Origin: an uncultured virus (IMG/VR IMGVR_UViG_3300034418_005550)
Lineage: Duplodnaviria; Heunggongvirae; Uroviricota; Caudoviricetes
Reading direction: 5' to 3' (one strand)
Length of the DNA: 20,000 nucleotides
IMG/VR virus record: IMGVR_UViG_3300034418_005550
Translations under genes and position numbers: made by a program
Shown: one piece after another, positions 1-20,000 of the stretch
How the letters are laid out: the number at the start of each line of letters is the position of its first letter
Numbering within the stretch: position 1 is the first letter of the stretch
Notes under the pieces: model-generated
What the model was told of the DNA's origin: nothing
Databases searched by the model: none
What the model saw: only the letters and a program-made list of their open reading frames with translations

Positions 1-470
1 TTTGCTTTAATAGCCATTGTGTAAGTTTCTTGATTAGCACCTACTAATACTGGACTTACTTCCCATACTTTTACATCTTTTAAATATCTTACTTCTTGAC
101 TTTCGCCACTATCTTTTGTAAATGTTCCTACTTCTGAATCTAATACTTCAAAACCAAAAGACCATTGTTGTAAATCTCCCATAGCTTTAACTGTTTCATA
201 AGCTTCTTTTCCTGCGTCTGTATTCATATTAAATTCGCCTACAAACTTAGCGTTATTATCATCTTGTACGATTTTTCCTTTACCAATTGGCTTAGCCCAA
301 TCATGAGCCCAAACCATTGTTACGCCTTTTTCTCCATAGCCACTTCTAATTGACTTTGGTACGACTACATCATTATCGCTATCTATTGTATTAAATACGC
401 TAAAAACTGCTTCAACTTTTCCCTCTACATCGCTTGGGATAATTGACTCAATTGTTTTAAACTCTTTCAT
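1..470 (-). CDS. HK97-family prohead maturation protease (runs off the window at position 1)
   Basis: Not in the ORF track. Manual translation from ATG at 470 (ATGA overlap with the upstream stop): MKEFKTIESIIPSDVEGKVEAVFSVFNTIDSDNDVVVP...MVWAHDWAKPIG...QQWSFGF...WEVSPVLVGAN. These are the His, Ser-x-G-F and EVS-x-V motifs of HK97 proteases, and the gene follows portal/head genes. Confidence 0.9.
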   Translation of the reverse strand, partial: MKEFKTIESIIPSDVEGKVEAVFSVFNTIDSDNDVVVPKSIRSGYGEKGVTMVWAHDWAKPIGKGKIVQDDNNAKFVGEFNMNTDAGKEAYETVKAMGDLQQWSFGFEVLDSEVGTFTKDSGESQEVRYLKDVKVWEVSPVLVGANQETYTMAIKA

Positions 471-1807
471 CTGCGTCTTCTATTCCTTTTTCTATGGTAT
501 ATTGTATCACATCTGCAATTGACAACAAGGTTTGCAGGAGCACCAAAAGAGCTATCGCCAGGATATTTCATCTTGTATCCTCCTACTGTGAACAATTGCT
601 CATAATTTACTCTAGCATTATCAACTGCTCTATGTGGGTCTCGAACTAAATTATCTCTACGAGTAATCCATTGTTTTTCTACTGGAACACCACTTCTTTT
701 TACTGCTTGTTCTTTTCCAAATTGTGCTAAGACTTGTGCCTCTGTTCTTGCAATAGTATTACTTCTTCCTAATCTTTGTAATCCAAATCTATTGCTTACT
801 TCAGATTGAACATAATCTGCTAAATCTTGTCCTATTAAACCTAATTCACTTCCTTTATCAAATCCTACTCTTAATGCAACATTTAATCTTTTCTTAGTTG
901 TCTTAGCTAATTCAGGCATAATTGTATCTAATCTATTAGTAACAAATTCTATTGCCTCTTTATTTCTTGTCATAGGCTCAATAGGAAAAACTGTATTTGA
1001 GTTTCTTAATCTAAAAAATCCACCTGTAATAACTTCCATACGAGGTTTTCTTTGTCTTCCTGCAATAATATCTTCATCTCTATTTTTAATTTGTTCTGGT
1101 AATAAAGTTTCTATTTGTGCATAAGCAAAGTCAGTCATTAATGATAAATACATTTCATATAAATCTGCTTTCCAATCTGCAGTTATCTTATCAATAATTA
1201 AACTTGCACCTGCTCCAATACCAATAATTGTTGGTGGATTATTCTTAAAATAAGTATTTATTTCTCTTTCTAAATTTTTAAATAATTGAAAATATTCTAA
1301 AGTTAATTGATAGTCCCATTTAGATAATAAAGCGTCATATTGTTTCCATAAAATAGTTTTAGTTTCTTCACTTTCAAATTCTCCTGCAAATATTTCATCA
1401 TTTAAGTCTAAAATTGCATTTCTTCTTTTTATTAACTCTAGAGCAGATGATACTTTTTCATCTCTTGCATTCATTGCCCTTACTAACTTTTGGCTCCAAC
1501 TTCTTCCTGCGTTTCCTCCCCATAAAGCCCAAGCTATTCTTCCATTACTTGGATAGCCATCTTCTCCTGGTGACCAACCTTGACCTGCTTTATCACTTTC
1601 GTGTCTTGGAAAATATTTAGCAATATGTCTTACTTTTTCTGCACCTGCAGTTGTATTATTTAAAATATATCTTGCTGAATTCCTACCAACAGAAGTACCA
1701 CCTCTGCCATATTCTTTTACCCAATCTAGACCTCTCCTAGCTTCTTCTTTAGCACCTTTAGGAATTGTAAAATCTAAATCGTCGTAAGGTCCTTTAAAAT
1801 TCTCCAC
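467..1807 (-). CDS. Head morphogenesis / minor capsid protein (Mu gpF / SPP1 gp7 family) with an extra N-terminal domain
   Basis: C-terminus IARTE...KQWITRRDNLVRDPH...YPGD...NCRC is typical of Phage_Mu_F. Lies between portal and protease. N-terminal ~115 aa (ARRGL...YFPRHE...IAWALWGG) look like a separate domain. Confidence 0.85.
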   Translation of the reverse strand: MENFKGPYDDLDFTIPKGAKEEARRGLDWVKEYGRGGTSVGRNSARYILNNTTAGAEKVRHIAKYFPRHESDKAGQGWSPGEDGYPSNGRIAWALWGGNAGRSWSQKLVRAMNARDEKVSSALELIKRRNAILDLNDEIFAGEFESEETKTILWKQYDALLSKWDYQLTLEYFQLFKNLEREINTYFKNNPPTIIGIGAGASLIIDKITADWKADLYEMYLSLMTDFAYAQIETLLPEQIKNRDEDIIAGRQRKPRMEVITGGFFRLRNSNTVFPIEPMTRNKEAIEFVTNRLDTIMPELAKTTKKRLNVALRVGFDKGSELGLIGQDLADYVQSEVSNRFGLQRLGRSNTIARTEAQVLAQFGKEQAVKRSGVPVEKQWITRRDNLVRDPHRAVDNARVNYEQLFTVGGYKMKYPGDSSFGAPANLVVNCRCDTIYHRKRNRRRR

Positions 1808-3290
1808 TATAAGCGTTCTCTCCGAATCTATGTATTTGTTCTAATCTAGCTTTTGCTAATTCTTCAGTAGGATAACAACCTAGAAGTCTATTTGTATCTT
1901 CTGAATAAACACAATACTCGCCATTTTCTTCTCTAATTACTTTTATTTCTAAATCATTTTCAAAACTAGATAATTCAATAACTTCTTGATTTGGTATTTC
2001 TTGTACTGCAGTAAATGTTCCTAATTCATCTTTTGGAACTGCTACTTTATTATTAGGCATTAAATAAACATCATCATTTTCATCTGTATCTAATCCTATT
2101 GCTCTTCTTGCCTCGCCAATAGTCATTATTCCTGCATTAACACCAACTGCTAATCTTCTATACATATCATCTTCATCTTGCTGTAACGCTCTTACATCTG
2201 AAAAGTCATAATAAGCCTCTTGATATTGTTCTGTATGAAAATCTACATTTAATAATTGATGAGTTAATTCTTGTCCTATCATTCTCCATAATGGTATTAA
2301 TTTATTTTCAGTAAAATACTCTCTTAATTGTTTTGCATTAGAATAAGTTGCTCTATCTAATCCTGCACCTAATCCTGCTAATATTGCAGGTACTCCTAAT
2401 ACTGCTGATATTCTTTCTTCTGATATATGTCTTAATTTTCCTATATCTAATTCACTTGGACTAAATGACATTTTTTCTACAGACATAGCACCACTAAGTA
2501 CTAAAGGCATTCCTTTGTTTTGACCTGCTACTTTTTGTTGATAAGTTTTTACAATTTGTTCAGCTTCTTCACTAGTTGGTCCATATCCGTCCTTTGGACT
2601 AATAATTACACTTGGAACACCGCTATTAGCTAATAATGCAGTTGCTAATTGACCTGCTGATTCATCGCCATATATTTCTCTTAATACTGACTTTAAAGGA
2701 CTAAAACCTCTTTTATGATTAGTTGGGTCTAATCCTAATCGTAAATGTATAATATCTTCTTTCATTATGATTGTTAAGCCGTTCTTTTCAGTTTCATATT
2801 CATAATGAGTTATCAAATCTTCTTTAGTACCTTTTGGAGTTACTAAGTTAGGCATTAAAGGATAAAGTGCTACTACTTGTCCTGATTCATTCTTTTGTTT
2901 TAATAAATAGGCATCTCCAAATACATGCATAGCATTTATTATGTATTGTTGTATTACATCTCCTGACATATAAGGATTAGGTCTTTTCATCAATATTTCA
3001 AATGGATGATTATAAATAACTTCCATTTCATTATCTTGGTTATAAGTTTTAACTAATAAAGAGGCTTCAGAAAATGAAACTCCTAAAGTTTGTAAACATG
3101 CAACAACTGCTGAATTAGATTGTCCATTACCAATATTATTAACATCAAATTCTCCTGCACGCGTATTAAAGCCCCATATAAAACTGTTTTGTCCGTATAT
3201 TCCTACATCATCTCTAAAAAAATTATAATATTTTTCTTCTTGATTATTTCTTCCAAATATTATTTCGCTTAATTTTCTTCTCTCTGCCAT
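1794..3290 (-). CDS. Phage portal protein (HK97 family)
   Basis: RPNPYMSG, GDAY, LYPLMP, DIIHLR, GFSPL, GVP..L...ATYSNA, GIMTIGEARR motifs; directly downstream of terL; SD AAGGAG. Confidence 0.95.
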   Translation of the reverse strand: MAERRKLSEIIFGRNNQEEKYYNFFRDDVGIYGQNSFIWGFNTRAGEFDVNNIGNGQSNSAVVACLQTLGVSFSEASLLVKTYNQDNEMEVIYNHPFEILMKRPNPYMSGDVIQQYIINAMHVFGDAYLLKQKNESGQVVALYPLMPNLVTPKGTKEDLITHYEYETEKNGLTIIMKEDIIHLRLGLDPTNHKRGFSPLKSVLREIYGDESAGQLATALLANSGVPSVIISPKDGYGPTSEEAEQIVKTYQQKVAGQNKGMPLVLSGAMSVEKMSFSPSELDIGKLRHISEERISAVLGVPAILAGLGAGLDRATYSNAKQLREYFTENKLIPLWRMIGQELTHQLLNVDFHTEQYQEAYYDFSDVRALQQDEDDMYRRLAVGVNAGIMTIGEARRAIGLDTDENDDVYLMPNNKVAVPKDELGTFTAVQEIPNQEVIELSSFENDLEIKVIREENGEYCVYSEDTNRLLGCYPTEELAKARLEQIHRFGENAYSGEF

Positions 3291-3300
3291 TTTTACTCCT

Positions 3301-3356
3301 TAGTGGTTTTGATAGTAAGTGAACGCAACCCTAAGGTCTTACTATCGCCACCACTA
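3301..3356. other. Imperfect hairpin filling the terL-portal intergenic gap
   Basis: TAGTGGT (3301-3307) pairs with ACCACTA (3350-3356); GATAGTAAG (3311-3319) pairs with CTTACTATC (3338-3346). Confidence 0.7.
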
Positions 3357-4598
3357 CTAATATGCTTTATATCCAGTAGTGCCAATTGTTTCAGTTATTG
3401 CATAAGCTAATGCGTCCACTTGGTCATCATGCTCTCCAACAGGAAACTGTAACAACTCTCTTTCCAAATCAGAATACCATAAAGCATTACGATTAAAAAA
3501 CACTTGTGCGCTTTCCATTTTAGCACCTAAAGGCAACGCTCTGCTGAATTTATCCTTATCTGGAGTTAATGGCTTAACTGGTAAGCCCTCTCTTTGAGCC
3601 ATTTGTATTAATGCTAGTTGATATCCTGCTTTTTCTATACCTACATATGCAGGTTTAAATTCATTATAGACTTTCCATAATAAAGGTAATATATCAGGTG
3701 CTTCTAATCTTGCTTTTTTAACATCGAGTACCAATAAGTCATTATCTTTTGTTTTACCAACTGTAACAATAGCAGTAAAGTCTGCACTTTCTTTGGTACT
3801 TGTAGCCAAATCCACAGTCGTAATAATTTGAATTTCATCTTTCGCAATTTTTTTCTCATTGATAAGAAAATAATCTCTATTGATTTCATAACCTATCTTA
3901 TCATATTCTTTTTCAGTAATACTTTCATAATAATGAAACCAATCAGGTTTTATTAATCCTTGCCCACTTTCAACAAATTGAGCCTCATATTCTTGGCTAA
4001 ATAAAAAACTTCCTATTTCTTCTTTAGCACTTAGTAACTCTTCTTTTGGTATAAATGGATTAGTATTTGTATGATATTGCCAAAAATTCCAATCTTTATT
4101 AGTTTCTGCTCTTTCTACTAATCTTGAAAACCAGTTAAAGCCTCTTGGTGTTGATATAAATAAAGCATGTCCTTGTTTTTCTGTTAATGTTGGTCTTATT
4201 ACTTCTGCCCATATTTCTTCTTTAATATAAGCGCACTCATCTAAAACTACAAAATCTAAACCTGCACCTCTTAACCTTTGAGGATTATCTCCTGACTTTA
4301 TTTGGAGGCTACCTTTAGCAAATGTTATTAATTTTTGAGCCTCAAGTATTTCACAAGGCAAGTCTGCAACTATTTGTCTAAATTCTCTCCAACCCTCCAT
4401 AGCCATAGGATAAGTTGGAGCTATCCACCAAACACGACCGCCTTGAAGTGCATATTTAATAGCCATTGCTATTCCAAGTCTTGTTTTGCCCCAACGCCTA
4501 CCTGCAACTACAATTTTAAATCTTGTATTATCGTTTAATATCTCCTGCTGTTTTTCATGCAAGTCAGGAAGTTCAATAGTTAATTCTGGTCTGACCAT
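3357..4598 (-). CDS. terL: Terminase large subunit
   Basis: Walker A AGRRWGKT, Walker B FVVLDE, ISTPRG coupling motif, nuclease motifs VDLA...D and HDDQVDA. Confidence 0.95.
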   Translation of the reverse strand: MVRPELTIELPDLHEKQQEILNDNTRFKIVVAGRRWGKTRLGIAMAIKYALQGGRVWWIAPTYPMAMEGWREFRQIVADLPCEILEAQKLITFAKGSLQIKSGDNPQRLRGAGLDFVVLDECAYIKEEIWAEVIRPTLTEKQGHALFISTPRGFNWFSRLVERAETNKDWNFWQYHTNTNPFIPKEELLSAKEEIGSFLFSQEYEAQFVESGQGLIKPDWFHYYESITEKEYDKIGYEINRDYFLINEKKIAKDEIQIITTVDLATSTKESADFTAIVTVGKTKDNDLLVLDVKKARLEAPDILPLLWKVYNEFKPAYVGIEKAGYQLALIQMAQREGLPVKPLTPDKDKFSRALPLGAKMESAQVFFNRNALWYSDLERELLQFPVGEHDDQVDALAYAITETIGTTGYKAY

Positions 4599-4990
4599 TT
4601 TAATTTAATTGTTAATGGTTCGTTTTCTTCTTCTCCTGTAAGCTTTAATCTATCAACTCGTCCAAATTCTTCAGGAAAACGCCTTTCTAAAAACCAAGCG
4701 TCTGCTTGCCATTTGCCCTCAGTACTAGCTTTATCAATTCTGCCTAATCTCCTCATTACATTTTCAGCATTAGCTTTATTTACTTCTTTAACAAATTTAA
4801 TTAATAATTCATTTTTTTGAGATTTTCTTTTTGGATTAGCGATTAAATCTTCGCCCTCTTTTCTCCAACGCCTAAATGTTTCATAACTTATACCTAAATG
4901 CCCACAAGTCATTGAATAAGAAAGCCCAAGTTTAATTCTTGTGGAGAATTCTTCTATTAATGTATCAGTTAATTTAGTTGGTCTAGCCAT
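4580..4990 (-). CDS. terS: Terminase small subunit (HTH type)
   Basis: MARPTKL N-terminus, HTH GISYETFRRW, WQADAWFLERRFPEEFG motif; overlaps the terL start. Confidence 0.8.
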   Translation of the reverse strand: MARPTKLTDTLIEEFSTRIKLGLSYSMTCGHLGISYETFRRWRKEGEDLIANPKRKSQKNELLIKFVKEVNKANAENVMRRLGRIDKASTEGKWQADAWFLERRFPEEFGRVDRLKLTGEEENEPLTIKLKWSDQN

Positions 4991-5089
4991 AATGCGTTCT
5001 CCTAAATTGTATCATATTTCTTTTTTTTATACACACAAAACACATTTTACTACATAATCATTGAATTTTCAGTCCTTATAGTTGTTCCA

Positions 5090-5134
5090 GAATGCTTTTT
5101 ACTACCGAGAGAACAAAAGGTCAGGTATGTTTTT
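5090..5134 (+). repeat. Dispersed intergenic repeat, copy 1
   Basis: CGAGAGAACAAAAGGTCAGGTAT (5106-5128) is identical to 9079-9101. 5090-5119 matches the reverse complement of 14625-14654 at 29/30. Confidence 0.9.
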
Positions 5135-5136
5135 CT

Positions 5137-5610
5137 CTATGTTTCGTTGTTCCAAGTTTCTAACAACGCGATTATTACATCTTCTAACTTATCTAGTTCA
5201 ATAATTGCTAAACCATTTGAAGTTCCATCAGGCATAGCTACAAACATAAATGGTCTGCTATCTCCTATTCTTGTATTTGAATCACTTTGTTCTTTTGCTT
5301 TTAAATATTTAGTCCAAATAGTTTGAATTTGTTTTCCTGCTTTAACTTCTACTCTTACTTCGCCTTGCCAACTTTCCTCATTGCCCATTTGTCCTCTAAA
5401 TTTTGTATCAGGAATGCGTAGCTTTTTACGAGCTAAATTTTGCTTTCTGCGACCTTTTTGTTTATTTCTAAGTCCTCTTTTTTGATTTTCAGACCAATTA
5501 TCTCTTTTTTTAACTGTTTTTTGTCCCATGCCTTGAGTTCCACTCTCGGCTCTTTTTCTAGCTTTAAACTCTGAAAAAGTTTCGTCTTCTCTCCAACCCT
5601 CAATTGACAT
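5137..5610 (-). CDS. Putative PD-(D/E)xK nuclease / Holliday-junction-resolvase-like protein
   Basis: Basic NKQKGRRKQ segment followed by VRVEVKAG (ExK) and a C-terminal beta-beta-alpha pattern; located upstream of terS. Start moved to ATG 5610 to minimise overlap. Confidence 0.45.
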   Translation of the reverse strand: MSIEGWREDETFSEFKARKRAESGTQGMGQKTVKKRDNWSENQKRGLRNKQKGRRKQNLARKKLRIPDTKFRGQMGNEESWQGEVRVEVKAGKQIQTIWTKYLKAKEQSDSNTRIGDSRPFMFVAMPDGTSNGLAIIELDKLEDVIIALLETWNNET

Positions 5611-5923
5611 AACAATGAACACATTTATCTTGTTGTGCTTCAATTGGCTCAATTATTGTAGAACAATTCTGACAAACTAATAAATCTAAACTTGCTTTTA
5701 ATTTACCAACTTGTGCTATTGCTAAATTACTTTCTTCTTGTAGAGCTTTTGTAAATGGAATAATATCTTCTGCTTTTAATAATATTGGTGCAGGATGAGG
5801 TAAAGCCCAAATATAAATGCTTACTTGTCCGTCATTATATCCTTTGCCTATTGCAATTTCGTTACCAAATACATCTTCAAATATAACTTGGTTATCATCT
5901 TCTTCGTTCCAATGCCCACTCAT
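5600..5923 (-). CDS. Hypothetical protein with C-terminal CxxC...CxxC zinc ribbon
   Basis: ORF track; CQNC...CVHC; tightly packed with its neighbours. Confidence 0.6.
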   Translation of the reverse strand: MSGHWNEEDDNQVIFEDVFGNEIAIGKGYNDGQVSIYIWALPHPAPILLKAEDIIPFTKALQEESNLAIAQVGKLKASLDLLVCQNCSTIIEPIEAQQDKCVHCYVN

Positions 5924-6197
5924 AATAATATGCCTTATGTTTTCTTTCTTTCATTGTACACTCTTCTTCAAGACAAGTTAGAGTTTCTATTGGCAGTCCT
6001 GTCTTTCGTGCATTATAAACAACATCTCTTATATTTGTACTATGATATGAGCAAATAAATTTACCGCTAGTTAATTCATTTAATAGTTTAGTTCTACTAA
6101 TTGTTGGTATATTATTCTTGCTCTTTTTTTGCTTTTGCTTTTTTGAATTTACCTTTGTTGAGTTTATCATGTAAAACCATTTCTCCTGTTGCGTCAT
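5895..6197 (-). CDS. Hypothetical protein, possible winged-HTH (start uncertain)
   Basis: ORF track; C-terminal half resembles the N-terminal domain of 6612-7091; 86-bp overlap with the upstream ORF. Confidence 0.5.
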   Translation of the reverse strand: MTQQEKWFYMINSTKVNSKKQKQKKSKNNIPTISRTKLLNELTSGKFICSYHSTNIRDVVYNARKTGLPIETLTCLEEECTMKERKHKAYYYEWALERRR

Positions 6198-6615
6198 AAT
6201 ATTGTGATAGAAATCTTGCTAATTGATATTCGCTTTTAAATCTCATAAAGCCTTGCCAATTATCTTTTAGTTCTTTGCTCTTTAAATTTCTAAAAACAAT
6301 TCTATGCTCATCTGTTACTTCTTTATCCATACAACATTGACAAAGTCCAAACTCATCTGCCATTGTTCTATCTTTTTTAATTATGTTAAAAAAACATTCC
6401 ATACAAAGTGCATTATTATTATTTAAACAAAAAATTGACATTTGTATCTCTTGTTCATCAAATATTTGAATATTTTTATTACAAAAATCACATAACCAAT
6501 CAATTGGACTAATTGGAATTGTAGAAGTTTCATTATCTGTAACTATTGAAATATGACTTCCTGTATTAGTTCTATGCTGAATTGGATTTTCATAAATAAC
6601 AAATTGCTCTTTCAT
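6112..6615 (-). CDS. Cys-rich hypothetical protein
   Basis: CDFC, CMEC, CQCC motifs; ATGA overlap with the upstream gene. Confidence 0.65.
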   Translation of the reverse strand: MKEQFVIYENPIQHRTNTGSHISIVTDNETSTIPISPIDWLCDFCNKNIQIFDEQEIQMSIFCLNNNNALCMECFFNIIKKDRTMADEFGLCQCCMDKEVTDEHRIVFRNLKSKELKDNWQGFMRFKSEYQLARFLSQYYDATGEMVLHDKLNKGKFKKAKAKKEQE

Positions 6616-7091
6616 AATTCTTCCTTTAATTCATTTATAAATTCATCCATATCATCTCTATTAACTAACTTATCGTTCCATTTAACACCGTCAGGCGTTT
6701 CATTTTTAAATCTTATAACTTCACTATGACTTGAGTTAAAAACTTTACAAATAAAGTTATAATAATTTGAACTTCTTTTTGCTAACTTATATAAACATTC
6801 TTCATTACCAATCCAAAGTGCAACATTCCAAGTTTCATAATTTTTCCAACCATTGTGGTCATTTATTCTATACATAGCAACTCTGCCTGTATGATTATGA
6901 CTTGTTTTATCACAAACATCACTTTCAATATTCCAACCTCTTTTTCTCAAATCAGTTATTCTTTGAGAGTAAGTTGGAATAAATTCCTTTTGGAACTCTA
7001 CTCCACAAATCCAACCACCATTAACAATTAACTTTGAAAGAACTCTTTCAACTTGTGGTCTTGGTTTTGTATCTAATATTTCTCCACTCAT
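6612..7091 (-). CDS. Two-domain hypothetical protein: HTH-like N-terminus plus NGWxNYETWNVALW domain
   Basis: SQRITDLRKRGWNIES is HTH-like. HNGWKNYETWNVALWI is a motif I recall from uncharacterised phage proteins. SD AGGAG. Confidence 0.65.
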   Translation of the reverse strand: MSGEILDTKPRPQVERVLSKLIVNGGWICGVEFQKEFIPTYSQRITDLRKRGWNIESDVCDKTSHNHTGRVAMYRINDHNGWKNYETWNVALWIGNEECLYKLAKRSSNYYNFICKVFNSSHSEVIRFKNETPDGVKWNDKLVNRDDMDEFINELKEEL

Positions 7092-7115
7092 TATTATCTC
7101 CTTTTTTCTTTTAGT

Positions 7116-8225
7116 TTAATATCTAGCACTTGCTACTTTCTTAGTTAAATGATTGTTAAATCTTGCAACCATTCTCGTAGTTCCAGTAGCACATTGCTTG
7201 ACACTTTTAGCACCTTTAAGCATAACTTCATTAGTTACACCACAATCTTTTAGACATTGTTCGGTATGATTAAATATTCCTAACCAATGGACATCTCTTA
7301 GTTTATATTCTTCTATTAATTTAATTTGCATTTCATGTCCTAAAAATCTTCCAACAAGCATTAATAATTGACTTGTGAAATATTCATCGTGGTCGTTATT
7401 ACAACCTGCACCTTGATGAGCAAGTTCGTGCAATAAAGTTAAATCAGTTGCCCACTTTTTCAATATAATTCTTCCGCCCCAAGTGTAATAAGATGAGCCT
7501 TCATAACTATTAACTAATTCTATATTTATATTTTTATCGAAATATTTCTTATAAAAGAAGTCGCTAAATATTTTAGTCTTAACATTTTTACGAACTATCT
7601 TTTCTAGTTCTTCAGTAGATAGTTTATTTTCGTTCTTAACATTTTTATATGCATATTTATTCTTTAGTAACTTTTCGTTCCAAGTTTCATTATTTTCTAA
7701 TATTGGTTTAGATATTTCTAAATTCAATTCATATGTATTTGCATAATATTGATTACCTGCTTTATCGAAATATCTTCTTCTTCTTGGTGTCATACATCCC
7801 ATGTACATGTGCCACTCATATCCTTGCTCATTAGGATAAAGTTTGGAATATTTTTCTGCTAACTTCCAAAAGGTTTCAAATATTTCTAAGTCCTTTTCAA
7901 ATTTAGGGGCAGGTGGTGGATTTTTATAATCATTAAAATGGTAATCATATTGATTAAATTTATATTCTAATTTTTCATCAATTATATATTCCATTTTAGG
8001 AAAGCCCCAACTATCCCTACTTATTCCGTCACTTGGTTCTATAAACTCCCCATTATCGAAAACTACTTTTTCAATAACTCCATTTGCGCCAATTATAAAA
8101 GTTCTTTTTCTTAAAACTTTTTTCTCAAGATTATTAGAATTAAATTTTCTAACATCAGGCATAATGTCAAAAGTTTTTGGCATAGCCCATTCGGAACGAT
8201 AAACTGCTTTTTTCTGATTTACCAT
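7116..8225 (-). CDS. Protein with C-terminal HExxH zinc metallopeptidase-like domain
   Basis: LLHELAHQ...DHDEYF (HExxH plus a third His); own promoter and SD AAGGAG. Confidence 0.7.
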   Translation of the reverse strand: MVNQKKAVYRSEWAMPKTFDIMPDVRKFNSNNLEKKVLRKRTFIIGANGVIEKVVFDNGEFIEPSDGISRDSWGFPKMEYIIDEKLEYKFNQYDYHFNDYKNPPPAPKFEKDLEIFETFWKLAEKYSKLYPNEQGYEWHMYMGCMTPRRRRYFDKAGNQYYANTYELNLEISKPILENNETWNEKLLKNKYAYKNVKNENKLSTEELEKIVRKNVKTKIFSDFFYKKYFDKNINIELVNSYEGSSYYTWGGRIILKKWATDLTLLHELAHQGAGCNNDHDEYFTSQLLMLVGRFLGHEMQIKLIEEYKLRDVHWLGIFNHTEQCLKDCGVTNEVMLKGAKSVKQCATGTTRMVARFNNHLTKKVASARY

Positions 8226-8237
8226 ATTAACTCCTTT

Positions 8238-8288
8238 TTATTATCTAACATATAAGATAATTATATACCTGTTATCGAGATATACCAA
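8238..8288 (-). promoter_or_regulatory. Sigma70-like promoter plus conserved leader
   Basis: TTGGTA-17bp-TATAAT, then TATCTTATATGTTAGATAATAAAAAGGAG before the ATG at 8225. Confidence 0.7.
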
Positions 8289-8290
8289 CT

Positions 8291-8413
8291 TTAAATTTTA
8301 AAAGTTTCTTTTAAATTAAAATTTTTTATTATCCTTTCTCTGATTTTTTCTCTATTAGCTTTCCACCAGTTATGAGTTTTAACTTGTTCTTCTAAATTTT
8401 TTAAATTAGCCAT
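8291..8413 (-). CDS. Small hypothetical protein (40 aa)
   Basis: Manual: MANLKNLEEQVKTHNWWKANREKIRER...; SD GGAGG; overlaps the upstream small ORF by 8 bp. Confidence 0.5.
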   Translation of the reverse strand: MANLKNLEEQVKTHNWWKANREKIRERIIKNFNLKETFKI

Positions 8414-8522
8414 ATCTTTTTTTACCTCCATTTGCTACTCTGTCATCAGTTGGTCTTTTCAAACCACGATACATTCCACCTTTTTTAGATTTCATTTTTC
8501 TTCTTTGTGCTCTATTTACCAT
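8406..8522 (-). CDS. Small basic hypothetical protein (38 aa)
   Basis: Manual: MVNRAQRRKMKSKKGGMYRGLKRPTDDRVANGGKKRYG; AGGA upstream; fills the gap between genes. Confidence 0.55.
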   Translation of the reverse strand: MVNRAQRRKMKSKKGGMYRGLKRPTDDRVANGGKKRYG

Positions 8523-8533
8523 ATCCTTTTCCT

Positions 8534-8956
8534 TTATATATCTATTTTTGAATTACCTCTCTGCAATAATCCTTTATCTTTCATTTCTACAACATCTTTT
8601 ATTTTCATACCATGAATAGTTTTTGGATTAGGATTTCTTTTATCATTTAATCTGCTTTCTAAAGTATGTCTAATTTTTGTTCTTGGTGTTTCTATATTAT
8701 TTAATTTTCTTTTAGCCATATCGTTTTTAATTTTTTTTGAAATATCTTCTTTTTTAGTTCTTCTTCTTTTAGCATTTTTAGCTTTTTGTTTAGCCCTAGA
8801 TTTATCATTAGTCCAATAAACTACTGTTGCAGATGATATATTATAATTGTCTGCTATTTCTTGAACTGTAAAACCTAATGACCTAAATTCACGCATATCA
8901 TTAACATCACTTTGATTTACTTTATATCTATTATCTGTCATATTATCTAACTTCAT
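8534..8956 (-). CDS. HTH DNA-binding protein
   Basis: LGFTVQEIADNYNISSATVVYW helix-turn-helix followed by a basic region. Confidence 0.65.
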   Translation of the reverse strand: MKLDNMTDNRYKVNQSDVNDMREFRSLGFTVQEIADNYNISSATVVYWTNDKSRAKQKAKNAKRRRTKKEDISKKIKNDMAKRKLNNIETPRTKIRHTLESRLNDKRNPNPKTIHGMKIKDVVEMKDKGLLQRGNSKIDI

Positions 8957-9054
8957 AATTTGGATTATATAATAAAACTATATCTATTCCAGAACACTTT
9001 ATAACTTTGTTCTCAAATCTTAACGCTCTGCAACTAAGTTATATCTCGGCACAG

Positions 9055-9123
9055 TTATACCAGAGAGATTTCTCCTAACGAGAGAACAAAAGGTCAGGTA
9101 TCTTTTTTCTCCATAATCATTGA
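9055..9123 (+). repeat. Dispersed intergenic repeat, copy 2 (most complete)
   Basis: TTATACCAGAGAGATTTCTCCT (cf. 11104-11125), the 23-nt core shared with 5106-5128, and CCATAATCATTGA (cf. reverse complement of 14594-14606, and 5053-5064). Confidence 0.9.
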
Positions 9124-9128
9124 GGTTT

Positions 9129-10304
9129 TTATTCTTCTTCGTCTTTTCCTAAGATTTCATTAACTTTTTGAGCTACATTATTAAGACTTAAAAGTACTGC
9201 AAATGTCTTATGACTTAGAATTGAGCCTCTAGGAAAGCCAATTTTTTCTAAATCAGTTAATGTTCCGTCTGGTAAAGTAAATTGTCCCCAATCAGAAACT
9301 TTATTAATGTAATTGTTATCTAAACTAATTACATCATCTCCTAATAGTTCTAAATATTGCAATTGTAGTTTCCAACTACCACCTAATAAATGAACTTTTC
9401 TTCCTTTAAATGCCTCCCAAGGCACTTCTGTTCCACCATAAGAAGTTGGTACTGAAAATCCTAAAACATAATCTTCAGGTATTTTATCAATGCAATTATA
9501 TTTTGGAATTATTATCATATTTTCTGTATGAGGTGCAATATCATCTGCAAACTCCATAATTTGTTCAAATGTATAATATTCGCAATCATTTGCTCTACAT
9601 TGGTCTGAACTCATAACATCTCTAGTAGTTGCATATTTAGGTTTAAAATGTTTTACTGCAGTTAAATGTTTTTCGTGATTATAGTCTTTCCAATCATTAT
9701 CAATAAATTGTATTTCATGGTGCCATAAAAATCTTTCTGCAACTTCTGGCTTATTTACATATCGAATACTTTCAGTTGAAATTGAGCCACATAACCAACC
9801 AAATTCTTTTGCAATAAATGAACTTGGGTCTAAAGGTGTATAAGAATAAATTAAATCTATCGGTAAATTTCTAGCTACTCTTTTTCCTTTTGGTTTTTTA
9901 TTTATTCCTAAATCTAAAGGCTCTGCAATTTCTTTTAATAATGCGTCTAAATCATCATCATCAAATCCAGTTCCATTCAACCCACTATCTTGTGCAACTT
10001 CTTTTAATAATTCTGCTAAATCATTATCGTTATAACTTGCTAAGTCAGAAATTCTATTATCAGCTAAAACTATTTTTTTAGCAGTTTTATCATCTACATC
10101 TACATATTCAACATTAACTTCGTCATAACCTAACATCTCCATAGCCATAACTGTATGATTACCTGCTAAAATTTCATTATTATTTTTATTTACTACTACA
10201 GAACGAAACTGTCCTAGTTCTTTTATGCTATTTGCAATAGCTCCTACATCTCCTTGACGAGCATTTTTAGGATAATATTTTAGTTCACTTATTTTAATTT
10301 TCAT
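9129..10304 (-). CDS. ParB/Srx-like N-terminal domain fused to a putative TIM-barrel/TGT-like domain (DUF6610-like); candidate DNA-modification enzyme
   Basis: N-term NAR...ILAGNHT...LADNR is the ParBc signature seen fused to phage DNA-modifying enzymes. C-term FIDNDW...KYATTRD...IIPK...VHLLGGS...ISLDNN. Confidence 0.7.
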   Translation of the reverse strand: MKIKISELKYYPKNARQGDVGAIANSIKELGQFRSVVVNKNNNEILAGNHTVMAMEMLGYDEVNVEYVDVDDKTAKKIVLADNRISDLASYNDNDLAELLKEVAQDSGLNGTGFDDDDLDALLKEIAEPLDLGINKKPKGKRVARNLPIDLIYSYTPLDPSSFIAKEFGWLCGSISTESIRYVNKPEVAERFLWHHEIQFIDNDWKDYNHEKHLTAVKHFKPKYATTRDVMSSDQCRANDCEYYTFEQIMEFADDIAPHTENMIIIPKYNCIDKIPEDYVLGFSVPTSYGGTEVPWEAFKGRKVHLLGGSWKLQLQYLELLGDDVISLDNNYINKVSDWGQFTLPDGTLTDLEKIGFPRGSILSHKTFAVLLSLNNVAQKVNEILGKDEEE

Positions 10305-11053
10305 TTTTTACTCTTTTCTATTCTACAATATTGACAAATAAATATCAGCTCTAAATCAATCCAATTATGACCTACTTCATCACAACTTTTTCTCTTTTTT
10401 GGTTGTTTAGCTATTTTACCTAAAATATTACTAAAGTTATTAGCAATACCATTAGGTGTAATATCAATATTTTTCCAATTTGTTTTATACCAAATAGATA
10501 CTTTTTTAATTTCTTCAACAGTTGCGTTTATTTCTTTTAATTCTTTTGTAGCTTTTTGAACTCTGCCTAATTCTCCTCTTGTTGCTTTAGTCCAATCTAT
10601 GCCACATTGATTACATATTTCTTCAAATATTAAATCTCTTTTTCTTACCTTTGTTATATTGGTTTTTGTTCTATTGGTTATTGTTAGGTCATTATCGAGG
10701 ACAACAGGGGTGTCTTTATCAGTACTACTAGGGGTGTCTTTATCTATGAATACAGGGCTAATTGTTCTTAATGTATATAAATTACTTTGATTAGCTCCAT
10801 TATCTTTTGGTGGTCTATTTTGTACTGAAACTGCTTTAATATCTATTAACTCTTTTAAAACTCTATCAATTGAACTTTTAGAACAATTCATATTTTTTGC
10901 TAATGTTGCTCTACTTGGAAAGCATTTATTTGTATCTCTATCTGCATACTTCCATAAATTACCATAAAGAACTTTTGCTTTATCTGAAATATTTGATAAT
11001 AAAATCCATTCAGGAATAATGATAAATTTATTATCAATATCTAATTTATCCAT
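10301..11053 (-). CDS. Phage replication initiator (N-terminal wHTH)
   Basis: SDKAKVLY...CFPSRATLA...SIDRVLKEL...SNLY is the typical phage initiator HTH. Start reassigned to ATG 11053, which has SD AGGAG. Internal iterons. Confidence 0.8.
   Translation of the reverse strand: MDKLDIDNKFIIIPEWILLSNISDKAKVLYGNLWKYADRDTNKCFPSRATLAKNMNCSKSSIDRVLKELIDIKAVSVQNRPPKDNGANQSNLYTLRTISPVFIDKDTPSSTDKDTPVVLDNDLTITNRTKTNITKVRKRDLIFEEICNQCGIDWTKATRGELGRVQKATKELKEINATVEEIKKVSIWYKTNWKNIDITPNGIANNFSNILGKIAKQPKKRKSCDEVGHNWIDLELIFICQYCRIEKSKK
10688..10758. repeat. Iterons / putative origin inside the initiator gene
   Basis: AGGGGTGTCTTTATC at 10706-10720 and 10730-10744 (24-bp period), with degenerate in-phase copies GTCATTATC (10688-10696) and AGGG (10754). 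Confidence 0.65.
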
Positions 11054-11103
11054 TTTTATAACTCCTATATCGTCAATAATTACAAGCTTTTCAGTCTTAA
11101 CAC

Positions 11104-11157
11104 TTATACCAGAGAAATATCTCCTCTTGTCTGAGGGCAACCTCAGGTATGTTTTTT
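11104..11157 (+). repeat. Dispersed intergenic repeat, diverged copy 3
   Basis: Flanks TTATACCAGAGAAATATCTCCT and TCAGGTATGTTTTT are shared with copies 2 and 1; the core is replaced by hairpin CTGAGG-GCAA-CCTCAG. Confidence 0.75.
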
Positions 11158-11165
11158 CACTAAAT

Positions 11166-11205
11166 AAATAAAAATGGGCTAAAACCTAAGTCCTAGCCCA
11201 TTTTT
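11166..11205 (-). terminator. Rho-independent terminator after the annealase gene
   Basis: Minus strand ATGGGCTAGGAC-TTAG-GTTTTAGCCCAT followed by TTTTATTT. Confidence 0.75.
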
Positions 11206-11230
11206 TAGTACGATACAGGGATTATATGTA

Positions 11231-11701
11231 CTATTCTTCTTCAGTGTCTGAACTTACTTGTTCATCTGATTTTAATATATCGTGTAAGATAAAATCTTCG
11301 TTTGCATACAAATGTAATGCAACTCCTAATTTCATACAAACTCTTTTAAAGCCGTCTGCTTCAGCTACTTTTAATCTTTCTGCGTCTGAATTCCAATTAA
11401 ATGGATGTTCGCAAACTCCAGTACTTTCTTTTGTAACTTTTACTCCATTTATTTCAACTGTAAGCCTATAAGTGCAACCAACTAATACTTGTTTAGTTTC
11501 TTGCGTTTTAGGATTAGTTAAAGTTTCTTTCAAATGATAAGGAATGCTTTCATCAAAGTTACCAAATAATGCAATCATTTTTTGCCTTACCATAGAGTGT
11601 TCTACATAATTACCATATTTGCCTTTTGGTGGAGATTTAACTGCACCTTTGCCAAAAGGTTTTGATAATTCTGCATATATTGCTCTTGTTTCTTTATCCA
11701 T
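11231..11701 (-). CDS. Rad52/Sak-like single-strand annealing protein
   Basis: LSKPF...YVEHSMVRQKM...KESTG...LKVAEADGFKRVCMKLGVALHLY matches the Rad52/22 pattern; located next to the initiator. Confidence 0.75.
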   Translation of the reverse strand: MDKETRAIYAELSKPFGKGAVKSPPKGKYGNYVEHSMVRQKMIALFGNFDESIPYHLKETLTNPKTQETKQVLVGCTYRLTVEINGVKVTKESTGVCEHPFNWNSDAERLKVAEADGFKRVCMKLGVALHLYANEDFILHDILKSDEQVSSDTEEE

Positions 11702-11885
11702 TTTTATTACCTTTCATACTTACTACATCACTTGCTATCCATAAAGGACTTTTACCAACTAAGGTAAAAGGTTTAGGTAGCTTGTTATTATATTTCCACA
11801 TCCAAACTGTATTTATTTGGACTTGATAATAATCTGCAATTTCTTTTACAGACCAATAAATGCTCCAAAAGTCTTTTTCTGTCAT
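11694..11885 (-). CDS. AlpA/excisionase-like HTH protein
   Basis: SVKEIADYYQVQINTVWMW...LPKP...PLW pattern. Confidence 0.7.
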   Translation of the reverse strand: MTEKDFWSIYWSVKEIADYYQVQINTVWMWKYNNKLPKPFTLVGKSPLWIASDVVSMKGNKNG

Positions 11886-11887
11886 AA

Positions 11888-12079
11888 TTAGTCCTTTATT
11901 TCTAGTTCTTTAATTTTAGCCATAGAATTTTTATAATTTAAGTCAGCTATATGATATTTCATATCTTGTTTTGCCTGCCTAATTATTATTTCATTTAGTC
12001 TTAGCAATTGTAAATTATTAAGGAAAAGTACAATTAATATACCTCCTAATAATAAAGTGCTAATATCTACTCCGAACAT
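11888..12079 (-). CDS. Hypothetical membrane protein
   Basis: N-terminal hydrophobic helix; SD AGGAGG. Confidence 0.6.
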   Translation of the reverse strand: MFGVDISTLLLGGILIVLFLNNLQLLRLNEIIIRQAKQDMKYHIADLNYKNSMAKIKELEIKD

Positions 12080-12080
12080 A

Positions 12081-12284
12081 TTATCCTCCTACTTTTCTTT
12101 TACTTACATATTTCATAAAGTTACAGCCGTCAAAAGTTGCTCTGCCCCATGCAGTACTTTCTGCATATTGAAAGCCTTTATCAGTTACTATATCGGTATA
12201 AAATAAATCTCCTACTTTTTCTGCTTTTTGGTAATAAAAAATATATCTCCAAGTGTGTTTAGTTTTTACAATTTTTGGGTACAT
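12081..12284 (-). CDS. Hypothetical protein
   Basis: ORF track 12081-12296; ATG 12284 lies just after the upstream stop. Confidence 0.6.
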   Translation of the reverse strand: MYPKIVKTKHTWRYIFYYQKAEKVGDLFYTDIVTDKGFQYAESTAWGRATFDGCNFMKYVSKRKVGG

Positions 12285-12286
12285 AA

Positions 12287-12448
12287 TTACTTCCAAACTA
12301 TTGGAACATCTTTTTGATATTCTTCAGTCCATAATTCTATTTCAGTTTTCTTTTCTTTATAAAATATTTCAAAAATAGCTAATGGTAAAAGAATTAATGA
12401 TATTAGAAACATAATATTTAAAAACCAATATAAAAATTCTATATTCAT
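12287..12448 (-). CDS. Small membrane protein (53 aa)
   Basis: Manual: MNIEFLYWFLNIMFLISLILLPLAIFEIFYKEKK...; TAATG stop/start coupling with the upstream gene. Confidence 0.6.
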   Translation of the reverse strand: MNIEFLYWFLNIMFLISLILLPLAIFEIFYKEKKTEIELWTEEYQKDVPIVWK

Positions 12449-12705
12449 TATTTATTACCTCTAACTCTCTTAATTGCTTTTGCATTATGATTAAGTCCAA
12501 TATTTGCATTATCTCCAATTTCAGTTAAATTAATATAACTTGTAATAATTGGATTAGTTAATTGAATAACTCTATCTGAACTAACAACATGAGTAAGTTG
12601 AATACTTTTACTACCTACACAGTCATCAATATCTAAATCATAACCAACATATTCTTTGCCAAATATTAGGTTATCATTTTCTTCTATTGCCTTATATATT
12701 TTCAT
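12448..12705 (-). CDS. Hypothetical protein, first gene of a putative early operon
   Basis: ORF track; SD AAGGAG; promoter directly upstream. Confidence 0.65.
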   Translation of the reverse strand: MKIYKAIEENDNLIFGKEYVGYDLDIDDCVGSKSIQLTHVVSSDRVIQLTNPIITSYINLTEIGDNANIGLNHNAKAIKRVRGNK

Positions 12706-12713
12706 ATATCTCC

Positions 12714-12761
12714 TTATTATCTAATATAAGATAATTATATAACCATTTTAGAATATAACAA
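12714..12761 (-). promoter_or_regulatory. Sigma70-like promoter plus conserved leader
   Basis: TTGTTA-16bp-TATAAT, then TATCTTATATTAGATAATAAGGAG; near-identical to 8238-8267. Confidence 0.7.
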
Positions 12762-12772
12762 ACTACTATTTT

Positions 12773-12815
12773 AAAAAAAATAAAGCCCATAATTATTACT
12801 AATTACAGGCTCTAT
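12773..12815 (-). terminator. Rho-independent terminator downstream of the que operon
   Basis: Minus strand ATAGAGCCTGTAATTA-GTAA-TAATTATGGGCTTTAT followed by poly-T. Confidence 0.8.
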
Positions 12816-12939
12816 TTAGTCCATGAAAGAAAACGAATAAATAATTTACTCAGAACAACAACCACATTGTCTTAAATATGTAAAGCATTCCTTTCTTTTA
12901 TTATTGTTTAACTAATTATATATTAATAAGAAGATAAAT

Positions 12940-13479
12940 TTATTTAACTAATGATAAAAATTCGTTTCTAGTTTCGCTTTCTTCTCTAAATACTCCACGC
13001 ATAACTGAAGTAATCATTTGTCCGTCAGTCTTAATTCCTCTTGCAACCATACATAGATGGGTTCCTATTCCATAAACTGCTACATCATATGTATTTACTA
13101 AATCTCTAACTTCATTTGCAATATCAGAAACTAGTTTTTCTTGTAGTTGTAATTTATGTGCGTGTTTATGTGCTATTCTAGCAAATTTAGATAATCCTAA
13201 AACTTTATCTCTAGTTATATAACCAATTGCTATTTCTGAACTAAACGGCATTAAATGATGTTCACATAAAGACCAAACTTTTATTCCTTTAACTATAACC
13301 ATTTGGTCTGCTTTTACTGCTTCAAAAGTTGTTCCAATTTTTCCTGCGTCATAATCTATAAACTCTTTCCAAAACTTTGCAACTCTTTTTGGTGTTTCTA
13401 ATAATCCATCTCTATTTGGGTCTTCTCCAATTTCAATTAATAATTCTTTTATTAATTTTTCTATTTTTTCTTGTTGCAT
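12940..13479 (-). CDS. folE: GTP cyclohydrolase I
   Basis: GL.ETPKRVA, SLCEHHLMPF, GLSKFAR, QLQE, HLCMVARG. Confidence 0.95.
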   Translation of the reverse strand: MQQEKIEKLIKELLIEIGEDPNRDGLLETPKRVAKFWKEFIDYDAGKIGTTFEAVKADQMVIVKGIKVWSLCEHHLMPFSSEIAIGYITRDKVLGLSKFARIAHKHAHKLQLQEKLVSDIANEVRDLVNTYDVAVYGIGTHLCMVARGIKTDGQMITSVMRGVFREESETRNEFLSLVK

Positions 13480-14213
13480 TATTTACCTCTTTCATCTGAC
13501 CATAACAAGACATGCAATCTTGGAGATAAGTTATATCCTCTTTTTAGTATTTCATCTGATAGTTGCACCATATTTATAAAATGGTATTTATTATTTTTGC
13601 CTTCAGGCATTATATAAACATTTTTTAAATCGTTTTCTTTTACTATTTCATCTACTTCAAATAAGTCATCTATTTCTTGTACTACAAATTTAAAAGCATA
13701 GTTTTGCGAATATTGCATATATTGTTCTAATACTTTTGGTTTAATAGTTTTTTCTTTTGGCATACCTGCATTTGATAATTTAGGACTAATATTAAAGTAA
13801 TCTATAACATCAAAAAACTCATCATTTTTAGCTAATATTGTTCCATTTGTTTCAATTTCAATAACAAATCCTTTTTGTCTTAGATTTTTCATTACATGAA
13901 ATAATTTACTTTGTTGGCTCATTGGTTCGCCACCAGTAAAAACAATATGACTTCCAAAAGGTAAATTAAGGCTCATTATTTGTCCTACTACTTGCTCAAC
14001 TGTAAAGCCAATAGTTTCTTTTTTAGGGTCATACTTAACTCCATTTTTACCTTTCCAGTCCCAAGTGTATGGAGTATCGCACCAATCACAAGTTAAATTG
14101 CAACCACTAACACGAATAAATGCACTAATCTTTCCAATAGTTTGCCCCTCGCCTTGAAATGTAGGTCCAAAAATTTCATTTATTCTAATTAAAGGTAAAG
14201 TTTTAGTATTCAT
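13479..14213 (-). CDS. queE: 7-carboxy-7-deazaguanine synthase (radical SAM)
   Basis: EIFGPTFQGEG, GCNLTCDWCDT, TGGEP, IETNGT, ISPKL, SPRLH. Start ATG 14213, or TTG 14225. Confidence 0.95.
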   Translation of the reverse strand: MNTKTLPLIRINEIFGPTFQGEGQTIGKISAFIRVSGCNLTCDWCDTPYTWDWKGKNGVKYDPKKETIGFTVEQVVGQIMSLNLPFGSHIVFTGGEPMSQQSKLFHVMKNLRQKGFVIEIETNGTILAKNDEFFDVIDYFNISPKLSNAGMPKEKTIKPKVLEQYMQYSQNYAFKFVVQEIDDLFEVDEIVKENDLKNVYIMPEGKNNKYHFINMVQLSDEILKRGYNLSPRLHVLLWSDERGK

Positions 14214-14580
14214 AATAACTTGCAATAGTTTTATCAGTTTCTTTTACACTTACTTTATTTAAAATATCTTTTTCTCCATATATTTCAATAAACATTGCTT
14301 CAAATTCTTTATAAAAATGTTTAGCCATTTTTTCAGCAGTAGGATTAAAGTTTAAAACATCGTTTAAATGCCTATGGTCTAATTTATTATCTATATATTC
14401 TTTAATAAAATTTAATTCTCCATAGTCAATTATGAAACCAACTTCATCTAATCTCATAGATATTAACTCAACAATTACTACATAATTATGTCCATGCAAC
14501 CTAGCACATTGGTGTTCTTTTGGTAAATTAAGTAATTGATGACTTGCAGAAAAAGTAAATTCTTTAGCTATTGAGTACAT
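14203..14580 (-). CDS. queD: 6-carboxy-5,6,7,8-tetrahydropterin synthase
   Basis: FSASHQL, CARLHGHNY, LDHRHLND, PTAE, ET motifs. Confidence 0.95.
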   Translation of the reverse strand: MYSIAKEFTFSASHQLLNLPKEHQCARLHGHNYVVIVELISMRLDEVGFIIDYGELNFIKEYIDNKLDHRHLNDVLNFNPTAEKMAKHFYKEFEAMFIEIYGEKDILNKVSVKETDKTIASYYEY

Positions 14581-14593
14581 TTCTTACAACCTT

Positions 14594-14654
14594 TCAATGT
14601 TTATGGTCAAAAAAGACCTGTGAGCTTTTGTTCTCTCGGTAGGAAAAAGCATTC
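14594..14654 (-). repeat. Dispersed intergenic repeat, copy 4 (inverted), between queC and queD
   Basis: Reverse complement GAATGCTTTTTCCTACCGAGAGAACAAAAGCTCACAGGTCTTTTTTGACCATAAACATTGA aligns with copies 1 and 2. Confidence 0.85.
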
Positions 14655-14668
14655 ATTGGGTAGTAGCC

Positions 14669-15451
14669 CTACTTATTCTCTTGAAATTCTTGTTGTAATT
14701 TAAGAGCGTTTTCTAAGACTTCGTCCCAACCTCCTACATACTCAACTGGGTCTTGTGTTCCTAATTGCCAAAAAGCTAATATTCGTTCAACATCAGAGCC
14801 AGTTTTTCCACTAGCTCTTCCTTTTTCATCAGGTGCATAACTTGTATTAGTATTTTTTAGAACTGTATTAAAGTCTAAATTTAACTTAACGCAGTTTGCG
14901 TCAGTATCTTGCAATATAGTAAATTTATCTCCATTTAAGTAAGGAAGTTTTAAACTTACTAAATCACTATCCCAATTGCCTACTTTAAAAGCATTCATTG
15001 CCTCTACATAAAATTCAGGTCTGCAATCAGGATAAATTGCGTGGTCGCCACTATGAACTCCAAGTCCAATATCTACTTGGCAATTTTCTTTTGTTGCTAT
15101 TGATAATGCATAACCTGCAATCATAGAAAAGAAAATCATATTTCTATTTGGAACTACTGTAAGTTTCATATTTTCTTGCTCATAAAAGCCCTCTGGCACA
15201 TCAGTATCGCTACTAACTAATGCAGAGTTATATAAATTACCTATTTGAGATACATCTAATACTGTATGTTCTACTTCATAGCCATTTTCTTTTAAATAAG
15301 CTAAATTATCAGATAATCTTTCTAATTCAAGTTTATGTTTTTGTCCATAATCAAAACTTAATGCAGAAACTTTATAATCATTTGCTAAAAAATTAATTAA
15401 AAGTCCTGTACTATCCATGCCTCCACTAAGGCTTAATACTGCTCTTTTCAT
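14669..15451 (-). CDS. queC: 7-cyano-7-deazaguanine (preQ0) synthase
   Basis: PP-loop SLSGGMDS, SFDYGQKH, VVPNRN, HSGDHAIYPDCRPEF. The C-terminal Zn cysteines are absent. Confidence 0.92.
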   Translation of the reverse strand: MKRAVLSLSGGMDSTGLLINFLANDYKVSALSFDYGQKHKLELERLSDNLAYLKENGYEVEHTVLDVSQIGNLYNSALVSSDTDVPEGFYEQENMKLTVVPNRNMIFFSMIAGYALSIATKENCQVDIGLGVHSGDHAIYPDCRPEFYVEAMNAFKVGNWDSDLVSLKLPYLNGDKFTILQDTDANCVKLNLDFNTVLKNTNTSYAPDEKGRASGKTGSDVERILAFWQLGTQDPVEYVGGWDEVLENALKLQQEFQENK

Positions 15452-15846
15452 TATTTCTCCAAATATCCTACTGAAGTAGTTTCAATTCCACCTCTTTTAG
15501 ATTGTTTATTAGTTACTTTTATCCATTTAGGCTCTAAAGTATCAAATAATTTTTGTGCAATATCACTTGCTAATGCCTCGCAAAAATGTCCTACTTCTCT
15601 AAATGTCCATAAATATAGCTTTAATGATTTACTTTCAATACATAATTCATCAGGCTGATATTCAATAGTTAATTCTCCAAAGTCAGGTTGTCCTGTCATT
15701 GGACATAAACTTGTCAATTCATCAGTCCAAAATTTTACTGTTTGAGTATTTTTTGGTGCAGGAAAAGTTTCAAGTTGGTCTAATGGATTTCTTGTCTTTT
15801 TTCCTAATATAGTTAGGTCTTTAGTATATTCTGGCTCATGTGCCAT
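15451..15846 (-). CDS. queF: NADPH-dependent preQ0 reductase (unimodular QueF)
   Basis: Catalytic CPMTGQPD, QueF motif ESKSLKLY, RGG; FCE in place of the usual FHE. Confidence 0.9.
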   Translation of the reverse strand: MAHEPEYTKDLTILGKKTRNPLDQLETFPAPKNTQTVKFWTDELTSLCPMTGQPDFGELTIEYQPDELCIESKSLKLYLWTFREVGHFCEALASDIAQKLFDTLEPKWIKVTNKQSKRGGIETTSVGYLEK

Positions 15847-15851
15847 TTTGT

Positions 15852-15886
15852 CCTCCTAGTTTTGTTTAAGGTTTTCTAGTACTTGA
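15852..15886 (-). promoter_or_regulatory. preQ1-I riboswitch-like element overlapping the queF SD
   Basis: UCAAG-UACUAGAAAAC-CUUAA-ACAAAACUAG-GAGG: a short P1, loop CUAG able to pair with tail CUAG, A-rich tail; immediately 5' of queF. Confidence 0.55.
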
Positions 15887-15917
15887 GATAAGGTTAGCAG
15901 GTATAAAAAATTTGTCT

Positions 15918-15945
15918 ATTATATAATCTGTTCTCGCTATAACAA
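15918..15945 (-). promoter_or_regulatory. Promoter of the que operon
   Basis: TTGTTA-16bp-TATAAT; same -35 hexamer as at 12756-12761 and 19304-19309. Confidence 0.65.
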
Positions 15946-15961
15946 CTAAAATAAAAAAAAC

Positions 15962-15989
15962 TTAGAACAAAAAGTAGAAAAAGTATAAT
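15962..15989 (+). promoter_or_regulatory. Putative promoter of the large ncRNA (divergent from the que promoter)
   Basis: TATAAT at 15984-15989; weak -35 TTAGAA; A-tract upstream. Confidence 0.55.
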
Positions 15990-15995
15990 ATAGGT

Positions 15996-16826
15996 TTATT
16001 ATATTTTTTATAAGGTTATGGTTAGCCTTAAAAAATAGCAACCGAGTAGAGCGAGAGCTAACCCAAGTAAAATTGGTAGGTAAGAAATTAGAAATTCAAC
16101 CTTGATGAAGACTTAAACAGAGAGCTTTTGTGAGCATAAACTAGTACCTGAAAATGAAACTTGGGGAGGTAATTAGCCCACTTGTTAAGAAGTAAAGCAA
16201 GAAGTAAGAAGTAAGGTAGGCGTATTGACTACAGGATTGAGAATTTCCATTAAAAAATAATTTAAAGTAGGATTGGTATAAACTTAACTAGCCAAAAATC
16301 TAGAGTATGCTCTCACAAAAGCTCTTTGTAACTGAGTTCTTATGGATATGAGTAGTTGTTTGGCAAGTAGTTCAGGAATGTACCTGCCTTTAGTTGAAAT
16401 ACTTTAGGGCTACGCTATAAAGCATATATTGATTCGAAGCAATATGAACTACTTAAAACTTATAAACCATTTAGTAACCAATCCTGAAATACGGCATGTC
16501 GAAAAATGTTAGATAAGTAATTTAAGTAAGCAAACAGATACGCTCATATCCGTAAGGACTTAGTTAATTTGAGAGATTAAAGATATAGGTTGTGAAGGTA
16601 ACTTCTCATTTGGGAAGCTTCATCTCAGGTGGTCGTAGCGTAATGCACGAGCCATATACTGAAAGGTATATAAGCCTGAAGGAATAACTTGCAGTACAAT
16701 ATCCTTTTAGGTTAGTTGTGGAGTGTGGTGGGTTGTTAATTTAATCAAAGTGGTTTTGACAAATTACTTTGAACTTTAACTGTAAGCAAGATTGTCATTA
16801 TTTAGCCTGTATCTTTAATCTCTTAA
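15996..16826 (+). ncRNA. Large structured ncRNA, family unassigned (GOLLD/ROOL size class); may extend to 16949
   Basis: No ORF of 60 aa or more in the track. Three long closing helices with G-U pairs, multiple GNRA hairpins, inter-domain complementarities, upstream -10 box and downstream terminator. Confidence 0.85.
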
Positions 16827-16862
16827 TTTAGATTTATAACTCCCAATAGGGTAGAATAGATG

Positions 16863-16949
16863 ATATATTCACTGATAACTCCGTGATTATTATCTAACAT
16901 ACGAGAAGACTTTAAGGACTGGCAACAGTCTTTAAGGTCTTCTTTTTTT
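16863..16949 (+). ncRNA. Putative antisense sRNA, or 3' tail of the large ncRNA
   Basis: Possible -10 TAGAAT (16852-16857); hairpin UCAC/GUGA exposing anti-SD AACUCC; UUAUUAUCUAACAUAC complementary to three mRNA leaders; terminator. Confidence 0.55.
16904..16949 (+). terminator. Rho-independent terminator of the ncRNA locus
   Basis: 18-bp stem AGAAGACTTTAAGGACTG-GCAA-CAGTCTTTAAGGTCTTCT (two G-U) followed by a T-run on the plus strand. Confidence 0.9.
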
Positions 16950-17439
16950 ACATTGGTGTAGGTTTTACAATATATCTTTCTTGAGTTTTAGGTAATGGTG
17001 CTAATTTTTTAGTGATTATATTCCAATAAGTAAAAGGTAAGCCAGTTTTTGATATTCCATGCCACCTGTAGCCTAATTTTTCATAAAATTTAATACTTGG
17101 TTTATTTGCAAAAAACCTTAATAACATTACATAATTTTCTTTCATATCTTCTTCTAACATTTTCATCATTTCTGCACCAATATTTTTACCTCTATATTGT
17201 TCTAATACGAAAAAATGTCTTAAAGTACAATGTCTTGGTTCTCTTTTTGTATAAGAAATAAACATAAAACCTTTATCTTCTAAGCTAAAAACTTTAGAAC
17301 TTTCTTTATCCCATTGTTTTTCAACTCGCCAATCATACAAAGCATTTTTTAAATGACTTTTAGAACTTAAACTACCACCTTTTGTATGTTCTATTTCTTT
17401 TAATAATTTTTCCATTTCTTTTTCAGTTTTTATTATCAT
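16948..17439 (-). CDS. GNAT-family acetyltransferase
   Basis: FFVLEQYRGKNIGAEMM (motif A) and ANKPSIKFYEKLGY (motif B). Start moved to ATG 17439. Confidence 0.85.
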   Translation of the reverse strand: MIIKTEKEMEKLLKEIEHTKGGSLSSKSHLKNALYDWRVEKQWDKESSKVFSLEDKGFMFISYTKREPRHCTLRHFFVLEQYRGKNIGAEMMKMLEEDMKENYVMLLRFFANKPSIKFYEKLGYRWHGISKTGLPFTYWNIITKKLAPLPKTQERYIVKPTPM

Positions 17440-17839
17440 AGTCCCAACACTTTCTACTTGCGTTCCAATGGTGTAAGCCGTCATTAATCATTAACCATTT
17501 AGCTACTTTTGTAGCTACTATTTTATTAAATGGAGTAGTTGTTATTTTTAATTTAGGTTTTAACCAAGCCCAAGTTTTATCATTAAATTGAAATAATCCT
17601 CTATCAGTTGTACCATTTTTATTGTAATTTATAGCGTTTTCTCTGCCAGAACTTTCACAATAAATAATTAGTAAAGGTATTAAAGCTTTATCTAAACCAA
17701 ATTCATCAACTATTAATTCAATATGTTCTTCTACTGCACTAACTTTATATTGTATTTCTCTGCATTCAATATATTCATTTAAAGTATCAGGAGTTAAAAA
17801 AGGGTAAGGTATAGCACAAGCGATTATTAACTCTAACAT
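17423..17839 (-). CDS. Lytic transglycosylase (SLT/lysozyme-like)
   Basis: IIYCESSG...NKNGTTDRGLFQFN..TW...W; hydrophobic N-terminus. Confidence 0.8.
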   Translation of the reverse strand: MLELIIACAIPYPFLTPDTLNEYIECREIQYKVSAVEEHIELIVDEFGLDKALIPLLIIYCESSGRENAINYNKNGTTDRGLFQFNDKTWAWLKPKLKITTTPFNKIVATKVAKWLMINDGLHHWNASRKCWDYDNKN

Positions 17840-17851
17840 TTTTGTATTTTT

Positions 17852-17989
17852 TTAGCTTTTTGTAAGTTGCTCAATTAAATGTACGCCTTTTCTCATAGGC
17901 TCCATTGTAATATCTTCTCCACTTTTAAAAATAAATTGAGGAGTATCTCCTGTATATTCAATTGCGTGCAACTTTTTTAATTCTGCCAT
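17852..17989 (-). CDS. Small hypothetical protein (45 aa), possibly leaderless
   Basis: Manual: MAELKKLHAIEYTGDTPQFIFKSGEDITMEP...; TATACT shortly upstream and no SD. Confidence 0.5.
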   Translation of the reverse strand: MAELKKLHAIEYTGDTPQFIFKSGEDITMEPMRKGVHLIEQLTKS

Positions 17990-18020
17990 ACATATAAGTA
18001 TAGTATATTTTTAGCTATAT

Positions 18021-19199
18021 TTACAATAATTCTAAATTTGCCCAACCTTTTTCATTTATTGTAAATGTTAATACTGCAGGGTGGCTCCATAGTCCTGTTC
18101 GTTGTGTAAAGTCAATACTCTTATCTAAACTAGGTGCTTGAAACCAAGCTCTATCGCCTTGATATTTAGCTCTAAAGTGATGATAATGTCCTGTTACTAA
18201 TATTTCTGCTTGTCCGCTAGGTAAAAAGCCATACATTTGTCCTTTCCACCAATTTTCTATCTTTATTTCTGGATTAGAGCCACTATTACCTGTCATATGT
18301 CCATGAGTCCAAGCACAAGTTTTACCTTTAACTTCTAATACTTGATGAAAATTATCTGGTACTTCTACTCTTACCTTTTTATATCGTTCTTTATTTGCAT
18401 TCATTATTTCTTCACATATTTGAAAATGCATAATATCAGAATTATCTAATCTATTTGTAAATACATTACCTTTAGAACTTCTTGTCATTTCGCCGTGATT
18501 TCCTGGAATTCCTGCTAAAACTAATTTATCTGCATGAGGTAAAAATGTATCAACTGTTTTCATAATCATACTTCTTGCTAGTGCGTATTGTTCAATTAGG
18601 GATAAAGAAACATTATGAGGTTGGCTATCAAAGAAAGCAGTAGTGCAATTTTCAGTTAAATCGCCTAAACCGACCATATAAATTTCATCTATTTGAACTC
18701 CTACTTTTCTTAAATCTTTTATTCTATTTACTGCGTCTTGTAAGGCAATATCGTATCTATTTATAGTATTTTCTACTCCAAAATCTTTTTTTCCTAATTG
18801 CCAATCAGCCATAAAGAACATAAAAGCAGTATCTCCACCTAAAGTTTTTTGTTTTAATGGTGTTTTTTTAGATATATGTTTAATTAATTCTTTTGTATAT
18901 TTATCTCTTTTAGGATTTTTTCTTTGAACTATGCCTTTAAAAGCATAAAAAGTTTCAACAGTTCCACCTTTTAATTGAGCGTTCCAACTACTAGCTCTAA
19001 CTGTTCCTATTATTTCATATTCTTTAGGGTCAAAGCCCCAATTTAATAATATTTCATCATATTTATTTCTAAAATTAGGGTCAGTTCCAACATGAGTTAT
19101 TTCTCCAAGACCAGTTTCATCATTAAGTTCTAAGCCTGGTTGCCAACCTTTTTTATAAAAGTTATTGCCCCATTCTTTAGGTGTGTTCTTATTCGCCAC
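18021..19199 (-). CDS. Calcineurin-like metallophosphoesterase / putative nuclease
   Basis: Motifs ADWQLG, GLGDL, PGNHGE, WTHGH, TGHYHH. Confidence 0.85.
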   Translation of the reverse strand: MANKNTPKEWGNNFYKKGWQPGLELNDETGLGEITHVGTDPNFRNKYDEILLNWGFDPKEYEIIGTVRASSWNAQLKGGTVETFYAFKGIVQRKNPKRDKYTKELIKHISKKTPLKQKTLGGDTAFMFFMADWQLGKKDFGVENTINRYDIALQDAVNRIKDLRKVGVQIDEIYMVGLGDLTENCTTAFFDSQPHNVSLSLIEQYALARSMIMKTVDTFLPHADKLVLAGIPGNHGEMTRSSKGNVFTNRLDNSDIMHFQICEEIMNANKERYKKVRVEVPDNFHQVLEVKGKTCAWTHGHMTGNSGSNPEIKIENWWKGQMYGFLPSGQAEILVTGHYHHFRAKYQGDRAWFQAPSLDKSIDFTQRTGLWSHPAVLTFTINEKGWANLELL

Positions 19200-19303
19200 A
19201 GTAAAATATTAGTAGAAAATACGAATTTTTTTGGTATTTTTAAAAAAAATTCGAGAGAAGTAAGTATCGCGGTAGTTATTTTTTTATAAAATACTTGTTT
19301 TAG

Positions 19304-19356
19304 TTGTTATCTCTAGCCAAGAAGCATAATATATAGGTATGTTAGATAATAAGGAG
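19304..19356 (+). promoter_or_regulatory. Promoter, conserved leader and SD of the isolated plus-strand gene
   Basis: TTGTTA-17bp-TAATAT, then GTATGTTAGATAATAAGGAG. Confidence 0.65.
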
Positions 19357-19362
19357 AACAAA

Positions 19363-19659
19363 GTGAAACAAGAAAAAAACCTAAAAAAAGTTAAAGTTGT
19401 AAAGCATTGGGAGAATAGCGAAAAGCACTATGAAGATTGTGGTCAAGTAAACATTGACTTTTATGGTCCATGTAATTGCAGAAAAAGAGCTAACGAATTT
19501 TCAGGTTGGAAAATTTCTGACTTAAGCTACTGCTATAACGAAGCAACTGCAGAACTCAATGATAAAAGATTAATGACAATGACTAGAAAAGACGGTTGGA
19601 CACAATACCATTGTAACGAAGGTTGTGCAGAGAGCTATAAAAATCCTTGGAAAGGATAA
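19363..19659 (+). CDS. Cys-containing hypothetical protein in a stand-alone cassette (alternative start ATG 19339)
   Basis: In-frame GTG preceded by AAGGAG; own promoter and terminator. Confidence 0.7.
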   Translation: MKQEKNLKKVKVVKHWENSEKHYEDCGQVNIDFYGPCNCRKRANEFSGWKISDLSYCYNEATAELNDKRLMTMTRKDGWTQYHCNEGCAESYKNPWKG

Positions 19660-19665
19660 AAAGAG

Positions 19666-19688
19666 AGGGGCGAAAGCCCCTTTTTTTT
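19666..19688 (+). terminator. Rho-independent terminator
   Basis: AGGGGC-GAAA-GCCCCT followed by a T-run. Confidence 0.9.
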
Positions 19689-19708
19689 ACATTAAAATTG
19701 TTATTAAA

Positions 19709-20000
19709 TTAACCAAATATACCAATAAATGTTCTATCTGCAAGTTCTGAAGAATTAGTCCTAACTCTTAAATATCCGTCAGATAAAAAATCAAAATCAT
19801 TCAAAAAAACTAAACCATCAGCAGTATGTTGTATGTCTTGAGTTATTCCTGTAATATTTGTAAAGTTATACCAAAATGAATTGTCAATACTGAACTGTAA
19901 TTGAAACTTATTACTTGTTAAAACACTAGGCATAATTAAAGCTCTTAATTTACTACCTTGCATATCAAAGCTATTACTATTTTGGTCGTCTGTTGCAATT
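19709..20000 (-). CDS. Hypothetical protein, 5'-truncated by the window edge (possibly virion-associated)
   Basis: The frame stays open from 19963 to the window end; beta-rich composition. Confidence 0.55.
   Translation of the reverse strand, partial: IATDDQNSNSFDMQGSKLRALIMPSVLTSNKFQLQFSIDNSFWYNFTNITGITQDIQHTADGLVFLNDFDFLSDGYLRVRTNSSELADRTFIGIFG

Follow-up and report, generated by a model that had tools for sequence, protein, structure and literature searches.

Introduction

Class I preQ1 riboswitches are divided into three types, a scheme that was reportedly defined by McCown in 2014. Type I is described as having a two-ligand pocket, with UC preceding the 3' strand of P1 and UU on top of its 5' strand. 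The defining feature of type II is an AC immediately ahead of the P1 3' strand, and type III features a pyrimidine-rich loop with UU and pairs the full Shine-Dalgarno (SD) sequence (AAGG) within P2 (PMC11625349). According to the same source, the ligand is contacted by the floor G-C pair, U6, the specificity C and an adenine of L3, and the burial of two SD bases is the known translational mode of types I and II (PMC11625349).

Like the candidate presented here, the riboswitches so far reported from phages are metabolite-sensing RNAs, e.g., c-di-GMP-I riboswitches in C. difficile prophages and glutamine aptamers in cyanophages and Melnitz-like phages (PMC5473149, PMC9004378). They belong to other aptamer classes, and in the available text of these reports none is described as controlling the phage's own DNA-modification pathway. 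According to a survey of riboswitch distribution, from which truncated preQ1-I sequences were excluded, phages rarely use known metabolite-binding riboswitches and might use undiscovered forms (PMC5473149). A search of largely open-access literature, mostly at the level of titles and abstract openings, returned no paper on a phage preQ1 riboswitch or on a natural class I variant with a short P1.

The locus studied belongs to a 65.9-kb record of an uncultured virus (IMGVR_UViG_3300034418_005550, Caudoviricetes) encoding terminase, portal and Mu F genes, of which one stretch of 20,000 nucleotides (the window) was analyzed. An element at 15852-15886 (minus strand) overlaps the ribosome-binding site of queF, whose start codon is the AUG at 15846. 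It is regarded, with moderate confidence, as a miniature preQ1 riboswitch of class I, type II, i.e., a ligand-folded translational OFF switch on a phage preQ1 pathway.

The que Operon and Its Genomic Context

The first-pass annotation, made from the letters alone, had placed a preQ1-I-like pseudoknot at the head of a phage deazaguanine operon. Pfam and NCBIfam assignments agree with this placement, as the element precedes queF, the first gene of queF-C-D-E-folE, which together constitute a preQ1 pathway. The features of this region are the following, all on the minus strand.

15918..15945 (-): candidate sigma70-like promoter TTGTTA-16-TATAAT with 10/12 consensus bases, leaving the que operon a leader of about 65 nt
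15451..15846 (-): queF, unimodular preQ1 synthase (PF14489), exceeding the preQ1-synthase equivalog cut-off (TIGR03139, 117 bits; cut-off 86.9)
14669..15451 (-): queC (PF06508), its start overlapped by the queF stop
14203..14580 (-): queD (PF01242; TIGR03367 above cut-off)
13479..14225 (-): queE-like radical SAM enzyme (PF04055), the best NCBIfam matches being QueE models below their cut-offs
12940..13479 (-): folE, GTP cyclohydrolase I (PF01227; TIGR00063 above cut-off)
12778..12817 (-): candidate intrinsic terminator at the operon end, 18-pair stem plus U run
9129..10304 (-): ParB-like/DUF6610 fusion (PF20314, E 7.7e-38)

Promoter-like matches are equally common in shuffled sequences (24 vs. 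26.2), and both hexamers of the que promoter candidate are kept in the relative L003. Between the motif and queF no terminator was called. Four of 23 listed RNA runs were compared with the sequence. Contigs of three metatranscriptomes, all from freshwater, together span most of the que operon in pieces, with strand, level and ends not being readable and DNA possibly present. Contig ends at 15870/15871 in two of the metatranscriptome runs were dismissed as evidence, as they carried adapter sequence. Divergent from the operon, a plus-strand region of about 950 nt (15990-16950) holds no open reading frame of at least 55 aa, is strongly structured (z -8.4), is ended by a 19-pair terminator and gave no Rfam match. 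By blastn, it is absent from L003 and the other non-identical relatives and is therefore likely a separate insert.

We infer that the pathway is used for DNA modification, since DUF6610 has been equated with the DNA transglycosylase DpdA4 in a study which also showed a phage QueF to make preQ1 (bioRxiv 2023.04.13.536721). The tRNA-guanine transglycosylase family (TGT, PF01702) had no match in the genome. Judged by its domains, the ParB-like/DUF6610 protein is likely a transglycosylase of the DpdA4 type, which would insert preQ1 into phage DNA. The DpdA-like gp3 of Mycobacterium phage Funsized found no counterpart in the genome by tblastn. The fusion itself (window 9129-10304; L006:3607-4872; L167:1-1299) is present in bacterial phages and shares 36% identity over its full length with gp1 of Mycobacterium phages Funsized, Knocker and Rinkes. 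In Funsized, which also carries an annotated DpdA, gp1 lies directly before queF. DpdA4 was previously described as specific to archaeal viruses (bioRxiv 2023.04.13.536721).

Further observations concern the surroundings of the operon and the base composition of the genome. A GNAT acetyltransferase gene (16948-17484, minus strand) is found near the motif in the window and in L003 and directly upstream of it in L004, with similar genes in L044 and L045; speculatively, its product might acylate the amine of preQ1 within DNA. Some four-base palindromes are strongly depleted genome-wide (observed/expected: ACGT 1/64, CCGG 1/13, GCGC 11/64, GATC 66/131), and the CpG ratio of the whole genome is 0.5. 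The palindrome depletion suggests restriction-site avoidance alongside base modification.

Architecture of the Leader Element

On the minus strand, positions 15886-15844 read UCAAG UACUAGAAAAC CUUAA ACAAAACUAG GAGG ACAAA AUG, exactly as first annotated. The parts of the predicted pseudoknot, with their state among the seven distinct versions known (see below), are as follows.

15882..15886 (-): P1 5' strand, with the core AAG (15884-15882) invariant in 7/7 versions and containing G15882, the predicted pocket-floor G
15880..15881 (-): L1, U15881 plus A15880; the U is invariant in 7/7 versions and is the predicted counterpart of the ligand-reading U6, a role assigned by analogy with PMC11625349
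15876..15879 (-): P2 5' strand, loop CUAG, its partner being 15859-15856 (28/28 cells paired)
15871..15875 (-): L2, AAAAC, with AAC invariant in 7/7 versions and the terminal AC being the type II signature; its last base, C15871, is the predicted specificity base
15868..15870 (-): P1 3' strand, CUU, invariant in 7/7 versions
15860..15867 (-): L3, A-rich, AAACAAAA in the window and 5 nt long in the commonest versions
15856..15859 (-): P2 3' strand, CUAG, its final two bases being the first two of the SD
15852..15857 (-): Shine-Dalgarno sequence AGGAGG, 5 nt ahead of the queF AUG

The weakness of P1 that was noted at the outset is real, as AAG/CUU gives three contiguous pairs, followed by a C-A mismatch and a U-A pair. 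The next pair outward from the core forms in only three of the seven versions (A-U twice, U-A once).

Conservation in Relatives

QueF searches yielded seven close loci among 17 in the viral set (81-100% identity) and two among 80 in metagenomes (92-93%). The metagenome search spanned 18 of 64 parts, and more relatives therefore probably exist. A lack of loop-and-tail conservation in front of queF homologs had been named beforehand as an argument against a riboswitch; the motif was found directly before the queF start in 9/9 close loci and, in addition, in a contig fragment (L035) representing a tenth relative. As L001 and L002 are the same as the window sequence, seven distinct versions result. 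Their consensus, AAG U(1-3 nt) C[U/A]AG NNAAC CUU (5-9 nt, A-rich) CU[A/U]G, spans 26-30 nt overall. The motif occurs in four upstream contexts, i.e., an own promoter-bearing leader (window, L003), a GNAT-type gene (L004 by Pfam, with L044 and L045 being similar), a cytosine-methylase-like gene (L005) and a DUF6610 gene, which sits directly upstream of motif and queF in L006 and L007.

In the motif core upstream of the tail, 13 of 17 columns are invariant, as compared to two among the 27 four-fold-degenerate queF sites (p 3.7e-6 in a Fisher test, the 17 columns having been picked after the motif had been seen). None of the 12 flanking columns is invariant, and pairwise identity at the four-fold, neutral sites amounts to 40-81%. 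On this comparison of sequences, the element is under selection.

A descriptor drawn up post hoc (G-U, C..G loop word, ACC, P1 of at least 3 bp, A-rich tail, complementary 4-mer) matched 0 times in 300 dinucleotide shuffles of the window and once in the 65.9-kb genome, namely at the queF leader, and had no match in 88 distant QueF loci (10 viral, 78 metagenomic). The motif is single in the genome and absent from its other AGGAGG contexts. A model built from the seven versions gave one weak match (L163) among 68 other loci and one weak second match in the genome, which falls within a coding region. Pattern scans of viral contigs (14, 12, 28, 16 and 20 loci) returned the fragment L035/L185 as the only new queF-linked case. 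The remaining viral pattern matches were taken as chance or unrelated, since reading of their translations showed no QueF-like ORF. For the QueF proteins P0006-P0009 (71-73% identity), a search for their DNA gave no new close locus. Apart from the que genes, nine of 28 pattern matches (L136, L139, L144, L147, L148, L153, L157, L160 and L161) share a conserved leader, GGACG..UAUAGUCGACGGCCUAGAGACC...AAAACUAGGAG, before one conserved phage gene, which is possibly structured and unrelated to que.

Pairing and Pocket Features

P2 is formed by the loop CUAG and the tail CUAG, or by CAAG and CUUG in L006/L007, the latter being the one two-sided change. This change preserves complementarity and breaks the direct repeat, and therefore favors pairing over a repeated binding word. 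In a viral scan in which the two middle P2 bases were left free (16 loci), complementarity was found in 7/7 matches before queF and in 1/9 elsewhere; as the seven queF-linked matches comprise two sequence types only, they represent one compensatory event in one lineage. This single change, seen at the sequence level, supports P2. In the whole-structure control, 16 of 500 shuffles scored as high or higher, which is not significant by the tool's calibration. Covariation is uninformative for P1, since its three core pairs never vary.

The seven versions differ from 12 RF00522-matched comparators, about half of which score under the gathering threshold, in two linked respects, the length of P1 and that of the tail. 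P1 measures 3, 6, 4, 3, 4, 3 and 3 bp in the phage versions (the 6 bp belonging to L003) and 5-6 bp in 12/12 comparators, with hairpin energies of +2.5 to -1.2 vs. -1.8 to -8.0 kcal/mol. From the P1 C to the P2 3' strand, 8-12 nt were counted vs. 13-15 in the comparators. The longest tails occur in the window and L003, where P1 spans five or six positions (with one mismatch in the window).

At the sequence level, the floor pair G15882, C15870 and the following U15881 are invariant in 7/7 versions, and the same holds for all pocket nucleotides named in the available text of PMC11625349. AC stands immediately 5' of the P1 3' strand, as in type II. Where type I features UC and UU, the phage versions show AC and U-A, U-G or U-A-A-U; the type III pattern is likewise missing, the loop being purine-rich and only AG of the SD lying within P2. 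An A-rich L3 and a tail-to-loop P2, the latter backed by one event, agree with an H-type pseudoknot, and the location, a leader of a queuosine-precursor synthesis gene over the SD of queF, is that of a preQ1 riboswitch.

Comparison With Known Elements

With the type II elements of family RF00522, e.g., the B. subtilis queC and T. tengcongensis aptamers (PMC11625349), the phage element has in common the H-type pseudoknot layout, the floor G-C pair, the following U, the AC, an A-rich L3, a tail pairing to the loop, the first two SD bases within P2 and the position before a que gene. It differs from them by a P1 of three base pairs, AAG/CUU (3-6 across versions), instead of 5-6, by a distance of 8-12 nt instead of 13-15 between P1 C and tail, by a score below the Rfam threshold and by a pathway likely serving DNA rather than tRNA modification. 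The commonest phage form comprises 26 nt, as compared to the 34-mer C. antarcticum aptamer (PMC10018353).

The Rfam PreQ1 model, which the first-pass annotation had proposed as a check, gave no match at E<=10 over the whole window and none in the 65.9-kb genome. On a 161-nt stretch, RF00522 reached 13.3 bits (E 1.9), short of its gathering threshold of 39 bits. Nor did any other Rfam family match the window significantly. A match to the hsp17 thermometer (19.1 bits vs. 45, in the short stretch) was rejected, as it reflects only CCUU plus SD. Since both the Rfam threshold and the usual P1 length are missed, the element has to be addressed as a preQ1-I-like variant and not as a standard member. 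Of the two options initially offered, a variant or a decaying aptamer, the former fits better, because only the outer P1 and the tail have suffered losses, with no variation at the pocket positions; the idea of decay loses ground accordingly.

A pattern derived from the phage motif matched two stretches in the GTDB genome collection. The first (L169; Clostridia MAG, G001) holds an element with a 5-bp P1 and the loop UACUAGACGAC before queT, scoring 24.6 bits with RF00522. Genes of the queT class are known to be under preQ1 riboswitch control. The L169 loop, UACUAG-ACGAC, closely resembles the phage loops UACUAG-ACAAC (L004, L044, L045) and UACUAG-AAAAC (window), and its tail, AAAACUAG, likewise runs into the SD. 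Unlike the phage motif, it features a full 5-bp P1 (AAUGG/CCAUU), a 9-nt L3 and a transporter gene downstream. The second stretch (L163:780-815; Cryomorphaceae MAG), which overlies the SD of a YbjQ gene and combines the ACAAC loop with just two P1 pairs, scored 23.9 bits with the seven-version model and is probably a chance match or else a further variant.

A QueC search matched 265 records. Among five annotated que-bearing phages (Dp-1, Flasso, immuto_3-5A, BSTP5 and Funsized), RF00522 gave one match near que genes. It lies in the cultured Bacillus phage Flasso (MZ357961.1, 67691-67735; L168:1500-1545), is unannotated and reached 34.1 bits (E 1.6e-6), i.e., below the cut-off. Like the queF motif, it is phage-borne, overlaps an SD and heads a que cluster (queC-queD-queE-folE-queF, with a tgt-annotated gene further on). 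It differs in its full, G-C-rich 5-bp P1, its UUCG-type loop, GC instead of AC/UC before the P1 3' strand, and its first gene, which encodes a 102-aa protein without Pfam match directly before queC-D-E-folE. On sequence grounds, the occurrence of preQ1-I-like leaders in phage que clusters is, as Flasso shows, not tied to the queF-motif lineage. Dp-1, BSTP5 and Funsized gave no RF00522 match, and Flavobacterium phage immuto_3-5A gave only 14.5 bits, away from its que genes. The queC leader of immuto_3-5A (L219:8940-8975), where RF00522 found no match, contains a hairpin loop GCC complementary to a downstream GGC, which is compatible with an H-type pseudoknot. Two 'Listeria phage' records resembling the canonical aptamer (one tested, 41 bits) were not counted as phage cases; they are short and unannotated, and the one fetched is flagged UNVERIFIED_ORG.

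Proposed Mechanism and Alternative Explanations

As an OFF switch, the element would work as follows. Without ligand, the 3-bp P1 would be unfolded and the SD usable, because the sole competing hairpin, CCUU/GAGG (-1.7 kcal/mol in the window, about -2 to -3 where it is the sole helix), is far weaker than SD:anti-SD pairing (-8.6 kcal/mol). Once available, preQ1 would form a base pair with C15871 and lie on top of the floor pair G15882-C15870, with U15881 and an adenine of L3 recognizing it. Its binding would thereby fix P1 and P2 as an H-type pseudoknot in which the first two SD bases (AG) are buried, and this pseudoknot, lying within the ribosome footprint, would block initiation at queF; queC would probably also be lowered via the overlapping stop and start. 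The likely purpose would be feedback on the preQ1 pool that the DpdA4-type enzyme would use for DNA modification. In L006/L007, 5 nt separate P2 from the SD that follows it; by analogy, this spacing would agree with the report that such pseudoknots still repress at distances of up to 10 nt (PMC10018353).

An unlikely, though still the least improbable, alternative is a riboswitch-derived operator, with QueF, DpdA4 or some other phage protein binding the leader and repressing queF and the naked RNA showing no preQ1 binding. Translational operators are common in phages, and strong sequence conservation combined with a very unstable P1 would fit a protein-recognized sequence. Nevertheless, the invariant positions are the ligand contacts of solved class I aptamers, and the bacterial element with a near-identical loop precedes a transporter gene, queT.

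Marginally less probable still is that a captured riboswitch has persisted as a functionless relic, or that a site acting at the DNA level or a strong ribosome-binding context looks like a riboswitch by chance. The failure to reach the Rfam threshold speaks for such a relic, as does the unremarkable single-sequence folding of the leader (z 0.02), in which P1 is not predicted, and sharing by descent is possible among close relatives. Against it, adjacent neutral sites have diverged far more while the motif stayed fixed across four upstream contexts, the step from CUAG/CUAG to CAAG/CUUG kept complementarity at the expense of the direct repeat, and the motif is found once in the genome instead of recurring in its other AGGAGG contexts.

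The last alternative retains the pseudoknot with another wiring, in which CCUU masks the SD without ligand and the ligand, possibly preQ0 or another 7-deazaguanine, frees it by drawing CCUU into P1 and the pocket, giving an ON switch. CUU plus C15871 can indeed pair alternatively with the SD (CCUU/GAGG), and does so in 27/28 cells, which would be compatible with either direction of switching. In the nearest-neighbor model without ligand, P1 is almost never formed (ensemble probability of the floor G-C pair 0.00-0.13), and the partition function places CC on the SD side in all seven versions (0.42-0.98). Moreover, the regulated gene, queF, consumes preQ0, and complexes of type II aptamers are known for both preQ0 and preQ1 (PMC11625349). 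The strand swap of CCUU could even give a preQ0-activated ON switch. On the other side, CCUU/GAGG shows no two-sided change, was scored as high in 500/500 shuffles and follows automatically from a conserved ACCUU beside a GGAGG SD; in L006 the SD is shifted and unmasked in the predicted fold, and the bound pseudoknot would still be inside the ribosome footprint. With a masking hairpin this weak relative to the SD pairing, the ON switch is kept as a rival and is the least probable of the three.

Significance for Phage Biology

Phage control of its own modified-base synthesis by a riboswitch is of a rarely reported kind. The queF element would be an undiscovered form of the sort envisaged for phages, as it is invisible at the Rfam threshold and conserved at the ligand-contact positions. 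If preQ1 is bound, the size limit of the preQ1-I fold falls by about 8 nt, from 34 to 26, and P1 and L3 are shown to be able to shrink together. The full reading, i.e., a 26-nt aptamer with a 3-bp P1 that is folded only when ligand-bound and meters the 7-deazaguanine which the phage writes into its DNA, is put forward tentatively, at slightly less than even chances. Taken together with Flasso, and at the same tentative level, it would point to a recurring and so far missed control of phage DNA hypermodification. Binding of preQ1 would also offer an initial entry point to phage regulation of the 7-deazaguanine supply for DNA modification.

What the first reader, a model, noticed from the sequence alone, without database searches (positions are those of the whole stretch)
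15996..16826. ~830-950-nt phage ncRNA built from three tandem helix-closed domains
Seen: the only long ORF-free gap in a densely coding genome, purine-rich on the plus strand, bounded by TATAAT (15984) and a plus-strand terminator (16904-16949). Domain 1: 16117-16134 pairs with 16312-16329 (18 bp, 1 G-U) and extends through CATA/TATG and CTAG/CTAG. Domain 2: 16330-16353 pairs with 16542-16565 (24 bp, 4 G-U), with inner helix 16365-16374/16445-16454. Domain 3: 16571-16591 pairs with 16804-16824 (21 bp, 3 G-U). Every deviation in these helices is G-U on the plus strand, which points to selection at the RNA level. GNRA-capped hairpins are also present (AGC-GAGA-GCT, GAAG-GTAA-CTTC, TATACT-GAAA-GGTATA). 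Known: GOLLD and ROOL are phage-associated giant ornate RNAs of similar size and unknown function. Inference: a divergent member of one of them or a new class, here transcribed divergently from a deazaguanine operon and with no tRNA in the window.
Basis: partly seen in the sequence, partly recalled or inferred. Interest (0 to 1): 0.92.

Follow-up and report, generated by a model that had tools for sequence, protein, structure and literature searches.

The report
Modular structured RNA of aquatic phages
The gap holds a roughly 0.9-kb non-coding phage RNA built from three helix-closed modules; it belongs to a family found in about 28 uncultured aquatic phage contigs that matches no curated RNA family and has no known function.

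Summary
Window 16117-16830 folds on the + strand into three directly abutting domains closed by helices of 18, 25 (33 with its extension) and 28 bp. They are preceded by a promoter and a conserved leader, and followed by a + strand terminator.

Rfam 15 gives no match, so this is not GOLLD, ROOL, OLE or an intron. Pattern scans of IMG/VR built from conserved blocks found homologues on about 28 viral contigs.

Covariation supports the fold:
- D1: 93.6% of cells paired, against 37-51% with slid partners; 10 pairs changed on both sides.
- D3 helix: 99.2% paired; 5 of 20 pairs changed on both sides.
- Helix mismatches: 18 G-U against 1 A-C in 7 helices.

The modules are shuffled, duplicated and hybridised between phages. 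Closing helices and a few core hairpins are conserved; the interiors vary.

In the usual arrangement the array lies just downstream of a recombination exonuclease gene, on the same strand, with its own promoter and no terminator. In this phage it is inverted, moved next to the deazaguanine operon, given a terminator, and absent from a 98%-related phage.

Function is unknown. My best inference is a stand-alone structured RNA whose long helices are RNase III-type processing sites. Rivals are an RNA-only multimer, a giant 5' leader, or an origin RNA.

The parts
15958..16823 (+). Segment present here but missing from the closest different relative, L007 (QueF 98% identical). It is an accessory, self-contained RNA module.
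   Evidence: blastn: window 15850-15957 and 16824-16949 match L007 with only 48 nt between them. The right edge is fuzzy by about 12 nt (read).
15975..16002 (+). Sigma-70-like promoter: TAGAAA, 16 nt, TATTAT (-10 at 15997-16002). The start site is inferred near 16009.
   Evidence: Consensus scan. It aligns with TTGGTA-17-TATTAT of L009 (E 3e-8). The usual members carry TTGCAA-16-TATTGT at the same place. No start site has been mapped.
16009..16116 (+). Conserved leader: 5'-terminal hairpin HP1 (16012-16029), single-stranded block AAAAAATAGCAAC (16030-16042), and hairpin HP2 AGC-GAGA-GCT (16050-16059).
   Evidence: Homologous to the L009 leader. 14 distinct leaders are listed. HP1 has three stem versions with the pairing kept (GGTTA/TAGCC, AGAGATT/TGGTCTCT, AGTTAC/GTAAC). 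HP2 stems are GTG/CAC, GTC/GAC, GTGG/CCAC and AGC/GCT (read).
16117..16329 (+). Domain D1. Closing helix 16117-16134 / 16312-16329, continued by 16135-16138 / 16308-16311 and CTAG 16141-16144 / 16300-16303. It holds an invariant hairpin ACUU-GUUAAG-AAGU (16180-16193) whose loop is complementary to the invariant CUUAAC (16283-16288); this is a candidate pseudoknot.
   Evidence: Alignment A6 of 7 sequences: 45 consensus pairs, 10 changed on both sides, 93.6% of cells paired against 37-51% when slid. The pseudoknot is my reading of invariant blocks; there is no covariation to test it.
16329..16566 (+). Domain D2. Closing helix 16329-16353 / 16542-16566 plus 16355-16362 / 16531-16541, 33 bp with two bulges. 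Inner hairpin 16425-16446 has the 8-nt loop A-UUCGAA-G (16432-16439).
   Evidence: Alignment A7: 99% of cells paired against 28-47% when slid; 20 of 27 outer pairs never vary; G-U pairs are conserved in 7 of 7 sequences. Loop variants: AUUCGAAG 16 times, AUUAUAAG 9, GUUAUAAA 1, GUUCGAAG 1.
16565..16830 (+). Domain D3. Closing helix 16565-16592 / 16803-16830. Interior hairpins include GAAG-GTAA-CTTC and ATATACT-GAAA-GGTATAT.
   Evidence: Alignment A8 of 6 sequences: 20 pairs, 5 changed on both sides, 99.2% paired against 25-52% when slid.
16831..16902 (+). 3' tail shared with relatives that lack the module. It holds hairpin 16857-16895. Segment 16876-16902 is complementary to the ribosome-binding region of a + strand gene elsewhere in the genome.
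   Evidence: Fold. The match to G000:C1:8816-8842 is 89% over 27 nt, E 3.8e-4. The tail is present in L007.
16903..16950 (+). Intrinsic terminator: 19-bp stem, 4-nt loop, T run. It abuts the stop codon of the convergent GNAT gene.
   Evidence: the only terminator-like site in 15400-17500. Also.

Best explanation
This is an independently transcribed, non-coding, modular structured RNA of about 0.8-0.94 kb on the + strand. It belongs to a family carried by a lineage of uncultured aquatic siphophages.

Shown:
- It has its own promoter and a conserved 5' leader.
- Three domains abut with zero linker, each closed by a long helix. The pairing, including the G-U wobbles, is kept across homologues while the sequence changes.
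- Closing helices and a few core hairpins are conserved; the interiors are variable.
- Modules are duplicated, swapped and hybridised between phages.
- In this phage the whole unit has been inverted, moved and fitted to a terminator. It therefore cannot act as a leader of downstream genes here.

Inferred:
- The RNA acts as RNA in trans.
- The 18-33-bp closing helices, about two or more helical turns, are substrates of a double-strand-specific nuclease, the host RNase III. Cleavage would cut the array free of flanking transcript and into separate stable domain RNAs, as the processing stems of rRNA operons do.
- The variable interiors are the cargo. Possible roles are decoys, sponges or binding sites in the phage-host conflict.

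My odds: structured functional RNA about 0.9; RNase III-type processing about 0.4; the cargo's role is unknown.
For: Anatomy and strand:
- Searches give the helices.
- Mismatches in 7 helices of the window and L009 are 18 G-U, 1 A-C and 3 other. Counting interior positions only, 14 against 1.
- Across the family, 92 helices of 18 bp or more are found on the sense strand and 15 on the antisense strand, over 34 loci.
- Purine and G>C skew flips to the + strand only inside the gap.
- Promoter and terminator.

Homologues:
- The L009 leader matches at E 3e-8 and is followed by four abutting helix-closed domains and a terminator.
- The L218 D1 matches at E 7e-12.
- The D1 pattern gave 10 true loci of 19.
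- The D2 19-mer gave 25 stretches on 24 contigs; 23 carry two or more further family motifs.

Covariation: D1, D2, D3. In all three, 0 of 500 shuffles reach the observed pairing or covariation score, and slid partners fall to 25-52% paired.

Module shuffling: D2 is duplicated in L268. L262 has a hybrid Dx helix, outer part from D1 and inner part from D2. L260, L268 and L269 have the D3' variant. L218 combines D1 with the Dc domain of L009.

Accessory status: the module is absent from L007 and L008.

RNA libraries: 6 RNA-labelled runs from 6 studies hold parts of the stretch. Contigs of RNA runs cover 16059-16267, 16205-16804 and 16598-16805.

Strand hint: the X15 contig runs past 16804 into one adapter read-through, while X17 at 15871, on the - strand que mRNA, runs into the other. 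I recall these as the mate-2 and mate-1 adapters. In a stranded library that puts the RNA here on the + strand.
Against: - Transcription and strand are not shown. The runs are contigs, DNA can be present in RNA libraries, the whole phage is covered, and the adapter argument rests on recalled adapter identities and an assumed library type, taken from two different runs.
- RNase III cleavage is untested. The one discrete end seen (16804/16805 in X15 and X18) lies at the inner edge of the D3 helix, not inside it.
- In the usual members there is no T run within 250 nt after the last domain: 2 of 25 stretches have one. Genes follow on the same strand, which fits a leader.
- The D2 helix is almost invariant. 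Its conservation could serve sequence-specific recognition rather than structure.
- The antisense strand also folds far better than shuffles.
- The host is unknown and no cultured relative exists.
- Alignments hold only 6-7 sequences, some closely related, so covariation counts are not independent events.
Confidence: 0.5

Rival explanations
1. The RNA is an RNA-only homomultimer or scaffold, in the manner of ROOL, GOLLD or OLE. The abutting closing helices stack into a rod. Palindromic loops and GNRA loops join copies into a defined particle, and the variable interiors are linkers.
For: - There are zero-nucleotide linkers between helices in the window, and 1-2 nt at the first two junctions of L009, but 11 nt at its third.
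- The D2 hairpin loop is a 6-nt palindrome flanked by purines. The only two common versions, UUCGAA (16 times) and UUAUAA (9 times), are both palindromes.
- GNRA-capped hairpins are enriched on the sense strand of L009: 12 against 3.8, with 0 of 500 shuffles reaching it.
- A conserved core with variable regions is also what is described for GOLLD and ROOL (PMC12286853, passages read).
Against: - A single CG-to-AU double change keeps a palindrome by chance about 1 time in 4.
- GNRA enrichment in the window is weak and is also seen on the antisense strand.
- Module number varies from 2 to 5, which is awkward for a fixed cage geometry.
Confidence: 0.15
2. The array is a giant cis-acting 5' leader of the operon that follows the exonuclease gene. 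It would serve for mRNA processing or stabilisation, timing or antitermination. On this view the window's copy is a displaced, possibly functionless relic.
For: - In 19 distinct contigs the exonuclease gene lies upstream on the same strand.
- It is followed by a terminator, a promoter, the leader and the array, and then small genes with ribosome-binding sites about 60-70 nt after D3.
- Only 2 of 25 stretches have a T run within 250 nt after the array.
Against: - The window's copy and the L009 and L218 copies are inverted, end in strong terminators and have no downstream gene. Yet they keep all helices intact, including wobble pairs.
- A conserved promoter-like TTGCAT...TATAAG sits between D3 and the next gene in the usual members, so those genes need not depend on the array's promoter.
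Confidence: 0.2
3. The region is a replication element. It would be either a pre-primer or origin transcript like ColE1 RNA II or the T4 origin RNAs, or a strand-specific single-stranded DNA origin whose hairpins tolerate G-T pairs.
For: - It is a long untranslated, promoter-driven, highly structured stretch next to recombination and replication genes.
- The usual members have no terminator.
- A strand-specific G-T bias would also fit folded single-stranded DNA.
Against: - The unit works in either orientation and at two genomic sites.
- It is dispensable in L007 and L008.
- Its interiors are hypervariable.
- No AT-rich unwinding element or iterons were seen in the repeat scan.
- It has RNA-type features: a terminator and GNRA loops.
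Confidence: 0.07
4. The region is a DNA-level repeat structure: tandem miniature transposons with terminal inverted repeats, invertible segments, or decayed genes.
For: - Each domain is bounded by inverted repeats of 18-28 bp.
- The segment is an indel between close relatives.
- One L009 domain encloses an 88-aa ORF.
Against: - Repeat mismatches are G-U on one strand, 18 against 1, and the pairs covary.
- There is no second copy in the genome.
- No target duplications or recombinase gene were found.
- The 88-aa ORF has no relative other than itself among 5.8 billion clusters, within the 48-154 aa length range searched.
- There is no ORF of 32 aa or more in the window's gap.
Confidence: 0.02

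Closest known systems
GOLLD and ROOL RNAs (large ornate phage and prophage RNAs; Rfam families)
   Same: Both are phage-encoded, ORF-free, several hundred to about 900 nt and densely structured. Both have conserved parts beside variable parts, come from aquatic metagenomes and have unknown function. Kissing-loop-type candidates are present. The features of GOLLD and ROOL are taken from passages of PMC12286853.
   Different: There is no covariance-model match at any threshold tried and no tRNA nearby. The architecture is a string of self-contained helix-closed modules whose number and order change between phages. The usual position is downstream of an exonuclease gene.
RNase III processing stems of rRNA operons and RNase III sites of phage T7 early mRNA (recalled)
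   Same: Long-range 5'-3' helices of about two or more turns enclose each unit of a multi-unit transcript, and the units follow each other directly. This offers a way to free units from a transcript that has no terminator.
   Different: Cleavage is not shown. The enclosed units are not rRNA. T7 sites are local hairpins, not helices that enclose 130-550 nt.
Palindromic kissing loops (HIV-1 dimerisation initiation site; phi29 pRNA loop-loop rings) (recalled)
   Same: The D2 hairpin has an 8-nt loop with a 6-nt self-complementary core flanked by purines. Natural variants change two central bases together and stay self-complementary.
   Different: There is no experimental or statistical proof, since the chance of staying palindromic is about 0.25. 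The context is a DNA phage ncRNA.
ColE1 RNA II and phage T4 origin transcripts (recalled)
   Same: A promoter-driven, long, folded, untranslated RNA beside replication and recombination genes, often without its own terminator.
   Different: No origin features were found. The unit is dispensable in close relatives and is invertible.
Bacterial and phage Y RNAs (YrlA/YrlB) (recalled)
   Same: Modules whose 5' and 3' ends pair into a long stem carrying an effector domain. They are sometimes tandem and phage-associated.
   Different: No Rfam match. No Ro/Rsr or RtcB gene was seen in the genome.

Membership tests
GOLLD RNA | Match to the Rfam covariance model (sequence plus structure) | tested here: not met
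   cmscan of the whole window at gathering scores gave 0 matches. On 15800-17000 at E up to 10, there were 11 weak matches and none to GOLLD. The profile is in Rfam according to PMC12286853.
ROOL RNA | Match to the Rfam covariance model | tested here: not met
   as for GOLLD. Relatives L009, L007, L008, L010 and L011 also gave 0 matches.
GOLLD / ROOL | Frequent neighbourhood of tRNA genes (typical, not obligatory) | tested here: not met
   ARAGORN found 0 tRNA or tmRNA genes in the 20-kb window.
Other large RNAs in Rfam (OLE, HEARO, group I/II introns, RNase P, tmRNA, riboswitches) | Match to any Rfam 15 model | tested here: not met
   no match reaches a gathering score. The best E-values are about 1-10 to unrelated small families.
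Structured RNA (generic) | Base pairs kept through compensatory changes in homologues | tested here: met
   D1: 10 of 45 pairs changed on both sides. D3 helix: 5 of 20. D2: 5 of 43. Paired cells are 93.6-99.2%, against 25-52% with slid partners.
RNase III-processed multi-unit precursor | Uninterrupted duplexes of about 20 bp or more flanking each unit | tested here: met
   18-, 33- and 28-bp helices in the window. Family chains have helices of 16-31 bp.
RNase III-processed multi-unit precursor | Staggered cleavage within the helices, in vivo or in vitro | not testable with these tools
   Only contigs of RNA runs are available. The one recurrent end, 16804/16805, lies at the helix edge.
Miniature inverted-repeat transposon | Multiple dispersed copies, target duplications, DNA-level symmetric repeats | tested here: not met
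   The genome holds a single copy. Mismatches are strand-asymmetric, 18 G-U against 1 A-C.
Kissing-loop dimerisation hairpin | Self-complementary loop core kept through variation | tested here: inconclusive
   UUCGAA and UUAUAA are both palindromes, found in 27 of 35 hairpins listed; the other 8 have a longer insert. This is one event and has weak statistical weight.

The most novel reading that the evidence does not exclude
A lineage of aquatic phages keeps a plug-and-play RNA array. A conserved promoter and leader drive a string of helix-closed modules. The invariant wobble-marked helices are the handling sites, for cutting or for coaxial and kissing assembly into an RNA-only particle. The fast-changing interiors are exchangeable cargo used against the host, as decoys, sponges or anti-defence RNAs. 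This would be a new, cassette-like way of organising non-coding RNA in viruses.
Probability: 0.2. Interest if true: 0.9.

Novelty: new variant of a known kind. Interest (0 to 1): 0.8.

Why it matters
Large, intricately folded RNAs without proteins are rare. The few phage examples, GOLLD and ROOL, turned out to form RNA-only cages. Here is another approximately 0.9-kb class with covariation support and about 28 natural variants.

Its build is unusual: serial self-contained modules that recombine, duplicate and invert as units. The family supplies ready-made tests:
- natural module swaps;
- a natural knock-out relative;
- a copy that stands alone with its own terminator;
- defined candidate sites for RNase III cutting, a pseudoknot and a palindromic kissing loop.

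It also shows that long ORF-free gaps in uncultured phage genomes can hide conserved RNA genes that current annotation and Rfam miss.

Tried and rejected
Searches that found nothing:
- Rfam at the gathering score on the window, on L009/L007/L008/L010/L011 and on L154/L141/L174/L189/L192, and in E-value mode on the window gap, on L009 and on L155: nothing meaningful.
- blastn (distant mode) of the window gap, the L009 RNA and the L262 array against 50,697 phage records: no match.

Searches for homologues that gave little:
- A leader pattern in viral contigs gave 18 stretches. Only the window's twin and L009's contig were real.
- A stricter leader pattern in 185,579 species genomes gave 13 stretches, all chance hits inside unrelated sequence.
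- Anchoring on neighbouring proteins gave relatives but few arrays. The anchors were GNAT, QueF, SLT and the exonuclease alignment in viral contigs, and QueF in metagenomes. blastn on these loci found only L007's flanks.
- What finally worked was L009's exonuclease as anchor. This led to L218, then to patterns built from D1 and D2.

Other negative or unusable results:
- The 88-aa ORF in L009 domain Db has no relative but itself within the 48-154 aa range searched.
- PHROGs and Pfam on the whole genome show no reverse transcriptase, RNA ligase, Ro or RNase III gene.
- The covariance model R1, built on a different hairpin motif found in related phages, does not match the window or L009 at E up to 10.
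- RNA-run contigs cannot rank expression. Contig depth figures, and the thinner cover to the right of 16805 in X15-X18, are not used as evidence.
- Four literature searches listed nothing describing this RNA. I saw only the listings and abstract starts, apart from passages of PMC12286853.

Full report
**Setting.** The window is bases 11899-31898 of a 38,869-bp IMG/VR virus record that CheckV rates complete. GC content is 31.5% and almost every gene lies on the - strand.
- Pfam and PHROGs show a siphovirus-like head and tail module, terminase, a ParB/DUF6610 protein, a FolE-QueE-QueD-QueC-QueF deazaguanine cluster, a GNAT acetyltransferase, an SLT lysozyme and a metallophosphoesterase-type recombination exonuclease.
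- The gap 15847-16947, between QueF and GNAT, is the only ORF-free stretch longer than 310 nt. Its longest ORF is 31 aa.

**Observation.**
- Counted base by base, D1 has 17 Watson-Crick pairs plus 1 G-U; D2 has 21 plus 4 G-U; D3 has 23 plus 4 G-U and one U-U.
- The arms abut: 16329 and 16565/16566 are shared boundaries.
- The antisense strand also folds far better than shuffles (z -7.0 against -6.6) but with 62 kcal/mol less stability. The strand call therefore rests on the wobble pairs, on composition (purines 55% inside against 42% outside), on the + strand terminator and on the promoter.

**It is not a known family.** No Rfam 15 model matches the window at gathering scores. None matches the gap meaningfully at E up to 10. 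GOLLD, ROOL and OLE profiles are in Rfam (PMC12286853, passages read). No tRNA is present. No cultured phage record resembles the gap.

**An accessory unit.**
- A contig with 98% identical QueF (L007) matches both flanks but has 48 nt in place of 15958-16823.
- L008 has only 57 nt between the GNAT and QueF genes.
- A more distant relative, L009 (QueF 89%, exonuclease 47% identical), carries a 1.6-kb ORF-poor stretch at another place, between the exonuclease and SLT genes.
- Its first 90 nt align to window 15964-16042 (E 3e-8). These are followed by four abutting domains closed by 21-27-bp helices and by a terminator.
- Over the seven helices of the two loci, mismatches are 18 G-U, 1 A-C and 3 other. 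Interior positions only give 14 against 1 by my count from that output.

**Finding the family.** Leader patterns and most protein anchors gave little. L009's exonuclease as anchor brought L218. Its contig-truncated RNA starts inside a domain homologous to the window's D1 (E 7e-12) and continues with L009's third domain.
- A pattern from two invariant D1 blocks then gave 19 loci, 10 of them real.
- A 19-nt invariant piece of D2 gave 25 stretches on 24 contigs, 23 with two or more further family motifs.
- Counting contig names, the family has about 28 viral contigs, including a 100% identical twin of the window's locus.

**Covariation.**
- D1, 7 sequences: 45 consensus pairs, 10 changed on both sides, 93.6% of cells paired against 37-51% with partners slid by 1-3 columns. 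0 of 500 shuffles reach the observed pairing or covariation score.
- D3 closing helix, 6 sequences including L009's fourth domain: 20 pairs, 5 changed on both sides, 99.2% paired against 25-52%.
- D2, 7 sequences: 99% paired, but 20 of 27 outer pairs never vary. Several G-U pairs are invariant.
- The leader hairpins exist in three or four stem versions that keep pairing.
- Helices of 18 bp or more number 92 on the sense strand and 15 on the antisense strand over 34 loci.
- Caveat: the sequence sets are small and partly closely related.

**Architecture.** Arrays hold two to five modules.
- D1-D2-D3' in L260 and L269.
- D1-D2-D2-D3' in L268.
- D1-Dx-D2-D3 in L262. The Dx helix is a hybrid of the D1 outer part and the D2 inner part.
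- D0-D1-other domains in L263 and L271.
- D1-Dc in L218.
- Closing helices, an invariant D1 hairpin (16180-16193) whose loop is complementary to an invariant block (16283-16288), and a D2 hairpin with a palindromic loop are conserved. The loop is UUCGAA in 16 cases and UUAUAA in 9. The rest of each interior is replaced freely.

**Context.**
- In 19 distinct contigs the exonuclease homologue lies upstream on the same strand.
- The order there is: exonuclease stop, a terminator hairpin, a TTGCAA-16-TATTGT promoter, the leader, the array, no T run (2 of 25 stretches have one within 250 nt), then a promoter-like element and small genes.
- The window, its twin, L009 and L218 are the exceptions. In them the array is inverted relative to the exonuclease gene and ends in a terminator.
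- The unit therefore keeps its structure where it cannot serve as a leader.

**Expression.**
- Six RNA-labelled runs of six studies hold 27-67% of the sampled words, and 14 DNA runs hold 93-99%.
- Contigs of four RNA runs cover the whole phage, including 16059-16267, 16205-16804 and 16598-16805. This does not prove transcription.
- Two runs stop at 16804/16805.
- In X15 the contig continues into an adapter read-through. It differs from the one that follows the que mRNA end at 15871 in X17.
- I recall these as the mate-2 and mate-1 adapters. In a stranded library that would mean opposite RNA strands, so + here. I rate this a weak hint.

**Mechanism.**
- Shown: a conserved, covarying, modular fold with its own promoter.
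- Inferred: it acts as RNA in trans. The long helices are RNase III-type processing sites, which would also solve the missing terminator in the usual members. The variable interiors are cargo.
- Rivals: an RNA-only multimer, a giant leader, an origin RNA or single-stranded DNA origin, and DNA repeats.

**Novelty.** Four full-text searches listed nothing like it. I file it as a new class within the known kind of large ornate phage RNAs.

Noticed in passing
L154 6020-6750 (- strand); L174 5510-5960; L141 7250-7900; L189 5760-6400; L192 8820-9280: Related phages carry a second, unrelated ORF-free structured region (exonuclease 76-81% identical; 16 of 80 loci by motif). It is built of tandem domains closed by repeated 24-28-bp helices (TAGGTAGCTT... 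/ ...AAGCTATCTA) that allow alternative pairings. It lies upstream of a GDSL-lipase-like gene on the same strand. No Rfam match.
   Followed up: partly
L155 5960-6022 (- strand) and 21 other matches listed: A conserved hairpin of about 63 nt. It has a covarying closing stem, an AGUA/GAA internal loop (loop-E-like, recalled), a short second stem and an invariant GCCCUGUU in the apical loop. It sits either at the 3' end before a T run or at the 5' start of the second RNA region. Model R1 finds it 22 times in 79 related loci, once in L271, and not in the window or L009.
   Followed up: partly
window 16876-16902 and G000:C1:8816-8842: The tail of the RNA is complementary (24 of 27 nt) to the ribosome-binding region and start of the only + strand gene in the tail module, a 133-aa protein of unknown family. 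It may be an antisense pairing site, or a duplicated leader of a lost - strand gene. The segment is also present in L007, which lacks the array.
   Followed up: partly
window 15870-15871: Contigs of two RNA runs (X16, X17) end here and run into adapter, about 25 nt upstream of the QueF start codon. This may be a 5' end of the deazaguanine operon mRNA. A - strand promoter-like site TTGTTA-16-TATAAT lies at 15945-15918.
   Followed up: no
window 12940-15846 and 7116-8225: The deazaguanine cluster has FolE, QueE-like, QueD, QueC and a QueF-like gene. No transglycosylase (DpdA/Tgt) was recognised by Pfam or PHROGs. The 369-aa ORF 7116-8225 has no family match.
   Followed up: no
L262 1145-1456; L268 (sense coordinates 744-1233): L262 has a hybrid module whose closing helix joins the outer part of the D1 helix to the inner part of the D2 helix. 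L268 has a tandem duplication of D2. Both point to recombination at the shared helix sequences as the way modules are shuffled.
   Followed up: partly

Follow-up and report, generated by a model that had tools for sequence, protein, structure and literature searches.

By sequence comparison, the non-coding region studied here in the window (the whole 20,000-nt stretch of DNA analysed) is an accessory phage array that consists of a leader followed by three stem-closed, uncatalogued structured RNA cassettes, D1, D2 and D3. The best explanation we can offer, to which we give about an even chance, is that these are independently exchangeable cassettes, likely transcribed as one precursor from which a host RNase III-type enzyme would cut, ~14 nt into each closing stem, three separate RNAs of likely about 190–230 nt, whose role in trans would be to bind proteins as decoys; two of these products may dock through one optional D1-D2 pairing. 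The first-pass annotation had instead drawn the region as a single compact RNA held together by a network of long-range pseudoknots. That network as first stated is largely wrong, while the underlying element is real: because related phages swap modules like cassettes, most long-range pairings proposed earlier are coincidental, and a single contact between modules likely holds.

The window is the terminal part of a 65.9-kb virus record, where the genes include terminase, replication and queuosine-pathway genes, and it is best represented in freshwater metagenomes. The ORF listing of the window has no long ORFs at ~16016–16830, and this RNA region is more stably folded than its shuffles (z = −5.3). 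G-U pairs fall on the + strand, and the array is probably transcribed as + strand RNA. Promoter-like sites in the region number 6, against 4.8 expected by chance, and the features discussed below are collected in Table 1. Tail, capsid, portal and terminase genes occur twice in succession in the 65.9-kb record, as two related sets, which looks like a junction of two related phage genomes; the array occurs only with the second set. Divergent from the array lies a five-gene cluster (window 12940–15846) of GTP cyclohydrolase, QueE-, QueD-, QueC-like and QueF-like genes (QueF-like is our own label for a gene with the PHROG annotation GTP cyclohydrolase), which we presume may serve 7-deazaguanine DNA modification. 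Adapter-joined contig ends from two metatranscriptomes fall at window positions 15870–15871, just upstream of the QueF-like start and perhaps near the 5′ end of its mRNA.

Table 1 Positions of the array, its cassettes, helices and flanking signals in the window
Feature	Position	Strand	Remarks
Promoter-like site, TAGAAA-16-TATTAT	15975–16002	+	Candidate; 9/12 matches, weak
Structured 5′ leader	16016–16115	+	Resembles the L028 leader; contains the GAUGAAG and ACCU segments
Cassette D1 (slot B)	16117–16329	+	18-bp closing stem plus inner helix; RNase III consensus 15/16; predicted cuts after 16130 and before 16318
D1 local helices GGG/CCC (16164–66 with 16177–79) and ACUU/AAGU (16180–83 with 16190–93)	16164–16193	+	Cover the UAGCCCAC donor
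Candidate D1 pseudoknot	16184–16293	+	Loop GUUAAG (16184–89) with CUUAAC (16283–88), crossing GGC/GCC (16219–21 with 16291–93)
Two D1 sites complementary to the D2 acceptor, CAGGAUUG (16232–39) and AGGAUUGGU (16269–77)	16232–16277	+	Each also in a weak local stem
Cassette D2 (slot D)	16329–16566	+	25-bp closing stem, constant scaffold, two exchangeable arms; RNase III consensus 13/16; predicted cuts after 16344 and before 16553
Conserved central D2 hairpin, palindromic loop UUCGAA (16433–38)	16426–16445	+	Candidate symmetric kissing loop
Acceptor ACCAAUCCUG, internal loop of the second D2 arm	16477–16486	+	Homologous arm reads AUCACGCCUA in six other arrays
Cassette D3 (slot E)	16569–16826	+	24-bp closing stem; RNase III consensus 12/16, alone not significant
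Local helix GUGAAG/CUUCAU	16592–16623	+	Covers the CUUCAUC acceptor; 0 broken in 54 cells; 4/6 pairs change on both sides
CUUGCAGU/ACUGUAAG, probable nested D3 stem	16688–16786	+	Competitor is the local AAUAACUUGC/GUGGGUUGUU (16683–92 with 16728–37)
Intrinsic terminator-like hairpin with U tract	16903–16944	+	Similar hairpin in L007, itself without array

Motif scans yielded 34 distinct arrays, the window's own included. We left out L034, L036, L040, L041 and L043 as non-array motif matches, L097–L099, which lack a cassette chain, and L094, in which no cassette was parsed; among the 42 matches of a further scan one was a new array (L129), the remainder being known loci or chance matches. The collection holds 111 cassettes, 80 of them distinct, and across 37 loci (some cut by contig ends) there are 25 cassette orders of one to five cassettes each, with the B-D-E order of the window in 7. 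Cassettes are gained, lost, duplicated and swapped independently, and relatives exchange both whole cassettes and inner arms. D2-type cassettes (36 of 37 parsed, with L095_D_478-619 left unparsed; crude 9-mer clustering) combine 13 first-arm types and 13 second-arm types in 31 combinations on a constant scaffold, a pattern that recombination at the central hairpin and at the constant stems would account for. Comparison of the arrays also shows that the same closing stem can enclose unrelated interiors, that cassette interiors measure 70–480 nt, that in L029 and L035 another closing stem surrounds the D1 core, that one cassette type also occurs singly, and that the conserved part of D3 is its 5′ half, no counterpart of its 3′ half having been found in the other arrays. 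The array is accessory: a relative whose flanks both match the window, at 83% and 90% identity, is without 15958–16823 (L007), and among 34 relatives anchored by two proteins a D-type array is found in 14, a lone 160-nt cassette in 4 and neither in the rest.

Several related elements were observed in these genomes. The lone 160-nt cassette (L152 2624–2783; also L171, L176 and L195) is flanked by two AAGGAGTT copies, and its interior is related to the slot-B cassette of L078. Promoter-like repeats with the near-palindrome AATCT/CnAGATT flank the arrays of L025 (678–760 and 1830–1860) and many relatives, and array-less relatives keep only the downstream copy, which suggests an operator, and insertion or loss between the repeats. 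L009 has a different array on its minus strand (~1900–3150), with a stem-closed cassette of ~600 nt that gave no Rfam match and has a segment in common with the 427-nt cassette of L091. In a group of more distant phages (L029, L035 and L038) a different closing stem encloses the D1 core, a 315-nt cassette and short hairpins, the last of which are placed ahead of ribosome-binding sites.

Each unit is enclosed by its closing stem, an uninterrupted duplex of about two turns. We compared 22 closing stems with the weak E. coli RNase III consensus WNAGWGNNCWUNNN^NAWGNNCWCUNW, as printed in PMC4357697 (background from PMC1540722), and found a mean match of 12.2 of 16; shuffled pairs gave 10.0, and reading from the opposite end gave 9.0. 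In 19 of the 22 stems the consensus aligns from the base of the stem, and 6 of the 22 score at the null level; the stems are mutually related, so the significance of the fit is overstated. This fit favours release of separate RNAs, and cutting at the predicted sites would leave cores of ~190, ~210 and ~230 nt, with a shorter helix still closing each of them. Six metatranscriptome runs contain part of the array, and contigs from four studies cover it. Both the X15 and the X18 library must contain uncut molecules or DNA, since one X15 contig (16205–16804) is unbroken over both cassette junctions and one X18 contig spans the first predicted cut. Contigs can show neither strand nor transcript ends, and it is with this limit that contigs of two studies end at 16804 and 16805, ~10 nt before the predicted D3 cut, and that X15 has no cover at 16822–17222. 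Contig depth in X15–X17, which cannot rank expression, is lower over the array than over the queuosine genes.

Within the cassettes, local structure covaries. In the D1 family 93% of cells are paired, and 15 pairs have changes on both sides. The six GUUAAG/CUUAAC pairs of the candidate D1 pseudoknot are invariant in 14 of 14 rows, which is conservation without covariation, and the GGC/GCC helix that they cross does covary (CG 7 and GC 7; CG 11 and UA 2). A possible D2 pairing, UAGUU/AACUA, does not covary, and 2 of 36 cassettes break it; the variable D2 arms are mostly self-paired. Cassette interiors are enriched in AGUA words (220 versus 165) and GNRA words (754 versus 629), counted over rows that are not independent; we take the former to be loop-E motifs and the latter tetraloop motifs.

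All five complementarities listed in the first-pass annotation exist, with every motif where it was placed and pairing as written. The best cross-segment helix (−13.3 kcal/mol) is equalled in 27% of 300 dinucleotide shuffles (four segments), and two helices at −12 kcal/mol or better occur in 20% of 300; helices at −6.9 or better number 26 against a shuffle mean of 15.8 (p 0.013). Since strong helices are common in shuffles, homologues were needed to decide, and in none of the 33 other arrays do a listed donor and its acceptor occur together as literal motifs. Cassettes of the same array are complementary to each other at chance level only (126 native pairs, −9.7 versus −9.5 for shuffled), and native pairs are not more complementary than pairs drawn from different arrays (p 0.13, 0.52 and 0.87).

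The pairing of AGGAUUGGU (16269–16277, D1) with ACCAAUCCU (16477–16485, D2) held up in part. In its literal form it co-occurs only in the window, and the acceptor position in the homologous D2 arm reads AUCACGCCU in six arrays. A compensated second version is found in two other arrays, where AGGUGUGAG (L037, at about the donor position of D1) or AGGUGUGAU (L091, within an unrelated slot-B cassette) is complementary to AUCACGCCU, each with three double-sided changes relative to the window. Across the 80 distinct cassettes and both acceptor types we found 5 independent sites that are strong acceptor partners, all in slot B, versus 0.45 expected; 3 versus 0.17 expected are partners of the acceptor type that the first-pass annotation had not picked, and the other 15 kb contain 0. 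The compensated pairing means that the cassettes are not wholly independent. Because only 3 of 9 arrays have both halves, a pairing of this type is at most optional, and whether it is a real, optional D1-D2 contact is in our judgement evenly balanced. A longer D1-D2 complementarity than any proposed earlier was also observed, between AAGGUAGGCGUAUU and AAUGUACCUGCCUU (16213–16226 and 16377–16390; 13 of 14 pairs), with 14 of 14 pairs and −19.9 kcal/mol at this site in L060; each strand has local partners too, and linkage or inverted copying could account for the match.

These data bear on an alternative compatible with the best explanation, namely that the released RNAs form RNA-only complexes, in which D2 homodimers would be joined by a palindromic loop and D1-D2 heterodimers by the AGGAUUGGU-type contact. 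The central D2 loop reads UUCGAA in 19 of 36 cassettes, UUAUAA in 15 and is longer in 2, so that all 34 short loops, in two versions, are self-complementary hexamers; PMC12286853 argues for symmetric kissing loops in OLE and GOLLD from the same kind of palindrome switch. The confinement of strong acceptor partners to slot-B cassettes also speaks for such complexes. Against them, the switch between palindromes may rest on one mutational event, and a four-base loop closed by a U-A pair accounts for it equally well; of the 9 acceptors and the 9 donors, 6 each lack a cognate in their own array (L063 is mismatched), and a site as strong as the D1-D2 partners fell by chance in coding DNA. We consider RNA-only complexes rather unlikely on balance. 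The intermolecular kissing that the first-pass annotation had proposed for a duplicated D1 donor may instead have its place in the switching palindromes of the D2 loop, and this loop and GUUAAG/CUUAAC in D1, both of which it had missed, are better candidates than the pairings it listed. An extended proposal, which we put forward tentatively and at a similarly low level of belief, is a combinatorial RNA display library, in which RNase III-freed scaffolds with two recombining arms would assemble via the palindromic kissing loop and the co-evolving D1-D2 contact to form multivalent decoys for proteins of host defence or regulation.

It is less probable that the cassettes act in cis or at the DNA level, as RNase III punctuation of an early transcript or as recombination hot spots like PeSL, with the inner structure being minor. 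In most relatives the array does lie between the exonuclease gene and early genes, with related promoter-like repeats on both sides, and PeSL repeats drive modular shuffling in T4-type phages according to PMC2839356. However, the window array has no downstream gene and runs into the terminator-like site, conservation and covariation of the inner cores extend over several lineages and hold within different closing stems, and the interiors far exceed in length what a cut site needs.

A role of the released RNAs as small RNAs that control host mRNAs by base pairing is somewhat less probable again. There is a precedent in DicF of the Qin prophage dicBF operon, a small RNA released from a polycistron by RNase III (PMC10448788), and variable arms could track variable targets, but the variable arms are largely self-paired and a search of the phage's own genome with 111 queries gave no convincing match (best E 0.002). 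We regard that of protein-binding decoys as the most likely role for the RNAs that the array would release, given its accessory status, the shuffling and self-pairing of its arms and the lack of antisense matches to the phage's own genome; no partner protein or target of such decoys was found.

The remaining listed pairings were decided by local structure. The pairing of GAUGAAG (16104–16110) with CUUCAUC (16618–16624) and that of UAGCCCAC (16174–16181, D1) with GUGGGUUG (16728–16735, D3) fail because covarying local helices occupy their strands. In the first, the acceptor is the 3′ strand of the GUGAAG/CUUCAU helix, which is retained with compensatory changes in 9 of 9 homologues. In the second, the donor's CCCAC is taken up by two local helices that all 14 of the distinct homologues keep paired, one base pair reading GC in 10 of them and UA in 4; this donor is found in 10 other arrays, none of which has the GUGGGUUG acceptor, and the acceptor has a local partner inside D3. 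For CUUGCAGU (16688–16695) with ACUGUAAG (16779–16786) the complementarity stands and a pseudoknot is the less likely reading: we lean slightly towards a plain nested stem of D3. Its pair probability is 0.07 when folded freely and 0.2 with the supported helices enforced, its CAG/CUG core is present in 5 of 9 aligned D3 homologues, L009 has CGG/CUG at this core with nested helices flanking, and the hairpin that would put CUUGCAGU in a loop clashes with UCAGG/CCUGA, which has a compensatory change.

We therefore think it very improbable that the three domains stay joined as one compact RNA held by a conserved four-pseudoknot network, like ROOL or GOLLD: all the complementarities are present, the D1-D2 pairing has its compensated version and an uncut contig crosses both junctions, but the listed pairs recur together in 0 of 33 other arrays, two of them need strands held in covarying local helices, native cassettes pair no better than shuffled or cross-array ones, GOLLD and ROOL models find no match, and independent cassette swapping, a lone cassette type and RNase III-like stems all contradict a single RNA.

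Complementarities of 7–9 bases in an 800-nt RNA need homologue tests; of the four tested here, two did not survive, another is probably a plain stem and the last held in part. What had been supposed to be a single ornate RNA becomes a diversifying set of many uncatalogued phage RNA folds, for which the array supplies predicted cut sites and two specific candidate assembly contacts. Should the cassettes be released and target host proteins, then phages deploy libraries of recombining RNAs in their arms race. A literature search, which covered few subscription papers, returned no description of this cassette system or of recombining RNA libraries in phages.

Comparison with known RNAs and phages gave no catalogued counterpart. 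Rfam had no family match in the window region or homologues (two scans of 20 loci each, one with none at E 1), and the covariance models of GOLLD (RF02032; window region and own genome, E 10) and ROOL (RF03087; window region scans) found no match; an extra ROOL search gave no match in control genomes, so the window Rfam scans carry the weight. We therefore place the array in neither GOLLD nor ROOL, nor in any other of the tested Rfam families. ARAGORN found no tRNA or tmRNA in the window or genome and 0 genes in 35 loci. Group I and II introns, hammerheads and a tmRNA tag were dropped as candidates, their core elements being lacking and Rfam giving no match. Cultured phage records returned short chance matches only, a genome collection gave 3 matches, none with a cassette chain, and searches with the terminase and exonuclease gave no host name either.

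The array resembles ROOL and GOLLD, as described in PMC12286853, in being phage-borne, several hundred bases long and structure-rich, with a palindrome-switching loop like their intermolecular bridges. It differs from them in having no model match, no single full-length conserved fold, no nearby tRNA and no conservation of the proposed long-range pairs: apart from the one optional pairing, long-range or intermolecular pairs conserved as in a ROOL/GOLLD-type nanocage were not found across the family. The PeSL of the T4-type phages RB49 and phi1 are, according to PMC2839356, short promoter-plus-terminator elements ahead of genes; like the cassettes they are repeated non-coding elements of early, plastic regions that mark modular exchange. 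Unlike PeSL, the array has no promoter, terminator hairpin and ribosome-binding site in each repeat, its cassettes abut without promoters or genes between them, and they enclose large conserved RNA folds.

rRNA operons and the early RNA of phage T7 are RNase III-processed polycistrons. With these and DicF the array shares long double-stranded stems in one transcript and a fit to the consensus that would free separate RNAs; it differs in that its units are all non-coding, uncatalogued and directly abutting, that units and arms are shuffled between phages, and that its cutting is a prediction. On this analysis, the array is likely processed like an RNase III-punctuated polycistron and shuffled like PeSL regions.

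What the first reader, a model, noticed from the sequence alone, without database searches (positions are those of the whole stretch)
16863..16949. Antisense segment matching the 5' leaders and SD of three distant phage transcription units
Seen: TTATTATCTAACATAC (16887-16902) is the exact 16-nt reverse complement of the leader at 19337-19352. It is 15/15 complementary to the minus-strand leader at 8238-8252 and 14/15 to that at 12714-12728. In each target the motif lies between a -10 box and AAGGAG. Just 5' of it, UAACUCC (16876-16882) sits in the loop of a UCAC/GUGA hairpin and is complementary to GGAGUUA in the 8225 leader (CUCC fits all three SDs). A terminator follows immediately, and a possible own -10 (TAGAAT, 16852) precedes it. 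AUGUUAGAUAA inside the large RNA (16506-16516) could sequester it in cis. Inference: a trans-acting phage sRNA, or the tail of the giant RNA, that co-ordinately shuts off translation of early operons. This would give a functional handle on the giant RNA.
Basis: partly seen in the sequence, partly recalled or inferred. Interest (0 to 1): 0.88.

Follow-up and report, generated by a model that had tools for sequence, protein, structure and literature searches.

The report
Phage small RNA mirroring shared leaders
An uncultured freshwater phage and two relatives keep a small, terminator-ended RNA gene whose open middle stretch is the exact mirror of the sequence that starts four of the phage's own messenger RNAs, so it probably turns those messages down by base pairing, although the small transcript itself has not been seen.

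Summary
The 15-nt word TATRTTAGATAATAA occurs 5 times in the 38.9-kb phage genome. Four copies lie 5-7 nt after a sigma-70-type -10 box and just before GGAG and a start codon. The fifth copy (16887-16902) has a hairpin upstream where the others have a promoter.

Read on the + strand, the fifth copy looks like an ~86-nt small RNA gene. It has a -10 box, a 4-bp stem whose loop holds UAACUCC, a 15-nt unpaired anti-leader stretch, and a GCAA-capped 17-19-bp terminator with U7.

Two relatives (L010, L189) keep this unit. Its 33-nt core is 94-97% identical, while flanks are 44-90% identical. Five terminator pairs carry changes on both sides. L189 carries its -10 box at a different alignment position.

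Both relatives lack the ~850-nt "giant RNA" block, so the unit does not depend on it. RNA contigs suggest the big RNA is + strand and ends at 16804, before the motif.

Best reading (about 0.5): a trans-acting anti-leader sRNA, in design like P1 c4. No transcript of it was seen, no seed/target co-variation is available, and a DNA operator or relic leader remains a serious rival. "Early operons" is unproven.

The parts
16852..16857 (+). putative -10 box (TAGAAT) of the small RNA. The possible -35 (TTTAGA) lies 19 nt upstream, which is a poor spacing.
   Evidence: Read from the sequence. L010 has TATAAT in the same column. L189 has TTAACG-18-TATAAT (10 of 12) in a different alignment column, 7 nt before the stem.
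16865..16950 (+). predicted small RNA, about 86 nt. The start is inferred from the -10 box and the end from the U run.
   Evidence: The fold is a 5' stem-loop, an open stretch and a terminator, at -31.8 kcal/mol. The same architecture is found in L010 (84 nt) and L189 (83 nt).
16869..16886 (+). 5' stem-loop: UCAC/GUGA stem and a 10-nt loop holding UAACUCC (anti-SD, 16876-16882)
   Evidence: All 4 stem pairs are invariant in 3 of 3 phages, which gives no covariation. CUCC has an unpaired probability of 0.56-0.57.
16887..16902 (+). anti-leader stretch (seed). 15 nt are invariant in 3 phages; the 16th base, C16902, is in this phage only.
   Evidence: Mean unpaired probability is 0.85-0.87.
16903..16950 (+). 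intrinsic terminator: 17-19-bp stem, GCAA loop and a U7 tail. It lies directly after the stop of the minus-strand GNAT gene, so it may work in both directions.
   Evidence: Of 17 pairs, 5 changed on both sides and 3 on one side; at 1 pair, 2 of 3 phages have A opposite C. Counting cells, 6 are G.U on the + strand and 2 are A.C.
8238..8253 (-). target leader of the 369-aa gene (7116..8225). The promoter is TTGGTA-17-TATAAT at 8288..8260.
   Evidence: Predicted duplex with the sRNA 5' part: -27.6 kcal/mol.
12714..12729 (-). target leader of the 85-aa gene (12448..12705). It is the variant TATATTAG. The promoter is TTGTTA-16-TATAAT at 12761..12734.
   Evidence: Predicted duplex: -17.5 kcal/mol, the weakest of the four.
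19337..19352 (+). target leader of a 98-aa + strand gene (GTG at 19363)
   Evidence: Predicted duplex: -31.3 kcal/mol.
15958..16805 (+). large structured RNA block (the 'giant RNA'). It is absent from L010 and L189 and is not part of the small RNA unit.
16506..16516 (+). leader-like 11-mer AUGUUAGAUAA inside the big RNA, complementary to the seed
   Evidence: 0.06 expected per 20 kb. It is predicted to be mostly paired (unpaired probability 0.32).

Best explanation
The segment 16865-16950 is a small RNA gene on the + strand, opposite to almost all neighbouring genes. It has a weak sigma-70-type promoter of its own. The RNA has three parts: a short 5' stem-loop that shows UAACUCC in its loop, a 15-nt single-stranded stretch, and an intrinsic terminator. 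The single-stranded stretch is the mirror of the first 15 nt of four phage messenger RNAs, and the loop is the mirror of their Shine-Dalgarno region (GGAGUUA in two of them). Pairing would cover the 5' end and the ribosome-binding site of these messages, block 30S binding, and perhaps mark the duplex for cleavage, so one RNA would damp four transcription units together. The gene probably arose from a duplicated leader that acquired a promoter on the other strand. Shown here: the sequence matches, the conservation, the fold and the strand bias of the terminator. Inferred: transcription of the small RNA, pairing in the cell, and the direction of the effect.
For: (1) There are 5 copies in the genome against 0 of the control. 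Four lie at +1 of promoters, before GGAG.
(2) The fifth copy has no upstream -35/-10 on the minus strand but a hairpin, so it is not a fifth leader of the same kind.
(3) The unit is kept in 3 phages (ours, L010, L189). The core is 94-97% identical, against GNAT 79-90%, queF 85-95% and the spacer 44-80%.
(4) Terminator: 96.8% of cells are paired and 5 of 17 pairs changed on both sides; 5 of 500 shuffles reach this, and slid controls give 30-48% paired.
(5) Strand: across the 3 phages 6 cells are G.U on the + strand and 2 are A.C. Ours alone has 3 G.U and 0 A.C. The GCAA loop and the U7-8 tail read correctly on the + strand in all 3.
(6) A -10 box lies 7-11 nt before the stem in all 3 phages. 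In L189 it is a different TATAAT after a 16-nt deletion and is called at 10 of 12.
(7) The seed has an unpaired probability of 0.85-0.87.
(8) Predicted duplexes with the four leaders are -31.3, -30.6, -27.6 and -17.5 kcal/mol. Seven leaders without the motif give -6.4 to -11.9. Shuffles give -9.6 +/- 2.7, with a minimum of -20.6 in 500. In a scan of the whole genome, three of the leaders are the best places apart from the small RNA's own antisense strand.
Against: No transcript of the small RNA was seen.
- RNA-library contigs give almost no cover over 16805-17020. This says little, because contigs and size selection lose small RNAs.
- The promoter in this phage is weak: TAGAAT, with the -35 at a 19-nt spacing.
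- The stem UCAC/GUGA and the seed never vary, so there is no covariation for them and no seed/target co-variation. All related phages share the same word.
- The more distant relatives G001, G003 and G004 have neither the motif nor the unit.
- A duplicated leader automatically gives 'complementarity' when read on the other strand.
- The conserved word could equally be a DNA site; several HTH proteins are encoded nearby.
- One terminator pair is A opposite C in 2 of 3 phages, which would pair on the minus strand.
- The fourth target pairs only modestly, within the range of the best shuffles.
Confidence: 0.5

Rival explanations
1. The word is a DNA-level element of the promoters. It could be an operator for a phage regulator, or a -10-like (GATAAT) signal in the initially transcribed region that pauses sigma-70 RNA polymerase. 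The 16887 copy would then be an extra or orphan site, or a relic leader, and any + strand transcript would be irrelevant.
For: In 4 of 5 copies the word starts 5-7 nt after the -10 box, where repressors and pause signals act. The queF promoter has similar -35/-10 boxes but lacks the word, so the word is a regulatory add-on. Candidate DNA-binding proteins are encoded nearby: a 63-aa excisionase-like protein, a 140-aa HTH protein, and a winged-helix DUF7249 protein. The pause-signal idea rests on recalled knowledge of lambdoid late promoters and was not tested.
Against: The word is not a palindrome. This reading does not explain why the fifth copy keeps GGAGUUA, the UCAC/GUGA stem, a -10 box on the + strand and a + strand U7-8 tail in 3 phages while its flanks diverge to 44-80% identity. 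The fifth copy has no promoter upstream on the minus strand.
Confidence: 0.25
2. The segment is the 3' tail of the large + strand RNA, as in the reader's second option. Transcription from the big RNA's promoter would run through to the terminator at 16950, so the anti-leader stretch would be a functional arm of the giant RNA.
For: The big block is on the + strand: 6 G.U and 0 A.C in three long helices, positive GC skew, and an RNA-library contig with an adapter on its right end. No terminator lies between it and 16903. It holds an 11-nt leader-like word that could pair with the seed. A conserved + strand TTAGCA-17-TATTAT (9 of 12) lies upstream of the region in L010 and L189 and, read by eye, in ours at 15894-15922.
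Against: L010 and L189 keep the unit without the block. L010 retains only a remnant of it. RNA contigs of two runs stop at 16804 (with adapter) and 16805, at the block's right boundary. In a read-through RNA, the seed's 5' half would pair with 16857-16865.
Confidence: 0.12
3. The functional strand is the minus strand. On read-through RNA from the GNAT operon, the word plus GGAG plus GTG would form a leader-like element. It could be a start site for a mini-ORF, or a decoy for a factor that binds the leaders.
For: GGAG lies 6-7 nt before a GTG that is kept in all 3 phages. A weak minus-strand promoter-like match, TTGCCA-18-TATGTT (9 of 12), overlaps the hairpin loop.
Against: The ORFs are 12, 29 and 18 codons long with no conserved peptide (read). 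G.U bias, the GCAA loop and the U tail favour the + strand.
Confidence: 0.08

Closest known systems
c4 antisense RNA of phages P1 and P7 (immI). Cited through passages of PMC8201110 and PMC12197685; further details are recalled.
   Same: Both are small phage RNAs that act by base pairing on the phage's own messages. The recognition sequences are shown in loops or open stretches. The target lies at or near the ribosome-binding site. The complementary sequences arose as repeats within the phage.
   Different: There is no match to the Rfam C4 model. As recalled, c4 is cut out of the same transcript as its single target operon (icd/ant). The unit here seems to have its own promoter on the opposite strand, and it mirrors the common 5' end of four separate transcription units. 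No lysogeny genes were found in this phage.
Cis antisense RNAs of phages: sar of P22 and OOP of lambda (passages of PMC12197685)
   Same: They are short terminator-ended RNAs made from the strand opposite to phage genes, and they lower the expression of those genes.
   Different: Those RNAs overlap their one target gene. Here the four targets lie 2.4 to 20 kb away, so the action would be in trans. The only overlapped sequence is a non-coding leader copy.
Other candidate 'anti-leader' small RNAs noted earlier in this scan in uncultured phages (e1-5962410, e1-7845781, e1-7995706, e1-7841244, e1-6013748). These are unchecked AI notes.
   Same: The design is the same: a gene-less, terminator-ended unit whose open stretch mirrors a leader or ribosome site shared by many of the phage's own genes.
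   Different: They come from different phages and have different sequences. I tested none of them here, and they are not independent evidence.

Membership tests
Rfam C4 antisense RNA (P1/P7 c4) | Match to the family's covariance model | tested here: not met
   No family matched at gathering score over the whole window. C4 was not among the 8 weak matches at E up to 10 in 15700-17100.
Rfam C4 antisense RNA (P1/P7 c4) | Excised from the same transcript as its target operon (recalled feature) | not testable with these tools
   This needs end mapping. The unit lies on the strand opposite to three of its four targets.
Trans-acting base-pairing sRNA (generic) | Own promoter and intrinsic terminator on one strand | tested here: inconclusive
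   The terminator is met: 17-19 bp, U7-8, with compensatory changes. The promoter rests on consensus only: TAGAAT in ours, TATAAT in L010, and TTAACG-18-TATAAT in L189.
Trans-acting base-pairing sRNA (generic) | Accessible seed complementary to target ribosome-binding regions | tested here: met
   Seed unpaired probability is 0.85-0.87. Duplexes with the four leaders are -17.5 to -31.3 kcal/mol, against -6.4 to -11.9 for 7 other leaders.
Trans-acting base-pairing sRNA (generic) | The transcript exists | tested here: inconclusive
   RNA-library contigs give depth 0.7-10 in the bin 16719-17019, most of it from a contig that ends at 16804. Contigs cannot show a small RNA.
Motif-bearing phage promoter/leader (the other four copies) | Sigma-70-type -35/-10 ending 5-7 nt upstream of the word, on the strand of the downstream gene | tested here: not met
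   On the minus strand, the hairpin abuts the word upstream in ours, L010 and L189.
Type I toxin-antitoxin (small toxic peptide with an antisense RNA) | Conserved small hydrophobic ORF overlapped by the antisense RNA | tested here: not met
   The ORFs after the GTG are 12, 29 and 18 codons long, with neither length nor sequence conserved (read).

The most novel reading that the evidence does not exclude
The ~850-nt block is a dispensable, inserted RNA module: it is present here, reduced to a remnant in L010 and absent in L189. Its + strand transcript ends exactly at the block's boundary and carries a mimic of the shared leader (AUGUUAGAUAA, 16506-16516). The big RNA would act as a decoy that titrates the anti-leader small RNA. 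That would give a three-tier RNA circuit (giant RNA, small RNA, four messages) in a lytic-type phage, and a first function for a phage giant RNA.
Probability: 0.1. Interest if true: 0.8.

Novelty: new variant of a known kind. Interest (0 to 1): 0.6.

Why it matters
Known phage antisense RNAs (c4, sar, OOP) each control one gene or operon, mostly in temperate coliphages. This would be a single small RNA matched to a sequence tag shared by four separate transcription units of an uncultured freshwater siphovirus that modifies its DNA with 7-deazaguanine. That would amount to a regulon-wide RNA switch built from a duplicated leader. Similar candidates were noted in other phages of this scan, so the design may be common and undescribed. 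The case also gives a clean test system, because a 15-nt seed and four leaders suit compensatory-mutation reporters. It further shows that the small RNA unit is separable from the neighbouring giant RNA.

Tried and rejected
- Rfam gave nothing in the window or in 6 related loci.
- blastn against cultured phages found no match for the gap. The 8-kb neighbourhood gave only a 296-nt queC match at 67% identity in 4 Flavobacterium phage records.
In the context listing, 115 look like chance hits in unrelated settings and 1 (L075) has a promoter- and SD-like setting that I did not follow.
- The longer pattern gave 13 stretches: 10 from this phage group (2 of the hairpin type, 8 of the leader type) and 3 unrelated.
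- The genome-contig scan gave 25 hits in unrelated settings; blastn of the phage genome matched none of them, so no prophage and no host were found.
- The distant relatives G001, G003, G004 and G005, and L190/L191, have no motif system and no analogous repeated leader word, so seed/target co-variation could not be tested.
- Laid RNA contigs leave 16805-17020 almost uncovered. This is not evidence either way.
- The 1.58-kb non-coding region of L012 has no anti-leader word of 11 nt or more that stands out.
- Mini-ORF and type I toxin reading: rejected because the peptide is not conserved.
- DnaA-box or IHF-site reading of the word: considered by eye only and not pursued.
- Earlier notes of this scan hold nothing on this genome or on look-alikes of the big RNA.
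- Literature searches gave listings only, apart from passages of PMC8201110 and PMC12197685. In what I saw, no paper describes one phage sRNA matched to a leader shared by several phage operons. This is not a proof of absence.

Full report
**Setting.** The window is bases 11899-31898 of a 38,869-bp virus record rated complete. It is a siphovirus-type phage with terminase, portal, major head, major tail and tape-measure genes. No integrase was among the 49 ORFs scanned against PHROGs. Almost all genes are on the minus strand. Next to the finding lie queF, queC, queD, queE and folE (12940-15846). A ParB-N/DUF6610 protein lies at 9129-10304. I read these, from recalled knowledge, as a 7-deazaguanine DNA-modification set. 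The DNA occurs in freshwater metagenomes. No cultured relative, prophage or host was found.

The 16-mer at 16887-16902 has an exact reverse-complement copy at 19337-19352. Same-orientation copies lie at 8238 (15 of 15, then 1 mismatch) and 12714 (14 of 15). That is 4 matches against 0.09 expected, and 0 of 200 shuffles reached 4. The genome holds 5 copies of TATRTTAGATAATAA and none of the backwards control. It is the most repeated 12-mer family in the genome.

Four copies share one layout: a -35 box (TTGnTn), a -10 box (TATAAT, or CATAAT/TAATAT), 5-7 nt, the word, 0-4 nt, GGAG, and a start codon. The queF promoter has similar boxes but no word. The word is therefore a regulatory add-on to a subset of promoters.

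The targets are:
- a 124-aa and a 98-aa + strand gene of unknown family;
- the unit that begins with an 85-aa gene and runs into the Rad52-like, replication-initiator and ParB/DUF6610 genes;
- a unit that begins with a 369-aa gene.

Nothing shows that these are 'early'.

**The fifth copy is different.** In text orientation it matches the minus-strand leaders at 8238 and 12714. Where a minus-strand leader would have its promoter, there is a 19-bp hairpin that starts right after the stop of the GNAT gene. After the word come UCAC, GGAGUUA and GUGA. So this copy is a full leader copy (word plus SD) with 4 extra bases, and the 4 extra bases create a small stem.

**Relatives.** Two related phages carry the same unit. 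L010 is from a viral contig and has QueF 98% identical. L189 is from a metagenome contig and has GNAT 86% identical. A third contig (L006/L009) is 100% identical over the 1114-nt stretch compared (15847-16960) and does not count.
- The 33-34-nt core (stem-loop plus word) is 94-97% identical among the three. GNAT is 79-90% identical at the DNA level, queF 85-95%, the terminator 74-87%, and the spacer upstream 44-80%.
- Of the 17 terminator pairs, 5 changed on both sides and 3 on one side. At 1 pair, 2 of 3 phages have A opposite C. In all, 96.8% of cells pair. Five of 500 shuffles reach the observed covariation, and slid controls give 30-48% paired. With only three related sequences this is suggestive, not proof.
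- The four pairs of the small stem and the seed never vary, which says nothing for or against them.

**Which strand.** Several points favour the + strand.
- The terminator has 6 G.U cells on the + strand against 2 A.C cells. In this phage it has 3 G.U and 0 A.C.
- The loop is GCAA on the + strand in all three phages. That fits the GNRA pattern, a label I recall rather than tested.
- A run of 7-8 U follows on the + strand in all three.
- A -10 box lies 7-11 nt before the small stem: TAGAAT here, TATAAT in L010, and TTAACG-18-TATAAT (10 of 12) in L189. In L189 a 16-nt deletion has put a different TATAAT in that position.

The promoter here is weak, with the -35 box at a 19-nt spacing. The hairpin may also stop minus-strand transcription from the GNAT operon.

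**Fold and targets.** Started 7-8 nt after the -10 box, the RNA is 83-86 nt long. It folds as a stem-loop, an open stretch and a terminator in all three phages. The seed has an unpaired probability of 0.85-0.87 and CUCC of about 0.57.

| Partner of the sRNA 5' part | Predicted duplex (kcal/mol) |
|---|---|
| Four motif leaders | -31.3, -30.6, -27.6, -17.5 |
| Seven leaders without the word | -6.4 to -11.9 |
| 500 shuffles of one leader | -9.6 +/- 2.7 (minimum -20.6) |

In a scan of 15,530 genome windows, the three best places apart from the small RNA's own antisense strand are three of the leaders. In two leaders the pairing continues across a small internal loop into GGAGUUA, ending 2 nt before the AUG.

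**The giant RNA.** The gap 15847-16947 holds three nested long-range helices of 18, 24 and 25 bp. All 6 wobble positions are G.U on the + strand, with 0 A.C and 1 U-U. GC skew is positive, opposite to the flanking genes. The folding energy is -276.9 kcal/mol on the + strand (z -6.6) and -214.7 on the minus strand (z -7.0). Rfam has no match.

Contigs from four RNA libraries cover it: 16205-16804, 16598-16805, 16021-16541 and 15906-16288. One contig carries adapter sequence straight after 16804. The adapter types at 12976 and 15871, which lie in or beside minus-strand genes, fit a library in which that adapter marks an RNA 3' end. If so, 16804 is the 3' end of a + strand RNA. This is a weak inference from contigs.

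L010 and L189 lack the block. Their GNAT-queF gaps are 286 and 217 nt, against 1101 nt here. Alignment places the block between imperfect direct repeats of about 17 nt (15914-15931 and 16795-16811). L010 keeps a short remnant of the block's 5' part (read by eye). The block's right edge coincides with the RNA end at 16804/16805. The small RNA unit therefore does not depend on the giant RNA, and the mature giant RNA probably does not contain the motif.

The 11-mer AUGUUAGAUAA at 16506-16516 is unlikely by chance. It is expected 0.06 times per 20 kb, and my rough estimate for this block is about 0.01. It is, however, predicted to be mostly paired (unpaired probability 0.32). A decoy role is possible but unsupported.

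**Verdict.** The best reading is a trans-acting anti-leader small RNA gene, at about 0.5.

The main rival is that the word is a DNA site (operator or pause signal) and the fifth copy an orphan, at about 0.25. That reading does not explain why the SD copy, the stem, the + strand -10 box and the U tail are all conserved.

The giant-RNA-tail reading gets about 0.12 and a minus-strand element about 0.08.

The closest known system is the c4 antisense RNA of P1/P7 (PMC8201110 and PMC12197685, passages seen). The unit works like c4 but does not match its Rfam model. It also differs in having, as inferred here, its own opposite-strand promoter and four dispersed targets.

Earlier notes of this scan list similar candidates in other phages. 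They agree with this reading but are unchecked and were not tested here.

Noticed in passing
window 15958-16805 (+): A large structured RNA of about 850 nt with three domains, each closed by an 18-25-bp helix. It is biased to the + strand, covered by RNA-library contigs and has no Rfam match. It is flanked by imperfect ~17-nt direct repeats (15914-15931 and 16795-16811), is absent from L189 and is reduced to a remnant in L010. The 3' arm of the outermost helix (16806-16830) lies outside the block, in sequence that L189 has next to its queF -10 box.
   Followed up: partly
L012 900-2900 (reverse strand), record G003: A related phage fragment has a ~1.58-kb stretch with no ORF longer than 88 aa that ends in a strong hairpin plus T8. 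It is opposite to the neighbouring genes. Its first ~95 nt are 72.6% identical to the start of this window's big RNA, and the rest is unrelated. Rfam has no match.
   Followed up: partly
window 15870-15871 (-): RNA-library contigs of two runs end here with adapter sequence, 24 nt before the queF AUG and about 40 nt downstream of where the TTGTTA-16-TATAAT promoter would start. This may be a processed 5' end of the queF message.
   Followed up: no
window 5102-5128, 9079-9101 (+) and about 14625-14642 (-): A second repeated intergenic word (core CGAGAGAACAAAAG, up to 27 nt shared between two copies) occurs three times in this genome and three times in L010's contig. Its function is unknown.
   Followed up: no
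window 9129-15846 (-): A full set of queF, queC, queD, queE and folE genes plus a ParB-N/DUF6610 fusion protein. I read this, from recall, as a 7-deazaguanine DNA-modification module that includes the queF step.
   Followed up: partly
window 15894-15922 (+); L010 3952..3924; L189 3139..3111: A + strand promoter-like TTAGCA-17-TATTAT (9 of 12) lies back to back with the queF promoter and is conserved in all three phages. It could start a longer + strand RNA that runs into the small RNA unit.
   Followed up: no
L075 (IMG/VR contig of 4171 nt): An unrelated-looking viral contig has the exact 15-mer 5 nt after a TATAAT and 6 nt before AAGGAG and an ATG. This may be chance or a distant leader of the same kind.
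   Followed up: no
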